Source: an uncultured Chloroflexia bacterium (GTDB taxonomy: Bacteria > Chloroflexota > Limnocylindria > Limnocylindrales > CSP1-4). Taken from it: a DNA stretch of 64,000 nucleotides. Shown one piece after another: positions 1 through 64,000 of this stretch (its first letter is position 1; every line of letters starts with the position of its first letter). The notes under the pieces are model-generated. The model made no database searches. It saw nothing but the letters and a program-made list of their open reading frames with translations, and was not told the origin of the DNA. A program made the translations under genes and the position numbers. The stretch is taken from contig CAVPHB010000002.1 in the NCBI GenBank assembly GCA_963704145.1, positions 67,878 to 131,877 of the forward strand, written 5' to 3'.

Positions 1-207
1 CACCACGCGCTGCGGCACGGGCGCGGGCGTGTAGAAGGCGTAGAACGTGTCCAGCACGGCCGTCGACGTGCCGCCCATGAACGCCAGCCGGTCGATCAAC
101 AGGGTGTGTGCACCGAGGCGGGCCGCGCTGATCGCCGCCGACGAACCGGCCGAGCCGGCGCCCACGACGATCACGTCGTAGCGGTCGGCGATCCGCGATC
201 CGATCAT
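1..207 (-). CDS. FAD-dependent oxidoreductase, N-terminal part only (gene runs off the window start)
   Basis: Minus-strand translation from ATG at 205-207 reads MIGSRIADRYDVIVVGAGSAGSSAAISAARLGAHTLLIDRLAFMGG, with a GxGxxG dinucleotide-binding motif. ATGA start/stop overlap with the upstream gene. Confidence 0.6.
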   Translation of the reverse strand, partial: MIGSRIADRYDVIVVGAGSAGSSAAISAARLGAHTLLIDRLAFMGGTSTAVLDTFYAFYTPAPVPQRVV

Positions 208-1175
208 TGCCCCGCTCCTGTCGCCTCGCGCAGGCTGTAGGCACGCGCCGGGTTGTCGACCAGGATGCGCCGCGCCGCGCCGACACCGATGCGCCGCTCC
301 AGTCGCGGCGCGAAGCTGGCCAGCAGGTAGCGCAGGCCCGGCCCGCCGCCATGGGCGCGGAAATAGGCGCGCCGGCCAAGGTCAAGGCCGAGCATCAGCT
401 GGTCGCCGTGGCCGGCGTTGCAGACGGTCTCGATCAGCGCGAGCAGGGTGCTGTCGGGTTGGTACTTGATCCGGCCGACGGTGTCGTAGACCAGGTACAC
501 GCCGCGCTCGGCCAGCTCGAGGTGCAGCTCGGGGTCCGGGTTGCGGTCCAGGTGGGCCAGGATGATGGCCTCGGCAGCCACGCCTGCGGCTGTGAGCAGC
601 TCCACGATGTCGTGGGCCGCGGTGCCCACCTCGGTGTGCACGACGATCGGCACGCCGGTGCGCCGGCCGGCCTCGCCGGCAGCCGCCAACCGCCGGCGCT
701 CCGTGGGCGAGACGCGATGGTAGGAGGCGCCGGCCTTGATCACCCCGGCACGCGCCGCGTCGAGCGGCAGGTCCGGATCATGCCAGTCGGCCGGGTGCAT
801 GCCCTGCTCGATGTCGATCACCATGCGCTCGATCAGCTGCGTCTCGCTCGCCTCGCTGACCCAATGACCAGGTGCGTAATGCGCGTCACGGTGGTAGCCG
901 GTCGCGCCGACGATCGCGACCCCGGTCGCGGCGGCCACCCGGCGCAGCAGCTCGGGCTGCCGGCCCAGGCCGATGGGCGTCAGCTCGACGATTGCCGCCA
1001 GGCCAATCGCGTGAGCGTCGCTGACCTCCTCGATCGCCCGGCCCGGATCATCGAGCTCCTCGCCGGCCAGGGCGGGTGAGCGGAGGAAGAGATGTTCGTG
1101 AGCGTCGGTGACGCCCAGATCGCCCCGCTCGATCGGCCCGCTGACGGTCATCACCTTGCTCATCGCGTTGATCAT
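204..1175 (-). CDS. Phosphotriesterase-family (PTE/PHP-like) metal-dependent hydrolase
   Basis: MINAMSKVMTVSGPIERGDLGVTDAHEHLF (HxH motif), later VVHTEVG and ILAHLD. Only the last ~324 codons of the 618-aa track ORF look coding; the rest mirrors the + strand gene at 1221-2099. Confidence 0.75.
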   Translation of the reverse strand: MINAMSKVMTVSGPIERGDLGVTDAHEHLFLRSPALAGEELDDPGRAIEEVSDAHAIGLAAIVELTPIGLGRQPELLRRVAAATGVAIVGATGYHRDAHYAPGHWVSEASETQLIERMVIDIEQGMHPADWHDPDLPLDAARAGVIKAGASYHRVSPTERRRLAAAGEAGRRTGVPIVVHTEVGTAAHDIVELLTAAGVAAEAIILAHLDRNPDPELHLELAERGVYLVYDTVGRIKYQPDSTLLALIETVCNAGHGDQLMLGLDLGRRAYFRAHGGGPGLRYLLASFAPRLERRIGVGAARRILVDNPARAYSLREATGAGQ

Positions 1176-1220
1176 GGCACCCTGCGGGAACCCGCGGCGC
1201 CATGAACCGTCTAACGGCGC

Positions 1221-2099
1221 ATGATCAAGATGGTTGCCCGCCCGAGCCTCGTTCTGCTGGCACTCCTGCTGATCGCCTGTGGCGCCGGCACGGGCTCGAG
1301 CCCGACTCCCGGCGCCTCCGCGACCGCGGGCCCCACCGGCGCGCCCTCCCCGACGCCGACCAGCGTCCCCAACGCCAATGTTGCCGTGGTGCGCATCGAG
1401 CAGACCGGCGGGATGCTGCCGCCCTGGGAGACGATGCGCTGGTACCCCAGCGTCGTGCTCTATGGCGACGGGCGGTTGATCCTGCAGGGGCCCCAGATCG
1501 AGATCTACCCCGGGCCGGCACTGCCCAACCTGCAGGTCACGCACGTGTCGCAGCGCGGCGTGGAGCAGGTCCTGCAGTGGGCGGCCGAAGCCGGCCTGCA
1601 GGGTGAAGACCGGCAGCTGGGCGACCCGATCCTCGATTCCGGGGTCACCCTGTTCACGGTCGTCAGCGCCACCGGCACCCACCACACGTCGGTCACCACG
1701 ATGGCCAGCGCCCGTCCGGAAATCGGTGCCCTGGTGGCGTTCCAGACGTTGATGCTCGACCTGCGCAGCTGGCTGCCCAACGATATTGCCGGTGCCGAGA
1801 CGCCCTACGCGTGGGATCGCCTGCGCATCATCTCGTTCCCGGGCGACCCCAACAACCAGCCCGATCCGAACCTGGTCTCGATCGTGGATTGGCCGCTGGG
1901 CGGCATCTCGACGATCGGCAAGTCGTTCGGCGAGCCGGTCACATATCGCTGCGGGCTGATCGAGGGCGACGACCTGGCCACGCTGCGGCCGCTGCTCGAA
2001 CAGGCCAACGAGCTGACATTGTGGCGCTCGGACGACGTCACCTACCAGCTCTACCTGCATCCGCTGCTGCCTGACGACGAGGCCTGCCCGGGGTTCTGA
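1221..2099 (+). CDS. Hypothetical lipoprotein
   Basis: ATG start. Signal peptide with lipobox (LLALLLIACGAG) followed by a P/T/S-rich linker. No family motif recognised. Confidence 0.6.
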   Translation: MIKMVARPSLVLLALLLIACGAGTGSSPTPGASATAGPTGAPSPTPTSVPNANVAVVRIEQTGGMLPPWETMRWYPSVVLYGDGRLILQGPQIEIYPGPALPNLQVTHVSQRGVEQVLQWAAEAGLQGEDRQLGDPILDSGVTLFTVVSATGTHHTSVTTMASARPEIGALVAFQTLMLDLRSWLPNDIAGAETPYAWDRLRIISFPGDPNNQPDPNLVSIVDWPLGGISTIGKSFGEPVTYRCGLIEGDDLATLRPLLEQANELTLWRSDDVTYQLYLHPLLPDDEACPGF

Positions 2100-2128
2100 G
2101 CCCGGGCCGCGCTCGGGCTGGAGCGTCT

Positions 2129-3082
2129 TCAGTCGGTGATGCTGACCGCCGTGACCGATGCCTCGTTGGGCAGGTACTGGGCCAGGATCTCGCGGTAGGT
2201 GCCGTCCGAGATCATCTGCGCGAGGGTCCTCTCGACCGCATCGAGCAGCGCCGGGTGGTCGAGCGCGACGGCGATGCCCTGGCGCGCCGGCGGCAGGCTG
2301 GCCGGGGAGTAGATGATCTGGTCGGGGTAGTCGAAGACGAAGCTGGGATTGCCAAGGTAGGCGACCACCTCGTCATCGAGCAGCGCCGTGACCGCGTCCA
2401 GCTCGGTCGGAAAGGTGCGCAGGTCGATCGGCAGTTGGCTGGCAGCCGCGCAGGCCTCGTTCAGGCCCTGGCCGGTGTAGTCACCCAGGCCCTGGACCAG
2501 GTCGACGTGCGTCGTCCCGGTCGTGGTCGACACGGCCAGTCCACACAGTGTCTGGAGCGAGTCGATCGTCTCCGGGTTGCCAATCCTGACCAATACGGGC
2601 TGGATCGAGCGGGTGTAGGGCACCAGGCTGACCTGCTCCAGGCGCCCAGTGGTGATGTTCTGTGACGAAACGCTGATGTCGCAGCCGTGGCCGGCGACCA
2701 GGTCGATCAGGTCTTCGAAGAGCGGCCGGTCAATCTCGAGCTCGAGGTCCAGTCGATCGGCGATCTCGAGCGCGAAGGCCACGTTGTAGCCGTCGAGCAG
2801 GCCCTCCTCGGTCAGCCCGGCGGCCGGCGCGCCAACGACCGATACGCACGCAGTCAACTTGCCGGCCGAGGCCAATTCGTCGGCCACGCCCGGCGACGCC
2901 GCGGCGGTTGGCGTTGGCGCGGGTGGCGTCGCGGAGGCGGCCGGCGGAGTGGGCGCCGACGAGGCGCTCACGTCCGGCGTCGCCGGCGGGCTGGCCGTCG
3001 CGACGGCTGGCGGCGGCGGCGGCGCTGAGCTGCACGCGGCCAGAAGCACGGCAATGCTCAGCGCGAAGAGGACCCTGGTCAC
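2129..3082 (-). CDS. Amino-acid ABC transporter substrate-binding lipoprotein (family 3 SBP)
   Basis: Lipobox LLAACSS and a P/A/T linker, then an SBP_bac_3-like body (GYNVAFALEIADRL..., TTGTTHVDL, LDAVTALLDDEVVAY). Start placed at the in-frame GTG (VTRVLFAL); the track ATG at 3184 looks too far upstream. Confidence 0.7.
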   Translation of the reverse strand: MTRVLFALSIAVLLAACSSAPPPPPAVATASPPATPDVSASSAPTPPAASATPPAPTPTAAASPGVADELASAGKLTACVSVVGAPAAGLTEEGLLDGYNVAFALEIADRLDLELEIDRPLFEDLIDLVAGHGCDISVSSQNITTGRLEQVSLVPYTRSIQPVLVRIGNPETIDSLQTLCGLAVSTTTGTTHVDLVQGLGDYTGQGLNEACAAASQLPIDLRTFPTELDAVTALLDDEVVAYLGNPSFVFDYPDQIIYSPASLPPARQGIAVALDHPALLDAVERTLAQMISDGTYREILAQYLPNEASVTAVSITD

Positions 3083-3229
3083 GCCGGGAAGTCTGACAGG
3101 TCGCCAGAGCCACCGGGTCCGGCCCACGGTCGACCATGCCGTCTGGGTCCGTGCGCCCTGCCCTAGGCCCTCCGGCCGGCACAACAGTCTGCCGACGTTC
3201 GATCCGATGGCGCACGCGGAGAGCGGACC

Positions 3230-6200
3230 TCAGACGGCGCGGTCGGATCCATAGCGGCTGGGGCAGATCTGGCGGTACTCGCAGCGGCCGCAGCGCCACT
3301 GGTCGGGCGCGGCGGCGAAATCGCCTGAGCGGATGCGACGCGCCTTCTGGAGCACCGACAGGCGAAACTCAGCGAGCTGTTCGGGGGTGCGCGTGGTGCT
3401 CAGGGCGAGGTCGTTCTCGGTGAAGTAGAGGGTCAGCTTCGACGCCGTGGGCAGGGGCTGCTTGGTGGCCGGGTCGATGACGGCGCCCAGCGCCGTGGCC
3501 AGGGCGTAGGCGGACAGTTGCTCGTCCGGTCGACGTCGGCCTGGTTCTTGGAGCGGCCGGTCTTGTAGTCGATGATCTCGATCGTGCCGTCGGCGTGGCG
3601 GTCGATGCGGTCGATGACGCCGTACAGCAGCACCGGCGTCTCGTCCGGCTCCCCGGGCAGCTGGAGCATGAAGCTCTGCTCGAAGGCGACCGACTGAGCC
3701 AGCGTGGCAAGCTCGCGGTCATAGAAGCGTCGCAGCGCCGGCTCGGCGCGTTTGGCGTAGTGCTCGGCCGCCTGAGCGTCGGCAAAGTGACGCGGCTGCC
3801 AGGCCGCGTCGAAGGCCTGCTTGAGCGCGTCGTAGCCGGGCAGCGGCAGCCCCGCGGCAGCGGCCGTCGCGCCGGGACCGGGCGTAGACCTCGAAGGCGC
3901 TGTGGATGACGTGACCGAACTCGAAGTAGCCCGGCGTCTCCGCTGTGGGGATGCGGTAGACCTTCTGAAACGCGTACTGGAGCGGGCACTCGTTGTACGT
4001 CCCCAGCTGCGAGTGCGAGAACGTCTGGGGCAGGCCCGTCATCTCGAGCAGCGTCCGGCCCGCCGGGGAGTGACGCGCCAGGACGTTGAGCGTCAGCGGA
4101 TCGAGACCGTTGCGACGCGCCTCCGCGGCCGTGCCCGCGACCGCCTCGGCTACTCCGACCAGCTCGGCCGTGAGCGCCGCCCGGCCGGCGTGATCATCGG
4201 CCGCCAGCCCCTCGAGCATGCCCATGATCTCGATCGCCCGGCGGCGCAGCGCGAAGCGCTGCTCGTGCGCCAGCGGCACGGGCATCAACTTGAGCAGCTG
4301 GACGGTCGTCTCGGGCGTGATCTGGGCCACCGACGGGGCGCCCACTTCGCCGTCCGCCTGCGGGGTCGCGGCACGCCGCTCGATGACGACGTCGGCCGGC
4401 ACGACGCGCACGTAGTCGTCCGACGAGACGCGGCGGACCGTCCTCGCTGCTGCGCTCGATCTCGGCCACGAACCGGCTGGGCTGGATCTTGGAGTCGGAC
4501 GGCTGCAGGCGCGCTCAGCAGCAGCCGGCTCCTGGCCCGGGTCATCGCCACGAACAGCAGGCGACGCTCCTCGTCGATGGCGAAGTCGTCCGGCGGGCGC
4601 TGCTTGAGCAGCTCGATCGGCAGCAGCTGCTGCTCGTCGCGTGTGTCGGGGAACTGGCCCTCGACGAGGCGCGGCACGACGACCGCCTCGTATTCGAGGC
4701 CCTTGGCCTGGTAGACGGTCATCAGCTGCACTCCCTCGACGTCGAGGCGGCCCGACTGATCCGTGTCAAGGTCACCGCCGACCTGCTGGTAGATGTCCAG
4801 ATAGGCCACGAACTGGGCCAGGCTGTCGCGCGGATGGGCCTGCTGCCAGTCGGCCACGAAACGCATGAAGCGGGCCAGAGCAAGCACGGTGCGCTGGGCG
4901 TCGGGCGTCTCGACCGCGATCAGGTCGTGCAGCAGGTTGGTGCGCACGAGGAAGTCCTCGAGCACCGCGAACGGCCCGTCGCGCTGCCCGCGCGGCACGA
5001 GCTCGTTGAGCAGGCCGAGCAGCCGCTCGAGCTTGACCCGCAGCCGCGCGTCGAGCTGCTCGCGCCGCCACTGCGACGCGCTGCTCGCGGCTGCGCCGCT
5101 GGCGAACGGTGTCGGGCTCACGCTCATCGAAGTCCGCGTCGTCCCACAGCGTCGGCGCGGGAACGGTCGCAGCGGCAGGACCGACGGTCAGCGTCGCTGG
5201 CAGTCGGCGGCTCGGACACGGTGATCTCGCCTTCGCGCAGGATGTCGCTCGCGGCCTGGTAGATGGGCCGGCCGTCCCACGCCGCGGCGTTGGTCACGCG
5301 CAGGATCTCGGCCGCATCGAGCCGCCACGGGCCAGCCGACAGCAGGCGCACGAAGGCGGCCGAGTCGTCCGGGTTGGCGGCCACGCGCAGGGCGGATTCG
5401 ACGTCGCGCACCTCGGGCACCGCAAACAGGCCCGTGCCACCAATGACGATGTAGGGCATGTCCTGCTTGCGCAGCCGGTCGACGATCAGGTCGCGGTGGC
5501 GGTGCTTGCGATAGAGCACCGCGATGTCGCTCCAGCAGCCGCGGGGCGGGGAGTGCCGCGAACGTCTCCTGGATCCAGGCGACGATCACGTCCGCCTCGT
5601 CCTGCTCGTCCGTGGCGTGGACGACGCGGACAGGCTCGCCAGCTGGTTTGATGGGCTGGAGCGGGCCGCTCTTGAGCCGCTTCTGGTTGCGCGCGATGAG
5701 CCGGCTGGCGGCCGACAGGATGTGGCCGGTCGAGCGGCGGTTCTCGAGCAAGGGCTGGCTGGCCACCGGCACTGCGGGCCGGTCGGCGGCCCACACCGGC
5801 GCCATCTCGAAGCGTTCGCGGAAGCGCTCAAAGGCGGCGTAGCTGGCGCCCCGGAAGCGGTAGATCGACTGGTCGTCGTCACCGACCACGACGACGTTGT
5901 CGGGCTTGTCCGGGCCGCGGCCGACCAGCTCGAGCAGCAGGATCTGGGCCATGTTGGCGTCCTGGAACTCGTCCACCAGCACGTGCCGGAACTGGGCCTG
6001 GTAGCGGCGCACGATGTTCGGACGCTCTGTCAGCAGCTGGATCGTCAAGCAGCTGCTGCTCGCCGAAATCGAGCAGCCCTCGCTCGCGCAGCGCGCGCTG
6101 GTAGATCTGCGTACGCCTCTGCCTCCTCGATCAGGCGCAGCACGTCGAACGCCTCTGCATCGCGCAGGTAGTCCGGCGTCAGGCCGCGCGCGCGGCGCGC

Positions 6201-6977
6201 CTGCTCCTCGGTCAGTTTGTTCCACCACAGCGCCTCGCCGGTGCCCGACACGTCGCGCCGCGCCTCGCGGTTGGCGATCTTGGTCGCCGCATCCCGACCA
6301 CCCTTGGCCAGCTCACGGCGCACGACCTGGACCTGCCACAGCGAGCCGAGCCCATCGCGCTCGCGCAGGGTGCCGAGCACCTTCTCGAACTCGCCGCTGC
6401 CGTAGGTCAGCTCGAACGCCTCGCGCCGCGCGTTGGCAAAGGCGAGGTACTCGTCCGGCGTGACCAGCTCATCCTTGGCCCGGCCGATGACGTCGGCGAA
6501 GCGGCCCGCGGCATTGGGGTCGCGCGCCAAACCGTGATAAATGAAGTCGGCAAACTGCGGCCGGAGCTCGCGCAGCAGCAGCCGCTGGCCGACGCCATCG
6601 AGGACGTCCGCGTTGTCCGCCAGGCCGAGATCGGCGTGATGGTCCGAGAGCACGCGGTGGCCGAACGAGTGGAAGTTGTGCACCCACAGCCGGCTGGCAG
6701 TTTCGAGCCCGAGCAGCTGCTCGAGCCGCTCAATCAGCTCCGCCGCCGCCCTGACGTTGTAGGTCAGCACGAGGATGTTCTCCGGCGCCAGGGCCGGGTT
6801 CGCCGCGAGCAGGTGACGGACACGCTCGACCACGACCGTCGTCTTGCCTGTGCCCGCGCCGGCGAGGACCATCAGCGGACCGTCGCCCCACTCGACGGCG
6901 GCGCGTTGCTCAGGCGTCAGCTGGATGGGGCCAGCGGCGATCGTACGTTCGGGAAGAGAGACTGCCATCACCGCCAA
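3230..6977 (-). pseudogene. UvrD/AddA-like superfamily 1 helicase fused to a C-terminal PD-(D/E)XK (RecB/Cas4-like, 4-Cys) nuclease; frame broken at least 5-6 times
   Basis: The same protein continues across track ORFs 6045-6977 (AGAGTGKT Walker A), 5188-6228 (VLVDEFQDAN, VVGDDDQSIYRFRGA), 5124-5519, 4285-5127 (VYQAKGLEYE, LLFVAMTRAR), 3719-4411 (CPLQYAF), 3433-3669 (IDRID...IEIIDYKTG). The tail reads WRCGRCEYRQIC and ends at TGA 3230. Confidence 0.75.
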
Positions 6978-7056
6978 GGCTACGACCTCGGCGTGACAGC
7001 TTGCCCGTCACGAGCTCAGCGCGTTATCTGCCCGCGCTGCGCGACGCTGTTCGAGC

Positions 7057-7866
7057 CTACGCGTGGAACCGCTCGGTGTGCACGTCCTCGGCGCGGAAAC
7101 CGGCACGCCGCAAAATGGCCGAGCAGGCCTCGATCATGTCCGAGTTGCCGCACAGGTAGGCCACTCCCGCGCGGGCCGAGGCGTCCTCGTGGAGCAGCCG
7201 GTCGAGCTGGTAATCGGCGCGGCCGGTCAGGCCGGACCAGGTCGAGTTGCGCTCGTCGGTCGGGCGCGACACGGTGGGCCGGTAGTCGATCGGCACGCCG
7301 GCCTCGATCCAGCCGCGGATGCGCTCACCAAAGGCCAGCTCGGAGTGGTAGGAGACGCCGTGGATCAGCGTGTTTGGCGTTCGATCGGCGCGGGCGGCGG
7401 AGTCGTCGAGCATTGCCAGCAGCGGCGCCAGGCCGGTGCCCGTGCCGACCAGCAGCCGCGGCCGGGCATCGAGCGGGTCAAGGAAGAAGAGCCCCTTCAG
7501 CGGCCCCACCCGCACTCGCGCGCCGAGTGGCAGCGACCAGAGCAGGTTCGAGAAACGGCCGTCGGGCAGGCGGCGGATGAACAGCTCGAGGCGCGTCCCG
7601 GTCGGGTCGAGCGACACGAGCGAGTACGGCCGCTGGACGAGCTCGCCGTCGCGGACCGCACCGAGCGAGGCGTACTGGCCGGGCCGGAACACGCCGAGCG
7701 GGTGGTCGAGCACGACGCTGAACGTGCCCAGCGTCCCGGTCACGTCCTCGCGCGCGGTGAGCGTCGCGTTCGGCGCGAGCGCGGCGCCCGACAGAGCCTC
7801 GGACCGCGGCGGCAGCGATCGCCGGGGCAGCGATCGCCCCGGGAGCGGCCGGCTGTAGACGGTCAT
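7057..7866 (-). CDS. Ferredoxin-NADP reductase-like FAD/NAD(P)-binding oxidoreductase
   Basis: RPYSLVS (FAD-binding RxYS motif), LLVGTGTGLAPLLAM (NAD(P)-binding), C-terminal YLCGNSDMIEA. ATG at 7866 (MTVYSRPL) sits 2 nt after the ferredoxin stop. Confidence 0.75.
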   Translation of the reverse strand: MTVYSRPLPGRSLPRRSLPPRSEALSGAALAPNATLTAREDVTGTLGTFSVVLDHPLGVFRPGQYASLGAVRDGELVQRPYSLVSLDPTGTRLELFIRRLPDGRFSNLLWSLPLGARVRVGPLKGLFFLDPLDARPRLLVGTGTGLAPLLAMLDDSAARADRTPNTLIHGVSYHSELAFGERIRGWIEAGVPIDYRPTVSRPTDERNSTWSGLTGRADYQLDRLLHEDASARAGVAYLCGNSDMIEACSAILRRAGFRAEDVHTERFHA

Positions 7867-7867
7867 G

Positions 7868-8167
7868 TCAGGCCGCCGCCGCCTCGGCCAGTACCTCGGC
7901 GAGCACGTTGCGCGCCACGTCCGGGTCGCGGAACCAGGCCGCATCGATCCAGGCGTAGTCGGCCCACGCCGCGGGCAGCTGGGCGAGCGGGTAGATCGCG
8001 TCGTTGGGGCAGGCGCTCAGGCAGCTGCCGCACTCGATGCAGCCGTCGGGGTCGATGTAGAACTTGCGGTCGACGCCTTCCAGGGCACTGATGCAGTCGA
8101 CCGGGCAGACCGCCACGCACGACTGATCCGTGTGGTCGACGCACGGTTGGGCGATGACGTAGGTCAT
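7868..8167 (-). CDS. Ferredoxin (4Fe-4S/3Fe-4S, FdxA-like)
   Basis: MTYVIAQPCVDHTDQSCVAVCPVDCI...CIECGSCLSACP shows classic Cys clusters. Only the last 99 codons of the track ORF are used. Confidence 0.8.
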   Translation of the reverse strand: MTYVIAQPCVDHTDQSCVAVCPVDCISALEGVDRKFYIDPDGCIECGSCLSACPNDAIYPLAQLPAAWADYAWIDAAWFRDPDVARNVLAEVLAEAAAA

Positions 8168-8871
8168 GCTGGTTCCCTCCTGTGGGCTGCGGAACGTGCA
8201 GCTGATTGGGCGATGCCGAGCGTGATGCGGTAGCCGAGCAGGAAGACGACGGCGGCCGATGCGCTGGCGTAGGTCCAGAACGCCCACGCCGCAGGGGTAT
8301 CGGTGCCCGCCATCAGTCCGTGCGCGGTGGCGCCGGCGAAGGCGAGCAGGGTCGTGTAGTGCAGCAGCCGCCAGGTGCGCTGACCGAGCCGCCGGCGCAG
8401 ATAGAAGCTGACGTAGACGACGACCATCAGGTAGAAGCCCAGCTGGCCGATGCCGACCCACTCGGGCCGGTACGGGCCGCTGAAGGGCACGGCGAGTTGC
8501 ACCACGCTCGTCGGAACGTACGTGTCGAGCGCGAGCAGCGCCCCATGCAGGGCGGTCAGCCCGATGGCGATCGCGCTCAGGTCCTGGTGCAGCGTGAACG
8601 ACACGGCACGGTGGGCGATGGCATCGAGGACGCCGGTCGACAGCAGCAGCCCGTAGATGACCGACACGGCCAGCGCTCCGTAGGCCAGGAAGCCGAGCAG
8701 GCGGCTCGAGTACCAGGGCAGGCTGTCCTGGTGCGCGGCGAGCCAGTCGGCGGCGGCGGCGACCGCGCTCGGACCGGTGGCCACGAGCACGCCGCCGATC
8801 GCGAGCAGGAAGAGCGACCAGCGCAGACGCCTAGTCTGCGGGGTCAGCCCGCTGTACTTCACGCCAGCCAT
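8164..8871 (-). CDS. Ferric-reductase-like (MsrQ/YedZ-type) di-haem transmembrane protein
   Basis: About six hydrophobic helices with paired His residues (AIAHRAVSFTLHQD, LTALHGAL, LLHYTT...ATAHGL). Start at MAGVKYSG (8871) overlaps the ApbE gene end. Confidence 0.65.
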   Translation of the reverse strand: MAGVKYSGLTPQTRRLRWSLFLLAIGGVLVATGPSAVAAAADWLAAHQDSLPWYSSRLLGFLAYGALAVSVIYGLLLSTGVLDAIAHRAVSFTLHQDLSAIAIGLTALHGALLALDTYVPTSVVQLAVPFSGPYRPEWVGIGQLGFYLMVVVYVSFYLRRRLGQRTWRLLHYTTLLAFAGATAHGLMAGTDTPAAWAFWTYASASAAVVFLLGYRITLGIAQSAARSAAHRREPA

Positions 8872-9807
8872 GCTTCGATCCCGGGCAAACAGACGATCTC
8901 GCCCGATTCGAGCAGCAGGATCGCCGCCTGCGCCGCCGAATGGCTGAGGAAGCCGAGCGCCTGCTGCGAGCCGAGGATGACGGCCGACTTGGCAATCATC
9001 TCCGCCTCGCGCGCGCTCTGCGCGACCACGGTCGCCTGGATGACGTCGGTCAGCGCCGGGCGGCGCGTACGGCGATCGATCAGGTGGTGCGTCTGGTGCC
9101 CATCGGCGAGCTGCCAGCGATGCACGCTGGTGCCCGACGTGGCCACGCCATAGGAGCGACTCCAGGCGTTGCCGCCGTGCAGGCGCAGGGTGGCCAGCGG
9201 CGGAGGCTCCTCGGCACCGGCTTCGGCGCGCGGATCGGCGACCGCGACGAGCCACTCGACGTCCGCATCGGCATGCAGCGAGATGTCGCCATCGGCATCG
9301 ACCGCGACGCCCGGCCAGCCCGCGAGCAGGTCAGCCGCGCGGTCGGCGATCCAGCCCTTGGCCAGACCGTCGAGATCGAAACGGACGCCGGGCCGGCGCT
9401 CGACAACGGCCGAGCGCCCAGCTGAGCCCACCCGCCAGGCATGGTCGCCGGTGGGCACGTCCAGGTCGCCAGACTCCGCCGCGAGGCGAGCGTCGAGGAG
9501 GGTTGCGTCGACCACGCCGTCCGAGCGTTGCTGGGCCAGCACGGCCCAGCGCAACGCGGCGGCAAGCGTTGGTCCAACGCCGACGCGCGTCTCGGCGGCG
9601 GAGTTGAGGCGGGAGAGGTCGGAATTGTCATTGAAGCGGGTCAGGCGGCCGGCCCATGCCTCGACCCGTTGGGCCGCGCGCCGCGCGGCATCGGCCGCGG
9701 CGGCGCGCCGGTCAGCGTGGGCGTGGATGACTATCTCCAACTGCCCGCCCATGGATGGCGCCGACCAGGTCACCAGCTCATAGGGAGCGGTGCCTTGCGC
9801 GTTCACG
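8859..9807 (-). CDS. apbE: FAD:protein FMN transferase (ApbE family)
   Basis: RLTRFNDNSDLSRLN, DLDGLAKGWIADRAA and VATSGTSVHRW...HHLIDRRTRRP match ApbE signatures. GTG start at 9807 gives a GTGA overlap with the upstream ORF stop. Confidence 0.8.
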
Positions 9808-10405
9808 GCTTCTTGCCCGACTGGCGTGTCTTGACCGGCGTGGGCGCCGGCGCCGGCGGCCGGGTGGCCCGTGGCGCGGGCGGCTGTGGTGCGGACGTTC
9901 GCGGCGCGGGCTGGTTGCCCGTGGTGCTGCGCGGCGGTTGGGGCTGCGTGCGGGTGACCACCACGCGTGGAGCAGGCGCGTCGGGCTGGATGACCGTGGC
10001 GCCAGGGGGAGCGGTCTGGCCGGGCTTGAGGTGGACGTAGCGGATGACGTGGCGCACCCGGACGTCGGCCTGCTGGCGGGCCGGCCACGCGTCGCGCTGG
10101 CTGCTGCCCGGTGGCGCGGCCGTCGGGTCGAGCCAGGCCACATCGGTGGCGGATTCGGCCGGCTGATCGGCGGAGGCGGCGAAGTCAGGCTGCACGAGTC
10201 CAACGGCCATGACACTCATCGCCGCCACCGCCCCCGCCCCGTAGACGACGCGCATCGGGCGCGCATCGGGTTTGGCCGGGCGAGGCCTGGGTCCGCTGTC
10301 GCCGGGGCTCCGGGCCGGCGAGGCCTTGGCGGTGGCGGGCCGCGGCGGGGGCTCGCGCTTGGCCGACGGATCGGGCCTGGGCGGGAGGGGCGGGAGTGCC
10401 GGCAT
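9803..10405 (-). CDS. Hypothetical proline-rich single-pass membrane protein
   Basis: The ATG at 10405 overlaps the upstream stop (ATGA). One hydrophobic segment (GAGAVAAMSVMAVGLV), otherwise P/A/R-rich. Contains a PPGATV motif. Coding status rests on translational coupling only. Confidence 0.45.
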   Translation of the reverse strand: MPALPPLPPRPDPSAKREPPPRPATAKASPARSPGDSGPRPRPAKPDARPMRVVYGAGAVAAMSVMAVGLVQPDFAASADQPAESATDVAWLDPTAAPPGSSQRDAWPARQQADVRVRHVIRYVHLKPGQTAPPGATVIQPDAPAPRVVVTRTQPQPPRSTTGNQPAPRTSAPQPPAPRATRPPAPAPTPVKTRQSGKKP

Positions 10406-10959
10406 CAGTCGCCGTCCTCGGGCTCGTCGCCGTCCTCGGGCTCGTCGCCGTCCTCGGGCTCGTCGCCGTCCTCGGGCTCGTCGCCGTCCTCGTCGTGATC
10501 CTCGTCCTCGTCGTCGTGATCCTCGTCCTCGTCGTCGTGATCCTCGTCCTCGTCGTCGTCGTCGCCATCCCTATCGTCGGCGCCGGGGTTGCTACCCGGG
10601 TTCGGCTCGTTCGCGGTGTTGTTGCCGCGATTGCGCGGGGTGGCAGCGTCGGGCGTTGGCCGGTCGGCTTCGTTGCGTGCGGGACGATTCACATGCACGA
10701 CCGGGACTTCTGGCGTCGGCAGGACGTAGACCGTGTCGACCACGGTCCGGACCTCGGCAACCGGCACCTCGGTCGGCGCTGGGGATGCCTGGGTCAGCGT
10801 CGCGGTGGTGTCGAACCCCGGATCAAAGGCGTTGTCTGTCGCCAACGCATCGGCCTGGACCGCTACGGGAGCCGAGATGAAGCCGCCAAAGCCGAGTGCG
10901 ATGGCCAGGACGCCGACCGCGCCGACGCCGCCGAATAGAAGAGCGAGCCTGTGGACCAT
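10405..10959 (-). CDS. Hypothetical membrane-anchored protein with acidic repeat tail
   Basis: GGAGGA RBS lies 7 nt before the ATG at 10959 (MVHRLALLFGGVGAVGVLAIALGF, a TM segment). The C-terminus is DEDEDHD x3 followed by GDEPED x4. Confidence 0.55.
   Translation of the reverse strand: MVHRLALLFGGVGAVGVLAIALGFGGFISAPVAVQADALATDNAFDPGFDTTATLTQASPAPTEVPVAEVRTVVDTVYVLPTPEVPVVHVNRPARNEADRPTPDAATPRNRGNNTANEPNPGSNPGADDRDGDDDDEDEDHDDEDEDHDDEDEDHDEDGDEPEDGDEPEDGDEPEDGDEPEDGD
10408..10560 (-). repeat. In-frame tandem repeats: 18-bp unit (gtcgccgtcctcgggctc, about 4.5 copies) then 21-bp unit (about 3 copies)
   Basis: Read directly in the sequence. They encode the GDEPED and DEDEDHD repeats of the 10405-10959 protein. 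Confidence 0.9.
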
Positions 10960-11131
10960 TCCTGTTTCCTCCGCTGATGTGGGTTCATGGCGCAGTCTCT
11001 GGGTCGTCCCTGTTGCCCTGCCTTTGAACAGCATGTGAGTTCACACACGGGGCGGGCCCCGGTCGTGAGCGTTCTCAAAGAAAGGCCCTTCGGCCATTGC
11101 GCGACTGGGCGCGACGACGGTTAATGGGCAC

Positions 11132-11803
11132 ATGACACGCATCCTGGTCGTCGAGGATGAGCCGCGCATGGGCGCCGCCATGCGCCGCGTGCTCGTCGCC
11201 GAGCACTACACCGTCGACCTGGCTCACGACGGCGCCGAGGCACTGGCGTACGTCGACCAACAGACCTATGACGTGGCCGTCCTCGATCGCCTGCTGCCCG
11301 ACATGGGCGGCGTCGACGTGCTCCGCGCGATGCGCGCCAAGGGCAAGACCACGCCGGTGCTGATGGTCACGGCGCTGTCCGGGCTCGAGCACCGTGTCGA
11401 AGGGCTGGACGCGGGCGCCGACGACTACCTGCCCAAGCCGTTTGCCTTCAGCGAGCTGCTCGCCCGGCTACGCGCGCTGACCCGCCGCCGGCCGGAGCTG
11501 GTTGTCGAGCGGCTGACCGCGGGCGACATCCAGCTTGACCCCGAGCGCCACCAGGTGACCGTCGCCGGACGGAGCGAGCTGTTGTCGGCGCGCGAGTACG
11601 CGCTGCTCGGCTATCTCATCCGTCATGCCGGACAGGTCGTCACGCGCCAGCAGATCCTCGATTCGGTCTGGGGCGCGGAGCCGGACGTCTACTCCAACGT
11701 GGTCGACCTGTACGTCCACTATCTGCGCCGCAAGCTGGCCTCGCTCGGCCGCGAGCGCGCGCTGCAGACCGTCCGCGGAGTGGGCTATGCGCTTCGGCCG
11801 TAG
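11132..11803 (+). CDS. OmpR/PhoB-family response regulator
   Basis: MTRILVVEDEP...VAVLDRLLPDMGG...LMVTA...KPF receiver domain, plus a winged-helix C-terminus (LSAREYALLGYL..., VRGVGYAL). Confidence 0.9.
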   Translation: MTRILVVEDEPRMGAAMRRVLVAEHYTVDLAHDGAEALAYVDQQTYDVAVLDRLLPDMGGVDVLRAMRAKGKTTPVLMVTALSGLEHRVEGLDAGADDYLPKPFAFSELLARLRALTRRRPELVVERLTAGDIQLDPERHQVTVAGRSELLSAREYALLGYLIRHAGQVVTRQQILDSVWGAEPDVYSNVVDLYVHYLRRKLASLGRERALQTVRGVGYALRP

Positions 11804-13688
11804 GGCTGCGACGGCGCCCGTCGAGGCGCTGATCGCAGGTCACGGAACGACCCCCGCCGAACGGCTCGTGCGGCGCACAACCTTGGGCCTGGCGCTGCTG
11901 ACCATGGCCCTGATCGCCGCGCTGCTGGCCGCCGTGGGCGTGGTCACGGCGGCGGCCGCCATCCGGGCCACCGATGCCCTCGTTGATCGCGACCTTGCCG
12001 CAGCCGCAGCGACCGTGGTCGATAGCCTGCGGCCAACCCCGACGCCCGAGCCCGGGGAGACGCCCGAGCCCGGGGAGACGCCCGAGCCCGGGGAGTCGGA
12101 CGAGCCCGGGGAGTCGGACGAGCCCGGGGAGTCGGACGAGCCCGGGGAGTCGGACGAGCCCGGCCATTCCGCGCGTCCCACGGACAGACCCGGGGCCACG
12201 GCTACGCCGGGACGCTCGGCCAGCCCGCGGCCGTCGCCCGGACCGGTGGACTCTGCCGAACCGGGAGTCACGCCCCTGCCAGGTCAGACCGAGAAGCCCG
12301 AGCAGACCGAGAAGCCCGAGCCGACGGAGCCGACGGAGCCGCCCGAGCCGACGGAGAAGCCCGAGCCGACGGAGAAGCCCGAGCCATCGCACGCCGTCAA
12401 CGCAATGGCCCCCGGCATCGCCCTCGAACGCCGGTCCGTCGCCGCCGATCGCGCCGGCCAGGCTGCGGCCGGGGTTTCCGCAGTTGCCGCTGTGCCGGCC
12501 CAGACAAGCGCCCCAATCGCGACGCCCTCGGCCGGACCCAGCCCCGCCGCCGGAGGGACAGGCCAGGAGGAAGACGAGGAGCGTCCGCCCGGCTCGTCCG
12601 ACACGTTCTTCCTGGTCCTCGATGCGGCCGGTAACCTGACGGCGAACCCGCAGCGGGTAGCCCTGGCCGGCCTGCCCGACGCCGACGCGATCGCCGTCGC
12701 AACGCAGGGTCGCGAGGACTGGCGGACCGTGAACGCAGGCGGCCTGCGGGTGCGCTTGCTGACCGTGCCGGTGACCGATTCGTCGAACTCCATCGTGGCC
12801 ATCGTTCAATCGGGCTTCGTGCTCACGCAGCATGACGAGCAGGGTCGCCAGATCATCTCCACCATCGCCGTCGCGAGCCTGATCGGGCTGTTCGGCGCCG
12901 CGCTCGTCACCCTGCTCGTGACGCGGCTCGCCCTGGCCCCGATCCGCTCCGCGTTCGCGGCCGAACGGCGCTTTGTTGCCTCCGCCTCCCACGAGCTGCG
13001 CACCCCGGTGGCGGTCGTGCGTGCCTCGGCCGAAATCCTGCAGCGCGAGGACCTGGTCAGCCCAGAGGGCCACAAGCTGGTCGAGGACATCGTCGCTGAA
13101 TCCGACCGTCTCGGGCGGCTGGTGGGCGATCTGCTTGCGCTCGCCTCGGCCGATGCCGGTCAGATCTCCATGGCGCCATCGACCTTCGACATGCGCGCGC
13201 TGGTCGATGAGCTGGCCGGTCGCGTCGAGAGCATGGCCGCCGGACGTCACGTCCGCGTCGAAGTCGCCCAGGAGGGGCAGGCGGAGAAGGCTGGCAGCTC
13301 GCTGCTGGTCCATGCCGATCGCGAGCGGATGACCCAGCTGCTGCTGATCTTCATCGACAACGCGATCGACCACTCGCCGCCCGGCGGCACCGTCCGCCTG
13401 GTGGTCCGGCCGGTGGTCGAGGGCGGCCGGCCGCAGGTGTCGGTCGGGGTCGCCGATCAGGGTCCGGGCGTGCCACGCGAGGAGCGGACGCGGATCTTCG
13501 AACCCTTCGCACGACTGGCCGGGCGACGGCGGCAGACGGGCAACACCGGCCTCGGGCTGGCCATCGCGCGCATCCTGGCCGCACGCCAGGAAGCAACGTT
13601 GCACGTCGATGACGCCCCCGATGGGGGCGCCGTGTTCAGCGTTTGGCTGCCGCGCCGCGCGCCGAGTGAGGCGCCCGCGAGCTCCTGA
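11787..13688 (+). CDS. Sensor histidine kinase with low-complexity hexapeptide-repeat extracytoplasmic loop
   Basis: In-frame ATG at 11787 overlaps the regulator gene end. TM segment, ~300 aa P/E/T/S-rich loop, second TM, H-box (FVASASHELRTP), N-box (IFIDNAIDHS), G-boxes (DQGPGV, GLGLAI). Confidence 0.85.
   Translation: MRFGRRAATAPVEALIAGHGTTPAERLVRRTTLGLALLTMALIAALLAAVGVVTAAAAIRATDALVDRDLAAAAATVVDSLRPTPTPEPGETPEPGETPEPGESDEPGESDEPGESDEPGESDEPGHSARPTDRPGATATPGRSASPRPSPGPVDSAEPGVTPLPGQTEKPEQTEKPEPTEPTEPPEPTEKPEPTEKPEPSHAVNAMAPGIALERRSVAADRAGQAAAGVSAVAAVPAQTSAPIATPSAGPSPAAGGTGQEEDEERPPGSSDTFFLVLDAAGNLTANPQRVALAGLPDADAIAVATQGREDWRTVNAGGLRVRLLTVPVTDSSNSIVAIVQSGFVLTQHDEQGRQIISTIAVASLIGLFGAALVTLLVTRLALAPIRSAFAAERRFVASASHELRTPVAVVRASAEILQREDLVSPEGHKLVEDIVAESDRLGRLVGDLLALASADAGQISMAPSTFDMRALVDELAGRVESMAAGRHVRVEVAQEGQAEKAGSSLLVHADRERMTQLLLIFIDNAIDHSPPGGTVRLVVRPVVEGGRPQVSVGVADQGPGVPREERTRIFEPFARLAGRRRQTGNTGLGLAIARILAARQEATLHVDDAPDGGAVFSVWLPRRAPSEAPASS
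12048..12160 (+). repeat. 18-bp in-frame tandem repeat (gagcccggggagacgccc x2, gagcccggggagtcggac x4, plus a partial copy)
   Basis: Read directly. Encodes EPGETP/EPGESD repeats in the kinase loop. Confidence 0.9.
12285..12390 (+). repeat. Degenerate 9/18-bp in-frame repeats encoding (T)EKPE(Q/P)T units
   Basis: cagaccgagaagcccgag x2, then gagccgacg and gagaagcccgagccgacg units read directly. Confidence 0.8.
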
Positions 13689-16600
13689 CGGAGGCGGTCC
13701 CCGAAACGGGCACCGGCGCACCCGCTTCGAGCCGATCGATCAGGCCGTCGGCGCCCATCGCCGCGAACAGCTGTGCCGCTTCGGCACGCCCGGCGGCGGC
13801 TTCCTTGTCAACGTCGCCCAAGAGACGGGCGCGCTCGAGCAGGGTCATCGCCAGGTCGAGCCGCAGGTCCTCGGCGCGCCACTCATCGATGACCTGCCGA
13901 TAGGCGATCAGCGACTCGTCGACCCTGCCCTCGAGCGCCATCCGGCCGGCATCGATTGTGCGCCGCGCCCGCTCCAGCCAGCGCGCCGCGAGGCGGTTCT
14001 GATCGAGCCATTCCAGGTCCTGCTGGACGGCGGGCAGATCTGCCTTCAACAGGGCGACGTGTGCCCCCAGGACGGCCGACAAGTGCGAATCGGTGCCCGC
14101 GTAGCCGGCGCGTGACTCGAGCGCCAGGCGGCGCGCCTCATCCAGATCGCCTGCGCCCAGCGCCACCAGGGCCTGGAAGTACTGCAACCCGGCCACATCC
14201 TGCATCGATGTCGAGCCCGATGTCGCCTCCTCGAGCGGCGCCAGCATCTCGCGCGCAGCGTTGTCGTCGCCGCGCAGGGCGACCGCGGCCGCGGCAATGC
14301 CGTGGATGGCCGCCGACATCACTGTCTTGACCTCCGCCACGGCGGCCTTCAGGCGCAGGACCTCGTCCAGATCACCGATCACCAGGGCGTTGTGAGCGGC
14401 GTTGCCGGTCATCGACGCCGAGAAGATGCCGTACTGCTCATCGATGGCTTTCCCCTCGAGCCCGATCTGCAGCCCGCGGTGCGGGTCGTCAACGACCGAG
14501 AACGAGCTGAGGTTGAAGCGCGACCTGATGCGGGCCCACAGCTCGCCCTCGTCGTCGGCCATCTGCTTGGCGCCGATCAGCAGGGCGACCGCCTCACGGA
14601 AGCGCCCGAGCTGCTGGAGCGCCCACGATTTGGAGATGATCAGCTGCAGCGTCGGCTCGCGGATGTCGAGCTTCTCGGCCGCCTCCAGTGCACGCGAGGC
14701 GGCGGCCAGGCCCTGCTCGCCCTCGCCACGCAGCAGATGGCCGCGGGCGAGCTGGCCGGTCAGCTCGATCAAGTCCCGGGTGTCGTCGCCCGGCAGCTCG
14801 TCGAGGGCATGGCCCAGCAGCTGCATCGCCTCATCGACGCGGGACAGCTCGAGCAGCCACCCGCCGAGCCGCGCCGTCAACCTGGCCGCGAGGCTCGCCT
14901 CGCCCTCCGCCTGTACCCAGGTGAGCGCCGCACGCTGGTACTGCTCAGCCTCGAGGACCTGGCCCGCGGCCCAGGCCGAGGTTGCGGCGCGCATGCGCAG
15001 CTCGTTCAGGTCCGGCCCCTCGAAGGTGACCGCCATGGCCTGCTCGTAGAAGCTCATCGCCTGCTGGTGCGAGTGCAGCCGCGCCGCTCGGTCGGCGGCC
15101 GCGCGCAGGGCCACGCGCGCCTGTGCCGCGACGGCTGCCCCCTCCTCGCCCTCGGGCGCCGCGCGAAATGCCTCCAGGTAGTGGTCGGCCAGCACTCCCG
15201 CCAGCTCGTCGTCGTCGCGCGTGTCGAAGAAGCGGGCGGCGGCCAGGTGACGCGCGCGGCGCTCCCGCTTGGACAGGGTCGTGTAACAGATCTCGCGAAT
15301 CAGGCCTTGTTTGAAGCGGTACTGGCCGCGCTCCGGCGAACGCGGGTCCGCTTCCAGCCCGATCAACTCCTTGTGCGAGAGGGCGCGCAGGCGCTGCTCT
15401 ATCTCCTCGGCCGGGAGTTCGGCCAGCGCAGCCAGGGCGGGCAGGGCGAAGACCTGCCCGATCACCGCCGCGTCTTGGAGCAGTGCCCGGTCGCCGGGCT
15501 CGAGCGCATCGAGGCGCGAGGCGATCAACGCGCGCAGGGTTGGTGGGACGTCGAGCGTGGGCAGCTCGCCGACCAGCTCGTAGGCGTCGCCACGGCGCAC
15601 GAGGTGGCCCGCATCAGCCAACGCACGAACAGTCTCGACCGCGTAGAGCGGCATCCCCTCGGCGCGCGCCACGATGCGCTCCAGGTCCACCTGTGTCAGC
15701 GCCGGGACCAGGCCGCGCAGCATCTCGGCCATGGCGTCGCCCGGCAGAGGATCGAGGTGCAGCGCGACGAGGGCCCGGTAGCCCAAGCCGAAATTGGGCC
15801 GCCGTTCGAGCAGCTCCGGCCGGGCCAGCGCGACGATCAGGATGGGCTTGTCGCGCGCCCACTCGAGCATGTGCTCGATGAAGTCGAGCAGGCCTTCGTC
15901 GGCCCACTGCAGGTCCTCGAAGGCGAGCACCGTTGGACCGCGGTCGGAGACCCGTTCGAAAAAGGTCCGCCAGGCGCTGAAGAGCTGCTCGCGCGCACCC
16001 CAGTCTGCTTCATCGATGCCGAGCAGAGCGCCCAGGGCCGGCTCCAGCCAGCGCCGCTCCTGGGCGTCGGGCACGAACTCGTCGAGGGCTTCGCGCAGCT
16101 TGTCGCGCGTTGGACCCTCGTCCTCGCCCTCGGTGATCCGGGCCCGGCGGCGAACCATCTCGCCCAGCGCCCAGTAGGTGACGCCGGAGCCGTATGAGGG
16201 CGAGCGACCCTGGTGCCAGTAATAGAGCGGCCCGGCCAGGCCGTCGAGGTACTTCTCGAGCTCCCAGATGAGACGGCTCTTGCCGATGCCGCCCTGGCCC
16301 GAGATGGCCACCGTGCGCAGCTTGTGCTCTCGCTCGGCGGCGTGGAGCTGATCCTTGAGCAGACGCAGCTCCTCGGCGCGCCCGACGAACGGCGGCTCCA
16401 GGCCTTCGTCCCGTCCCGCGCCGCCCACGCGGGCCACGACGCGCAGCGCGCGCCAGGCCGAGACCGGTGCCTGCTTGCCCTTCAGCAACTGTTCGCCGGC
16501 GGGCTCGTAGGCGATCGCAGCGCTGGTGGCGTGGTAGGTCAATTCGCCGACCAGCACGACGCCCGGAGTGGCCACCGACTGCAGGCGCGACGCGGTGTTT

Positions 16601-17193
16601 ACCAGATCGCCGGCTACCATCCCCTCGCCCGTCCGACCGGGCACGACGGCGGCCTCGCCCGACAACACGCCCGCGCGCAGGGCGAGCTGCTGACCACCGA
16701 TGCTGATCTCACGGACCCGATCGACCAGCTCGAGCCCGGCCCGCACGGCCCGCTCGGGGTCGTCCTCGCGCGCCACGGGTGCGCCCCAGATGGCCATCAC
16801 CGCGTCGCCGATGAACTTCTCGACGGTGCCGCCGTAGCTCTCGATGACCTCGCGCGCGGTATCGAAGTAGCGCGACAAGAGGTCGCGCACCTCCTCCGGA
16901 TCGTGCTCCTCGGAGAGCTGGGTGAATCCGACCAGGTCAGCAAAGAGGATCGACACGTAGCGCCGCTCGGCTGGCGGGCCGGCTGGCTGGGCGCTCGACG
17001 AGGCGGCGGCCGGGCGGTTCGTGGCCACGGCCGCTGGCGCCGCGTCGAGTGCAAGACCGCACTCCGCGCAGAACTTGGGGCTGCCCTCGAAGGGCGTGGC
17101 GCAGTTGGGGCAGCTGGCGGCCAGGGCCAGCCCACACTCGGCACAGAACTTCTGGCCGGGGTGTGTTTCAGAACCGCAGCGCGGGCAGGCCAA
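13636..17193 (-). CDS. Double zinc-ribbon / class III adenylate-guanylate cyclase / AAA(STAND-like) ATPase / TPR multidomain protein
   Basis: N-terminus CPRCG...FCAECG, CPNC...FCAECG. Cyclase core (ILFADLVGFT...FIGDAVMAIWGAP...NTASRL). P-loop (SGQGGIGKSRL). Long helical-repeat C-terminus. The uninterrupted 1185-codon ORF starts at an apparent TTG. Confidence 0.85.
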   Translation of the reverse strand: MACPRCGSETHPGQKFCAECGLALAASCPNCATPFEGSPKFCAECGLALDAAPAAVATNRPAAASSSAQPAGPPAERRYVSILFADLVGFTQLSEEHDPEEVRDLLSRYFDTAREVIESYGGTVEKFIGDAVMAIWGAPVAREDDPERAVRAGLELVDRVREISIGGQQLALRAGVLSGEAAVVPGRTGEGMVAGDLVNTASRLQSVATPGVVLVGELTYHATSAAIAYEPAGEQLLKGKQAPVSAWRALRVVARVGGAGRDEGLEPPFVGRAEELRLLKDQLHAAEREHKLRTVAISGQGGIGKSRLIWELEKYLDGLAGPLYYWHQGRSPSYGSGVTYWALGEMVRRRARITEGEDEGPTRDKLREALDEFVPDAQERRWLEPALGALLGIDEADWGAREQLFSAWRTFFERVSDRGPTVLAFEDLQWADEGLLDFIEHMLEWARDKPILIVALARPELLERRPNFGLGYRALVALHLDPLPGDAMAEMLRGLVPALTQVDLERIVARAEGMPLYAVETVRALADAGHLVRRGDAYELVGELPTLDVPPTLRALIASRLDALEPGDRALLQDAAVIGQVFALPALAALAELPAEEIEQRLRALSHKELIGLEADPRSPERGQYRFKQGLIREICYTTLSKRERRARHLAAARFFDTRDDDELAGVLADHYLEAFRAAPEGEEGAAVAAQARVALRAAADRAARLHSHQQAMSFYEQAMAVTFEGPDLNELRMRAATSAWAAGQVLEAEQYQRAALTWVQAEGEASLAARLTARLGGWLLELSRVDEAMQLLGHALDELPGDDTRDLIELTGQLARGHLLRGEGEQGLAAASRALEAAEKLDIREPTLQLIISKSWALQQLGRFREAVALLIGAKQMADDEGELWARIRSRFNLSSFSVVDDPHRGLQIGLEGKAIDEQYGIFSASMTGNAAHNALVIGDLDEVLRLKAAVAEVKTVMSAAIHGIAAAAVALRGDDNAAREMLAPLEEATSGSTSMQDVAGLQYFQALVALGAGDLDEARRLALESRAGYAGTDSHLSAVLGAHVALLKADLPAVQQDLEWLDQNRLAARWLERARRTIDAGRMALEGRVDESLIAYRQVIDEWRAEDLRLDLAMTLLERARLLGDVDKEAAAGRAEAAQLFAAMGADGLIDRLEAGAPVPVSGTASVRSSRAPHSARGAAAKR

Positions 17194-17637
17194 GTTTCAC
17201 CATTAGTGAGAAAGCGAAGGGTGAGCGTACTACTTTGACCGCACGCGGCAGCGTCACGATCGAGAGCGGCGAGCGTCCGCATCACGCGCGATGCACTCTG
17301 GATCACACGTTTCGCCACATATCCACTCATGGTGCATAATCCACCCAGCGCGCCCCAGCGCTCGTAGAGGAGAACCAACCCAGCCGCCGCCCCAGCGGAG
17401 GCAGTCGTCGGATAGCGCCAGGCAGTTGTTCTTCCGCCTTGGCCGCCGACCACGCGTGGTATTCCGGTCTGCGGGACGCTCTACGTCCGACCGCCTTGCT
17501 CGTTAGCCGTGTCCGACTGCAGCCGCCGGTAGCACCAACACATCCGGTCAACCGTCAGCCGTGTCGCGTTGCCCGGTGCCGAGGAGGCAGCAGTGCCATC
17601 TGCCAATCCGGCTGTCCAAGCACAGCCGACCATCACC

Positions 17638-18447
17638 ATGCGCGCCCCAGGGCGACGCTTTGCTCTGCACGCCGTGGGCGTGCTGATCGGACTGGCACTG
17701 CTCGTGCCGGCCGCCACCATCGCCGCGCCCTCCGTCGTCGGGCGCGCGTCACCGAACAACTGCGCGGGCTGGAACAGCACCACCCGCCCACCGGACCGGA
17801 TCCGCGTGCTGCGCGTCAAGAGCGGCCGAATCGACTCGGTCCCCTTCAAGGAGTACGTCACGACGGTCCTGGGCAAGGAATGGCCGGGCTACCTGCCCCT
17901 CGCCGTCGTAGAGGCGGGCGCCGTGGCAGTCAAGCAGTACGCCTGGTTCCACGCGCTGGGCAACGGTCGGCGAACCTCTGACGGGCGCTGCTTCGACGTC
18001 AGGGACAGCACCGGCGACCAGCTCTACAAGCCGGGCAAGGCGCGCGTGCGGATGGACCATCACCGCGCCGTGGAAGCGACCTGGGCCGTGACACTGTTCA
18101 AGGACGGCCGGCTGTTCATGACCGGCTACCGGCGCGGCAACAAGGGCAACTGCGGCCGGGACGCAACCGGGTGGAAGCTCTATGCGCGCAGCGCCACGCG
18201 CTGCGCCAACCGGGGCTATGACTTCCGCCGGATCCTGCGCACCTACTACGGCCCCAACCTGCGCATCAACGAATCCGGCTCGGGCGCCAATGCGCAGCCG
18301 GCGTCGCAACCGGCGCTGGAGCCGGCGCTGGAGCCGGCAGCCGTTCAGTCGGCCGATCCGAGCATCAGCGACAGGCTTGGGCCGGACATCGAGACTAGCC
18401 TCGCGCCACGCCGTGAGGAGTCAATTCGGTCGCTGCTGACCGGCTGA
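17638..18447 (+). CDS. Secreted SpoIID/LytB-domain-like protein
   Basis: Signal peptide from the ATG at 17638 (MRAPGRRFALHAVGVLIGLALLVPAA). FKEYVTTVLGKEWPGYLPLAVVEAGAVAVKQYAW resembles the SpoIID amidase-enhancer motif. The track ORF starts earlier, at TTG 17569. Confidence 0.6.
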   Translation: MRAPGRRFALHAVGVLIGLALLVPAATIAAPSVVGRASPNNCAGWNSTTRPPDRIRVLRVKSGRIDSVPFKEYVTTVLGKEWPGYLPLAVVEAGAVAVKQYAWFHALGNGRRTSDGRCFDVRDSTGDQLYKPGKARVRMDHHRAVEATWAVTLFKDGRLFMTGYRRGNKGNCGRDATGWKLYARSATRCANRGYDFRRILRTYYGPNLRINESGSGANAQPASQPALEPALEPAAVQSADPSISDRLGPDIETSLAPRREESIRSLLTG

Positions 18448-18571
18448 CGGCCGCGGCCAACCTGGCTCCCAGCGGCCGCGCTCGACGGCGGGTCGCTGAG
18501 CGCCCCGGCCGCGCGCCGTTGTAGGCTGGTGCGCGTCACCAGCCACAACTCAATTGCCGAGGTGGAATCAG

Positions 18572-19423
18572 ATGGCCCGTATCGTCCGTGGCGCGCTGCT
18601 CCAGGCGGAGTGGACCGGCGACAAGGAATCGATGATCCAGAAGCACGAGCGGTACACGCATGACGCGGCCAAGCAGGGCGCCCAGGTGATGCTCTTCCAG
18701 GAGCTGTTCTACGGACCCTATTTCTGCCAGGTCCAGGATGCGCAGTACTACTCGTACACGGAGAAGATCCCCGACGGCCCGACGACCGTTCGGATGCAGG
18801 CGCTGGCCAAGGAAACCGGCATGGTCCTGATCGTGCCGATGTACGAGGAAGACGAGAGGGCGGCCGGGATCTACTACAACACCGCGGCGGTGATCGACGC
18901 CGACGGCAAGTACCTGGGCAAGTACCGCAAGACCCACATCCCGCACGTCAAGGGCTTCTGGGAGAAGTTCTACTTCCGACCGGGCAACCTGGGCTACCCC
19001 GTGTTCGAGACCGCCGTGGGCAAGGTCGGCGTGTACATCTGCTACGACCGGCACTTCCCCGAGGGCGCCCGAGCACTCGGCCTGAATGGCGCCGAGATGG
19101 TCTTCATCCCCTCGGCCACCTCGCGCGGCCTGTCCGAATACCTGTGGCGGATCGAGCAGGTCTCGCATGCCGTCGCCAACGGCTACTTCGTGGGCACGAT
19201 CAATCGCGTCGGCATCGAGAAGGACCTGGGCGACGACGACTTCTACGGTCAGTCGTACTTCTGTGATCCGCGCGGCCAGTTCATCGGCGACGTGGGCGAC
19301 GCGTACAAGGAAGAGCTGATCGTGCGCGACATGGACCTCGACAAGGTCGCCGAGGTGCGCAACACGTGGCAGTTCTACCGCGACCGCCGGCCCGACGCGT
19401 ACGGCGACCTCGTCCGGCCCTAG
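18572..19423 (+). CDS. Beta-ureidopropionase / N-carbamoyl-amino-acid amidohydrolase (nitrilase superfamily)
   Basis: MLFQELFYGPYF (catalytic Glu), YRKTHIP (Lys), GVYICYDRHFPE (Cys). ATG at 18572 (MARIVRGALLQ). Confidence 0.8.
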   Translation: MARIVRGALLQAEWTGDKESMIQKHERYTHDAAKQGAQVMLFQELFYGPYFCQVQDAQYYSYTEKIPDGPTTVRMQALAKETGMVLIVPMYEEDERAAGIYYNTAAVIDADGKYLGKYRKTHIPHVKGFWEKFYFRPGNLGYPVFETAVGKVGVYICYDRHFPEGARALGLNGAEMVFIPSATSRGLSEYLWRIEQVSHAVANGYFVGTINRVGIEKDLGDDDFYGQSYFCDPRGQFIGDVGDAYKEELIVRDMDLDKVAEVRNTWQFYRDRRPDAYGDLVRP

Positions 19424-19648
19424 CGCCATGTGGGGGTTCGATCCTAGTGCACGCTGGGTGGCGCCAACCCCGTTGAGGGCCCCGTTTCTTCTCCTACACC
19501 ACTCCGACTAGCGCCAGGCAAACTCCGGGATCCACAGAGCACGGCCGCATTCGTCTCGACCGGCGCGTTCGGGGCGACACATCATGTCCAGCGCTACGCC
19601 CAGTGGCGTGTGACGAGAACCGGCGTCGTGCGGCGGTAACATCCCGGG

Positions 19649-20857
19649 ATGCGAACCACCGCACGCACCGCCATCCGCCGCGCCGACCTGCTCCGCCAGG
19701 CCATCGCGCCATTCCTGGGTTTCTTCAATGGGCCTTACGCGAGGCTCGAGCCGGACCCGGAGGTCGCCAACTTCGCGGTCGGCAACCCGCACGACATCGC
19801 CATGCCCGCCTACGTCGACGCGGTGCGCGGCTCGCTGGAGCCGCGCAACAAGGACTGGTTCGGCTACAAGATGAGCGAGCCGAAGCCGCGCATCGTCGTT
19901 GCCCGCACGATGAGCGCGCTGACCGGACTTGACTGGGATGCACGCGACGTCCAGATGACCAACGGCGGGTTTGCCGCACTGGCGATCGCCTTCCGCACGC
20001 TGCTCGAGCCCGATGACGAGGCGATCTTCCTTTCCCCACCGTGGTTCTTCTACGAGCAGCTCATCCTCGCCGCTGGCGGGGTGCCGGTGCGCGTCGGCTT
20101 TGACTTGCCCGACTGCCGCCTGGACCTGGCTCGGATCGAGGCCGCCATCACACCCCGCTCGCGGCTGTTGGTGCTCAACTCGCCGCACAACCCGAGCGGC
20201 CGGATCGTGCCGCTCGACGAGCTGCGCGGATTGGCCGACCTGCTCGCCACGTACTCGGAGCGCCACGGCCGGCCGATCTACCTGGTCAGCGATGAGCCCT
20301 ACCGTCGCATCGTGTTCGACGGCCGCGAGTTCCACTCCCCGGCCGAGGTCTACCCACACACCGTGGTCACCTACTCGTACGGCAAGCAGCTCCTCGCGCC
20401 GGGCATGCGCATCGGCTACCTGACCTGGCCGCCCACGATGTCCGACCGCGAGCGGCTGCGCGAGGACGCCTTCGTCCATCAGCTGGCATCCGGCTACGCC
20501 TTTCCGAACGCCGATCTGCAGCACGCGATCGAGGACCTGGAGCCGCTGTGCGTCGACCTGAGTGCGCTCGAGCGACGCCGCGCACGGCTGGTGGGAAAGG
20601 TGCGCGGCATGGGCTACGAAGCTACCTGGCCGGAAGGCACTTTCTACGTCATGGCCCGTTCGCCACTTGCCGACGACGAAGCCTTCGCGCGTATCCTCAA
20701 CCGTCACAAGGTGCTCGTCCTGCCGGGCACCATCGTCGAGGCGCCAGGCTGGTTCCGGATCAGCCTGACCGCGTCGGACGAGATGGTCGAGCGCGGCATC
20801 CCCGGCTTCGCCGCAGCCCTGAGAGAAGCGCGCGACGGCACCGAGGCCGCGCCCTGA
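19649..20857 (+). CDS. PLP-dependent aminotransferase, class I/II fold
   Basis: LVLNSPHNPSG, YLVSDEPY and TYSYGKQLLAPGMRIGY (PLP-Lys region) are typical of class I/II aminotransferases. Confidence 0.8.
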   Translation: MRTTARTAIRRADLLRQAIAPFLGFFNGPYARLEPDPEVANFAVGNPHDIAMPAYVDAVRGSLEPRNKDWFGYKMSEPKPRIVVARTMSALTGLDWDARDVQMTNGGFAALAIAFRTLLEPDDEAIFLSPPWFFYEQLILAAGGVPVRVGFDLPDCRLDLARIEAAITPRSRLLVLNSPHNPSGRIVPLDELRGLADLLATYSERHGRPIYLVSDEPYRRIVFDGREFHSPAEVYPHTVVTYSYGKQLLAPGMRIGYLTWPPTMSDRERLREDAFVHQLASGYAFPNADLQHAIEDLEPLCVDLSALERRRARLVGKVRGMGYEATWPEGTFYVMARSPLADDEAFARILNRHKVLVLPGTIVEAPGWFRISLTASDEMVERGIPGFAAALREARDGTEAAP

Positions 20858-20894
20858 GGATCAGCTGCGCGGGCAGCAGGGCCCCCGAGACTGA

Positions 20895-21860
20895 CTAGTG
20901 CCGGTACCAATCCTCGGCGATCGGCGCATCTGATCGCGCGAACGCGGCGGCCTCGGTCCACGGCCGCGCCGCGCCGTCGATGAGCGCCGCCAAATCGGTC
21001 AGCCGACGGTAGGCCACGTCGCGCAAGAACGATTCGCGCTCACCGGCGGCCGTCGTCGTCGCCTCGGCCCAGATCGCCCGACCGGCGGCGACACCGCTCG
21101 CGCCGGCCGCGCACGCGACTGTCACCTGGGCGTTGAAAGTCTCGGGGTCGGCGCCACCGGACAGCAGCACCCACGGGATCGAGACCACCGAATTGAGCTC
21201 CGCGCAGGCGTCATGCCATAGCCGCCGGTCGGTCACCGACAGGTCGTACGGGAACTCGACCTTCAACACGTCGACGCCCAGTCCGCCCAGCCGGCGGGCG
21301 GTGTCGATGACCGCCCGCCGCCGGTCCTCGCCGGTCAGCCGCTGACCGTCGAGCGGCGAGAACGTCAGCGGCTCGAGGAAGAGCGGCAGCTCGAGCTCGC
21401 GGCACTGCCGGGCAACTGACTCGACCAGCTGCTCCTGCCGCGCAGCCGATAGCGCGTCCGGGTGGTAGTAGACGAGCAGCTTGGCCGCCGAGGCGCCCAG
21501 CCGGCGGACGCTTTGCGGTCCCCAGCCGTCGAGCAGCCGGCTGGTTCGGTCGGTCGCTGGGCCGAGATAGCCGGTCGCCTCGAGGGCGACGATCAGCCCG
21601 ACTGAGCCGGGCATCGAGCCATCGGCAATGCACTGCGGCGCGCCGTATTCCGGATCGAGCAGAACGCCCGTGGCAGCGTCGCCGATGGCGCCAACCACCT
21701 GGCGCTTGAAGTCGGTCAACTCGGTGCCGCTGACCGTGGCTGGGCTGGCCGGCCTGAGGTCACGACGGAGGTTCTGGCGATGGTCGAGCGCCAGGATGGT
21801 GAACGTTCCGCGCCGCGAAGCGCACTCGCTCAGGCCGCGCAGGATGCCGAAGGGAGTCAT
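20895..21860 (-). CDS. Class I aldolase of the LacD/YihT family (tagatose-bisphosphate / sulfofructose-phosphate aldolase-like)
   Basis: ILALDHRQNLRR, LTDFKRQV, VLLDPEYG, KLLVYYHPD, LFLEPL, DVLKVEFP, PWVLLSGGAD and AGASGVAAGRAIWAEA are collinear with my memory of E. coli YihT/LacD. ATG at 21860 (MTPFGIL). Confidence 0.7.
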   Translation of the reverse strand: MTPFGILRGLSECASRRGTFTILALDHRQNLRRDLRPASPATVSGTELTDFKRQVVGAIGDAATGVLLDPEYGAPQCIADGSMPGSVGLIVALEATGYLGPATDRTSRLLDGWGPQSVRRLGASAAKLLVYYHPDALSAARQEQLVESVARQCRELELPLFLEPLTFSPLDGQRLTGEDRRRAVIDTARRLGGLGVDVLKVEFPYDLSVTDRRLWHDACAELNSVVSIPWVLLSGGADPETFNAQVTVACAAGASGVAAGRAIWAEATTTAAGERESFLRDVAYRRLTDLAALIDGAARPWTEAAAFARSDAPIAEDWYRH

Positions 21861-21954
21861 CGGCGGCCCTCCTCTTTGCCGACCGGCTTGGCTGACCAGA
21901 TTACGCACCGGGCGCCGCTTGCGCCGGCGCTGGGTATTCTGCTATACCTTCGCG

Positions 21955-23049
21955 GTGACCGTCAAAAGTGCGCGCACAAATGTGCAGGCGGGGCAGGCTG
22001 ACGCACTGTTCGTTGATATTGCGCAGGCCTACTACGAGCAGAACCTGACCCAGCAGGAGGTCGCCGCGCTGTTCGGCATCTCGCGGACGCAGATCTCGCG
22101 CTACCTGCGTGAGGCGCGGGAGCGCGACATTGTCCAGATCCGAGTTGTCCGGCGCGGCGCGCGGGTCGCTTCCGTGGAAGCGGACCTCAGGCGCCATTTC
22201 GTCCATCTGCGCGAGGTGGTCGTGGCCGCCGTGTTCAGCGACGACGAGGCCATCCGCCGGCGGGCCGTGGCACGCGAGGTGGCGCGCCTGCTCGAGCACA
22301 GCGTGCGGCCGAACACGACCATCTGCTTTGGCGCGGGCCGGACGCTGGCCGAAGCAGTCAACGTGCTCAAGCCGCGCCGGCTGACCGGTGTCACTGTCGT
22401 CCAGGCACTGGGCAATGCCGGCCATGAGGCGCTGCACATCGACTACAACGCCGTTTCGAGCGCTGCTGCGGCCGCCTTCGGCGGGCGGGTGGTGCAGATC
22501 AACGCGCCGGCCATCCTGGGCCGCGGCATGCGCGCGGCAGATCTGGAGGCGTCCAGCCCGCAGATCCGCACTGCGATCGCGGTCGCCCGCGGCGCGCAGA
22601 TGTTCGTCCTCGGCCTGGGCTCGATGAGTGGCGATCAGATCTACGTCCAGACCGGCCTGGTCTCGCCGGCCGAGCTGGACGAGGCCAAGCGCGGCGGCGC
22701 CGTGGGCGATATCTGCGGCAACTTCTACGACCTGGCCGGCCGGCCGCGCCCCGGTCCTTTCGCCGACCGGGTGGTCGGCATCCGCCTGTCCGACCTGGCG
22801 GCTGCGCCGACATCGATCGGCTGCGCCAGCGGCAGCGAGAAAGTGCCATCGATTATCGGCGCCCTCGAAGGGCGCTACCTCAATGTCCTGGTGACCGACG
22901 AGCTCACCGCGCTCGGTGTGCTCGAGTCCATCGGCGATCGATCGCCGTCGTCACGAGCCGACCGCTTGTCGTCGAATGGCCGGGTGGGCCACGAGGCGGA
23001 CGCAGTCGGTGGGGAGGTTCGACCAGGGGGCGCCGAAGGCAGGCGATAA
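21955..23049 (+). CDS. SorC/DeoR-type sugar-phosphate-sensing transcriptional regulator
   Basis: HTH (LTQQEVAALFGISRTQISRYLREARERDIV) plus a sugar-binding domain (VQALGNAGH..., GDICGNFYD). GTG start at 21955. Divergent from the aldolase gene. Confidence 0.8.
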   Translation: MTVKSARTNVQAGQADALFVDIAQAYYEQNLTQQEVAALFGISRTQISRYLREARERDIVQIRVVRRGARVASVEADLRRHFVHLREVVVAAVFSDDEAIRRRAVAREVARLLEHSVRPNTTICFGAGRTLAEAVNVLKPRRLTGVTVVQALGNAGHEALHIDYNAVSSAAAAAFGGRVVQINAPAILGRGMRAADLEASSPQIRTAIAVARGAQMFVLGLGSMSGDQIYVQTGLVSPAELDEAKRGGAVGDICGNFYDLAGRPRPGPFADRVVGIRLSDLAAAPTSIGCASGSEKVPSIIGALEGRYLNVLVTDELTALGVLESIGDRSPSSRADRLSSNGRVGHEADAVGGEVRPGGAEGRR

Positions 23050-23085
23050 GGCGACTGGGGGCAGCAGGCGACAGAGGAGAGGTCA

Positions 23086-25142
23086 ATGAAACGTTCGTGG
23101 TGGGCCGTATTGGCGGCCCTGGCAATCGTCGTCGCAGCATGTACGAGCACGCCGGCGGCAACACCCACACAGGCACCATCTGGCGCGCCGACGACGGCGC
23201 CGACCGCCGCACCGGCAACTCCGACCGCGGCACCGACCCAGGCGCCGACTGAAGCACCCACGCCGGTGCCGGCGGAGCACGGCAGCGTGCTCGTCGGTCA
23301 GGCCGGCACGGCCGACGACCTGGCACTGTCGGCCGCTGAGTCAACCGCCGCTGCTGCGGCGCTGGCCGGCAAGAAGGTCGGCATCGTCGCGACGACGATG
23401 GAGACCGAGTACCACTCGCTGCTCAACACGACCGCCAAGGAGGCGCTCGAGGCGCTCGGCGCAACGGTCGAGATCTGCGATTCGCAGGTTGACCCCGCGA
23501 CAGCGCTGCAATGCTTCGAGGGCTTCGTCCAGAGCGGCGTGGCCGCGATCATGACCACCAGCTCGGCAGCGACCGTGGGCGAGGCCGCCGAGACGGCCAT
23601 CAACGCGGGCATCATCGTCGTCCAGGTCACCGGGCTCGACCTGGGTGACAGCGGCGCCGTCGGGATCAGCGTCAACAACCTGACCATCGGCCTCCAGGAG
23701 GGTCGCTCAGCGGGCGAGTTCGCCGCGCAGATGTGGCCCGGCGAGGCAGTCCAGGCGATCATCCTCGACTACCCCGACATTCCTGACCTGGTCGCCCGCG
23801 CTGATGCCATCGAGCAGGGCATGGCCGAGACCAACGCGCAGGTCGAAGTCGTCGGTCGCTTCCTCGGCGGACTGGCCGAGAACGGCGTCACCTCGATCGA
23901 GACCGCGCTCCAGCAGTTCCCCAATCTGCGCATCGTCACCGGCATCAACGACGGCGGCAACCTGGGTGCCTACCAGGCGCTCGAATCCGCCGCCAAGACC
24001 GCCGACGACGTGGCCGTCTTCGGCATCGATTGCGATCCGGCTGCGGTCACCCTGATCGACCAGGGGACGATGTACCAGGGCTGCGTCGACACCAACCCGG
24101 CCGGCACAGGCACGCTGGCGGCCAACGCCATCGCCAAGCTGATGGCCGGCACCGACGTCCCGGGCAACATCGAGGTACCCGTTTCGACCTATCAGGGCAA
24201 GGTCGCGGTGGGCAATGGCAACGTGCTTCTGGGCCAGCAGGGCCAGGGATCTGACTTTGCCCTGTCGGCCGCTGAGTCAACCGCCGCTGCTGCGGCGCTG
24301 GCCGGCAAGAAGGTCGGCATCGTCGCGACGACGATGGAGACCGAGTACCACTCGCTGCTCAACACGACCGCCAAGGAGGCGCTCGAGGCGCTCGGCGCAA
24401 CGGTCGAGATCTGCGATTCGCAGGTTGACCCCGCGACAGCGCTGCAATGCTTCGAGGGCTTCGTCCAGAGCGGCGTGGCCGCGATCATGACCACCAGCTC
24501 GGCAGCGACCGTGGGCGAGGCCGCCGAGACGGCCATCAACGCGGGCATCATCGTCGTCCAGGTCACCGGGCTCGACCTGGGTGACAGCGGCGCCGTCGGG
24601 ATCAGCGTCAACAACCTGACCATCGGCCTCCAGGAGGGTCGCTCAGCGGGCGAGTTCGCCGCGCAGATGTGGCCCGGCGAGGCAGTCCAGGCGATCATCC
24701 TCGACTACCCCGACATTCCTGACCTGGTCGCCCGCGCTGATGCCATCGAGCAGGGCATGGCCGAGACCAACGCGCAGCGTCGAACGTCGTCGGTCGCTTC
24801 CTCGGCGGACTGGCCGAGAACGGCGTCACCTCGATCGAGACCGCGCTCCAGCAGTTCCCCAATCTGCGCATCGTCACCGGCATCAACGACGGCGGCAACC
24901 TGGGTGCCTACCAGGCGCTCGAATCCGCCGCCAAGACCGCCGACGACGTGGCCGTCTTCGGCATCGATTGCGATCCGGCTGCGGTCACCCTGATCGACCA
25001 GGGGACGATGTACCAGGGCTGCGTCGACACCAACCCGGCCGGCACAGGCACGCTGGCGGCCAACGCCATCGCCAAGCTGATGGCCGGCGGGTCGGTACCG
25101 AACATGCTCGAGGTGCCCGTCTTCACGTACGCGGGCCAGTAG
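23086..25142 (+). CDS. Sugar ABC transporter substrate-binding lipoprotein with two complete tandem periplasmic-binding (family 1/CUT2-type) modules; second module frame-broken
   Basis: Lipobox (IVVAACTS) and a P/T linker, then KKVGIVATTMETEYH...DCDPAAVTLIDQGTMYQGCVDTNP occurs twice. Copy 2 carries two 1-nt insertions near 24778-24788 relative to copy 1. The final stop is TAG at 25140-25142. Confidence 0.75.
23326..25086 (+). repeat. 936-bp tandem duplication inside the SBP gene; about 825-bp core identical apart from two 1-nt indels, flanks diverged
   Basis: ctgtcggccgctgagtcaacc starts at 23326 and again at 24262. I compared the two copies block by block. They match until gatggccggc (24150 / 25086), then diverge. 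Confidence 0.9.
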
Positions 25143-25169
25143 CCACCTTCGGGTAGTAACAGGCGCCGC

Positions 25170-27343
25170 GTGGATCGTTGGCTCGAAGTAGATATCGACT
25201 GGTTCGGAGACCCACCGTGGGACCGGGCTCAGCTCGAGTTCGTCGAGCGCACCCTGCCGCTGCTGGCCGGGGAATGCGATCTGCGCGGCATCTGCTTCAA
25301 CATCGGCTGGCTGGCCGATCTCGTCACCGAATGGAGCGGCAGCGGCGCTCAGCCGCTGCCGCTCCGCTCTCGTCGGTACGCGCGCTGGGCTCGCCTGGCC
25401 TATGACGACCTGCGCGCATTCCTCGCGTCGCTGCGTGCGGTCGCCGCATCGCACGGCCTCGCCGATCTCAAGCTCGGGCGTGCTGATCGCCGGTCTCGGC
25501 CAGGTCGTGGCGCCACCCGACACGGGCAGCATGTACGACCTCTACAGCAACTGGTACGACCGCCATCCCGAGCTCTACCCGCTCGACATCTCACCGCTGC
25601 CGGGCCCGGACCTGGACCCGCGCGTGCCGATGCACGCGGACTCGTACCGCTACGTGACGCGCCCCGACGGCATCGCCGAGGGAGAGCCGTTCCCCGAGTT
25701 CTTCGGTGCGCAATGGGGCGCGGTGGCGCAGTATCTCGGACTCGACCTCATCCACCTGCGCGACGGCATGCTGGGACCAATGCTCTACACCCGCGTCGGC
25801 CCGTACGGCAGCGTTGCATCGGCCGATCCGGCCGAGAACCGCAGCTGGACAGACGCCGTCAAGCGCCTGTTCCGCGCCTGCAAGCAGGCCCATCCCGGTG
25901 GACTGGTGATGGCCTATTCGAGCGGCCTCAGCGGCACGGCCGAATGGCTGGCCGGCTGCGTCGATCTCGAGGACATCGTGGCCGATGGCGCCCTCGACAT
26001 CTTCGTCGACCAGACCTGGGGCGGCGCGTGGCAGGACTGGTGGGACGACACCTGGAAGGGCTGGACCTTCCAGCTCGCCTACCTGCTCGGCCACGGCGCC
26101 CAGATAAGGGGCGGCAACGTCGGGCGCAGCGCGACGGGGGGGGCGTTTGGCGGAGCGGCGTGCCGGCAATACAACCTGATCGAGACGTGGGACGGCTGGG
26201 AGCCGTGGGACACGCTGCATGACACACCGGGCAAGCTCGAATGGGCGATCTGGGCCTTCGCGCACGCCTGCAGTGCTGGGCCGCGATGGGCTACCGGTGG
26301 TGCCCGAGGGCGCCTACATCAGCTGGATGAACGACTGGAACAAGCGGCTGATCAGCGCGCGCGACGTCGACTTCCTGGCGTCCAGGCTGGCCGCCGCCGA
26401 GACCAGCGCGGGGGGCATCGAGGCCACGTTCGGTCCGTTGCTTGTCCATGACCGGGACGGGCTGACCGCCAAGTACGAGCAGGACCCGCAGAGCAACGCC
26501 AGCGAGTGGGCCGAGGACCAGGCTGGCATGCTCCTCAAGTGGGGCGCCGGCATGATGACCGCGACGCGCGCCGAGTGGCTGCCCGAGCGCTGGCCGGACG
26601 GCCTGCTGTGGCAGCTCCCCGGGGCTGCCGCCGCGGCCCGCCTCGACGGGCCGTACGGAGCGCTCGTTGCGAGCGGCCGCGCCGACCGGATCGACAGCCG
26701 AGTGCTGGCGGCCGCGGGTGTTGCGCCGACGGGCAACCAGGTGCCCGATGGCTATCGGCTCGGGGCGCCCACCAGCGCCGACCTGGCGCCCGAGGAACGC
26801 GTCCATCTGCCGCAGCGCGCCGAGCTGCGCGCAGAGCAGGGAACGTGGGTCGGCTATTCGTCGGACGGCATGCCGCTGCTCGCCGGACGCCACGGCATCT
26901 ACCACTGGCAGCCGCCCGATCTGGCCGATCCGGGCAACCCGCTGCTGCCCCATTCGCAGATCGGCACCGTCAACCCGTACGTCGAGGTTGCGCGCCTGAT
27001 CAACCGGCGCGCCGCGGAGGCCGGCGGGTTGAGCGTCGAGCCCATGGCGGCGCACGAGCCGGTGACGGTCAGTTGCTGGCGCAGCGACGGACAGGTGCAC
27101 CTGCTGCTGGGCAACCTCGAGTCGGGCTGGATCGGCGATTCGCGTTTTGCGCGCCACGTCACGGTCAGGCTGCCGCGCGCGCGCGTCGGCCTGGAACCCG
27201 GGGTGGCCTACCAGGGCGTCCACCTGAACGGGGGCAATGAGCCGCTCGCGACCGATGACGAGCTCGATGGCTCGGTCGTCTCGTTCACGATCGAGGTGCC
27301 GCCGCAGGGCTGCATCGTCCTGCGCCTGGAGCGGGCGGCGTGA
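25170..27343 (+). CDS. Large (~720 aa) Trp-rich protein of unknown function, possibly a glycoside-hydrolase-like enzyme; two frame breaks
   Basis: Continuous sense reading across track ORFs 25170-, 25402-26451 and 26219-27343, with junctions near 25485 and 26265. Motifs DQTWGGAWQDWWDDTWKGW and NLIETWDGWEPWD. No signal peptide. Sits between the SBP and permease genes. Confidence 0.5.
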
Positions 27344-28322
27344 GCGGCGCGACGACATCTGCGCGCACGTCGGCGGGCCGCCAGCGCATGGTGCGCGTGG
27401 TCGACTTCCTGGCCGACTACGGCTTCATCGTCTTCTTCGCCATCTGGGTCATCTTCCTGTCGCTCATGACGGACGACGTTCTTGACCGAGCGCAACATCC
27501 CGCTCCTTCTGCGCCAGGCGTCGATCTATGCCATCCCGGCCATCGGCGCAACCTTCGTGATCCTGCTCGGCGAGCTCGACATCTCGTTCGGCAGCGTGCT
27601 CGGCGTGGCCGGCGTCGCCGCGGCCGAGGTGCTCGTCGCCGGCCACGACCCGGTCGCTGGCGATCGGGGCGGCGATCCTGGTCGGCGCGCTGGTCGGACT
27701 GGTCAACGGCACGCTGGTGACCTTCTTCCGCATCCCGTCGGTGGTCGCCACGTTGGGCATGCTCAGCGTCGTCATCGGCCTCGGGATCGTCTACACCAAG
27801 GGCCGCGCGATCACCGGGCCGTTGCTCGACCCGATCGACTGGCTGGCCCAGGGCTACATCGGCATCGTGCCGATACCGGTCGTGCTGATGTTCGTGGGCT
27901 ACACGATCGCCTGGCTCGATCCTCAACCGAACGGCATTCGGGCGCCCACGTCTACCTGACCGGCGACAACCGCGAGGCGGCGTTCCGCGCCGGCATCGCC
28001 GTCAATCGCGTGCGCATGACGGTCTTCATCGCGGCCGGCGCACTGGCCGGGCTGGGCGGCGTCGTGCTCGTCTCACGGGTGTCGCAGGCCACCGCGTCGC
28101 TGGGTGACTCGGCACTCTTCCCGGTGCTCACCGCGGTCATCCTCGGCGGCGCTGGCCTGCAGGGCGGACGCGGCCGGATCGAGAACACGCTGATCGCCTC
28201 GGTCTTCCTGGCCAGCCTGCTCAACGGCCTGATCCTGCTCGGGGTCGATGCCGAGTACCAGCGCATCCTGCTTGGCGCGCATCCTGATCGTGGCCATCTC
28301 GCTCGATCGGTTCAGGGACTAG
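27340..28322 (+). pseudogene. CUT2 (ribose/xylose-type) ABC transporter permease, reading frame broken at least 3 times
   Basis: Pieces in three frames: FLADYGFIVFFAIWVIFL / LTERNIPLLLRQASIYAIPAIGATFVIL / FFRIPSVVATLGMLSVVIGLGIVYT / YLTGDNREAAFRAGI...TAVILGGAGLQGGRG...LDRFRD*. The GTG start overlaps the previous stop. Confidence 0.7.
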
Positions 28323-28324
28323 AG

Positions 28325-29825
28325 ATGACAGTCGCCAGGTCCGTGTTGTCGATGCCCAACCAGCTGATCAACGGCCGCTGGGTGCCGTCCGCAACCGGGC
28401 GCACCGTGGCCGTGCACAGCCCGGCCAACGGCGAACAGATAGCCGAGGTCGCCGCGGGCGATGTGCGCGACGTCGAGGCGGCCGTCGCCGCGGCGCGGCG
28501 CGCCTTCGACGAGGGCCCCTGGCCGCGCATGGCGGCCAGTGAGCGCGGGCGCTATCTGCTCCGCATCGCGGCGCTGATCGAACGCGACACGGCCGAGATC
28601 GCGCACCTCGAAAGCCTCAACAACGGCAAACCGATTCGCGAGAGCAGCCGGATCGACGTGCCGCTATCGGCCGACTGCTTCGAGTACTGGGCCGGGTACG
28701 CGACGAAGATCACCGGCGAGACGCTGCCCGTGCCGGGCGACGTGCTGAGCTACACGCTGCGCGAGCCGCTCGGGGTGGTGGCCGCGATAACGCCGTTCAA
28801 CTTCCCGTTGCTGCTCGCGAGCTGGAAGCTGGCGCCGGCGCTCGCGGCGGGCAACACGGTCGTCATCAAGCCCGCTTCGGATACGCCGCTGACGACCATT
28901 CGGCTGGGCGAGATCTGCCAGGAGGCGGGCCTGCCGCCGGGCGTGGTCAACGTGGTCATCGGCGACGCGCAGGTTGGCCAGGCGCTGGTCGACCACGACC
29001 AGGTCGACAAGATCACCTTCACCGGCTCGACCGAGGTGGGCAAGATGATTGCCGCCGGAGCGGCGGGCAACCTGAAGCGCGTGTCGCTCGAGCTCGGTGG
29101 CAAGGCGCCCAACATCGTCTTCGCCGACGCACCGCTCGAGGACGCCGTTGCCGGCGCCCTGTTCGGCGTTTACTGGACGCAGGGCGAGATCTGCACTGCC
29201 GGCTCACGGCTGCTCGTCCAGCGGCCGATCTTCGATGACTTCGTCAGCCGCTTCACCGAACGCGCTCAGAAGCTGCGCGTGGGCGACCCGCTCGACCCGC
29301 GCACGGACGTCGGACCGCTCATCTCGGCGCGCCAGTGCGAGCGGGTGATGGAGCACATCCGCTCCGGCAGCGCCGAGGGCGCGCGGCTGCTGGCGGGCGG
29401 CAATCGGCCGACCGACGCGGCGCTCGCGCGCGGCCACTACGTTGCGCCGACGGTGTTCGTCGACGTGCGCCCCGACATGCGCATCGCGCGCGAAGAGATC
29501 TTCGGGCCGGTCGCCTCGATCATGCCCTTCGACGCGCCCGAGGACGCAGTCCGGATCGCGAACGACACCGTCTTCGGCCTCACTGCGGGAGTCTGGACGC
29601 GCGACGTCAAGCTTGCCCACCGGGTGGCGCGCGCGGTCAGGGCGGGCACGGTGTGGATCAACATGTACAACGTCGTCACCAGCGAAGCCCCCTTCGGCGG
29701 CTATCGGCCAGAGCGGCTGGGGGCGCGAGAACGGACCCCATGCGATCGCGGCTTTCACCGAGGTCAAGCACGTCTACGTCAACCTCGCCGAGCGCTCGAC
29801 CGATTGGTTCGGGGAGGCTTCGTGA
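28325..29825 (+). CDS. NAD(P)+ aldehyde dehydrogenase, classical non-acylating ALDH superfamily type (one frame break near 29700)
   Basis: LINGRWV, FNFPLLL, VIKPASDTP, FTGSTEVG, ELGGKAP, GEICTAGSR (catalytic Cys) and EEIFGPV. PFGGY then continues in another frame as QSGWGRENG...EVKHVYVNL. Confidence 0.85.
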
Positions 29826-30996
29826 TCGCCCGCAGTGCGTCTGCCCGGGTCGAGCCCGGCCCGGCCACGGCCGTGGCCGAAGTGCACCTGCCGCCGCGCG
29901 TCAACTTCGGGCGCGGCGCGCTGGCCACACTCGGCCCCGCCGCGCGTGGTTACGGGCGAATGGCCCTCCTGATCACTGACCGCGGCCTTGCCGCCAGCAA
30001 CATCGTGCGCTCGATCGAGCGCACGCTGGCCGAGGCCGGCGTCGACTGCGTCGTGTTTGATCGGGTCGAGCCCAATCCGACCATCGAGCAGGTCGAGGCG
30101 GCACTCGCCGCCGGCGCCGGCCAGGATGTCGCGGTCGTCGTCTCGGCCGGCGGCGGCAGTGCGCACGATTGCGCCAAGACCGTCGCCCTGGTGGCGGCCA
30201 ATGGCGGGGAGGTGCGCGACTACGAGGGCGTCGACCGCTCGGCACACCGCGCCATTCCGCTCATCTGCGTCAACACCACCTCGGGCAGCGGTGCCGACGT
30301 CAGCCGCTACGCGGTCATCAGCGACACCACGCGCGAGCTCAAGATGATCATCGCCGACCGCCACCTGATGCCGCGCCTGGCGATCAACGACCCGCTCCTG
30401 ACGGCCGGCCTGCCGCGCAACGTGACCATGGCGTCCGGGCTCGACGCGCTGACCCACGCGATCGAGGCGTACGTCTCGACGCTCGCCTCGGAGCTGAGCG
30501 ACGTGTACGCGCAGCGCGCGATCGAGCTGATCAGCGGCGCGCTCGTCCGGGCGGTCGAGGACGGCGACGACCTCGAGGCCAGGGACCAGATGATGCTCGG
30601 CGCGCTGATGGCCGGACTGGCCATCAACTCGGCGCTCGTGGGCGCGGTGCACGCCATGGCTCACCAGTTGGGCGGCGTGTACGACCTGCCGCACGGTGTG
30701 TGCAACGGGATCCTGCTGCCGCATGTCATCGAGTTCAACGAGCCCGCCGCGCGAACCCGCTACACGCGCATCGCGCGGACCCTCTCGGCCGGCGCATCGA
30801 GCTCGCCGATTGCCGGCGCTCGTGCGTACGCTCGGTGATCGAGTCGGCCTGCCCAAGCGGCTCTCCGATCTCGGCGTCGAGACGCGAGCGCATACCCGAC
30901 CTGGCGGCGCGCGCGATGCGCGACATGACCATGGCCACCAACCCGCGGCCGATGACCGAACAGGATGTCGCACACCTGTTCGAGCGGGCGCTGTGA
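29822..30996 (+). CDS. Iron-containing (group III) alcohol dehydrogenase (at least 2 frame breaks near the 3' end)
   Basis: GGGSAHDCAK, TTSGSGADVS, GLDALTHAIEAY and HAMAHQLGGVYDLPHGVCNG are Fe-ADH motifs. GTGA overlap with the ALDH stop. The tail (...[14 protein letters not shown]) is in a different frame. Confidence 0.8.
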
Positions 30997-31298
30997 GCAG
31001 CGCGGGCAGCGCCGTTGGCCTGATCGAGGTGCGCGGGCTGACGGGGGCCATCGGTGCCGCCGACGTGATGGTCAAGGCCGCGCCGGTGAGCATCGGCGCG
31101 CCGATCCTGATCGGTGACGGGCTGGTGACGATCGTCTGCCGCGGCGATATCGCCGCCGTCCAGGAAGCCGTCGCGGCCGGTGCCGAGGCGGCCGGGCGGC
31201 TGGGCACCTTCATCGGCGGCGCGGTCTTCGGCCGGCTGTTCCCCGAAGTCGGCCGGGCATTCCGCTTCGAAGGGAGGGAGCCGTCGGCAGAGACCTGA
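30993..31298 (+). CDS. BMC-H shell protein (single BMC domain), divergent C-terminus
   Basis: [29 protein letters not shown]...[28 protein letters not shown]. The GTG start overlaps the ADH stop (GTGA). Confidence 0.8.
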
Positions 31299-31353
31299 CC
31301 CGCTCATCAACCACAATAGGTTCGACATCGAATTGACATGGAGGAACGCACCA

Positions 31354-31650
31354 ATGGCAGAAACAACGCGCAGCGGCGGCACCGCCCTGGGGCTGGTCGA
31401 GACACGCGGCCTTGTGGCGGCAGTCGAGGCGGCCGACGCGATGGTCAAGGCTGCCCAGGTCACGCTCGTCTCGCGCCAGCTCGTCGGTGACGGGCTGGTC
31501 ACGGTCATCGTCAAGGGCGAAGTCGGCGCGGTCAAGACCGCCGTCGAGGCGGGTGGCATGGCCGCCCAGAAGGTCGGCGAGCTGGTCAGCCAGCACGTCA
31601 TTGCACGGCCCGACGACGCAGTCGAGGCGATCATGGTCGCCGAAGGGTGA
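31354..31650 (+). CDS. BMC-H shell protein (PduA/CcmK-like hexamer subunit)
   Basis: [85 protein letters not shown] upstream. Confidence 0.9.
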
Positions 31651-32311
31651 CCGTCGCCGCCCTGAGCGGCACCAGCCTGCGGGTGATCGCGCACGTCGAT
31701 CGGATGGGGCCGCAGTACGCGGCCTACTGGGGATTGATGGCGCAGGGCTCGATGCCGCGCGCCGGATATTCACAGTTGCTGGTCGAGGTCTCGCCGAGCA
31801 ACGCTGTCTTCCCATTGACCGACGGGCGATGAAGGCCAGCGACGTTCGCTCGGCGGGGACGTTGATCGAGCGCGACTTCGGCCTGCTCGAGCTGCACGCT
31901 CCGACACCGGACGTCGTGCTCGAGGCGGCCGAAGCGATCCTGGACGAGCTGGGCATGCGCTTCGCCGACCGGATCGCGCCCACGGTCGTCTCGTCACAAC
32001 TGCTGCCCAACATCGCGCCCGACCATAGCCAGCTGTTCAACAGGGTCCGGCGCGGGGCGTGGACGCTGCCCGGCGATTCCCTCTTCGTGCTGGAGGTCAC
32101 GCCGGCGGCGTACGTCTACGTGCTCGCCAACGAGCTCGAGAAGGCGGTCGACATCGAGCTGGTGCGGGTCGCGGGTACCGGCCTGTTCGGAAGGCTGCTG
32201 GTGGCCGGAACGGAGGCCGACGCGCATGCCGCGCAGGAAATCGCGCTGGCGGTCGTCGACCGGCTGCGCGGCGAAACAAACCCGGCGCCGGTCGGCGCGG
32301 GAGGAGGTTGA
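31647..32311 (+). CDS. Tandem BMC-domain shell protein (BMC-T-like, probably permuted PduB/EutL type); one frame break near 31825
   Basis: Two BMC-like halves: [21 protein letters not shown]...[10 protein letters not shown] and [52 protein letters not shown] overlap with the BMC-H stop. Paralog of 32609-33266. Confidence 0.7.
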
Positions 32312-32312
32312 G

Positions 32313-32604
32313 ATGCAGCTGGCTCGAGTCGTGGGCAGTGCCGTCGCGTCGGTCAAGGAGCCGCGCATGACGGGCATGAAACTGCTCCTCGTGGAGGAGG
32401 CCGCGCCGGACGGCTCGTCCGATGGTGGCGCATACATTGCGGCCGACCTTGTGGGGGCCGGCGAGGGCGAGCTCGTCATCGTGGTGCGCGGCTCACCCGC
32501 GGCCGCGATCAATCGGCATCGACGGCGCGCCGGTCGACGCAGCCATCGTGGCCATCGTCGAGTCGGTCCGCCAGGCCGGCACGATGACGTACGTCAAGTC
32601 CTGA
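32313..32604 (+). CDS. BMC-P vertex protein (EutN/CcmL family); one frame break near 32510
   Basis: MQLARVVGSAVASVKEPRMTGMKLLLVEE...AADLVGAGEGELVIVVRGS continues in another frame as IDGAPVDAAIVAIVESV. Confidence 0.8.
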
Positions 32605-32608
32605 GCAG

Positions 32609-33266
32609 GTGACAGTGGCCAGTCGCGAACTGCGCGCCTACGGGATCATCTCGCGCATGCAGCCGCGCTATGCGGCGTACGAGGCGACCGTGGCTGACGG
32701 CGATATTCCGCTGGCCGGCATGGCTCAGCTGTTCGTCGAGATCGCGCCCGGCAACGAGATCTATCTGCTCGCCGACGCGGCGCTCAAGGCGACCAACGCG
32801 CGGCCCAGCTCGCAGGTCGTGGAGCGCGAATTCGGGATGCTCTCGCTCCACGCCGACGATCCCCAGGAGGTGGCCGAGGCGGGCCGCGTCATCCTCGAGC
32901 GGATCGGGCTGACGATCGAGGATCGGCTGCGCCCAACCGTCGTCTCGCAGAACCTGATCACCAACGTGACCCCCTTTCAGGCACAGCTCATCAACCGCTT
33001 CCGCAAGGGCTCGCTGCTCGTGCCCCAGCGAAACGCTGCTGGTGCTGGAGGTCACGCCGGCGGCGTACGTGCTGCTCGCGGCGAACGAGGCCGAGCGGGC
33101 CGCCGACATCGACATCATCGACGTGCGCCCGATCGGCCGTTTCGGGCGCCTGTATGTCAGCGGTGATGAATCGAGCGTCCGGGCGGCCCAGGAACGCGCG
33201 CTGCAGGCGCTCGAGGACGTGACCGGCCGCGCATCGCCGGCGCAGACGCGGGGCAGTGCCGCATGA
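32609..33266 (+). CDS. Tandem BMC-domain shell protein (BMC-T-like paralog); one frame break near 33030
   Basis: QLFVEIAPGNEIYLLADAALKATNARP...EREFGMLSLH and [51 protein letters not shown]. Collinear with 31647-32311. Confidence 0.7.
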
Positions 33267-33842
33267 GCGGCGGCGGACCCGTGCTGTGGGTCGAGGTGAG
33301 CGATCGCGACGAGCTCGACGCGGCGCGGCGGTCGGGCGCGGCGGCGGTCATGGTCGTGAGCTCAACCAGCACGCTCTACGGCCGTCCGGGCGACCAGCTG
33401 TGCATTCGGATCGGCGAGCGCGATGCCCGTGTGCCGCCGGGCCAGCTGGCGGCGCGTCTGCCCGTTCGGGCCGGCATCCTGTTCCGCCCGACACCAGACA
33501 CGGACGAGCTGGTGGCCGATCTCGCGCGCCGCAGGCGGCCGCTCGCGGCGGACATCAGGAGCCAGGCCGAGGCTCGCCGCGCACTCGACTCCGGCGCGAC
33601 CGCGCTCGTCGTCCACGACCCGGTGCTGGTCCGCGCGCTGCGTGATGAGCTGTCCGGCATGGGCGCGGCCGGTACCGGGCCGGCGAAGGCAGTGCCGATC
33701 ATCGGCGTGGCCGCCGGGAGCGACGCGGTCAACGAGATGCTCGGCGCCGGCGCCCAGGGCCTGCTGGTCAGGGCCGCCGAGCTGCCCGCGCTGCTGGCCA
33801 TGCCTGCCTTCGCCGCGCTGACCGCGCCGTGCGCCGCCCGTC
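33263..33842 (+). CDS. Hypothetical protein (weak beta/alpha-barrel-like repeats); 3' end undefined
   Basis: ATGA overlap with the BMC-T stop. VEVSDRDELDAARRSGAAAVMVV and IRSQAEARRALDSGATALVV look like beta-alpha units. There is no in-frame stop before the ligase gene, so the end coordinate is a guess. Confidence 0.35.
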
Positions 33843-35500
33843 GTGCGCAGCGCAAGCGCCGGCGCGACTCGCGCCTCGGCTCCACGCGGCGCGACCATCG
33901 GCGCGGCACTCGATCGCGCGGCTCGCTCATTCGGACCGCGCGAAGCACTCGTCCACGTAGCGCGCTCGCAGCGCCTGACGTACGCCGAGCTGGCGGCGGA
34001 GGCCAAGAGCGTGGCGCGGGCGCTGCTCGCGCTGGACGTCACGCCCGGCGAGCGCGTGGTCGTCTGGGCGCGCAACGCCCTTGAGTGGCCGCTCATCCAG
34101 CTTGGCGCGGCGTACGCCGGGGTCGATCGTCGCGACGGCCAACGCCAGCCTGTCGGATGAGGAGCTCGAGCAGATCATCGCCAACTGCGGCGCGGCGCTC
34201 CTGTTCGCCGGCGCGCACCGCACACCGCGCACGGCGCTGCTCGACCGGCTGGCCCGTGGCGCCGGCCCGCGTGGCCTGCGCCACGTCGTCGCGCTGCCGG
34301 AGGTCGAGTCCGTGCCCGAGTCGGTCACCGGCTGGGAACAGTTCGTGGCGCGGGCGGCGCAGGTCAGCGAGTCCGACCTGACGCGCTCGGCTGCGCGCAC
34401 CCAATCGGACGACGTGATCATGATCCTGTACACGTCGGGCACCACCGGGCGTGCCGAAGGGCGTCCAGCTGACCCATCGCGCGATGCTCCAGAACGCGGC
34501 CGCCGTGGGCGCCAACATCCGGCTGCTCGACGGCCGATCGCCTGTGCCTGCCCGTGCCGTTCCACCACTGCTTCGGCGCGGTGATGGGCTCGCTCGCCGC
34601 GCTGACCTACGGCGCGACCCTCGTCCTGCCGGCCGAGGCGCTTCGATCCGGGCGCCGTGCTGCGCGCCGCCGCAGGCCGAGCGCTGCACCGCCCTGTACG
34701 GCGTGCCAACGATGTTCGTCGCGCTGCTCGAGCATCCCGATCTGACCCGGACCGACCTCTCCAGCCTGCGCACCGGTATCGTCGCCGGCGCCCCGGTCCG
34801 CTCGAGCTCGGCCGGCGGCTGAGCCACGAGCTGCACCTGCCCGAGCTGGTCGTGGCGTATGGCCTGACCGAGGCTGCGCCGGTCGTCACCCAGACGTCGA
34901 TCGACGATCCGGAAAGTGTTCGCCTGGGCAGCGTCGGGCGGCCGATCCTGGGCGCAGAGGTCCGGGCCATAGATCCGCAGACCGGCGCGGCCGGTCCCGC
35001 CGGGCACGCCGGGCGAGCTGCTGACGCGCGGCCCGATGGTGATGCGCGGCTACTTCGACATGCCCCAGGCCTCGGCCGAGGTGATCGACCGCCAGGGCTG
35101 GCTGCACACAGGCGACCTGGCCACGTACGACCAGAACGGAGTGTGGCGCATCGTCGGCCGGATAAAGGACCTGATCATTCGCGGCGGCGAGAACATCGAT
35201 CCAGCGGCGATCGAGGCCGCCGGTCGGCGCCACCCGGCCGTCGCCGACATGCACGTTGTGGGCGTGCCGTCGGAGTACTACGGCGAGGAGATCTTCGCCT
35301 GGGTGCGCTTGGCGGCCGGTGAGCAGATCGACGAGCAACAACTGCGCAGCCATCTCGAACAGCACCTCGGGCGGTTCGAGGTGCCGCGCTACATCCGCTT
35401 TGTCGACTCGTTTCCGATGACCGAGTCGGGCAAGGTCCAGAAGAACCGCCTGCGCGAGGACGCGCGCCACGCGCTGGCGACCATGTCCGCCGCCGGCGGG
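33843..35500 (+). pseudogene. AMP-forming acyl-CoA ligase (FadD/AMP-binding family), frame broken at least 5 times; true 3' end uncertain
   Basis: [70 protein letters not shown] and SGKVQKNRL appear in order across several frames. The last frame stays open to 36097. Confidence 0.7.
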
Positions 35501-35797
35501 CCGATCAACGCGCCGGTCATCGCGCCGGTCATCGCGCCGGGCGTGGCGCCGGTCGTCGCATGGACGGCCAGCGATGGGCGGCCGCCACTGCCGCTGCTTC
35601 CGCCCAAGAACGCCACGCAGGCCATCGTCGAAGCCGCGAGTGCGGCCCCGGCCGGCGGCCCCGACAGCGACCCCGCCTCGACCGAGCGCCACGGCCCCGT
35701 CCCGGGACCGCGCTCGGCCAACCTCCCACCACGCAGCGGCTGGCACCGGCCCGATGGCCCGGGCTGGCGCTGGCGCCCACGCAAGGAGCTGACTGAC

Positions 35798-37085
35798 ATG
35801 TCGGAGACTGATCGGCCCTCGACCGCGGGTGAAGCGCCCGCTTCATCGGTCGATCTCGACGAGGTCCGCCAGCGCGGGCAGCGCATCAAGACATGGGGCA
35901 TCGTGGGCGACATCCGCGAGCAGATCGAGGCAACCGGCGAAGAGCCGATCATGTACAAGGCGCTCGGCACGCCGTCCCAGACCCAGCACCCGTTCAACCT
36001 GTTCGGCGACATCAGGAGCCAGCCGTCGGCGCTGGCGCGAGACGTTCCAGCACGCCGACGAGATCGCGCAGGTCGCGCGCACGCTCAACGAGCGTGACTT
36101 CACCGGCATCATCGGCCTTGGTTCGGGCACCTCGCAGTTCGTGGCCCAGGTCGCCAACGCCGCGTTCGCGCGTTTCGCGGGCATCGCCGGCGGCGACTAC
36201 GACTCGCAGGCGTTCCTGCGCTACCCGCCGCCGCACGACTACAGCAAGCTGCTGGCGGTCGCCTACTCGGGCAGCGGGAGCACAGTCGACACCGTCGCCG
36301 CTGCCCGCGAGTGCCGCCAGCGCGGCGCCTACACGCTGTCCTTTACGAGCGTCGAAGGCAGCCCGGTGGTGCAGGCCACCGACGCGCGCATCCTGACCGC
36401 GGGTGGCTTCGATACCGGCGGCTCGGACACGTTCCACTACACCACCCGCGTCGCCGCCGCGATCTATCTGGCGCTCGAGCTGGGCAAGCTCCGGCTGCCC
36501 GGAGCGCACGACTACGACGGCCTGCAGCGCCAGCTGCTCGAGACGCCGCGCCTGATGGCCGACGTGTTCGATGCCGTCGACAAGCGCTGCCGCACCATCG
36601 CCGATATGTTCCTCGGCGTGCGCAGCGTGCTCGTCGTCGGCGCCGGTGCGAACTACGGGACGGCCGAGGAGATCGCGCTCAAGTTCGACGAGATGAGCCA
36701 TATCCCGGCCAAGGCAATGTCGCCCGGCCGCCACATCCACGGCGCTCTCGGCCTGACCGAGGAGTCGATCCTGACCGTGCTGGTCGCGCCGCCGGGCGAG
36801 TCCTACGGCGATCTGTACGACATCGCCCGGGTGACCGAGCAGCTCAAGAGCCCGGCCATCGCGATCGTCAGCAACGGCGACGAGAAGATCGCCGATATCG
36901 TCGACTACGTCATCCGCCTGCCGATGGAGGACGAGACGATCTTCGCGGTCCTCGCCGTGCTCCCCGGCCAGCTGCTGCCGTACTGGTGCGGCGTTGGGCT
37001 CGGGCTCAACCCGGACACGCAGCGCTCGAACGTGCCCAAGCACGCACGGGTGTGGAACATGCTCTTCCCGCCCGGGACGCACTGA
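35798..37085 (+). CDS. Double-SIS-domain sugar-phosphate isomerase/deaminase (AgaS/FrlB/GlmS-C-like) with ~60-aa N-terminal extension; one frame break near 36030
   Basis: AAGGAG RBS before the ATG at 35798. HPFNLFGDIRSQPSAL then (frame change) RETFQH...IIGLGSGTSQF, AVAYSGSGSTVDT, VVGAGANYGTAEEIALKF. Confidence 0.7.
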
Positions 37086-37111
37086 TCGCGCGCGGCCGAC
37101 AGAGCGACAGG

Positions 37112-38188
37112 ATGCCAGGCGACCCCCGGACCGGCGCGATCGGCACGGCCAGCACAGCCGGTGCCGCTGCCGTGCAACGGCGGGTCGCGGTCATCGGTCC
37201 GTTGAACATGGATCTGTTCATGCGCGGGAGCGCGCCACTCAAGCGCGACGAGCTCAACTCGTGGGTCGGTCCGTCCGAAGTCGAGCTGCTCGTCGCCGGC
37301 TCGATCGGCTACACGGTGCAGGTCTTCGCCCGGCTGGGCTGGCACGTCGACGTCTGCTCGACCGTCGGGTCGGATGCGTTCGGGGCAACGATCAGGCACG
37401 AGCTCGAGGCGCGCGGCATCGACTGCCGCCACCTGGCCCAGGCCGACGGCGTGACCGCGATCGCGCTGTACGTGATGCTGTGGGGCGGCACGAAGCGACC
37501 GATGACCTACCGGCTGCCCGGCTTCGAGCCCTGGCCCGACCCGCCGCCGGCGCTCGACAGCGATGCGCCGGCGGACGGCGAACCACCGCTCACGCTGCTC
37601 CATTCGGGTGGCTTGCTGCACTTCCCACAGATGTGGCGGCGCGGCATGGCCGAGCTGTTCGCGCGCACCAGGGCGCGCGGGGTGATGACGTCGATCGATC
37701 CGCAGTTCCCACTGACCGACCTGCCCGCTCCGTGGCTGCCGCACGTCGCCGACGTCGTCGGCCATGCCGATGTGCTGCTGTGTGACGAGCACGAGGGCCG
37801 GATGCTGTTCGAGCAGACGTCGGTCGAGGGGATGATCCAAGCCGGCCACAAGGCCGGGCCGCGCATCGTCGCCATCAAGCGTGGCGCTGCCGGCGCGGTA
37901 GTCAGCGACGGCCGGACGATGATCAGCCAGCCCGCGGCGCACGTCGACCAGGCCCTGGTGCGCGAGGCGGTCGGTGCAGGCGATGCCTTCGATGCCGGCT
38001 TTCTGGACGCACTCGCGGACGGTGCCGACATCGCCACGGCGGTCCGATTTGCGACCGCCGCGGCAGCGGTCAGCCTGGCCGGCCGCGGCGGCGCCGAAGC
38101 GATCGGCGGCCGCGCATCGGTCAACGCGGCGTTCGATCTCGTCCCGGACTCCAGGGCGCTCGAGCCCAGCAGCATGCCGGCCGGATGA
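37112..38188 (+). CDS. PfkB-family carbohydrate kinase
   Basis: Intact frame. C-terminal GAGDAFDAGFL (PfkB signature 2 with catalytic Asp) and VAIKRGAAGAVV. Confidence 0.75.
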   Translation: MPGDPRTGAIGTASTAGAAAVQRRVAVIGPLNMDLFMRGSAPLKRDELNSWVGPSEVELLVAGSIGYTVQVFARLGWHVDVCSTVGSDAFGATIRHELEARGIDCRHLAQADGVTAIALYVMLWGGTKRPMTYRLPGFEPWPDPPPALDSDAPADGEPPLTLLHSGGLLHFPQMWRRGMAELFARTRARGVMTSIDPQFPLTDLPAPWLPHVADVVGHADVLLCDEHEGRMLFEQTSVEGMIQAGHKAGPRIVAIKRGAAGAVVSDGRTMISQPAAHVDQALVREAVGAGDAFDAGFLDALADGADIATAVRFATAAAAVSLAGRGGAEAIGGRASVNAAFDLVPDSRALEPSSMPAG

Positions 38189-39123
38189 TCGTCGGCGTCA
38201 CCCTCGCGCCGGCCGTCGACCGCACCGCCCGCGTCGAGCGACTGGGGTTCGACACCATCCTTCGACCCACGGCGATGCGCGTTCTGCCCGGTGGCAAGGG
38301 CATCAATGCCTGCCGCGCGGCACATCTGCTCGGGGCGCAGGTGGCGACAACGGGCATCGCGGGCGGCCACGCCGGCCGCTGGCTGGTCGAATCGCTGCAG
38401 CGTGAGGGGCTCAACCCGCACTTCGTGATCGTGGAGGCCGAGACGCGGACGACCTACGTCACCACAGATGACGCCGGCCGTTCGGTGCTCGTCTACGAGC
38501 CCAGCCTGGCGATCCCAGCCGACGCCCTTGAGAAGCTGCTCGAGCTGCTCCGGACGGACCCGCTCAGCTCCGCCGAATGGGTGATCTGCTCTGGGTCGCT
38601 GCCGGCCGGGATCGGCGACGACGCGTATGTCAGGCTGGTGCGCGCGGCGCATGACGCGGGCCAGAGATGCCTGATCGACGTGGGCGGGCCGGTGCTCGAG
38701 CGAACGCTCGCCGAACAACCGGACGTGGTCAAGGTGAGCGCGTCGGAGGCCCGGGCGGCAATCGGAGCGCCGGCGCACGCGCGCGCGGCGGACATGGCCC
38801 GTGCGCTGGCTCGCCGCGGCGCACGGCTGGCTGTCGTGACCGACGGACCGCGGGGCGCATCAGCATCGGACGGCCGCCGGTCGTGGACGATCCGTGTGCC
38901 GCGCGTCAGGGCGGTCAACCCAATCGGGGCAGGCGACGTGTTCAACGCCGGGCTAGTCGTCGCGCTCGGCGCCGGCGCGATGAACGAAATGGCGCTCGCT
39001 CGCGCGGCAGCGGCTGCAAGTGCGAGCGTGCTCGAGCTCGGCGCGGGCGAGGTCGATCCAGTGCGCGTGGCCGAGATGCTGCGGCTGGTCGTCGTGCGCG
39101 AGGTGGGTCATGCAGCGATCTGA
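38185..39123 (+). CDS. PfkB-family kinase of the 1-phosphofructokinase / tagatose-6-phosphate kinase (FruK/LacC) type
   Basis: MIVGVTLAPAVDR...LPGGKGINACRA...PIGAGDVFNAG. ATGA overlap with the preceding kinase. Confidence 0.75.
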   Translation: MIVGVTLAPAVDRTARVERLGFDTILRPTAMRVLPGGKGINACRAAHLLGAQVATTGIAGGHAGRWLVESLQREGLNPHFVIVEAETRTTYVTTDDAGRSVLVYEPSLAIPADALEKLLELLRTDPLSSAEWVICSGSLPAGIGDDAYVRLVRAAHDAGQRCLIDVGGPVLERTLAEQPDVVKVSASEARAAIGAPAHARAADMARALARRGARLAVVTDGPRGASASDGRRSWTIRVPRVRAVNPIGAGDVFNAGLVVALGAGAMNEMALARAAAAASASVLELGAGEVDPVRVAEMLRLVVVREVGHAAI

Positions 39124-39200
39124 CGACGCGCGGGCGCTGACCGATCGCGAGCTGGGGCGCCAGATTGCCGATCTCCAGGCCCGCCGTCCCGGCGCCGGAG

Positions 39201-39902
39201 TCAGTTCAGGCGTTCGTCCGCGGCGCCGGCCCTGGACGTACATCGACATCTGGCGCCTCGCTCAGCTGCGCGCCGAACGCGATCGTCGAGGCGGCTGAGC
39301 AACTCACGCGGCTCGAGGCCGCGGAAATCGGCGATCACCAGGGCAGCGCCGACGAGCAGGTCGGGTCGGCCCAGCGACGCGACTCCGACACACGCAGCTC
39401 CGGCCGCGTGCGCCGATGCGATGCCAGCCTGCGTGTCCTCGAAGACGACGCACTGCGCGGCGCGCAGACCAAGCGCATCGGCGCCGGCCACGTAAGGATC
39501 GGGCGCCGGCTTGCCGCGACCGACCCGGTCGTGGTCGACGATGACCTCGAACGCGTCCGCCAGGCCGATGGCGTCGAGGGCAAGCCGGATGTTCGTCCCG
39601 GACGCCGAGCTGACCACCGCGCACGGAACCCGAGCGGCGAGCGTGGCGCGGACGAACTCAGCCGCGCCGGGTATGGGACGCAGTGCGGCGCCGGCAGCCA
39701 CCTCGGCGCGTTTGTCGTCGATGCCGGCGGCGACGAGGTCGGCCGCCGCAGCTGGATCGAACGCGAAGACGTCGGTCAGCACGTCGAGCGTCCGCCGCCC
39801 GAACATTCGATCGACTATCTCGCGATCGGTGAAGGACAGCCCGCGTTGGGCGGCGAAGGAGCGCCAGCCGGTCATGACCAGCGCGTGCGTGTCGACCAGC
39901 AC
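39201..39902 (-). CDS. HAD-superfamily phosphatase (beta-phosphoglucomutase-like subfamily); true start upstream of the track start
   Basis: SSASG (motif II), GKPAPDPY and VVFEDTQAGIASAHAAG (motifs III/IV). Motif I, FDLDGVLVDT, begins in frame at 39903-39923 with no canonical start codon before it. Confidence 0.65.
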   Translation of the reverse strand: MLVDTHALVMTGWRSFAAQRGLSFTDREIVDRMFGRRTLDVLTDVFAFDPAAAADLVAAGIDDKRAEVAAGAALRPIPGAAEFVRATLAARVPCAVVSSASGTNIRLALDAIGLADAFEVIVDHDRVGRGKPAPDPYVAGADALGLRAAQCVVFEDTQAGIASAHAAGAACVGVASLGRPDLLVGAALVIADFRGLEPRELLSRLDDRVRRAAERGARCRCTSRAGAADERLN

Positions 39903-39961
39903 CCCATCGAGGTCGAACAGGAAGCCCGAGATCGGGTCCAGCGGGCGGGACGGGCGCGAGG

Positions 39962-40765
39962 TCAGGCCTCGCGTGCCGCCGACGTGGCCAGGCCGGCGAT
40001 CATGCGCACGATCTCCTCGTGGTCCGTGTCGGTCGTGTCGCGCACGCCGGCGAGCCGGCCGAGGCGCATGACCGCGATGCGGGTGGAGAGCGTGAAGACG
40101 TGGTCGAGGTTGTGGCTGACGATGATCTGGGTCAGGCCGCGCTCGGCCAGGCGGCCGATCAGGCTCTGTACGCGCGCCGCTTCCTGCAGCCCGAGCGCCG
40201 CCATCGGCTCATCCATGATCAGGATGCGCGAGCCCCAGTGGACGGCACGGCCGATCGCGATCGCCTGGCGCTGGCCACCCGAGAGGCGGCGCACCTGCTG
40301 GCGAACCGACGGGATGTTGACGTTCAGGTCGGCCAGCGCTGCGGCCGTCTCGCGCCGCATCCGGCCCGTGTCGATGTACCGGAACGGGCCCCAACCGCGA
40401 GTCAGCTCGCGGCCCATGAAGAGGTTCTCTGTCACATCCCGGTGATCTGCCAGGGCCAAGTCCTGATAGACGGTTTCGATGCCCGCCGCACGCGCGGCCG
40501 CCGGGCTGCCGAAACGCATCGAAACGCCGTCGACCTCGAGGTTGCCCTGGTCGGGGTGAAGCACGCCGGCGAGCATCTTGATCAACGTGGTCTTGCCCGC
40601 GCCGTTGTCGCCCACCAGCGCCGTAACGGTGCCCGCCGGAAACTCGAGGGTGACGTCCTGGACCGCGTGGACACCGCCGTACGCCTTGGAGATACCGCGC
40701 GCCGCCAAGAGCGGGACGGCGGCAACCACGGTCGAGCCGTTGGCGATCTGCATCGGCTGCTCCAC
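39962..40765 (-). CDS. Sugar ABC transporter ATP-binding protein (single NBD)
   Basis: GDNGAGKTT (Walker A), LSGGQRQAIAIGRA (signature), ILIMDEP (Walker B). Intact frame. Confidence 0.85.
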   Translation of the reverse strand: MEQPMQIANGSTVVAAVPLLAARGISKAYGGVHAVQDVTLEFPAGTVTALVGDNGAGKTTLIKMLAGVLHPDQGNLEVDGVSMRFGSPAAARAAGIETVYQDLALADHRDVTENLFMGRELTRGWGPFRYIDTGRMRRETAAALADLNVNIPSVRQQVRRLSGGQRQAIAIGRAVHWGSRILIMDEPMAALGLQEAARVQSLIGRLAERGLTQIIVSHNLDHVFTLSTRIAVMRLGRLAGVRDTTDTDHEEIVRMIAGLATSAAREA

Positions 40766-40923
40766 GCCCGCACTCTAGCGCGGCAGAAGGACGTCGGCAA
40801 TAGTGCGCGCACATTTGTGCGGAGCGAGAGAGCGCCGGCGGCGGGCGGTGACCAACACGGGCGGTTCGCGTCGCCGTGCTCGGCGTATGCTTCGCGCTTC
40901 ACGGCGAGGGAGACCACCACCCT

Positions 40924-41935
40924 ATGGACTTCGGATTCACGCTCAAGACGGATGAGTCGATCGACAGGACGATCGCGCTGACGCGCGCAGGCCGAGGCGG
41001 CCGGCTTCAAGTACGGCTGGCTCTTCGACTCGCACGTCCTGTGGAAAGAGCCATACCCGCTGCTCACGATCATGGCGCTCAACAGCGAGCGGCTCCGCCT
41101 TGGTACCTGCGTGACCAACCCGGCCACGCGAGAGCCGTCAGTGACCGCCAGCGCCCTGGCCACCCTCGACGTGATCAGCGACGGCCGGATGGACCTGGGT
41201 ATTGGCCGCGGTGATTCGGCGCGCCGCGTGATGGGCAAGCCGCCGACAACGCTCGCGCGCCTGGAGGAAGCGACCAATCTCATACGCGACCTGGTCGAAG
41301 GACGGACTGTCAACCAGGACGGCACGGACATTCAGCTGGCCTGGACACGCGGCGACAAGCTGCCGGTCTGGATCGCCGGCTACGGCCCCAAGGCGCTCGA
41401 GCTCATATCGCGCATCGCCGACGGCGTCATCCTCCAACTCGCCGATCCGGACCTGATCCGCTGGTTCGTGGGCCAGCTCCACGACTACGCGCGCCAGAAC
41501 GGCCGCGACCCAAGCGAGATCAAGGTCATGGCCGCGGCTGCTGCCCACGTCGGTGACCTCGCCGATTGCCGTGATCGGGTGCGCTGGTTCCCGGCGCTCG
41601 TCAGCAACCACGTCGCCGACCTGATCGAGCGCTACGAGCCCAAAGACCTGCCCCAAGAGCTGACCGACTACGTGCGCAAGCGGACCGCCTACAACTACCA
41701 GCACCATGCCGAAACGGGCTCAGACAACGCAGCGTTCGTTGCCGACGACGTGGTCGATCGCTTCTGCGTCATCGGTTCGGTCGACGACCACAAGCGCAAG
41801 CTGGCCGAGCTTGCCCAGGCCGGCGTCGACCAGTTCAACATCTACCTCATGAACGGCGACGAGGAGCAGACCCTGGAGGTCTACGCGCGCGAGATCATCC
41901 CGGCCACCAGGAACCTGGTGGCGTCGCGCGGCTGA
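40924..41935 (+). CDS. Luciferase-like (LLM class, probably F420-dependent) oxidoreductase; one frame break near 40985
   Basis: MDFGFTLKTDESIDRTIALTR, then (frame change) AGFKYGWLFDSHVLW...LGTCVTNP...GRMDLGIGRGD...VDQFNIYLM. Confidence 0.7.
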
Positions 41936-42043
41936 CGGTCGGCGCGACCGGGCTGACGCCACGGAACCGGGCCCGCACAGGGGGCGTCTCGAGGGCCCGG
42001 CCTATACTCGAACGGTCAACTCCCGGGCGCTGAGGCCAACCAA

Positions 42044-42886
42044 GTGATCTGCCCTTACTGCGGGCGACGCAACCCAGCCGGCGCCACGTTCTGCAGCCGG
42101 TGCCGACAACGACTGCCCGTTGCCGGGCGCGTTCCCAGCAACAAGCGACTCATCTTTGCCGAGCCGGCGGGCGGTGGCGGGGTCGGCGCGCTGGCCATTG
42201 GCGCGGCGCTGCTGGCCGGCTTCGTGTTCATCGGCGGCGCGGCGGCGCTGTACCTGTCGTCCCCGCCCGGCAACCCCACGCTGCCGCCCAATTTCGGCGG
42301 CACGCAGACCCCCGGGCCGACGCTCGACATCTTTGTCCAGCCGACCCCGACGCCCAGCCCGTCGCCACAGCCCACGCCCAGCCCGACCTTCTTCCTGAAC
42401 TCCCCGACCCCGACGGCGTCGTTCGAGCCGTCGCCCTCGCCAACGCCGTTTGGTCCGACTCCGTCGCCCAAGCCCACCCGCACACCGCGACCGCCGTGTG
42501 ACGCGAACGGCCTGCCGCCGGGCTGCAAGCCGACCCCGCCACCGGCGACGCCGACGCCGGAGCCGACGCCCGCCGGCCCGGTCGCGAAGTTCTCGTGGGA
42601 TCAGGTGGGGACCAGCTTCACCGTCAGCTTCACCGATACCAGCACCGGCGGACCCACGTCGTGGGCGTGGGACTTCGCTGGCCTGGGCACCTCGGACCTC
42701 CAGACCCCCCCCAGCTTCGAGTTCCCGGCCTACGACCGTGACTACACCGTGACGCTAACGGTGACCAACGCCAACGGAACGAGCACCAAGCCGAAGACCG
42801 TCACCCTGCAGGCGCCGCTGTGCACTGGGACAGACGACCCGCCGGGGTGCATTCCGACCCCGCCGCCGCCGGCGCCGGCGCTCTGA
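42044..42886 (+). CDS. Zinc-ribbon / TM / Pro-Thr-Ser-rich / PKD-domain protein
   Basis: ICPYCGRRNPAGATFCSRCRQRL, a hydrophobic helix, a long P/T/S linker, then FSWDQVGTSFTVSFTDTSTGGPTSWAWDF...YTVTLTVTNANG (PKD-like). Confidence 0.7.
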   Translation: MICPYCGRRNPAGATFCSRCRQRLPVAGRVPSNKRLIFAEPAGGGGVGALAIGAALLAGFVFIGGAAALYLSSPPGNPTLPPNFGGTQTPGPTLDIFVQPTPTPSPSPQPTPSPTFFLNSPTPTASFEPSPSPTPFGPTPSPKPTRTPRPPCDANGLPPGCKPTPPPATPTPEPTPAGPVAKFSWDQVGTSFTVSFTDTSTGGPTSWAWDFAGLGTSDLQTPPSFEFPAYDRDYTVTLTVTNANGTSTKPKTVTLQAPLCTGTDDPPGCIPTPPPPAPAL

Positions 42887-42932
42887 GTCGCGGCACGCCG
42901 CTCGGATCCGAATTCATCGACCCCAGAACCAG

Positions 42933-42960
42933 GAGACCGCCGGTGGTGACCGGCGGTCTC
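42933..42960. terminator. Perfect 12-bp stem / 4-nt loop hairpin between convergent genes (candidate bidirectional intrinsic terminator; no clear U-tract)
   Basis: gagaccgccggt-ggtg-accggcggtctc read directly. Confidence 0.5.
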
Positions 42961-42994
42961 GTCATCTGGATCCAGCCTCGGAAATGAGGCCCGA

Positions 42995-43093
42995 TCAGTT
43001 CCAGCGGTGGCCAGACTCAGCGAGGGGGGCGGTGCCGGAACGCACCGGCGTCGGAAGCGCCAGGAACTCGTCGCCACGAAGCGAGCGCTTCAC
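42995..43093 (-). CDS. Small ORF 2, copy A (32 aa): VKRSLRGDEFLALPTPVRSGTAPLAESGHRWN
   Basis: GTG sits 3 nt after the sORF1-A stop. Copy B keeps frame and near-identical length, with several synonymous changes in the conserved C-terminal half. Confidence 0.35.
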   Translation of the reverse strand: MKRSLRGDEFLALPTPVRSGTAPLAESGHRWN

Positions 43094-43096
43094 GGC

Positions 43097-43237
43097 CTAG
43101 AGCTCCGCGGCGTACGGCGCGGGTGGGGGCGGCGCGTACGACGGAGCGAAGCCCCACCGCATCCCTGCGCCAAGGGTCAGGGCCATCGATGCAATCAGCA
43201 CGAGGGCCAGCGTGAAGCGCGCCAGGTTCGCCTTCAC
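43097..43237 (-). CDS. Small hydrophobic peptide, copy A (46 aa): (M)KANLARFTLALVLIASMALTLGAGMRWGFAPSYAPPPPAPYAAEL
   Basis: AAGGAG lies 5 nt before GTG 43237. Versus copy B there are 3 synonymous and 3 conservative changes in the shared 28 codons. The upstream part of the 151-aa track ORF is non-coding leader. Confidence 0.6.
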   Translation of the reverse strand: MKANLARFTLALVLIASMALTLGAGMRWGFAPSYAPPPPAPYAAEL

Positions 43238-43269
43238 TTCTACTCCTTTCGAGCAGTTGCGGAGCACCA

Positions 43270-43365
43270 GTTGGCCGGCGGCTGGGCGGTCTTCCAGTCC
43301 CATAGGTGGAAGGTCCCTGGCTTTGCGTCCCCGCCTCACGACGGGTTTGCCCTGGACGGTTGCCC
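43270..43365 (-). promoter_or_regulatory. c-di-GMP-I (GEMM-I) riboswitch-like aptamer, copy A
   Basis: Minus-strand RNA: CCAGGGCAAACCCGUC-GUGA-GGCGGGGACGCAAAGCCAGGGACCUUCCA...UGGAAGACCGCCC. From memory of V. cholerae Vc2: CACAGGGCAAACCAUUC-GAAA-GAGUGGGACGCAAAGCC. GNRA-capped P1 hairpin and P2 stem are present. Confidence 0.75.
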
Positions 43366-43395
43366 GGTGGAGGAATCTTGCGTTCCTCGGGTGGC

Positions 43396-43424
43396 ACGCT
43401 ACGGCGGCTGTCCTGCGCGGCCAA
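43396..43424 (-). promoter_or_regulatory. Candidate sigma70-type promoter of unit A (-35 TTGGCC, 17-nt spacer, -10 TAGCGT)
   Basis: The hexamers and spacing are conserved exactly in both tandem units, about 40 nt upstream of the aptamer. Confidence 0.35.
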
Positions 43425-43552
43425 TGGCCCATGTGTACTCGCGCCGTCGCTGACCAACGAGAGGTGTCCCCGCGCACCGGCTGCCGCGCCTCGTGCATGC
43501 CACCGCCGTGAGTCGCAGCACAGGGTCCGCGCGCCAGCCGCGGGAGAATCAC

Positions 43553-43580
43553 GAGACCGCCGGTGGGGACCGGCGGTCTC
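43553..43580. terminator. Perfect 12-bp stem / 4-nt loop hairpin ending unit B (same stem as 42933-42960, loop gggg)
   Basis: gagaccgccggt-gggg-accggcggtctc read directly. Confidence 0.5.
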
Positions 43581-43613
43581 GGTTCGAGATCGAGCCTCTT
43601 GATTGAGGCGAGA

Positions 43614-43709
43614 TCAAATCCAGCGGTGGCCGGCCTCCGGAAGGGGGGCCGTGCCGGAACGTACCGTCAGCGACAGTGCGAGCTCACAGCCGGTCAGCAA
43701 CTGCTTCAC
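43614..43709 (-). CDS. Small ORF 2, copy B (31 aa): VKQLLTGCELALSLTVRSGTAPLPEAGHRWI
   Basis: Same position and frame logic as copy A. Shared VRSGTAPLxExGHRW C-terminus. Confidence 0.35.
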   Translation of the reverse strand: MKQLLTGCELALSLTVRSGTAPLPEAGHRWI

Positions 43710-43711
43710 GG

Positions 43712-43801
43712 CTAGTACCACCGCATCCCTGCGCCGAGGGTCAGGGCCATCGATGCGATCAGCATGAGGGCCATTGTGAAGTGCGCCAGGTTCGCCTTCA
43801 C
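43712..43801 (-). CDS. Small hydrophobic peptide, copy B (29 aa): (M)KANLAHFTMALMLIASMALTLGAGMRWY
   Basis: Identical AAGGAG-N5-GTG context. Lacks the ~51-nt 3' extension of copy A. Confidence 0.6.
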   Translation of the reverse strand: MKANLAHFTMALMLIASMALTLGAGMRWY

Positions 43802-43834
43802 TTCTACTCCTTTCGAGCAGGTGAGCAGGCACCA

Positions 43835-43932
43835 GTTCGCCGGCGGCTGGGCGGTCTTCCGGTGACCCAGAGATGGAAGATCCCTAGCTTTGCGTCTCCG
43901 CCTCACGACGGGTTTGCCCTGGACGAGTTCAC
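43835..43932 (-). promoter_or_regulatory. c-di-GMP-I (GEMM-I) riboswitch-like aptamer, copy B
   Basis: CCAGGGCAAACCCGUC-GUGA-GGCGGAGACGCAAAGCUAGGGAUCUUCCA...CGGAAGACCGCCC. Same architecture as copy A. Confidence 0.75.
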
Positions 43933-44633
43933 CTGTGGAGGAGCTTCTGTTCCTCGGGTGGCACGCTACGACGGCTGTCCGGTTCGGCCAATGGCCCATG
44001 TGTACCCGGCGCCTGAACGACCAATGAGAGGTGCCTCGGTGCACCGGCCGCGTGGGTGCGCGCCCGGTCGCGGATCGACCGGGTCACCCCGGCCGCGGCA
44101 GGCACGCACCGGCTCCTGGTGCGCATGGCCGTCGCGATCGCCCACACCACGCCCACGGCGATCAGCACGTCGCCAATGCTGAACACGTTGGCAAGAGGCA
44201 GCCAGCGCGGCAGGGCGAAGATGTCGGTCAGCATCTCGAGCGCCGGATGGGCCATCATCGCGCTGTTCGAGTAGCCCTCCGGCACCCCTTTGCCGAGCGC
44301 GGCCATGGCAGCCGCCCCGGCCGGCATATAGCCACCGTTGGCGATGATCGCGGCCAGGTTGCCGACCGATCCCAGCGCCACGATCGGAAGGCCCGGGATG
44401 CGCGCGTTGCGGATGACGGCGGCCAACACGGCGGCCGTCGAGGCGACATAGAGCAGCGGCCCCAGGTCTCCGACCCGCTCCGAGACAACGGTCGAGAAGA
44501 GCACCACCTGGACGATGAGACCAGCGAAGACGACCGGCTTCCAGTGGAACCTGATGTGGGACAGACGCGTCGTGTCGCCGCCGAGCAGCACGCCCAGCGC
44601 GACGCCGATCAGAACGGCGTAGAGGATGAACAT
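43929..44633 (-). CDS. Small polytopic membrane protein (hypothetical); annotated 3' end probably too long
   Basis: MFILYAVLIGVALGVLLGG... has about 5 hydrophobic helices and starts 7 nt after the GGDEF-EAL stop. The last ~40 codons overlap the conserved unit-B promoter/leader, so the true stop may lie near 44050. Confidence 0.55.
   Translation of the reverse strand: MFILYAVLIGVALGVLLGGDTTRLSHIRFHWKPVVFAGLIVQVVLFSTVVSERVGDLGPLLYVASTAAVLAAVIRNARIPGLPIVALGSVGNLAAIIANGGYMPAGAAAMAALGKGVPEGYSNSAMMAHPALEMLTDIFALPRWLPLANVFSIGDVLIAVGVVWAIATAMRTRSRCVPAAAGVTRSIRDRARTHAAGAPRHLSLVVQAPGTHGPLAEPDSRRSVPPEEQKLLHR
43963..43991 (-). promoter_or_regulatory. Candidate sigma70-type promoter of unit B (-35 TTGGCC, 17 nt, -10 TAGCGT)
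   Basis: Same hexamers and spacing as unit A. Confidence 0.35.
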
Positions 44634-44640
44634 TGCCGCG

Positions 44641-47302
44641 TCAGGACGCCGGGTTCAGTCGCACGGCGGGCCGCCGACGGCCGGCTGGCAGCGCCGCCGG
44701 ACGGGCAGCCGCGGATGCGGGCCGGTCGAGCAGCAGGCGCCGGACGGCGGCAGCAGTGAGCGGGCGGGCGAACAGGTAGCCCTGCCCCAGCTCGCAACCC
44801 AGGTCGCGCAGGCGCTCGAGCTGGCCCCGCTGCTCGATTCCCTCGGCGATGATGCGCAGGTCCAGCGTCCGGCCAAGAGCCACGATGGCGTGGGCAAACG
44901 CCCACTCGTCGGGGCCGGCATCGGGGTGCGGAACGAAGTCCTTGGCGATCTTGAGGATGTCGACGTCGAACCGGCGCAGGTAGCCAAGCGATGAGTAGCC
45001 GGTCCCGAAGTCGTCGATCGCGATCTGAACCTTGAGTGTGCGCAGCGCCTCGAGCCGGGCGATGGTCATGTGCGTATCGCTGAACATCGCCGTCTCGGTC
45101 ATCTCGAGCACCAGCCGTTCGGCGGGGAACCCGGTCTCGTGCAGGATGCCCTCGAGATCGGCCGCAAAGTCGGGCTGCTTCAGCTGGTGCGCCGAGAGGT
45201 TCACCGTCAGCAACAGCCCGTTCGGTCGGCTGCCGAGGCGGTCGAAGACAGCCGCCTGGCGGCATGCTTCGACGAGCACCATCCGACCCAAGGGCAGGAT
45301 GGTGCCGCTCTCCTCGGCCAGCGGAATGAACTCGTCCGGCTCGACCAGGCCGCGCACCGGGTGGCGCCAGCGGACGAGCGCTTCGACGCCCACGATCGCC
45401 CTGCTGCGCAGGGCGACGATGGGCTGGTAGAGCACGCTCAGCTCGCCGCGGTCGATCGCCTTGCCCAGGTCGGAGGTCATCGAATGACGGGCGACGATGG
45501 CCGAGTGGACGGTCGGATCGAACACGGCGAACTTGCCGTTGGCCCTCCGCCTTGGCGGTGTACATCGCCACGTCCGCGTTGCGCAGCAGCTCCTCGGGCC
45601 GCCGTGTGTCAGGCGTCGCCGCCGCGATGCCGATGCTGCCCGAGATGCTGACATCCTGGCCTTCGACCGAGAATGGGACCTTCAGCGCGTCGAGCACACG
45701 ATGCGTGACCGCGATTGCGCGGGCCAGGTCCGGCCCGTCCTGCATCAGTACCGCGAACTCGTCGCCGCCCAGCCTGACCACCAGGTCGCTCTCGCGCATA
45801 CAGTCGCGCATCCGGGCGGCCACGGCCACGAGCAGCTGGTCGCCGGCGGCATGGCCGAGGCTGTCGTTGACGAACTTGAAGTCGTCCAGGTCGAGGAACA
45901 GCACGACCGTCAGCCGGCCCACCTCGTTGTCGGCGAGCATCTCTTCCACGCGCTCGGCCAAGAGACTGCGATTGGCCAACCCGGTAAGCGGGTCGTGATA
46001 GGCCTGGTAGCGCAGCTCCTCCTTGAGCCTGGACAGCTCGGCCAGCGACTGCTCGAGCTGGCCGTTCTCGAGCGCGACTGCCGCCTGGTTGGCCAGTGTC
46101 TCCAGCAATCGCAGATCCTCGGCCAAGAAGGACGTGCCTTCGGTTAGCCGGTTGGCAACCATGATCGAGCCGATCAGCCCCGATTCGCCGCGCAGCGGGG
46201 CGACCATCGCCTGGCGCACGCCGGATTGGTCTCGCTCCGCCGGGGTGGGGATGTGGAAGAAGGCGTGGTCCTCAACCGCGACGCGGGCGAAGATCGGATG
46301 GTCCTGCGCCACCCGCACGGGCGTCATGACCTTCGACACGTCGCCGTTGGCGACGCTCGTCAGCAAACCCTCGGTCTGATCCTCGCGCGGATAGAGGAGC
46401 AGCTCCGCGCGCTCCGCGCGGAACATGTCGCGCGCGTGATCGAGCAGCGCGACCACGGCCAGGTCAAGCTCGCGCGAGTCCTGCAGGATGCGGCTGGACT
46501 GATAGAGCAGCTCGAGCCGCTCGTGCTTCTCGCGCTCGGAGAGGTAGGCCCGATAGGCCAGGAAGACGGTCGCCAGCGGGACGATCAGCAGCGTCATCAG
46601 CCACGCGTCGCTCTGGATGACCGTTACCGCGAGCAGTGCCAGGCTGGTGTTGGCGACGGCCACCAGCCCCCCGAACTGGACCATCTCGGGCAGCTTTTCG
46701 TACTGCGGCGCGCCGCCCGAGAGTGAGATCGCCGTGGCGATGGTGAAGGAGCTCAGCACCGCCGCGGCAAATGTCGCGGCGAAGGCCGTCATCCACATCT
46801 CGGGCCGGCCGCCTTGGGCGAGGTCCAGGCCAATGTGGAAGATGGCCAGCGTCAGTGTGCCCGCCGCCGCGAAGTTGACCAGGTTGAACGCGAGCTTGAG
46901 CGGCGACTGGCGTGACAGCACGAGCGCGATCGCGGTGCCGCTCATCAGGGCCAGCAGATAGCTGCCCGGCTCGAGCGTAAACAGGCCGATGACGGCCGGG
47001 AACTCGCTGAGCGAGAAGGAGTGCTTCTCACGCTTGAAGTGGACGTCGACGACCTTCAGCTCGGCGGCCAGGAAGCCGGCCGCCAGCAGCGGCCATGGGA
47101 GGCGCACCCCGTCCGGCAGCGCGAAGGACCGGCCGCTGAGAACGAACGCGTAGACAACACCGGTGATGAGGGCGAGCAGCAGCGTGAAGAGCGCCACGCG
47201 CAGCGCCGGTCGCTCCGCGAACGCAGCAGCGATCGATCGGACTAACGGCGTCATTTCGTCGCGAATGTTGATCCCGGGGCCTGGCCGCTCGGAATTCGGC
47301 AT
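44641..47302 (-). CDS. Membrane sensor / GAF-like / GGDEF / EAL c-di-GMP turnover protein (one frame break near 45560)
   Basis: About 8 TM helices. YHDPLTGLANR...RLGGDEFAVL (GGDEF). Then in a second frame (track ORF 44641-45654): YQPIV, EALVRW, LEMTE, IAIDDFGTGYSSL, AEGIE, QGYLFARP (EAL). Confidence 0.85.
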
Positions 47303-47536
47303 GCCTCGACCATCGGCCACGCTGATAATGCCCTCGGTAGCGGTTGCATAACCCTTTCTACTCGGCTCGCAGGGCAATGGCGGTAACTCGAAGGTACTGC
47401 GCCGAACACCTGACCCGTCCAGATGGGTGCTGTAGGGCCATCCAGGCCCCTCGTGTGGCGTGTCGGTCGCCTGTACTATTCGGTTCGGTGGTGAGCGAGG
47501 CGATCGGACGCCGTTCCGGGCTGTGAGGACGACGAA

Positions 47537-48361
47537 TTGAACTGCCCGAGTTGCGATCGTCTCAACCCACCCGACGCTCTCTTCTGCAACCGCTGCGGTG
47601 CGCGATTGCGAAAGGGCGGCGTCACCTACCGCAACAGGCAGCAGACCCAGCCGTGGCGCGTGGGACAGGCTGTGCTGGCTTTCAGCCTCCTCCTGTTGGC
47701 CGGTGCCGTCGTGGTCGTTGGCGCGATGGTGCTGGTCAAGTCTGGGCAGCCGGGGGCGACGCCCACGTCAGCCGCGGCCGCTTCATCGTCGCCCAGCCTG
47801 CCGCCCTTCGTGCAGCCAACGCCCACGGTCTTGCCAAGCCCGTCACCGCCGCCCAGCCCGACGCCGCCGTTCGTCTTGCCTACCCCGTCCGTGTCACCGT
47901 CGCTGCCGATCGAGTCGCCCAGCCCGAGCGCCGGTCCAACGCCAACCCCGACGGCGGCTCCCACACCCACACCCGAGGCAACGCCGGTCGACTGCGCCGT
48001 CCAGCCCGGCACCAACATCAAGACGATCTTCCTGGGCATCGGCAATCCGGAGTCACGCGGGCCGCTGCCCAAGACGTGGTGCGTCCGCAGCGTGACCATC
48101 CGGCACGTTTCCGGCTTCGGCACGGCGCGGCTGCTGCGCGACGGACGGCTGCTCTTCGAGGCTTCCTGCGCGGCTCCCGGAGCGTGCCCTGACTCGGTCA
48201 ACGAGTTCTCGCCACCCCGTCGCGTCCGGCTGGGTTCGACCCTGATCTACGGGTTCGTGTGCGCCGACGACCCGGCCACGATCGAGGTCGACGAGTGCAC
48301 CGATGCCACGCCGGACGGTGCGACCATCCAGATCGACTACGAGCCGATCGCCGGACCCTGA
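47537..48361 (+). CDS. Zinc-ribbon / TM / Pro-Ser-Thr-rich protein with Cys-containing C-terminal domain
   Basis: NCPSCDRLNPPDALFCNRCGARL, a TM helix, a P/S/T linker and a ~120-aa C-terminal domain with 5 Cys. Apparent TTG start with GAGGA upstream. Same layout as 42044-42886. Confidence 0.6.
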   Translation: MNCPSCDRLNPPDALFCNRCGARLRKGGVTYRNRQQTQPWRVGQAVLAFSLLLLAGAVVVVGAMVLVKSGQPGATPTSAAAASSSPSLPPFVQPTPTVLPSPSPPPSPTPPFVLPTPSVSPSLPIESPSPSAGPTPTPTAAPTPTPEATPVDCAVQPGTNIKTIFLGIGNPESRGPLPKTWCVRSVTIRHVSGFGTARLLRDGRLLFEASCAAPGACPDSVNEFSPPRRVRLGSTLIYGFVCADDPATIEVDECTDATPDGATIQIDYEPIAGP

Positions 48362-48415
48362 ATCGGCGGCGGCTCAGCCGTCGCCACCATTCGGCCAAGG
48401 CCTGAGGAGGGACAG

Positions 48416-49819
48416 ATGCGCACCCTGATCATCAACGGCACGGTCGTGAACGCCGATGTTTCGACCGTCGCCGACGTGCTGCTCGATGGCGAAACGATCA
48501 CAGCGGTAGGTCGCGGCCTGGCTGGGACCGGCATGGCCGGCGCCGTGGATCGGACGATCGACGCCGCGGGCAAGTACGTCATCCCCGGTGCGATCGACGT
48601 CCACACGCACATGGAGCTGCCCTTCGGCGGCACGTTCGCCAAGGACACCTTCGAGAGCGGCACGCGCGCGGCGGCCTTCGGCGGGACGACCTCGATCATC
48701 GACTTCGCCGTCCAGCCGCGCGGCGGGTCGCTGCGCGCAGGGCTCGATATCTGGCATGCCAAGGCGCAGGGCAACGCCTACGTCGACTACGGCTTCCACA
48801 TGATCATGTCGGACGTCAACGACGCGACGCTGGCCGAGATGGACCAGCTGGTCCTCGAAGGCGTGACCGACTTCAAGCTGTTCACCGCCTACCCGGGCGT
48901 CTTCCTGTCCGACGATGGCGCGATCTTCCGCGCCATGCAGCAGACCGCCAAGAACGGCGGCCTGATCATGATGCACGCCGAGAACGGCCCCGTCATCGAC
49001 ATCGTCGCGGCGCAGGCGGTGGCTGAAGGCAAGACCGACCCGTACTGGCACGGCGTGGTGCGCTACCCCGTCTTCGAGGGCGAGGCAACGAACCGCGTCA
49101 TTCGCCTGGCGGAGGCGGCCGGCGTGCCCGTCTACATCGTCCACCTGTCGTCGCGCGACGCGCTGAACGAGGTCCGCGCGGCCCGAGATCGGGGCTCGAT
49201 GGCCCTTCGCCGAGACGTGCCCGCAGTACCTGTTCCTGTCGCTCGACGACATGGGCAACGGCTTCAACGGCGCCAAGTTCGTGTGCTCGCCGCCGCTCCG
49301 CCCGGCCGACCACCTCGAGGAGCTGTGGCGCGGGCTGGTCCGAGATGATCTGCAGGTCGTCTCGACCGACCACTGCCCGTTCGACTTCGAGACGCAGAAG
49401 CAGCTCGGAGTGGGCGACTTCCGCAAGGTGCCCAACGGCCTGCCCGCCGTCGAGGATCGGGTCGACCTGCTCCACGACGGCGGGGTGGTCGGTGGCCGGC
49501 TGACGAGGGAGCGCTGGGTGGAGGTCATCTCGGCCGCGCCGGCGCGCATGTTCGGCCTTGCCGGCGTGAAAGGCGTCGTGGCGCCGGGCGCCGACGCCGA
49601 CATCGTGATCTACGATCCGGCCCGGCAGCACACCGATCTCTGCCTCGACGCATCACATGGCTGTCGACTATTCGTGCTACGAGGGCCGCCTCGGTGACCG
49701 GCGGCTCCGACATCGTTCTGTCGCGCGGCCGAGTCATTGTTGAGAACGGTGAGTGGACGGGCGAGCGCGGCTGGGGCAAGTTCCTGAAGCGCAGCACCGC
49801 GCGCGAGTACCTGACCTAG
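48416..49819 (+). CDS. Dihydropyrimidinase / D-hydantoinase (two frame breaks near 49200 and 49650)
   Basis: GAIDVHTHMELPFGG, DFKLFTAYPG, MMHAENG and YIVHLSS, then ETCPQYLFLS...VSTDHCPF (frame 2), then HMAVDYSCYEG...KFLKRS (frame 3). Cyclic amidohydrolase motifs in order. Confidence 0.8.
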
Positions 49820-49918
49820 TCGGGCGCCCGCGCCAAACGCTCAACTGTCCGGTCCGCAGCCCGGCGGCGATCAGACGGACGCAAGGCGGGTTGTATTCGC
49901 CACACGCGGCTGTAATGT

Positions 49919-50356
49919 GTGCAGGTGGACGGCCTCGACGCCGCGCGTTCGCTCCTGGACGACTGCCTCATCTGCTACGTCCGGGACTATGCGCGTGACT
50001 TCTTCGATGGCCTCGCCACACTGGGCATCGGCGCGGCGGCGGCGGCCGGCGCAGCTGCCGGCACGGTAGCCGGGACGGCCACCCGCGCGGTGGGCGCCGC
50101 TCGCGATTCGTTCGGCTCGGCCTACCAACATTCGCAGGTTCACGATCCCAACAATCCATACGACTCCGACTCGCCGGCCCACGCCGACTACGACCGCAAG
50201 TCGCAGGATTGGAAGGACAGTGGGATCCATCCCAGGTATTGGCCTGACGCACCTGTTGCGGGCGACACTGGCGTCGGGCCACACAAGGACTGGTGGGCGG
50301 GACCGCAGAGCCAACCCGGCACCCCCAGGTACTTCGGCGGCGTCCGGCAGGATTGA
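49919..50356 (+). CDS. Hypothetical protein with Gly/Ala-rich hydrophobic segment
   Basis: GTG start. Its stop overlaps the next gene's start (TGATGA). No family motif recognised. Confidence 0.4.
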   Translation: MQVDGLDAARSLLDDCLICYVRDYARDFFDGLATLGIGAAAAAGAAAGTVAGTATRAVGAARDSFGSAYQHSQVHDPNNPYDSDSPAHADYDRKSQDWKDSGIHPRYWPDAPVAGDTGVGPHKDWWAGPQSQPGTPRYFGGVRQD

Positions 50357-51498
50357 TGAGCGCCCTGCGCCGCATGCCGACGTGGCAGCTGATCTCGCTG
50401 GTCGGCGTCGCACTGGCCCTGCTGCTGATCGTTCTCGATTTCGGCTTCTTCCTGCGGCCGGGGCCATTCGAAACGCTTGTTGGTCTGGGACAGCACCTCT
50501 TCGTCCTGGCCGTGCTGCTGGTGATCACCGCGAGCACGCGAACGGTGTCGATCCCCTCCCTGGGCGCCTTCTGGCTGGTAGGGGTGTTCCCGGTTGTGCT
50601 CTTCGTCCTCGCGCTGACCTGGATCCCGGCCGATGTGCTCGGCACGAGCGGGAGCTCGCTGGTCCCGACCGTGATCGTCCCGATCGTCGACGTGGTGGCC
50701 TACCTCCTGCCGGTCGCGGCGTACTACTTCTTCGTCGGTCGCGGGAACAACCTCCAGCCGGCGGCCTCTGACGGCCTGCTCATCGGTTTCGCGGTCGGTG
50801 CCGGCTACGCCTTTCACGAGGATGCCTTCGTCGGGGAGCTGGCCAATTCGGGCAATGGCTGGTTCGCGACCCAGCCGTGGAGCCTGCTCGTGCCGACCAT
50901 CTCGCCGATCGGCGCCGACGGCCTGGGCCTCAACCACGCGCTGTGGGCAGCCCTGTGTGGGCTCTCGCTCGGAATCGCCATCCTGTACCGGCACCGCCGG
51001 TTTGTCTGGGCCATCGCCCTGGTTGGGCCCGTCCTGGCGGTACTCAACCACGGGCTTTTCAACACGCTCGCCGTCGATCCATTCCTCTTCGTCGGCCGCG
51101 GCGCGATGCCCCCGGTGGCGGAGCTCGTCAACCTGGTGACGGTCGGCGGCAAGCTGCCCCTGCTGACGCTCTTCCTTGGCGCGATCGTCGTCGTGTTCCT
51201 AGAGTGGCGGATGCTGGGCTGGGTCGCGGCTCGGGTGCCGAGATACCCGCAGGTCTCCCTGGTGACGCTCGGCCGCCTTCTGACCCAGGCGCGGAGCTCA
51301 GCCGGTGTGGCACGCTTCCTGGCGGCCAGCCGCTATGCCCGCTTCCGGCGGCTGGTGTACTTCGCCGCCTGGCGGGGCGAGCGCGCGGGGGTGGATCCAA
51401 CTGAGGCAGAGATCATGCTCGGTGGCCTCGCCGGATTGGCCGAGCGAGCCGGGCTCCGTGATCAAGCACCGCAACCAGCCGCCTCAGCCGAGACTTGA
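50356..51498 (+). CDS. Polytopic membrane protein, PrsW-like intramembrane protease candidate
   Basis: About 8 TM helices. GFAVGAGYAFHEDAF and GLNHALWAAL resemble PrsW-family motifs (from memory, unverified). Confidence 0.45.
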   Translation: MSALRRMPTWQLISLVGVALALLLIVLDFGFFLRPGPFETLVGLGQHLFVLAVLLVITASTRTVSIPSLGAFWLVGVFPVVLFVLALTWIPADVLGTSGSSLVPTVIVPIVDVVAYLLPVAAYYFFVGRGNNLQPAASDGLLIGFAVGAGYAFHEDAFVGELANSGNGWFATQPWSLLVPTISPIGADGLGLNHALWAALCGLSLGIAILYRHRRFVWAIALVGPVLAVLNHGLFNTLAVDPFLFVGRGAMPPVAELVNLVTVGGKLPLLTLFLGAIVVVFLEWRMLGWVAARVPRYPQVSLVTLGRLLTQARSSAGVARFLAASRYARFRRLVYFAAWRGERAGVDPTEAEIMLGGLAGLAERAGLRDQAPQPAASAET

Positions 51499-51565
51499 GC
51501 GGCTTTCTGACCAGCCGGTCTGCCGCCGGGCGCGGAGGACCGCAATACGTGGACAGGAGGAGCAT

Positions 51566-51958
51566 ATGACGCGCTGGCATTACGCCTGGCTGACGGACCA
51601 GCCCCAGGCGACGATCGGCTTCAGCCATCCACAGCCCGGCCTGGCGGCCGAGCTGACGGCCAGCCTGGGCCCGGTCATCCTGCCCCAGTCAACCGAGTGG
51701 TCGATCGCCCTTGACCGATCACGCGTCAACCTGGGCTATCTGTCCGGGCTGCTGGGCGACCGCGGCTGGGAGATGTTCTCGGTTGAGACGCGACTGCAGC
51801 CGGGGGCGATGACGCCCGCGCAGCTGCAGACAAGTTGGTATTTCAAGCGGCCTGCCGCCGACCAGCCTGCCGCCCAGGCTGTAGCCGCTCAGCCCGCCGC
51901 TCAGCCCGCCGCCCAGCCCGCCGCGCAGCCCGCGGCGCAACCGGCCGCCGAGCCGTAA
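51566..51958 (+). CDS. Small hypothetical protein (DUF4177-like core) with AAQP repeat tail
   Basis: GGAGGAG RBS. WHYAWL...LGDRGWEMFSVE...WYFKRP core, then (A)AQP x5. Confidence 0.5.
   Translation: MTRWHYAWLTDQPQATIGFSHPQPGLAAELTASLGPVILPQSTEWSIALDRSRVNLGYLSGLLGDRGWEMFSVETRLQPGAMTPAQLQTSWYFKRPAADQPAAQAVAAQPAAQPAAQPAAQPAAQPAAEP
51887..51946 (+). repeat. 12-bp in-frame tandem repeat (gc[tcg]cagcccgcc, about 5 copies)
   Basis: Read directly. Encodes AQPA repeats. Confidence 0.85.
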
Positions 51959-52024
51959 CCCTCGCCCCCACGCCGGGCGGGGAACCATCTGGTTGTTCGC
52001 CGGCGGATACCGTCGCCGGCTGGG

Positions 52025-52609
52025 CTACTTGGTGACCGTTGCGGTGTAGTAGGCGGCCAGGATCTGGCTCGCCGACCAGCCGTGCTTGGCGCACTTGCGG
52101 GCCGAGCGCACATACAGCCGGTAGCCGCCGTTTTCGGCGCAGCCCACGTCGGCGCCGCGCCGGTAGCCGGTCATGGGCAGCTTGCCGTCGCGGTACAGCC
52201 GCCACGTCCAGGTGGACCGGACGGCGCGCCAGACGCGGGAGGGGATCTGACTGGCCGCCTTGCTGGCGTAGAGCTGGTCGGCAGTCGAGTCGCGCACGTC
52301 GAAGCACTCGCCGTTGTACTTGCCGCCCCGCCAGTGCAGGACGTGGTACCACGCGTACTGCTTGACGGCGACCGCTCCAGCGCGGCGCAGCGCGTGCTGC
52401 TTGACGTTCCACTCGCGCGACACGACGCGCGCGACGTAGAGCTTGAAGTCGACCGTCTCGACGCGGCCCTCCGTGACGCGATAGACGCGGATCTCGGGCG
52501 GCGGCTCCGTGGTCGACGACCAGTCCGTGCACGACCCCTTCGCGGCGGCGACGGGCTGCACGGGCATGGCCAACGGCACAACAAACAGGCTGGCGACGAG
52601 GGCCAGCAT
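52025..52609 (-). CDS. Secreted SpoIID/LytB-domain-like protein (paralog of 17638-18447)
   Basis: Signal peptide MLALVASLFVVPLAMPVQPVAA. FKLYVARVVSREWNVKQHALRRAGAVAVKQYAWYH and MTGYRRG...GYRLYVRSARKC are collinear with the other copy. Confidence 0.6.
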   Translation of the reverse strand: MLALVASLFVVPLAMPVQPVAAAKGSCTDWSSTTEPPPEIRVYRVTEGRVETVDFKLYVARVVSREWNVKQHALRRAGAVAVKQYAWYHVLHWRGGKYNGECFDVRDSTADQLYASKAASQIPSRVWRAVRSTWTWRLYRDGKLPMTGYRRGADVGCAENGGYRLYVRSARKCAKHGWSASQILAAYYTATVTK

Positions 52610-52759
52610 CGCTGGGGCGATGCGCACGGCTGTCCTCCTGTAGCAACAGTAGTCTACCCCGGGCAAGGGCCATGCGGCCCCGGCGGCCCCGGCGGCCCAG
52701 GTCGCACGCCGGCCTGGGCCAGACATCCAACCGTGCCGAGAGGCGGTCAGGTCGGCCGG

Positions 52760-53503
52760 CTACGCCACTCGATCACGCGCGTGGCGTCGACGTTCGCGCC
52801 ACACGAGGCCCGCTTCGGCTGGCGGTTCGGATCCTGTTGTCAGAGCACCGATCCAGCGCCGCGACGACCCTCGGAACCGCGCCGCGAACAGTTCCGGATA
52901 CTGGGCCAGGGGCTGTCGATTTCGACGGGTCGCACGCACGATCCAACAGCTGAAGACGGCGTATGGCGCGCCATGGCCGATGGAGATGGCGAGCGCACCG
53001 GCTTCGGCCCGCTTGCGGTCGGAAGAGCGGATCGACGCGTTGATGTTGCCAAACGTGTTGACGCATTCGACCAGGAGGAGCCTCCGGTTCGCATCGTCGA
53101 TCAGGCCGACATCCGTGGAGAGGGATGGGTCGGCCGGTTTGGTGGGCATCTCGTACGTGCGCCGGTAGCCAGCCGCCCGACCAATCCTCAGCGCGAGCTC
53201 CTGTACGGCCAGGTGACCAGCGTCGGCCGGCTCCTGGCGTGCATCGCGTCCCAGTTCGACCGTGAATGGGAGACCGAGCACGAGCGCAGCCTTCTGCCGT
53301 ACCAGGAGCGACAGCGCGCCGCCCTCGCCGCGCTCGATCCGGCTGACGGACGACTGCGACACGCCGGTCAGCTCGCCGAGCCTGCGCTGCGTCCAGCGGC
53401 GCCGCCTGCGGGCCTGGCGGACCTTGCCGCCCTCGCGCAGCAGGAATTGCCCGAGCTGGCGGGCGGCCTCGGCGTCGAGTTTCGAACGTCTACGGTTCCC
53501 CAT
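52760..53503 (-). CDS. XRE-family helix-turn-helix regulator with uncharacterised C-terminal domain
   Basis: WTQRRLGELTGVSQSSVSRIERGE HTH. The C-terminal ~150 aa (DVGLID...LLLVECVN) are unassigned. Confidence 0.65.
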   Translation of the reverse strand: MGNRRRSKLDAEAARQLGQFLLREGGKVRQARRRRRWTQRRLGELTGVSQSSVSRIERGEGGALSLLVRQKAALVLGLPFTVELGRDARQEPADAGHLAVQELALRIGRAAGYRRTYEMPTKPADPSLSTDVGLIDDANRRLLLVECVNTFGNINASIRSSDRKRAEAGALAISIGHGAPYAVFSCWIVRATRRNRQPLAQYPELFAARFRGSSRRWIGALTTGSEPPAEAGLVWRERRRHARDRVA

Positions 53504-53794
53504 AGTCCGCGCACTATTGGCCTCGGGGCATCAGGCGCCATTACCGCCGGCTTTGCGCTGGATTCGTTGCTGCCCGGCGCCGCTGTCGTGCGCAGGCCCG
53601 CCCGGCAGTCACGGGCCGAATACGGCGGACGTCAGCGACCGGCCGAGCCCGCAGCTGAACGCGGTGACGAGGCGGCTCCTGCAGAGGTAGCAATGCGTGG
53701 AATACAGGGCGGCTCATCTGGCCGCGGTGGCATGAGTAGTGCGGACGGGTGGTGCGACGGGCGCCTAGACGGACGCCGGGCGCGGGACGTCCGC

Positions 53795-54247
53795 CTAATC
53801 CGGCCGGCGCGGGACGAGCAGCGTCCAGTCCTGGGTCAGCACGGGCACGCCATCCTGGCGCAGCGTGCTGATGCGCAGCACGAGGTAGCCCCGGTCAGTG
53901 TGGCTGCGTGACGGTCGCACCTCAAGCACCTCGGCCTGGGCACGCAGGCGATCCCCGGCGCGTACCGGCTGGAGGAAGCGCAGCCGCTCAATGCTCACGC
54001 CAACGATCGACTCGCCCCCGAAGAGCGCCGACCTGACCATCAGGCGCATCGTGACCGACAGCGAATGCCAGCCACTTGCCGTGATCTCGCCGAACGGCCC
54101 GCGGGCGGCCGCCTGGGGGTCGAGGTGAATCGGCTGCGGGTCGTACTCGGCCGCGTACTCCGTCAAGCGCTCGGGCGTGATCTCGTATTCCTCGGGCGAG
54201 ATGATCACCTCGCCGACGCTGAAGCCGTCGAGGTAGCGGCCGGCCAC
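53795..54247 (-). CDS. MaoC-like (R)-specific enoyl-CoA hydratase / hotdog-fold dehydratase
   Basis: YAAEYDPQPIHLDPQAA....GEITASGWH is the typical MaoC dehydratase motif region. Confidence 0.75.
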   Translation of the reverse strand: MAGRYLDGFSVGEVIISPEEYEITPERLTEYAAEYDPQPIHLDPQAAARGPFGEITASGWHSLSVTMRLMVRSALFGGESIVGVSIERLRFLQPVRAGDRLRAQAEVLEVRPSRSHTDRGYLVLRISTLRQDGVPVLTQDWTLLVPRRPD

Positions 54248-54453
54248 CGGTTGATTATCAGGCGTGGGATTCGGACCGGCATTCCCAGCTCGAGATGCGG
54301 TGGTCCGTCACATGCGCGCTCGGTTACTCGTTCCGATGGTCATACTCGTCGCTGCCTGCGGCTCGACCGCCGCATCGCCCACGTTTGTCTGGCCGGGGCG
54401 GCCTTCAGCGTGTGCGCGGGGAGCCCAGCTCAACCTTGCGCGTGCCCGGCCGC

Positions 54454-55470
54454 TCACGTCGCGACGCGCGAGCTGCCCCGTCTGATCCGCCGCGTTGGCG
54501 AGATCAACTGGGTCGTCGCGAGCGTCAGGCCCACGCCCAAGGCGAGAAAGGCGAACGCCGAGCGCGGCCAGAATGCGTCGCGCGGCGGATTCGCGTGATC
54601 GAACCGCTGGCCGCTGACGGTCGAGATGTACGAGCAGGTGACGCTGTAGCTATCCGGGATCGCGGTGCAGCCGAGGTCGACGACGGCCACGATCGGATTC
54701 AGGAGCACGATGATTTCTGGCGCATGCGGCTCGATGCCGCCGTCGCGGGTGATCCGCTGCGACGTCGCGAGAAAGTAGGTATGGAGCACGAGTGACCCGA
54801 TCGTCAGCGCAAAGACGATCAGGTACGACAGGGCGGTCGCTATCTGGGTTCGCTTGAACAGCGCCGATACGAACAGACCGATCGAGCCCACGCCGATGGC
54901 CACCGCGAACAGCAGCACGTATGCCCGTACGACATCCTCCGGCGCAACACCGCCGAAGGCGAAGACGATGCTCATCAATGGGACGGAGGCGACGATCAGG
55001 ACGAGGACGTAGGCCAGCGACGAGATCAGCTTGCCGGCGATCAAGCCCAACGTGCTGACCGGGGTCGTGATCAGGAGCTCGAGCGTCTGCTTCTCGCGCT
55101 CGATCGAGATCGCGCCGCTCGTGAGCGCCGGCGCCAGGAGGAGGGTGAGCACTGTCTGGACGACGAGGATGACGGTGAAGATGGCCTGTCCGATAGTGGC
55201 CGACACGGCCCCGGACACGAACTCGGGCGACACGAAACCGCCGTCAAAACTGCTTTGGACCACCGCCCGGTCGTACATGAAGCGGTAGACGGCGAAAACG
55301 AGCAGAGCGAGCAGCGCGAGATAGATCGTCACGATCACGAATGCGCGGCGACCACGCATCCGACCGCGGGACTCCTTGGCGAGCACGGCTGACACGCTCG
55401 CCCACAACGTGCGCAACACGCCTGGCTCGTCGACAGAGGGCTCGTTCGAGGCGGCCGGTTTGGTGGTCAT
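54454..55470 (-). CDS. ABC-2 type transporter permease
   Basis: Six-plus hydrophobic helices. Start overlaps the upstream ATPase gene stop. Confidence 0.7.
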   Translation of the reverse strand: MTTKPAASNEPSVDEPGVLRTLWASVSAVLAKESRGRMRGRRAFVIVTIYLALLALLVFAVYRFMYDRAVVQSSFDGGFVSPEFVSGAVSATIGQAIFTVILVVQTVLTLLLAPALTSGAISIEREKQTLELLITTPVSTLGLIAGKLISSLAYVLVLIVASVPLMSIVFAFGGVAPEDVVRAYVLLFAVAIGVGSIGLFVSALFKRTQIATALSYLIVFALTIGSLVLHTYFLATSQRITRDGGIEPHAPEIIVLLNPIVAVVDLGCTAIPDSYSVTCSYISTVSGQRFDHANPPRDAFWPRSAFAFLALGVGLTLATTQLISPTRRIRRGSSRVAT

Positions 55471-56423
55471 GCCGCGGGCGCCTCATTGGCACCCGTGATC
55501 TGCAGGAAGAGCTCCTCGAGGTCAGACGCGACGGGAGTGAACGAAGCGACACGATGGCCATTCGACATCGCGCGATAGAGGACGGCCGCCGCCGCGCCCT
55601 CGTCTCCGGGCAACGCAAGCTCGAGACGACCTTCCGATAGTGCGGTCACCGACACGACCTCGGGCTGGGCAGCGAAGAAGTCGTGAGCCGAGCTCCATTC
55701 GTCACTTTGGCCGAGGATGCGCGCCCTGATGACCGACCCTTGGCGAAACCTGGCCTGAATCTGGTCGACCGATCCGGCGGCGAGGACACGGCCGCGGTCG
55801 ACGATGGCGACGGCCGTACAAAGTTCTTCGAGCTCGGGCAGGATGTGGCTGCTGATCAGGATCGTCTTGCCCATCGCGCTCAGTTCGCGGAGCAGCTCAC
55901 GCAACTCGGCTCGAGCTCGCGGGTCGAGGCCCGACGCAGGCTCATCGAGCAGGAGCACCCGCGGGTCGTGCACGAGTGCGTGGGCGAGGCACAGCCGCTG
56001 CTGCATTCCGCGGCTCAGTGATTGCACGTAGTCGTCTCGCTTGGCGGTCAGATCGACAAGCTCGAGCAGGTCGTCGATCATCGGCCTGCGCCTCGCTGCC
56101 GACATGACGTAGACACGGGCAAAGAAGTCGAGGTACTCCCACACGCGCATGTCGTCGTAGACGCCGAACGTGTCGGGCACATAGCCGATGATTCGTCGGA
56201 CCGCGTTGGGCTGGCGGCGGATATCCCGGCCGCAGATCAGAGCCTCGCCGGCCGAAGGCTCGAGCAGCGTGGCGAGCATGCGCAACGTGGTCGTCTTGCC
56301 GGCGCCGTTGGGGCCGACCAGGCCGAAGATCTCCCCGGCGGCGATCTCCAGGTCGACGCCGATGACTGCCAGCGTCTCGCCATAGCGCTTGGTGAGGCCG
56401 CTGATCTCGACCGCCGCCGTCAC
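55467..56423 (-). CDS. ABC transporter ATP-binding protein (ABC-2/DrrA-like)
   Basis: GPNGAGKTT, LSRGMQQRLCLAHAL and LLLDEP. Confidence 0.9.
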   Translation of the reverse strand: MTAAVEISGLTKRYGETLAVIGVDLEIAAGEIFGLVGPNGAGKTTTLRMLATLLEPSAGEALICGRDIRRQPNAVRRIIGYVPDTFGVYDDMRVWEYLDFFARVYVMSAARRRPMIDDLLELVDLTAKRDDYVQSLSRGMQQRLCLAHALVHDPRVLLLDEPASGLDPRARAELRELLRELSAMGKTILISSHILPELEELCTAVAIVDRGRVLAAGSVDQIQARFRQGSVIRARILGQSDEWSSAHDFFAAQPEVVSVTALSEGRLELALPGDEGAAAAVLYRAMSNGHRVASFTPVASDLEELFLQITGANEAPAA

Positions 56424-58912
56424 TCGACAGTGCCCTCGAGCCGGGCGCTGAACGTGAATTGCGCGTACTCGTCGCGCCCGCGCACCACGAAGCGGACACG
56501 GAACGCACCGGACTCGTCGACGTACCGCGCGGGGTCAGTCACGACGTACGCGCGCGACCGCGCGACCGGCTCGAACTCGATCCACGTCCGCGCCACGCGA
56601 TCGAAGAGCTGTAGCCGGGGGATGTTCGGAGCTCTGTCGTCCGGCCGCGGGTCGGTCGCCAGCGGTTGCTCGGGATCGGGCTGCTCGTCGGCCGGCAGCG
56701 GCACGAGCGCTTCGCCGGTGGCGGCCGGCGTCTCGACCCGGTCAACCCCGAGCCGCAGTGACATTCCGGTCACGTCGAACGAACCAGTGAAATCAAGGGG
56801 GCGGTAATCGACGGCGATCGTCCCCCGGCTGAGGTAGAACCCCGCGCCGTCCTCGAACGCCTCAGCCGCGTCGATGGAGACGTCCGAGTGCTGGATGAGT
56901 CCGCCCGAGAACACGACGGGCCCGCTGACGCTGGCACGGGCGTGGAGCACGTAGAGCCTCTCGCCGACGTGCTCGGCAGGGGCGCCGACATCAATATCGA
57001 GCGTGCTGCCGGAGCGCCAAGCGAGGACGACCGGGCCGCTGGCGAACGGCGGGACGGCCGATGTGCCGGGCCCCTCGTTCCAGCCCCCGCCCAATTGCTG
57101 GATGATCGCGCGACGAGCCGCGACCGTTCGAATCGTCGAGGGGTCCGTTCCAGCCGCGGTCGGAAACAACCGCCACGAGAGTGGCTGCTCGACCACGTCG
57201 GCGCGCAACGTTGCGAGCCGGACGGTCCGCACCGCACCGGGCAACATGTCGCCGACTGTCTCGGCCGCGCTTCCATAGACCAGGCTGACGTCGGCGAGCG
57301 TGTCGGCCGACGAGTTGGTGAGCGTGCCCTCGAGCGTCCCGTCGACGAGCGTGAGGGCCGCATCGATGCGCGGCGTCGTCGCCATCGCTTCTGCTTTGAA
57401 CGCACGCAGGGCGCCGAACCCGATCCCGTAGTGACGCACGGTCGCCGGGTCGCCGAGGACAACGTCGAGCGGTCGCGCAAGCGACGGTTCGCCCCGGTTG
57501 GGACCAGCAGCCAGTGCCGAGATCAGGGCGCCGCCCCCGACGTTGACGTTGAAATCGCCCCGGTTCGGCGAATAGACGCCGACGAAGACCTCCGCCAGCC
57601 CGCGGTCTGCTCCGGCAGCGCCGTGAACGATTGCGAGTTCGTTGATCACGACGTTCGCACCTCGGAGCGCGACGCCAAAGCCGTAAGCGGCGACGGCAAA
57701 GGCGACGATCGTCGCCGGCATCGTCAGCCAGGCCCATTCGCGACGATCCCGACGCCGCAGCAGAAGGTAATTGAGCGGACCGATGGCGACGATGTACGCC
57801 ACGAACAGGACGAACACGAGGTCGAGCCGCGGGAGCTGGGTGGCGGGGAGGTTGCTCAGCGCACTGACCAGGAACTCGTCACCACCCGACCGCGCGGGAT
57901 CCGTCGATCGAAGGCTTGAGGGCATGACGCGCGCCCAAAGGCCGCTCGCGGTCGTCGAGCCGGCGAGCCACGGTGTCGCCGGATCGAGCCCGACGAGAGC
58001 CACCGTCCCCTCGCCGTAGTCGCTCCGAGCCGCAACGACGACATCGCCGCTGCGTGCCAGCGCGACGCCGCGCTCAAGCAGGCCGCTGAGCGCCGGCATC
58101 GGAGCCGCGGACGCGGGCAGGCCGCCAAGAAAGGTCTCGAGGTCCGCAACGGGCACCTCGATCACGTTCACCGGCCGATAGGGCAGCAGATCGGCGGGGA
58201 AGGCGCCGAGCGTCGCGACACCGGTCGACCCGCCCAGGATCACCAGGTGGCCCCCGGTGATCGCCCAGATCTCAAGCGCAGCGAGTTGCTCGTTGCTCAG
58301 CCGGTTCGAGTCGACGTCCTGCCAGACGAGCACGTCGATCGATGACCAGACCTCGACCCGCGGCGGTAGATCCTCGGGCGCAAGGGTGACGATGTCAGGT
58401 GCCGTCTCACGACCCGCGGCGGCGGCGGCGCGGATGGACCCGAGGAGACGTTCAGGGTGCTCGGCAATCAGATAGACGCCGGGCGCGGCGCCGTCATTCG
58501 CGGCAACCGGCACTTTCACGCTGCTGACGACGGACCCACCACTCACGAGGTCGATGCGGAGGCGGTTCCCGAACGGGCGAACCTGACCGTACAGAAGGTG
58601 CTCCTGGCGCGCGCCTGTCGCGAGCTGGACGGGCACGCTGAACGTCGAGCCGCCAACGGAGTCAGACGACATGGTCAGCTCGCCATCGACGACCGGCCCG
58701 TCGTTCTCCAGCTTCACGCGCACGGCGCCCCACGATCCCGATCGGAAGCTGCCGCCGAGCATTGGCACGGCGGACATCGACACCGACGAATTGGGCGTCG
58801 GCTCCGGAGTTGCGCCGCGCGTGCTCTCGGGAACGACAACGCTGCCAAGACCGACGGCCAACGACAGACCCGCGAGGAGCGCGAGCACACGGACGGCGGC
58901 CAAGCGGATCAT
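56420..58912 (-). CDS. Large (830 aa) secreted/membrane-anchored hypothetical protein co-transcribed with the ABC-2 exporter
   Basis: N-terminal signal peptide and two or three central TM helices (VFVLFVAYIVAIGPLNYLLL, ATIVAFAVAAYGFGVAL). Intact frame. No family recognised. Confidence 0.6.
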   Translation of the reverse strand: MIRLAAVRVLALLAGLSLAVGLGSVVVPESTRGATPEPTPNSSVSMSAVPMLGGSFRSGSWGAVRVKLENDGPVVDGELTMSSDSVGGSTFSVPVQLATGARQEHLLYGQVRPFGNRLRIDLVSGGSVVSSVKVPVAANDGAAPGVYLIAEHPERLLGSIRAAAAAGRETAPDIVTLAPEDLPPRVEVWSSIDVLVWQDVDSNRLSNEQLAALEIWAITGGHLVILGGSTGVATLGAFPADLLPYRPVNVIEVPVADLETFLGGLPASAAPMPALSGLLERGVALARSGDVVVAARSDYGEGTVALVGLDPATPWLAGSTTASGLWARVMPSSLRSTDPARSGGDEFLVSALSNLPATQLPRLDLVFVLFVAYIVAIGPLNYLLLRRRDRREWAWLTMPATIVAFAVAAYGFGVALRGANVVINELAIVHGAAGADRGLAEVFVGVYSPNRGDFNVNVGGGALISALAAGPNRGEPSLARPLDVVLGDPATVRHYGIGFGALRAFKAEAMATTPRIDAALTLVDGTLEGTLTNSSADTLADVSLVYGSAAETVGDMLPGAVRTVRLATLRADVVEQPLSWRLFPTAAGTDPSTIRTVAARRAIIQQLGGGWNEGPGTSAVPPFASGPVVLAWRSGSTLDIDVGAPAEHVGERLYVLHARASVSGPVVFSGGLIQHSDVSIDAAEAFEDGAGFYLSRGTIAVDYRPLDFTGSFDVTGMSLRLGVDRVETPAATGEALVPLPADEQPDPEQPLATDPRPDDRAPNIPRLQLFDRVARTWIEFEPVARSRAYVVTDPARYVDESGAFRVRFVVRGRDEYAQFTFSARLEGTVE

Positions 58913-58992
58913 CGCCCTTGCCGACGGCCGGGCGTCGTCACGTGTGCCGCATGAGCAGCATCACCCGGGAAGGATGGCCAAATCCAACGGCA

Positions 58993-60533
58993 CTAGCGCG
59001 TGCGCGGGAAGCCGAGATCCACCTTGCTCGTGCCCGGATCGGGCCAGCGCGCGGTGACGACCTTGCCCCGGGTGTAGAACTGCACGCCCTCCGGGCCGTA
59101 CATGTGCAGATCGCCGAAGAGCGAGTCCTTCCAGCCACCGAAGCTGTAGTACGCGACGGGGACGGGGATGGGCACGTTGATGCCGACCATGCCCGCCTGG
59201 GCCTCGAACTGGAACTGGCGCGCGGCCCCACCGTCGCGGGTAAAGATGGCCGTGCCGTTGCCGTACTGGTTGTCGTTGACCAGCTTGACCGCTTCGTCGT
59301 AGGTCGCGACGCGGATGACCTCGAGCACCGGCCCGAAGATCTCGTTGCGGTAGGACTCGTGGTCGGGCTGGACGTTGTCGATCAGCGACACGCCGAGGTA
59401 GAAGCCATCCTCGGCGTAGATCGGCGCCTCGCGCCCGTCAGTGACCACCGACGCCCCGGCGGCTGTCGCCTTGTCGAGATAGGACGCCACTTTGTCACGG
59501 TGCTCGCGGGTGACCAGCGGGCCCATCTCGGCCGCCGGGTCGGAGCCCGGCCCAACGTTGATCTTGGGCAGCCGCTCGCGGATGGCGGCCACCAGCGGGT
59601 CGCCCACGTCGCCCACGGCGACCACCACGGACACGGCCATGCACCGCTCGCCCGCCGAGCCGTAGCCGGCCGACACCGCCGCGTCGGCGGCCATGTCGAT
59701 GTCGGCATCGGGCAGCACGATCATGTGGTTCTTGGCGCCGCCCAGGGCCTGGACGCGCTTGCCGTTGCGCGTCCCGGTTTCATATATGTACTTCGCGATC
59801 GGCGTCGAGCCGACGAACGAGACGGCCTTGATCTCTGGATGGTCGAGGATCCGATCGACGGCCACCTTGTCGCCCTGGATGACGCTGAAGACGCCCTCCG
59901 GCAGGCCCGCCTCGGCCATCAGCTCGGCCAGCAGGATCGACGCCGATGGATCCTTCTCGGATGGCTTGAGGATGAAGGTGTTGCCGCAGGCGATGGCGTT
60001 GGCAAACATCCACATCGGCACCATGGCCGGGAAGTTGAAGGGCGTGATGCCGGCCACCACGCCGAGCGGCTGGCGGATCTGATAGACGTCGATGCCGCCA
60101 CTGACCTGCTCGCTGTAACCGCCCTTGAGCAGGTTCGGGATGCCGCACGCGAACTCGAGGTTCTCCACTCCGCGGGCGACTCGCCCAGCGCATCTGACGG
60201 CACCTTGCCGTGCTCGGCTGTCAGCAGGGCGGCGATCTCCGTGCGCCGCTGGTCGACCAGGTTGCGGATACGAAACATGATCTCGGTCCGGCGCGAGAGC
60301 GAGGTCGCGCGCCAGGCCGGGAAGGCCGCCGTGGCCGCGGCGACGGCCGCGTCCACTTCGTCGACCGAGGCGAAATCGACCCACTTGGCCTGCCGGCCGG
60401 TGGCCGGGTTGTAGACCGGCCCGCGCCGGCCCGACGTGCCTTCAACCAGCCGGCCGCCGATCCAGTGGCTGACTCGGCCAAGCTCGGCACCGTCGGCGGC
60501 GGTCTGGATGGGTCGATCGGCGATCTCGGTCAT
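58993..60533 (-). CDS. mmsA: Methylmalonate-semialdehyde dehydrogenase (CoA-acylating), one frame break near 60185
   Basis: HWIGGRLVEGTSG...VYNPATG, then FNFPAMVPMWMF, ILKPSEKDP, ALGGAKNHM, GSAGERCMA, NEIFGPV and YYSFGGWKDSLFGD. Confidence 0.8.
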
Positions 60534-60635
60534 GGCGCTGGGCTCCTCGGGTGCGACGGACGCCTCCCGACGTCTCTTCAGGCGTTCACGATAGCGCGGG
60601 CGCCCAAGACCGGCTCCCGAGCCAACATGTCCCGA

Positions 60636-62098
60636 TCAGCGCTGGCGCCCGTCGCGCGCTCGGCGCCGGCTGAGCACGGGCAGCGCACCAATGTGGCCGC
60701 CGCCGGGCAGACGCAGGAAGCCGACGCCCGCCGCGAGCACGGCGATCGCACCACCGGCGATCAGCGCGGCCGGGGCACCGCCGAAGGCGGCCAGGCCGCC
60801 GGAGAAGATGCCGCCGAAGGGCGTCGAGCCGGCGAAGACGGTGGTGTAGACGCTCATCACCCGGCCGCGCAGGACGTCGGGCACGGCCAGCTGGATGATC
60901 GTGTTGGTCGTGGCGGCCATCGAGATCGTGCCCCAGCCGGCGAGGAACATCAGCCCAAGGCTGATCGGCACCGAGCGCGAGACGCCCAGTCCCATCATCG
61001 CCACACCGATCGCGGCCGCACCGACGAGCAAGCGCCCCAGCGACGGCCGCTGGCCGAAGGCCATGGACAGCGCGCTCAGCAACGAGCCGACGCCGGCGGC
61101 CGACATCAGGAAGCCGTACGTGTCGGCGTTACCGTGCAGCACGTCGCGCGCCAGGACCGGGATGAGCACCGAGAAGTTGAGCGCGAAGGTGGACACCACG
61201 GCCAGCACGGCGAGGGCCAGGAAGATGCTCGGCTCGTGGCGCGTGTAGCGCAGGCCTTCGACGAGCCGGTCGACCACCGACCGCCAATGGCGCTCGACCA
61301 GCGCCCGCTCGCCGGGCGAGAACAGCTCGGCCGGCCGCATGAGCAGGAGTGAGGCGATGACGGCCAGGTAGCTCGCCGCGTTGACGAAGAAGAGCGGCTC
61401 GAGCCCGATGACAGCGATGCTCACCCCGGCCACCGCCGGGCCGATGATGCGCGTCAGGTTGAAGACGGCGCTGTTGAGCGCGACCGCGTTGGCCACGTCC
61501 TTGCGCCCGACCATCTCGACCACGAACGCCTGGCGGACGGGCATGTCGAACGAGTTGACGACACCGAGCAGCAGCGCCATCAGGAAGACGTGCCAGACCT
61601 CGACCCGGCCGCTGACCACGAGCAGGCCGAGCGCGAGAGCCAGCGCCCCGGCCGCGGCCTGGGTGACCATCAGCGCGCGCTGCTTGTTGACCGCATCGGC
61701 GACGATGCCGCCGAACAAACCGAGGAAGAGGACCGGCGTGAACTGCGCCGCGGCGACGATGCCCAGCGCGAGCGGGTCGTTGGTCAGCTGCAGCACCAGC
61801 CATGCCTGGGCGACCTGCTGCATCCAAGTGCCCGCGAGCGATACCGCCATGCCGCCCCAGAACAGGCGGAAGTTGTAGTGGCCGAAGGCGCTCAGGCCCT
61901 TGGGCAGGCGGGTCGTCGGCGGCGGGGTGGAGAAGCCGGCGTCGGTCGGCGCCGGCAGGGTCGGGTCGAGCGGCTCGCTGTCGGCGTCCCAGCCGTCGGG
62001 GCCGGCCTCCGCGGTCGGGTCGGTCTCCGTGGCCGGGTCGGTCTCCGTGGCCGGGTCGGTCTCCGTGGCCGGGTCGGTCACATCGAGCGGGCCAGAGC

Positions 62099-62102
<4 letters not shown>
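60636..62102 (-). CDS. MFS transporter (EntS/MFS_3-like) with DPATET-repeat N-terminus
   Basis: The ATG at 62102 overlaps the upstream stop (ATGA). About 12 TM helices. FRLFWGGMAVSLAGTWMQ is typical of this MFS subgroup. The upstream part of the track ORF is rejected. Confidence 0.75.
62017..62078 (-). repeat. 18-bp in-frame tandem repeat (gggtcggtctccgtggcc x3, plus a partial copy)
   Basis: Read directly. Encodes (DPATET)x3 at the MFS N-terminus. Confidence 0.9.
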
Positions 62103-63841
<1,739 letters not shown>

Positions 63842-63907
63842 TCAGCCCTGAGCGGGCTGGCGCCAATTCCTATCATTGGGTGGATCTACCCAGCGAAGGG
63901 AGCACCG

Positions 63908-64000
63908 ATGGCCGCCATCATCCAGACCGAGAAGCTGACCAAGTTCTACGGCAGGCACCGCGGCATCATCGACGTCGACCTCGAGATCAACGAAGGCGAG
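63908..64000 (+). CDS. ABC transporter ATP-binding protein, N-terminal fragment (runs off the window end)
   Basis: GAAGGGAG RBS. MAAIIQTEKLTKFYGRHRGIIDVDLEINEGE is a typical NBD N-terminus. Confidence 0.6.
   Translation, partial: MAAIIQTEKLTKFYGRHRGIIDVDLEINEGE

Follow-up and report, generated by a model that had tools for sequence, protein, structure and literature searches.

Small membrane proteins that act as feedback regulators include MgrB, which acts on PhoQ, together with SafA, MgtS, AcrZ, KdpF, and CydX, while TnaC, SecM, and the Erm leaders exemplify short peptides that arrest the ribosome or serve as leaders. The c-di-GMP riboswitch class is well known, although we know of no described target of such riboswitches in Chloroflexota, to which the Limnocylindria, abundant uncultured bacteria of soil and freshwater, belong. 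Aptamers of the c-di-GMP-I family (RF01051; for example, Vibrio cholerae Vc2) are built from P1, P2 with a GNRA loop, and P3, carry the motifs CAGGGCAAAC, GACGCAAAGCC, and GCCG, and sit in the 5' leader just before the ORF that they regulate. A second family, the c-di-GMP-I-GGC variant (RF03167), is defined by a variant base. In Clostridioides difficile, at the prophage loci cdi1_4/RCd11-CD0977.1, a c-di-GMP-I riboswitch precedes an antisense antitoxin RNA and works by premature transcription termination (PMC7699646).

The 64,000-nucleotide stretch analyzed here (the window) contains two cassettes that resemble each of these systems in part. Their aptamers have the RF01051 architecture, motifs, and leader position, and are also close to RF03167 in overall shape and sequence; they differ from RF01051 in carrying a further 5' hairpin (P0) that covaries and a longer P1 in two parts, in an expression platform that combines a Shine-Dalgarno (SD) hairpin with one formed by ORF codons 1-9, and in targets that are 29-aa and ~30-aa ORFs outside known families. 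As at C. difficile cdi1_4, a c-di-GMP-I riboswitch sits at a small-hydrophobic-peptide locus that is duplicated, but here the riboswitch and the peptide genes share one transcript, with no U-rich terminator between aptamer and ORF, at a syntenic chromosomal locus. With MgrB-type regulators the cassettes share a single-pass product of <50 aa, an expression that would be set by the pathway's own signal, and a position beside, or co-regulation with, a membrane signaling protein. Unlike those regulators, they use a riboswitch rather than a transcription factor and encode two paralogous peptides, whose A-G-x-R-W motif outlasts loss of the helix and whose partner is putative.

Layout of the tandem cassettes

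Cassettes A and B lie in tandem on the minus strand and are 83% identical in a pairwise alignment of ~630 columns that spans leader, aptamer, sORF1, sORF2, and terminator (Table 1). Each comprises a c-di-GMP-I aptamer, an SD site AAAGGAG, sORF1, sORF2, and a terminator hairpin, and is best explained as an autonomous transcription unit of ~430 nt whose sole cargo is two micro-proteins. Because the identical arrangement recurs in >100 independent genome and metagenome cassettes, the pattern is far beyond chance.

A preliminary description of this DNA had placed an aptamer before a hydrophobic sORF1 of 29 or 46 aa in both copies, with which the Rfam matches and ORF coordinates agree, and had put the start of sORF2 3 nt after the sORF1 stop. 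That spacing holds for copy A (3 nt), whereas sORF2-B begins 2 nt past the stop. The GTG-initiated sORF2 of 31-32 aa that it had described, ending in ...VRSGTAPL.E.GHRW plus one residue, is seen in both copies. Codon-by-codon comparison of A with B reproduced its 3 synonymous and 3 conservative changes (H/R, M/L, M/V) in sORF1, and returned 3 synonymous among 6-7 changed codons in the conserved C-terminal half of sORF2, where 3 of 7 had been counted; the nearly preserved length of sORF2 reflects a 3-nt indel. The extra length of sORF1-A lies in a Pro-rich tail of 17 aa (GFAPSYAPPPPAPYAAEL), which follows the 28-residue family core in frame and derives from an insertion of ~51 nt. The last codons of this tail give GGAG, 9 nt 5' of sORF2-A; in cassette B, GGUGG within the CGG-UGG codons of sORF1-B lies 8 nt 5' of the sORF2-B start.

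Table 1. Features of the two cassettes and adjoining genes (window coordinates).
Feature	Position	Strand	Description or basis
PKD/zinc-ribbon gene	42044..42886	+	Convergent to cassette A terminator hairpin
Cassette A terminator-type hairpin	42933..42960	-	GAGACCGCCGGU-CACC-ACCGGCGGUCUC
Cassette A hairpin 1	42969..42996	-	GAUC..GCCUC-AUUUCC-GAGGC..GAUC
sORF2-A	43093..42995	-	GTG start, 32 aa, (M)KRSLRGDEFLALPTPVRSGTAPLAESGHRWN
sORF1-A	43237..43097	-	GTG start, 46 aa
Cassette A start-codon hairpin	43212..43237	-	SD GGAG at 43246..43243
Cassette A c-di-GMP-I aptamer	43361..43274	-	RF01051 47.8 bits; RF03167 54.4 bits
Cassette A hairpin P0	43370..43388	-	GAGGAAC-GCAAG-AUUCCUC
Cassette A leader/candidate promoter	43396..43480	-	-10-like TAGCGT at 43401..43396
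Cassette B terminator-type hairpin	43553..43580	-	GAGACCGCCGGU-CCCC-ACCGGCGGUCUC
Cassette B hairpin 1	43588..43615	-	GAUC..GCCUC-loop-GAGGC..GAUC
sORF2-B	43709..43614	-	GTG start, 31 aa, (M)KQLLTGCELALSLTVRSGTAPLPEAGHRWI
sORF1-B	43801..43712	-	GTG start, 29 aa, MKANLAHFTMALMLIASMALTLGAGMRWY; predicted single-pass membrane peptide
Cassette B start-codon hairpin	43776..43801	-	GUGAAGGCG-AACCUGG-CGCACUUCAC; sORF1 codons 1-9
Cassette B SD hairpin	43807..43820	-	CUGCUC-GAAAG-GAGUAG; GGAG 43810..43807; sequence and constrained fold
Cassette B c-di-GMP-I aptamer	43928..43839	-	RF01051 49.6 bits; RF03167 54.2 bits
Cassette B hairpin P0	43938..43955	-	GAGGA-ACAGAAGC-UCCUC, immediately 5' of aptamer
Cassette B -10-like TAGCGT	43968..43963	-	Sequence
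Cassette B leader/candidate promoter	43963..44050	-	Blocks CGGTGC, GGCACCTCTC, GGGTAC..CATGGG
DUF5317 membrane protein	43929..44633	-	Pfam PF17248, E = 7.9e-27; directly upstream of cassette B
Membrane-anchored GAF-GGDEF(-EAL) c-di-GMP enzyme	44609..47377	-	Pfam GAF, GGDEF, EAL

Aptamers, leaders, and hairpins

In Rfam covariance-model searches, both window aptamers exceed the RF01051 gathering score of 35 and fall below that of RF03167, which is 59. The latter is reached in 16 of 20 and in 5 of 9 related loci, and many relatives score best there. The base that distinguishes RF03167 is, however, the canonical A in all 31 aligned aptamers (junction GACGCAAAG, against the variant consensus GACGCGAAg), and aptamers of related loci read AAA at this junction in 161 of 166 and GAA in none. 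A variant riboswitch with a different ligand was therefore rejected and, because the relatives carry the canonical base at the distinguishing position, c-di-GMP is still the likely ligand. The three named motifs, the last as GCCG(G), are present in 31 of 31 aligned aptamers, and CAGGGC is also retained. At the ligand-contact positions, taken here as G20, A47, and C92 in Vc2 numbering, the aligned aptamers are canonical in every case (31/31). Standard pairs fill 95% of the aptamer alignment cells, compared with 40-46% in slid controls, and pairs changed on both sides number 2 of 4 in P1 and 4 of 5 in outer P3.

Hairpin P0 was predicted by RNAalifold across 31 sequences, with both sides changed in 5 of the 5 pairs counted, and the transcript probably begins with this hairpin. 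A TAnnnT box stands just 5' of it in nearly all of the 31 aligned leaders, and the leader region is conserved between A and B and across 142 unique upstream regions. Because a strict sigma-70 consensus scan returned no promoter, we refer to this region as a candidate promoter.

Between aptamer and ORF, the SD hairpin has a counterpart in most related leaders, where a similar local anti-SD/SD hairpin of differing sequence was recognized by eye. Conservation of the first nine sORF1 codons is partly at the RNA level, since these codons also form a constrained hairpin in which the start codon is buried: third-position entropy is 0.43 over codons 2-9, which hardly vary there, compared with 1.27 over codons 16-28, and covariation links hairpin nucleotides 1 and 26 (98 sequences with G-C, 6 with A-U, 3 with A-C). 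Between thermodynamic folds computed with an imposed aptamer and those left free, SD accessibility did not change consistently; formation of the aptamer was accompanied by a weak trend to start-codon pairing, of a kind expected for any local hairpin. A possible pairing of invariant CCUGG in the hairpin loop with CCAGG in the aptamer junction is missing in 8 of 107 sequences.

At the other end of the unit, the stem of hairpin 1 is conserved between A and B and its loop is variable; in cassette B its 5' arm begins within the sORF2 stop codon. A strong GC-rich hairpin with the core GACCGCCGG...CCGGCGGUC follows sORF2 in all folded cassettes (29 of 29 from genomes, L001 and L002, and those of the window), and departs from the textbook terminator pattern because its U-tail is weak.

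Coding evidence and peptide properties

Searching with sORF1 recovered ~125 representative relatives, and the family spans >100 cassettes in Limnocylindria. The preliminary description had proposed looking for such homologs near GEMM-I aptamers, and an aptamer indeed lies ~35-45 nt upstream of sORF1 in 27 of 27 Limnocylindria genome loci found by peptide, as well as in L001 and L002. It had also named, as evidence against translation, RNA elements kept beside broken ORFs; a metagenome scan anchored on the aptamer and blind to ORFs instead found an sORF1- or sORF2-type ORF in ~95 of 102 cassettes. The coding-type substitution pattern set out below likewise favors its view of the ORFs as real micro-proteins, and its proposal of c-di-GMP control gains from the aptamer scores and contact bases. 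That the peptides match no described family also stands. NCBIfam gave zero matches for either at E up to 10, Pfam only a chance match to p12I (15 bits, cutoff 25), database names for relatives are 'hypothetical protein' or absent, and no account of the peptides was found in searches of the literature on c-di-GMP riboswitches with small proteins, c-di-GMP-I-GGC, DUF5317, or c-di-GMP in Limnocylindria.

Comparative codon statistics establish protein-level selection on both ORFs. Within the sORF1 family (consensus MKANLARFTxALxxLASMALTLGAGIRWx; 107 unique sequences), codons 16-28 have entropies of 0.55, 0.27, and 1.27 at codon positions 1, 2, and 3; A24 and G25 never vary and A19 and L20 scarcely do, with at least 4 codons used for each. 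Its dN/dS is 0.30 in frame and 2.2 in the only other open frame. For sORF2, Gly(-3) occurs in 95 of 96 (GGC 29, GGA 28, GGG 19, GGT 19), and dN/dS is 0.43, against 0.94 and 1.7 in shifted frames; the frames tested directly were those shifted on the sense strand. Both ORFs are thus very likely real genes, presumably translated in vivo. One could suppose instead that the ORFs are incidental to a non-coding RNA, or to a longer expression platform, 3' of the aptamers, given the RNA constraint on sORF1 codons 1-9 and the frequency of long chance ORFs in high-GC genomes. This is strongly disfavored, to the point of being highly improbable, by the four codons used per invariant residue, by third-position entropies 2-5 times those of positions 1 and 2, by the frame and stop-start juxtaposition kept in >100 cassettes, and by natural in-frame sORF1-sORF2 fusions with a GHRW end (P0029, P0046, and P0131). 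A candidate RNA hairpin in the GHRW codons (CCGGC-CACC-GCUGG, from the terminator scan) is not maintained, and selection for it was rejected, as the Ala and Gly third positions needed for pairing vary freely.

The 15-residue window hydropathy of sORF1 is 1.8-2.5 in all cassettes (2.09 for sORF1-B). Lys and Arg stand near its N-terminus and G-A-G-x-R-W at its C-terminus, and its helix has small-residue faces (S17, T21, and G25; A19 and G23). The distance from Trp to stop is 0-18 codons, and the C-terminal tails are Trp-rich (RWDWWS, RWW, RWDFWW). A mini type IV pilin (class III signal peptide), suggested by R-F-T-L, was rejected: where the N_methyl motif has Gly at -1 followed by F-T-L-x-E, with Glu at +5, sORF1 reads A-R|F-T-L-A-L, which puts Arg at -1 and lacks the Glu, and the Pfam N_methyl model gave it no match at E up to 10.

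The second ORF is a diverged paralog of the first. The preliminary description had regarded one product as membrane-embedded, which fits the TM-like sORF1 but is too narrow for the family, as the sORF2 of 55 of 96 cassettes (57%) is likewise a predicted membrane helix. In the remaining 41, the window included (sORF2-A hydropathy 0.67), it is not hydrophobic; in the window lineage this property is mostly lost. The length of sORF2 is 9-36 aa (shortest MAPLEGHRW), its N-terminal part is free in sequence, and strict selection is limited to the last six residues, E-A-G-H/Q-R-W. The C-terminal A-G-(H/Q)-R-W is found in 96 of 104 unique cassettes, the other 8 being without sORF2, and some aptamers are followed by an sORF2-type ORF alone, so that a cassette need not hold both. 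Where both occur, the start of sORF2 ranges from 4 nt before to 5 nt after the sORF1 stop (mostly +2, +4, or a 4-nt overlap), and GGUGG lies 5' of it in 47 of 96. These arrangements are best explained by translational coupling of sORF2 to sORF1, with the CGG-UGG codons often serving as the putative SD site of sORF2.

Neighboring genes and possible functions

The cassettes are almost always just downstream of genes for a DUF5317 protein and a GAF-GGDEF-EAL enzyme, a diguanylate cyclase/phosphodiesterase. DUF5317 is present on 102 related loci and, in 24 of 29 distinct ones, is the gene immediately before the cassette, and this constant c-di-GMP-enzyme neighborhood points to unrecognized players in c-di-GMP signaling. 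In the window, the DUF5317 ORF extends ~59 aa beyond the usual family end, and the EAL domain lies in another frame (ORF 44641..45654). Two conserved Asp motifs in DUF5317 (LTDxF and SxGD) raised the idea of an LspA- or GxGD-like peptidase cutting A-G|x-R-W, which is unsupported by sequence or fold: a DUF5317 profile found no match in the PDB, hhalign against Escherichia coli LspA gave 1% probability, and a structural model (pLDDT 86) retrieved nothing below E = 6 from the PDB by Foldseek. The model gives no functional clue because no solved fold matches it, and an exact-sequence look-up of the window protein returned no record.

We postulate that c-di-GMP binding, relayed by the SD and start-codon hairpins, would most probably alter how translation starts, and not whether transcription terminates, and that the peptide pair would act at the membrane on the DUF5317 protein and/or the membrane-anchored GAF-GGDEF-EAL enzyme, closing a feedback loop on the c-di-GMP level in the manner of MgrB on PhoQ. 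At 29 aa, sORF1 is within the size range (<50 aa) of single-pass feedback regulators. A riboswitch-controlled unit of two micro-proteins with membrane feedback on neighboring c-di-GMP enzymes has, in our judgment, about an even chance of being correct, the feedback link being drawn from gene neighborhood. A model of helix-helix contact alone in the membrane leaves the 41 of 96 sORF2 that are non-hydrophobic yet keep the motif unexplained.

The form of sORF2 is reminiscent of TnaC, SecM, and the Erm leaders, with a variable N-terminus and a strict C-terminal motif, usually one codon before the stop (74 of 96), in which Arg(-1) is CGC in 94 of 96 and whose stop codon falls within the 5' arm of hairpin 1. 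The ORFs, chiefly sORF2, might thus be cis-acting peptides whose A-G-x-R-W stalls the ribosome or slows termination and so sets the fate of the mRNA. We think this improbable, because such a peptide would have no downstream target: all folded cassettes end in a strong terminator hairpin, the genes beyond differ between loci or are convergent, no alternative pairing of hairpin 1 with the terminator was seen, and neither a gene nor a terminator dependent on leader translation was found downstream. Moreover, protein-level selection covers the whole transmembrane segment of sORF1, which is conserved over its full length and which an arrest peptide would not need, and its Trp-to-stop spacing is variable. 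Nor does the motif lend itself readily to a role outside the cell, in which cleavage after A-G would free x-R-W-x (3-5 residues), or the helix itself would be the product. That idea likens the ORFs to Gram-positive pheromone precursors, with the hydrophobic segment as signal peptide, and the charged N-terminus, hydrophobic core, small -3/-1 residues (G-A-G) before x-R-W, and Trp-rich tails of sORF1 would suit it, as does the control of secreted proteins by the same aptamer type in the Limnocylindria lineage. Yet 43% of sORF2 retain the motif with no hydrophobic segment, position -3 of sORF2 is Glu, no gene for a receptor, an exporter, or a peptidase is linked, and the DUF5317 neighbor resembles neither LspA nor any solved structure, so export and processing seem unlikely to us.

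The peptides are hydrophobic, 29-35 aa long, and charged or aromatic at their ends, and their cassettes are recurrently duplicated; they could also be membrane-perturbing, toxin-like or holin-like peptides of the type I kind, dosed by c-di-GMP, for instance in biofilm dormancy or lysis. A precedent exists in the c-di-GMP-I riboswitches at C. difficile type I toxin-antitoxin loci (PMC7699646), but there the riboswitch drives the antisense antitoxin RNA, whereas in the cassettes it is the riboswitch strand that carries the selected frame. Moreover, the locus is chromosomal, lineage-wide, and syntenic with housekeeping-type signaling genes, unlike mobile toxin-antitoxin modules, and no antitoxin was identified; a toxin is therefore quite unlikely. 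A promoter scan called no antisense promoter. An antisense ORF on the plus strand (MRPDQFQRWP...) was set aside and no conserved antisense ORF is apparent, because the base that varies at the third position of the sORF2 Gly codon would occupy a first position in its frame.

The motif A-G-x-R-W is common to both paralogs and is kept even in 9-aa ORFs. It is conceivable, if doubtful, that it forms a self-standing module that would bind c-di-GMP via Arg and Trp, act on the ribosome, or be released as a signal peptide. If true, the cassettes would encode c-di-GMP effector or messenger micro-peptides of a new class, with a c-di-GMP riboswitch setting their amounts.

The cassettes provide a testable handle on the function of DUF5317, on a riboswitch whose expression platform would be built from the opening codons of the ORF it controls, and on the survival of a five-residue C-terminal motif when the rest of the peptide is lost. 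They illustrate that comparative data alone can validate tiny ORFs, and they define, across the Limnocylindria lineage, a family of micro-proteins tied to c-di-GMP that annotation pipelines have overlooked.

Cassette organization and conservation of the reading frames

The cassettes A and B of the window are tandem copies of one unit (83% identity over about 630 aligned columns), and besides c-di-GMP-I no Rfam family matches the cassette region, even at E up to 1. In each copy, AAAGGAG lies ~35-40 nt 3' of the aptamer and the GTG that opens the first micro-peptide gene, sORF1, follows five nt beyond. Copy A of sORF1 consists of a 28-residue core in common with copy B and an in-frame Pro-rich tail (an insertion of ~51 nt). 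Both copies of the second gene, sORF2, end in GHRW plus one residue, and each is followed by a small hairpin taking in the sORF2 stop codon and then by a 12-bp GC-rich hairpin. The preliminary description had placed sORF2 three nucleotides after the sORF1 stop; this is so in copy A, but copy B has a gap of 2 nt. Its counts of codon differences between the copies proved exact on codon comparison.

Table. Features of the cassette region and adjoining genes, in window coordinates
Feature	Position	Strand	Details
Two tandem unit copies	44050..42933	-
c-di-GMP-I aptamer, cassette B	43928..43839	-	Rfam, 49.6 bits; gathering score 35
c-di-GMP-I aptamer, cassette A	43361..43274	-	Rfam, 47.8 bits; gathering score 35
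sORF1-B	43801..43712	-	29 aa, GTG start
sORF1-A	43237..43097	-	46 aa, GTG start
sORF2-B	43709..43614	-	31 aa
sORF2-A	43093..42995	-	32 aa
Conserved upstream blocks	43963-44050 and 43396-43480	-
CCAGG, aptamer junction	43923-43919 and 43356-43352	-
CCUGG, start-codon hairpin loop	43789-43785 and 43225-43221	-
Arg codon before terminal Trp, sORF2	43622-43620 and 43003-43001	-
DUF5317 gene	44109-44633	-
Extension of DUF5317 ORF	43929-44108	-	~59 aa
GAF-GGDEF frame	44609-47377	-	922-aa ORF
EAL ORF, different frame	44641..45654	-	overlap ~45540-45654
Convergent neighbour	42044-42886	+

Searching with sORF1 brought up 24 peptide clusters (29-39 aa; consensus MKANLARFTxALxxLASMALTLGAGIRWx), and 125 matches at E up to 1e-3 came from a profile search among 1.84 billion representative proteins. 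Where databases give these peptides any name, it is 'hypothetical protein'. Neither sORF1 nor sORF2 matches Pfam or NCBIfam, in agreement with the original impression that no described family accommodates them, and no curated family includes the peptides. When one genome per species was scanned, 27 good sORF1 loci emerged, 25 of them in Chloroflexota MAGs (labelled Limnocylindria/Limnocylindrales, Chloroflexia, Chloroflexota or Chloroflexi); the two under other phylum labels probably reflect mis-binning. A GEMM-I-type aptamer lies just 5' of sORF1 at all 27, as well as at metagenome loci L001-L005.

Because the 27-locus set had been found via the peptide, the reverse scan was run on metagenome contigs with an aptamer-only pattern, counting matches with at least 420 nt downstream (n=102). 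An sORF1- or sORF2-type first ORF was called automatically behind 88 of these, and 7 more, with a variant start codon or K2R, had escaped the regular expression; about six matches precede longer secreted-protein genes and one is unclear. With the aptamer-scan and genome loci pooled, sORF2 is present in 96 of 104 unique sORF1 cassettes. Cassettes with the RNA preserved and the ORFs lost, which the preliminary description had named as the outcome that would speak against it, were essentially absent from the aptamer-anchored scan. Duplicate cassettes, tandem or nearby, occur in many genomes (L014, L016, L028, L029, L039, L055, L077 and L107); in some duplicates one copy has lost sORF2 (first copy of L016, L067), and in others a lone sORF2-type ORF makes up one copy (the second in L028 and in L029).

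Over codons 16-28 of sORF1, entropy is 0.55, 0.27 and 1.27 at codon positions 1, 2 and 3, respectively (107 unique nucleotide sequences). Across the same sequences A24 and G25 are invariant while all four codons are used for each, and six codons occur for L20 and seven for R27. Pairwise dN/dS is 0.30 in frame and 2.2 in one shifted frame, the other always containing stops. In sORF2, the Gly at -3 from the Trp is kept in 95 of 96 sequences (GGC 29, GGA 28, GGG 19, GGT 19), the Ala at -4 uses four codons, and the His or Gln at -2 is written CAC, CAT, CAG or CAA; dN/dS of the 33-aa class is 0.43 in frame versus 0.94 and 1.7 in the shifted frames. Natural in-frame fusions of the two genes also occur, one yielding a 70-aa two-helix protein (P0029) and two running from sORF1 through to ...GHRW (P0046, P0131). 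We conclude that both ORFs are under purifying selection at the protein level. It is very probable that they are real protein-coding genes under the riboswitch; of the earlier phrase "real translated micro-proteins", the selection is found in both ORFs, and translation is what these codon patterns suggest.

Aptamer, leader structure and mode of control

Both window aptamers belong to the c-di-GMP-I class. Most of the relatives' aptamers score best on the c-di-GMP-I-GGC variant model, on which the window aptamers reach 54 bits, under the gathering score of 59. At the position that sets the variant consensus (GACGCGAA) apart, each of the 31 aligned aptamers has the canonical A (GACGCAAA), as do 161 of the 166 aptamers across the collected loci. 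The CAGGGCAAAC and GCCG junctions match those of the Vibrio Vc2 riboswitch. From the canonical A and these junctions, we infer that c-di-GMP is quite likely the ligand. The same aptamer type also stands 5' of genes for secreted proteins of about 200-240 aa (L043, L054, L057, L103, L153) that end in ...DDVYVDPYR-like motifs, and at L119 before a 567-aa protein that by eye resembles a subtilisin-type peptidase, suggesting that this riboswitch class has a small extracellular-protein regulon in the lineage.

An alignment of 31 leaders gave a consensus structure in which 95% of cells are paired, versus 40-46% in slid controls. P0, an extended P1 and a start-codon hairpin are family-specific additions to the aptamer consensus structure. 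P0, a hairpin immediately 5' of the aptamer, shows two-sided changes at every one of its five counted pairs among the 31 leaders, and a TAnnnT box precedes it, so that P0 probably marks the transcript 5' end. The extended P1 has the outer helix CGUC/GACG, with a compensatory CAUC/GAUG, read by eye, in L009. The start-codon hairpin (GUGAAGGCG-AACCUGG-CGCGCUUCAC) comprises codons 1-9 of sORF1 and accounts for the almost invariant third positions of codons 2-9 (entropy 0.43). In its support, nucleotide 1 covaries with nucleotide 26: with an AUG start, codon 9 likewise changes to AUG in six of nine cases, which costs a Thr-to-Met substitution.

Since no U-rich terminator lies between aptamer and ORF, we lean, with moderate confidence, towards translational control. 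When the aptamer was forced in silico, accessibility of the Shine-Dalgarno (SD) sequence was unchanged, and there was a mere tendency toward the start-codon hairpin, a trend expected anyway. The CCUGG of the hairpin loop is invariant in 99 of 107 sORF1 sequences, silent Leu position included, and could pair with the complementary CCAGG of the aptamer junction, ligand-contact bases included. This pairing could be the switching contact, but the 8 deviating sequences retain CCAGG. Further upstream, 5' of P0, all cassettes conserve CGGTGCG, GGCAnCTnCCCC, CGGTAC..CGGGnCATGG and TAnCGT (142 upstream regions in L001-L154). These blocks show no sigma-70 consensus match, and could be a promoter/operator for an unknown factor or further RNA structure.

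The second peptide and its probable coupling to the first

sORF2 is a diverged paralogue of sORF1. Of 96 cassettes, 55 have an sORF2 that is itself a membrane-type helix (consensus MKxxLRSQxxRxLxxLAxxASSALVxEAGHRW). Some hybrid ORFs join the head of sORF1 to the tail of sORF2 (e.g., P0142, L063), and a lone sORF2-type ORF follows the aptamer in the second copies of L028 and L029 and in L089, L106, L118, L130 and L132. The other 41 of the 96 cassettes, both window copies among them, have an sORF2 whose N-terminal part is non-hydrophobic and free in sequence and length, the shortest forms being MAPLEGHRW and MAPDAGRRW. The end always reads A-G-(H 54 / Q 36)-R-W, with a single residue after it in 74 of 96. 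The shared C-terminal motif noticed at the outset is thus upheld as G/A-A-G-x-R/K-W, common to both paralogues, and is the only indispensable part of sORF2.

The start of sORF2, an ATG in 67 of 96 cassettes, lies at most 4 nt before or 5 nt after the sORF1 stop in 91, and in 47 a GGUGG from the CGG-UGG codons of sORF1 lies 4-16 nt 5' of it. Such spacing and such a GGUGG would fit translational coupling of sORF2 to sORF1. This GGUGG also explains the preference for CGG at sORF1 Arg27 (55 of 92); the corresponding sORF2 Arg is CGC in 94 of 96. Avoidance of an SD-like GGUGG may account for part of the CGC bias, not clearly for all. The Gly neighbouring this sORF2 Arg uses all four codons.

Genomic neighbourhood and possible function

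A terminator-type hairpin closes the unit, its core GACCGCCGG...CCGGCGGUC conserved in 29 of 29 cassettes folded, and the genes 3' of it vary between loci; the two peptides are therefore the cargo of the unit. Another hairpin, proposed by the terminator scan inside the GHRW codons, is not maintained across cassettes, as its would-be pairing positions vary freely.

The surroundings 5' of the unit are strikingly constant. At 24 of 29 distinct loci, a same-strand gene for a DUF5317 membrane protein terminates ~300 nt ahead of sORF1; a DUF5317 gene occurs on 102 of the collected loci, aptamer-anchored ones included. A GAF-GGDEF-EAL enzyme gene adjoins it, usually upstream, sometimes downstream or divergent. 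Orthologues of this enzyme in related loci are single genes; the split between overlapping frames in the window reflects either a pseudogene with a frameshift or a fault of the assembly. Invariant motifs of the DUF5317 family are NGGxMP, YSNS, LTDxFxxP and NxFSxGDxLIxxG. A confident AlphaFold model of DUF5317 (pLDDT 86, pTM 0.81) resembles none of the solved structures. The idea that DUF5317 is a peptidase, LspA-like or GxGD-like, that cuts after A-G found no support, there being no fold match and no LspA sequence similarity. In the window, the DUF5317 ORF runs beyond the family's usual C-terminus, across the conserved cassette B leader, its last base directly abutting the aptamer, probably by chance in GC-rich DNA. 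The convergent neighbour codes for a Pro/Thr-rich transmembrane protein with a zinc ribbon and a PKD domain, a homologue of which also lies near the cassette in L008.

The best-supported reading is that the cassette is a c-di-GMP module, in which the c-di-GMP level would set, via the riboswitch, the dose of a small membrane-peptide pair, and the pair would then act on membrane neighbours, much as MgrB acts on PhoQ. From the gene neighbourhood we suggest, with low confidence, that the peptides feed back on DUF5317 or on the GGDEF-EAL enzyme; such feedback leaves unexplained why A-G-x-R-W survives in non-hydrophobic and even 9-aa forms of sORF2. That survival where no helix remains keeps three alternatives alive: a cis-acting ribosomal role of the A-G-x-R-W end, a processed signal peptide, or direct nucleotide binding by the peptides.

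The closest published situation that we found for a module of this kind is in Clostridioides difficile, where c-di-GMP-I riboswitches occur at type I toxin loci and drive the antisense antitoxin RNA, via transcription termination (PMC7699646). The peptide family is undescribed in the literature searched (the variant riboswitch, DUF5317, Limnocylindria, and small proteins under c-di-GMP riboswitches), and mention elsewhere is possible. What is new here is a family of paired micro-proteins controlled by a riboswitch that is of a known class but has an unusual expression platform, part of which lies within the gene.

Follow-up and report, generated by a model that had tools for sequence, protein, structure and literature searches.

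The window analysed here, 64,000 nucleotides from an uncultured soil Chloroflexota bacterium, carries on its minus strand a gene for a membrane GAF-GGDEF-EAL protein, a gene for a DUF5317 membrane protein and, directly behind the latter, two copies of a compact aptamer-bearing cassette (Table 1). Each cassette comprises, in order, promoter-like boxes, a 5' hairpin (P0), an aptamer, an SD, a GUG start codon within a hairpin, two mini-ORFs and a GC-rich terminator-like hairpin. The whole unit of about 570-620 nt has been duplicated in tandem, and the two units together occupy approximately positions 42925-43991.

Table 1. Features of the two cassettes and of the genes upstream of them (positions in the window)
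Feature	Position	Strand	Remarks
GAF-GGDEF-EAL membrane protein, upstream gene	44609-47377	-	Pfam: GAF and GGDEF in one frame, EAL in another
DUF5317 membrane protein, upstream gene	43929-44633	-	Pfam PF17248, E 7.9e-27, residues 27-166
Cassette 1, -35-like hexamer TTGGCC	43986-43991	-	17 nt upstream of the -10-like box
Cassette 1, -10-like hexamer TAGCGT (TANNNT)	43963-43968	-	Box positionally conserved in relatives
Cassette 1, 5' hairpin P0 (GAGGA...UCCUC)	43938-43955	-	Weak taken alone, z -0.8
Cassette 1, c-di-GMP-I aptamer	43839-43928	-	RF01051, 49.6 bits, E 1.1e-6, model 1-87 of 87
Cassette 1, aptamer, clade model extent	43837-43931	-	Clade CM R1, 88 bits
Cassette 1, SD hairpin CUGCUC-GAAAG-GAGUAG	43804-43820	-	SD AAGGAG 43812-43807; in every predicted fold
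Cassette 1, start-codon hairpin GUGAAGGCG-AACCUGG-CGCACUUCAC	43776-43801	-	GUG 43801-43799; about -12 kcal/mol
Cassette 1, mini-ORF1, 29 aa, (M)KANLAHFTMALMLIASMALTLGAGMRWY-stop	43712-43801	-	Listed ORF; homologues
Cassette 1, mini-ORF2, 31 aa, ...VRSGTAPLPEAGHRWI-stop	43614-43709	-	Starts 2 nt past the ORF1 stop
Cassette 1, terminator-like GC-rich hairpin GAGACCGCCGG-UCCCCA-CCGGCGGUCUC	43545-43581	-	Repeat family D7; MFE -33.2 kcal/mol, z -3.1
Cassette 2, -35-like hexamer TTGGCC	43419-43424	-	Sequence and arrangement identical to cassette 1
Cassette 2, -10-like hexamer TAGCGT	43396-43401	-	Arrangement as in cassette 1
Cassette 2, 5' hairpin P0 (GAGGAA...UUCCUC)	43370-43388	-	MFE -7.3 kcal/mol, z -3.2
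Cassette 2, outer P1 extension, CACCGG with CUGGUG	43369-43364 with 43270-43265	-	Supported as a class by duplex energies
Cassette 2, c-di-GMP-I aptamer	43274-43361	-	RF01051, 47.8 bits, E 3e-6, model 1-87 of 87
Cassette 2, aptamer, clade model extent	43272-43364	-	Clade CM R1, 89 bits
Cassette 2, SD hairpin	43240-43256	-	SD AAGGAG 43248-43243; identical to copy 1
Cassette 2, start-codon hairpin	43212-43237	-	GUG 43237-43235; 93% of local ensemble, z -2.6
Cassette 2, mini-ORF1, 46 aa, (M)KANLARFTLALVLIASMALTLGAGMRWGFAPSYAPPPPAPYAAEL-stop	43097-43237	-	C-terminus 17 aa longer than the 29-aa norm
Cassette 2, mini-ORF2, 32 aa, MKRSLRGDEFLALPTPVRSGTAPLAESGHRWN-stop	42995-43093	-	In-frame 3-nt indel relative to copy 1
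Cassette 2, terminator-like GC-rich hairpin	42925-42961	-	Repeat family D7; MFE -37.5 kcal/mol, z -3.6

Two duplicated riboswitch cassettes

A cmscan search of the whole 64-kb window, on both strands and against 4227 Rfam families, returned exactly two gathering-level matches, both to c-di-GMP-I (RF01051; model length 87 positions). The original prediction had placed two c-di-GMP-I aptamers here and had proposed a covariance-model search as a check; that search is positive for both copies, which match the RF01051 model over its full length and score well above its gathering score of 35 bits. The hallmark strings that it had reported, AGGGCAAACCCGUCGUGAGGCGG(A/G)GACGCAAAGC(U/C), CUUCCA...(C/U)GGAAG and ACCGCCCAGCCGCCGGC, are found on the minus strand as described. 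Its argument from reading frames is likewise borne out: the linkers differ by a 1-nt indel (37 versus 36 nt from the conserved block to the GUG), so that the frame of the block with respect to the ORF behind it is not the same in the two copies. Both elements are confirmed by covariance model as class-I c-di-GMP riboswitches, and their ligand is presumably c-di-GMP.

The arrangement had been described as tandem, and this is correct for the whole riboswitch-plus-gene cassettes, but not in the sense of two aptamers gating one gene. The two aptamers lie 567 nt apart; the stretch between them holds a pair of ORFs, a strong hairpin and another promoter-like region, which rules out a multi-aptamer tandem riboswitch with one leader and one platform. 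Some leaders do carry two or three c-di-GMP-I aptamers, for example in Bacillota ahead of yebA-type genes (PMC12452182, PMC9481103). The window resembles these in having two such aptamers near each other on one strand, whereas here promoter-like boxes, an SD, a pair of ORFs and a terminator hairpin are present separately for each aptamer; the pair represents duplicated genes rather than a cooperative or logic-gate arrangement. The interval first proposed, 43270-43932, accordingly captures both aptamers and the linker, mini-ORFs and terminator hairpin of cassette 1, but omits the promoter-like boxes and P0 of cassette 1 and the coding part and terminator of cassette 2.

The promoter-like boxes suggest that each cassette has its own promoter. 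Of 90 distinct upstream regions, 67 have a TANNNT box whose distance from the aptamer is constant, compared with a mean of 8.8 and a maximum of 18 in shuffles, and a GGnCCATGG-type element is conserved in relatives at -35-like spacing. A simple consensus scan at the cassettes gave no sigma-70 promoter. The DUF5317 ORF extends across the promoter-like boxes of cassette 1 and its P0. A hairpin occupies the P0 position in all 18 of 18 leaders, with differing arm sequences, and the segment averages -9.9 kcal/mol against -5.8 for shuffles; relative to copy 1, P0 of copy 2 contains a change that adds one pair. At the other end of the unit, the GC-rich hairpins lack a U-tract, so we can only infer their function as terminators.

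Aptamer fold and ligand pocket

The P1/P2/P3 three-helix architecture is backed by compensatory changes among relatives in two alignments. Across 18 copies, in an alignment that was not fitted to the covariance model, 90.8% of cells pair, as against at most 47% when the partners are slid, with compensatory changes at 10 pairs. Across 95 distinct copies the figures are 93.1% and at most 47% in the slid controls, 16 of the 26 pairs show compensatory changes, and the observed values were reached by none of 500 shuffles. Within the window itself, a U-A pair in copy 1 is a C.A mismatch in copy 2. P1 proper is just about 3 bp long in the window copies. An outer P1 extension adds to it, its cognate duplexes having a mean energy of -9.5 kcal/mol, compared with -7.5 when shuffled and -7.6 when partners are swapped; on this comparative evidence the aptamer is closed by a bipartite P1, made up of P1 and a covarying outer extension.

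Both window copies carry G, A and C at the positions that we take to be equivalent to G20, A47 and C92 of Vc2, in the numbering of the crystal-structure literature, mapped onto alignment columns (14/41/93 of alignment A3 and 15/43/138 of alignment A6). Aptamers of the clade keep G at the G20-equivalent in 100 of 101 cases, A at the A47-equivalent in all 101 and C at the C92-equivalent in 98 of 100; the rare pocket changes are an A at the G20-equivalent in L085 and a U at the C92-equivalent in L051 and L040. The P2 loop is GUGA, a GNRA loop, and the four model positions of the tetraloop-receptor region (CUAA) are deleted in both copies; it is possible that the loop docks into a plain helix instead.

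The window aptamers thus share with RF01051 and the Vibrio cholerae Vc2 RNA the P1/P2/P3 junction, the GNRA P2 loop, the GGCAAAC and ACGCAAAGC boxes and the G/A/C pocket, together with a position in a 5' leader and a genome that encodes GGDEF/EAL enzymes. They differ in lacking the tetraloop-receptor segment of the model, and their clade adds P0, an outer extension of P1 and, within the coding region, a hairpin around the start codon. The host, too, is different, being an uncultured member of the Chloroflexota, and the target is a pair of unannotated mini-ORFs rather than a conventional protein.

The overall sequence is also very similar to that of the orphan c-di-GMP-I-GGC RNAs (RF03167, clan CL00126). 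With 61-66.6 bits, five syntenic relatives exceed the gathering score of RF03167, which is 59, and three others come close; for the window copies RF01051 is the best clan match, their RF03167 scores being masked by clan competition. We rejected membership of RF03167, since at the A47-equivalent these RNAs lack the G that defines that family: the motif is ACGCAAA in all 101 aligned aptamers, both window copies among them. The A at this position implies that these are canonical-pocket RNAs caught by the RF03167 model through general similarity. We read 'GGC' as G20/G47/C92, an assumption based on the RF03167 consensus and on the naming scheme.

A mini-ORF pair beside DUF5317 and c-di-GMP enzymes

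The original prediction had noted a small ORF behind AAGGAG-N5-GTG. This ORF is present and conserved, its GUG lying 36-37 nt past the end of the aptamer block on the same strand; what had been overlooked is a second, translationally coupled mini-ORF in each cassette. Mini-ORF1 has 24 homologues of 29-76 aa, the modal length of the family is 29 aa, and its entropy by codon position (14.2/7.2/24.4) is a coding signature. From codon 9 onward variation is mostly in the third position: the peptide ASMALTLGAGIRW is preserved across many synonymous changes, and LGAGIRW through wobble changes. Stops cluster at 28-31 codons, and a conserved SD lies 5-9 nt before the GUG or AUG. The product is a single-helix peptide of about 29 aa with the C-terminus GAG(I/M)RWx; the window copies read LGAGMRWY and LGAGMRWG... 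The entry P0001 corresponds to cassette 2 mini-ORF1 called from an upstream start.

Mini-ORF2 ends in (A/S)GHRWx. Of 77 metagenome copies of ORF1, 61 have an ORF of this type behind them, ending G[HKRQ]RWx before its stop, and the ORF2 peptides collected comprise 97 distinct sequences. The ORF1-ORF2 junctions are of the coupling type, with a 2-nt gap or a 4-nt overlap. The hydrophobic segment of mini-ORF2 is missing in the window and in many relatives, which retain the GGNCACCGCTGG block. Neither Pfam nor NCBIfam contains a family that matches the mini-peptides.

Aptamer and mini-ORF travel together. In 80 of 85 mini-ORF copies on metagenome contigs an aptamer lies 28-41 nt upstream (median 35), and at the syntenic MAG loci every aptamer precedes a mini-ORF. 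The unit recurs in MAGs of Chloroflexota ('Limnocylindrales') and in at least 120 metagenome stretches, and in relatives as well it stands behind GAF-GGDEF-EAL and DUF5317 genes; in two loci, L040 and L041, it occurs with no DUF5317 upstream. The DUF5317 protein has 3743 homologues and is syntenic with the cassette in relatives. Its AF2 model has a pLDDT of 85, but a search of the PDB for a related fold gave no match (best E 8.9). The GAF-GGDEF-EAL gene is frameshifted in the assembly, where a tblastn alignment with an intact relative of 914 aa switches frame at 45530/45534. A MASE9 domain was considered for this enzyme and rejected, there being no Pfam match and just a weak pairwise alignment (E 3e-4).

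A similar gene order is found in Bacillota, where mini-ORFs ending in GAGx[KR]W follow DUF5317 and MASE9-HD-GYP genes, about 30-60 nt behind DUF5317, with which they are probably co-transcribed. In Peptococcaceae the order is MASE9-HD-GYP, DUF5317 and a mini-ORF ending in GAGxKW, and in 6 of 6 Bacillota loci the peptide behind DUF5317 ends in ...LAGGAG(R/N/G)KWG or a close variant (...GGASGKWG, ...SGASRRWG). We grouped these peptides by a length of about 28-36 aa, one hydrophobic helix, an end of the form G-(A/G)-G-x-[KR]-W-(x) and a location beside DUF5317 and a c-di-GMP enzyme; the window ORF1 copies belong with them by C-terminal motif and by position after DUF5317. The shared motif and context suggest that the Chloroflexota and Bacillota mini-peptides may be homologous. 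As in the known pairings of a DUF5317 gene with a membrane c-di-GMP enzyme, among them the MASE9-HD-GYP proteins (bioRxiv 10.1101/2021.11.05.467447), the cassettes directly follow DUF5317, which itself follows a membrane c-di-GMP enzyme. The window enzyme, however, is GAF-GGDEF-EAL, and no riboswitch was found at the Bacillota DUF5317/mini-ORF loci. Our literature search, which included the MASE9 preprint (bioRxiv 10.1101/2021.11.05.467447), found no description of the mini-ORF and no mention of DUF5317.

Proposed control of the mini-operons and its possible meaning

In both cassettes the SD and the start codon lie in adjacent hairpins, which together account for 95% of the local ensemble in cassette 1 (z -2.9). 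The start-codon hairpin spans 26 nt and pairs the GUG into the region of codons 7-9. Nearly every copy has it, with -11 to -12 kcal/mol, its 26 nt are nearly invariant in relatives even at synonymous sites, and the AUG starts of L001 and L006 are matched by a U at hairpin position 26. In folding models the start codon became less accessible when the aptamer was enforced, 0.11 as against 0.22 (lower in 40 and higher in 8 of 92 leaders), and the start-codon hairpin was then part of the MFE fold in 65 leaders, compared with 29 otherwise. The main competitor in the free ensemble is a pairing of aptamer GCCAGG with ORF CCUGGC. Both sides of this pairing are otherwise invariant; the sole ORF variant, in L006, has no compensating change. 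SD accessibility showed no consistent shift between aptamer-enforced and free folds. P0, in its C-rich 3' arm or flank, was considered as the site of a specific anti-SD; this was rejected, as the duplex energies with the SD region were no better than those of partner-swapped controls.

No intrinsic terminator was found between aptamer and ORF in either cassette, and for this reason we infer that control is exerted at translation, likely through an action of c-di-GMP on initiation. The models lean slightly towards an OFF switch, in which c-di-GMP would favour the start-codon hairpin, although the modelled effect could be a generic outcome of removing competing partners in a GC-rich RNA. Altogether, we consider it probable that each cassette is a self-contained canonical class-I c-di-GMP riboswitch that controls a bicistronic mini-operon via SD/start-codon accessibility. 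The adjacent membrane GAF-GGDEF-EAL enzyme, among others, would set the level of c-di-GMP, which would bind the aptamer in the leader and alter the accessibility of SD and start codon, so that the amounts of the mini-peptides would follow c-di-GMP. The peptides themselves would most likely act in the membrane alongside DUF5317, the c-di-GMP enzyme or both, but this last step is speculative.

Where the transcript begins and where the switch acts could each be read differently. The aptamers might be real but the cassettes promoterless, being reached by read-through from the GGDEF-EAL/DUF5317 operon, with the riboswitches gating the distal mini-ORFs of one polycistronic mRNA. All the genes are on the same strand, the DUF5317 ORF reaches 43929 with no terminator found between it and aptamer 1, and both the failure of the sigma-70 scan and the close, probably co-transcribed Bacillota mini-ORFs fit such an arrangement. 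We nevertheless regard it as unlikely: cassette 2 repeats the upstream block of about 120 nt behind a strong terminator-like hairpin, the TANNNT box conserved in position in 67 of 90 relatives has a -35-like element 17-18 nt upstream and a T1/A2/T6 pattern that fits a -10 box and not an RNA helix, and the units of L040 and L041 manage without an upstream DUF5317. Own-promoter and read-through modes are, moreover, not mutually exclusive. An equally doubtful idea is that the switch acts on transcription or RNA stability, through Rho-dependent termination or RNase access, rather than by occluding the SD and start codon. Neither a conserved anti-SD or anti-sequestor nor a change of SD accessibility in silico was found, and premature termination is what the best-studied precedent, in Clostridioides difficile, uses; but there is no intrinsic terminator in a linker of merely 28-41 nt, SD and start codon sit in conserved hairpins, the ORF start is constrained at the RNA level, and modelled start-codon accessibility does respond to aptamer folding.

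Two further alternatives, which concern the ligand and the product, seem to us very improbable. That the aptamers sense 3'3'-cGAMP (as GEMM-Ib does) or the ligand of the orphan c-di-GMP-I-GGC variant would accord with the higher scores of close relatives on RF03167 than on RF01051, and with the rare pocket changes in L085, L051 and L040. It is at odds with the G/A/C pocket of both window copies and of about 97% of relatives, with the RF03167 consensus ACGCGAA (G at the A47-equivalent) against ACGCAAA here, and with a genomic partner that is always a c-di-GMP enzyme, GGDEF-EAL or HD-GYP. Slightly less credible still is the suggestion that the mini-ORFs are untranslated and that the conserved sequence belongs instead to a non-coding RNA under riboswitch control, or to an expression platform of greater length. 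The stable hairpin with its synonymous-site invariance over the first 26 nt of ORF1, the loss of the ORF2 hydrophobic segment while GGNCACCGCTGG is retained and the lack of any Pfam or NCBIfam family could be understood in this way, but the third-position variation from codon 9 with synonymous preservation of ASMALTLGAGIRW, the conserved SD spacing and the clustered stops speak against it. Coding is also favoured by the in-frame indel between the window ORF2 copies, by the coupling-type junctions, and by divergent peptides that carry the same C-terminal motif beside DUF5317 in another phylum.

For the canonical class-I riboswitch acting on a bicistronic mini-operon, the closest precedent, by analogy, is the riboswitch-controlled small membrane proteins of C. 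difficile. There, riboswitches Cdi1_6 and Cdi1_8-11 control the CD1980.2 family of 58-aa membrane-associated small proteins; these switches are OFF switches that act by premature termination, and no homologues of the family have been reported outside C. difficile (bioRxiv 10.64898/2026.06.10.731418). Both systems have a class-I switch directly upstream of small hydrophobic proteins that are unannotated or hypothetical, and both are multicopy. The window lies in another phylum, and its peptides are half the size (about 29 and 32 aa) and form a coupled pair with a G-x-R-W C-terminus; its leaders have no terminator, and its copies are adjacent tandem duplicates beside DUF5317 and a c-di-GMP enzyme.

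The RNA belongs to a textbook class, so that finding the riboswitch is in itself unremarkable. The novelty lies in its target, a very strongly conserved and essentially unannotated operon of two peptides (about 29 and 32 aa), which seems to be the principal local output of c-di-GMP signalling in an abundant uncultured lineage of soil and sediment Chloroflexota. C. difficile offered a first case of small, multicopy membrane proteins driven by c-di-GMP riboswitches of class I, and this operon adds an independent second one. The RF03167 model also collects canonical-pocket aptamers of this clade, which is relevant when the gene associations of the variant are defined by RF03167. In at least two phyla the operon is linked genetically both to membrane c-di-GMP enzymes and to the functionally uncharacterised family DUF5317, and this linkage offers a concrete clue to what DUF5317 and MASE9-type sensor domains do. 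Tentatively, and with low confidence, the pair of single-helix G-x-R-W micro-proteins might be dedicated membrane partners of DUF5317 and of the MASE9-like intramembrane sensor domain in the neighbouring c-di-GMP enzyme, or else substrates of processing and export resembling SHP/ComS-type pheromones. If the partner reading is true, c-di-GMP would set the level of peptides that feed back on its own synthesis or degradation, in a feedback module closed by a riboswitch; the module would be ancient, with a riboswitch-free form common to Bacillota and Thermotogota, and would have been amplified in tandem in soil Chloroflexota.

Two c-di-GMP-I aptamers in a tandem duplication

On the minus strand, the window twice contains AGGGCAAACCCGUCGUGAGGCGG(A/G)GACGCAAAGC(U/C)AGGGA(U/C)CUUCCA...GGAAGACCGCCCAGCCGCCGGC, followed 36-37 nt past the GGAAGACCGCCCAGCCGCCGGC end by AAGGAG-N5-GUG. 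The original prediction had read these strings as two c-di-GMP-I aptamer-like elements and proposed a covariance-model check. When all of the window was searched with cmscan and the Rfam 15 models, only two matches reached the gathering threshold, each to c-di-GMP-I (RF01051, gathering score 35) and each covering the full model. With the quoted strings present twice and both copies scoring above gathering, the finding is real and its interpretation right: the RNAs are further members of the known c-di-GMP-I class.

Covariation supports the same architecture. When the canonical helices were entered by hand on a MAFFT alignment of 18 copies, 90.8% of pairing cells were paired, against at most 47% with partners slid, and 10 pairs carried compensatory changes. 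The corresponding values for 95 distinct sequences in a model-fitted alignment, which is biased towards the model but agrees with the independent 18-copy alignment, were 93.1% against at most 47%, with 16 of 26 pairs compensatory and no shuffle attaining the observed values. At the positions equivalent, by the structure literature, to G20, A47 and C92 of the Vibrio cholerae prototype Vc2, both window copies have G, A and C, and relatives have G in 100/101, A in 101/101 and C in 98/100. In the cmscan alignment of both copies, the P2 loop is GUGA (a GNRA loop), but both lack the receptor segment that the Rfam model contains.

In several relatives RF01051 is outscored by RF03167, the orphan variant c-di-GMP-I-GGC of the same clan, and some pass its gathering score. 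The RF03167 consensus is ACGCGAA, whereas the RNAs of this clade read ACGCAAA. Because the variant's defining base is absent, membership in the GGC variant is ruled out and these are canonical-pocket aptamers; since A-bearing aptamers pass the threshold, the RF03167 model itself gathers canonical-pocket RNAs from this clade. Pocket variants upstream of the same mini-ORF are rare: one (L085:2375-2457) has A at the G20 equivalent, a change known from cGAMP-sensing GEMM-Ib RNAs, and others (L051:3561-3658; L040:2875-2970, likewise L041-L043) have U at the C92 equivalent, the L040 aptamer additionally containing ACGCAGAACC.

The aptamers sit in a tandem duplication of about 567-620 nt with 84% identity overall; their reading as a tandem-aptamer riboswitch was rejected. 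The Shine-Dalgarno (SD) and start-codon hairpins of each copy account for 93-95% of the local ensemble (z -2.6 to -2.9). The longer mini-ORF1 of copy 2 results from a 52-nt insertion ahead of the stop.

Features of the cassettes and of related loci (L-numbers are related DNA loci compared with the window)
Feature	Position	Strand	Details
Cassette unit, each copy		minus	5' to 3': TTGGCC-N17-TAGCGT, 5' hairpin P0, aptamer, SD linker, start hairpin, mini-ORF1, mini-ORF2, GC-rich hairpin
Aptamer 1, RF01051	43928-43839	minus	49.6 bits, E 1.1e-6
Aptamer 2, RF01051	43361-43274	minus	47.8 bits, E 3e-6
Linker SD, each copy		minus	inside hairpin CUGCUC-GAAAG-GAGUAG
Start-codon hairpin, each copy		minus	26 nt, GUG in first base pair: GUGAAGGCG-AACCUGG-CGC(A/G)CUUCAC
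ORF1 codons 1-9	43801-43776; 43237-43212	minus	GUGAAGGCGAACCUGGCGCGCUUCAC; near-zero synonymous variation in all ORF1 copies
Mini-ORF1		minus	29 aa (copy 1), 46 aa (copy 2)
Mini-ORF2	43709-43614; 43093-42995	minus	31 and 32 aa, ends ...GHRW-x, starts 2-3 nt past ORF1 stop
3' GC-rich hairpin, each copy		minus	12-13 bp; -33 and -37 kcal/mol, z -3.1 and -3.6
DUF5317 ORF tail	43929-44120	minus	~60 codons past family domain; crosses cassette 1 promoter-like boxes and P0
Coupled ORF2, ending ...(E)AG(H/Q)RWx	window; L001, L004, L011, L045, many of L048-L167
RF03167 gathering score passed	L019:4755-4833, L017:4570-4653, L007:4648-4727, L006:3565-3642, L012:5612-5699		A, not G, at distinguishing position
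Bacillota DUF5317-mini-ORF loci	L023, L026, L028, L030, L036, L038 (about 4490-4660)
Thermotogae MAG ORFs near DUF5317	L024 (62-237)		...LLLGAGAKWHG
Fluoride riboswitch RF01734 near DUF5317	L029:4565-4626, L031:4573-4634, L032:3192-3253

Mini-peptide genes and their neighbours

The first small gene of each cassette, ORF1, varies across its three codon positions by 14.2, 7.2 and 24.4 bits, and from codon 9 on the peptide ASMALTLGAGIRW is retained with synonymous changes at nearly every codon. None of its 24 clustered homologues (29-76 aa) has a Pfam domain or is informatively named. ORF2 forms a family of its own (97 distinct sequences), typically MKxxFKAQAFRxxLALxxLASSALVxEAG(Q/H)RWx, about 33 aa long and hydrophobic in most relatives. 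It is translationally coupled to ORF1, starting 2 nt past the ORF1 stop in 52 cases and overlapping it by 4 nt in 30. The hydrophobic part of ORF2 has given way to polar sequence in the window copies and in a minority of relatives, yet these retain ...AGHRWx and the DNA block GGNCACCGCTGG encoding the C-terminal GHRW; the two window copies are distinguished by a 3-nt indel that keeps the frame.

Scanning metagenomes with the invariant first 24 nt of ORF1 gave at least 120 stretches with this start sequence; names among the matches listed are mostly JGI scaffold identifiers pointing to soil and sediment, a habitat read from the names. With a clade model based on 18 copies, 101 aptamers were recovered. 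Linkage was counted on 85 mini-ORF copies in 80 loci: an aptamer lies 28-41 nt upstream (median 35) in 80 of the 85, one is cut by a contig end, and four with the invariant start (L057, L059, L070, L077) have no detectable c-di-GMP-I clan aptamer upstream. A tRNA gene lies near two of these four. The start is GUG in 82/85 copies, the modal length is 29 aa, and five contigs carry two copies.

The cassettes are preceded, in the same orientation, by a DUF5317 gene (Pfam E 7.9e-27) and a gene for a membrane GAF-GGDEF-EAL protein, the EAL part of which is in another frame. Tblastn with an intact relative located one frameshift (...GCGGAGGGCCAACGGCAAGTTC...) at about 45530-45534 on the minus strand, separating the GGDEF from the EAL domain and lying within ORFs 47377-44609 and 45654-44641. 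A genuine pseudogene, a split gene or an assembly error could each account for it; the site has no long homopolymer, and relatives are intact at 859-914 aa. The stop of the DUF5317 ORF, at 43929-43931, coincides with the opening bases of the extended aptamer model. Since DUF5317 relatives are mostly 180-200 aa, the C-terminal tail of this ORF is unlikely to be functional protein. AlphaFold models DUF5317 with confidence (pLDDT 85, pTM 0.81); the model has no structural relative in the PDB, and the literature searched does not mention the family. Two plus-strand genes alike in build (42044-42886 and 47537-48361) bracket the locus, each encoding a zinc ribbon at the N-terminus, a single hydrophobic segment and a long region rich in Pro, Thr and Ser, the former additionally a PKD domain. 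In three unclassified bacterial MAGs, a fluoride riboswitch starts no more than about 20-35 nt from the DUF5317 match end on the same strand.

In one-genome-per-species contigs, DUF5317 relatives (50-74% identity) come from Chloroflexota MAGs that carry the label 'Candidatus Limnocylindrales' or 'uncultured Chloroflexia'. In 13 of these loci DUF5317 is followed, after about 130 nt, by an aptamer of the c-di-GMP-I clan and then, wherever the contig extends, by an SD and an ORF starting (M/V)KANLARF.... On mini-ORF-bearing contigs the order is intact GAF-GGDEF-EAL gene, DUF5317, mini-ORF; the one exception lacks DUF5317, and its mini-ORF and enzyme gene converge. L044 and L045-L047 also carry tandem cassettes.

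In all six Bacillota DUF5317 loci (mostly Peptococcaceae), a 28-36-aa peptide, M-x-RW-x-T-x-x-PYSLLV...LAGGAGxKWG, is encoded directly downstream of DUF5317 (L023 has two such ORFs in tandem), and the gene upstream of DUF5317 codes for a MASE9-HD_5 protein of the HD-GYP type. The riboswitch is absent at the Bacillota and Thermotogae DUF5317 loci. The membrane region of the window enzyme, which has no Pfam MASE9 hit, aligns weakly with the Bacillota MASE9 region (23% over 139 aa, pairwise E 3e-4); a preprint on MASE9 proposes within-membrane ligand binding (bioRxiv 10.1101/2021.11.05.467447). Because the DUF5317 neighbourhood matches across phyla, we conclude that a membrane c-di-GMP enzyme, DUF5317 and a G-x-[KR]-W mini-peptide form a conserved trio, and that in the Chloroflexota lineage the peptide genes gained a promoter-like region of their own and a c-di-GMP riboswitch and underwent duplication. 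The mini-peptides might act on DUF5317 or on the enzyme.

Leader structure and direction of control

Of 90 distinct upstream regions, 67 have a TANNNT box at a constant distance from the aptamer (shuffled controls average 8.8 and reach 18 at most), and a GGnCCATGG-type element is conserved 17-18 nt further upstream. A simple sigma-70 scan found no promoter; the two elements would fit one, with the transcript putatively starting at P0. This hairpin is present in all leaders with varying arms (GAGACGA/UCGUCUC, GGACG/CGUCC, GGAGG/CCUCC, GUGGG/CCUAC, GAGGAA/UUCCUC), and its segment has a mean energy of -9.9 kcal/mol (shuffles: -5.8). The stretch that joins P0 to P1 pairs with the linker right after P1 (CAUCGGU:ACCGAUG, CCACCG:CGGUGG; CACCGG:CUGGUG in window copy 2). 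These duplexes average -9.5 kcal/mol, against -7.5 when shuffled and -7.6 when partners are swapped (best swap -8.2); the paired stretches form an outer P1 extension that covaries.

The start-codon hairpin is formed by the first 26 nt of ORF1, which are nearly invariant, synonymous sites included; in L001 and L006 the start is AUG, paired with U at position 26. Two invariant stretches of the aptamer, GUCCAGGGC (J1/2) and AGCCAGGGA (the P3 5' strand), are complementary to the loop of this hairpin, CCUGG(C). Because no terminator-like structure lies between aptamer and ORF and the linker is short, control is most likely exerted at translation initiation. No conserved anti-SD or anti-sequestor was identified, and SD accessibility did not change in silico. 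In 92 modelled leaders, start-codon accessibility fell from 0.22 to 0.11 when the aptamer was enforced (down in 40, up in 8, unchanged in 44), and the start-codon hairpin was in the minimum free energy fold of 65 leaders, against 29 when free. Its main competitor in the free ensemble is the P3 strand GCCAGG, pairing with CCUGGC of the hairpin loop and stem (probability about 0.26).

This accessibility drop and this competition suggest an OFF switch, in which ligand would fix GCCAGG in P3, the start-codon hairpin would then close, and translation would drop. The accessibility effect may instead be generic to GC-rich RNA, and the invariance of both GCCAGG and CCUGGC leaves their pairing without a covariation test. 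On balance the models lean towards the OFF direction.

Relation to a known riboswitch-small-protein system

The closest functional precedent comes from a 2026 preprint on Clostridioides difficile, where class-I c-di-GMP riboswitches control a multicopy family of 58-aa membrane-associated proteins that are required for sporulation and have no reported homologues outside the species; these are OFF switches acting by termination (bioRxiv 10.64898/2026.06.10.731418). The regulatory logic is common to both systems, whereas the cassettes described here differ in phylum, peptide size and motif, bicistronic arrangement and partner genes, and probably act on translation rather than termination. What they add is a newly recognised, widespread mini-protein target of the riboswitch and its tie to DUF5317 and c-di-GMP enzymes.
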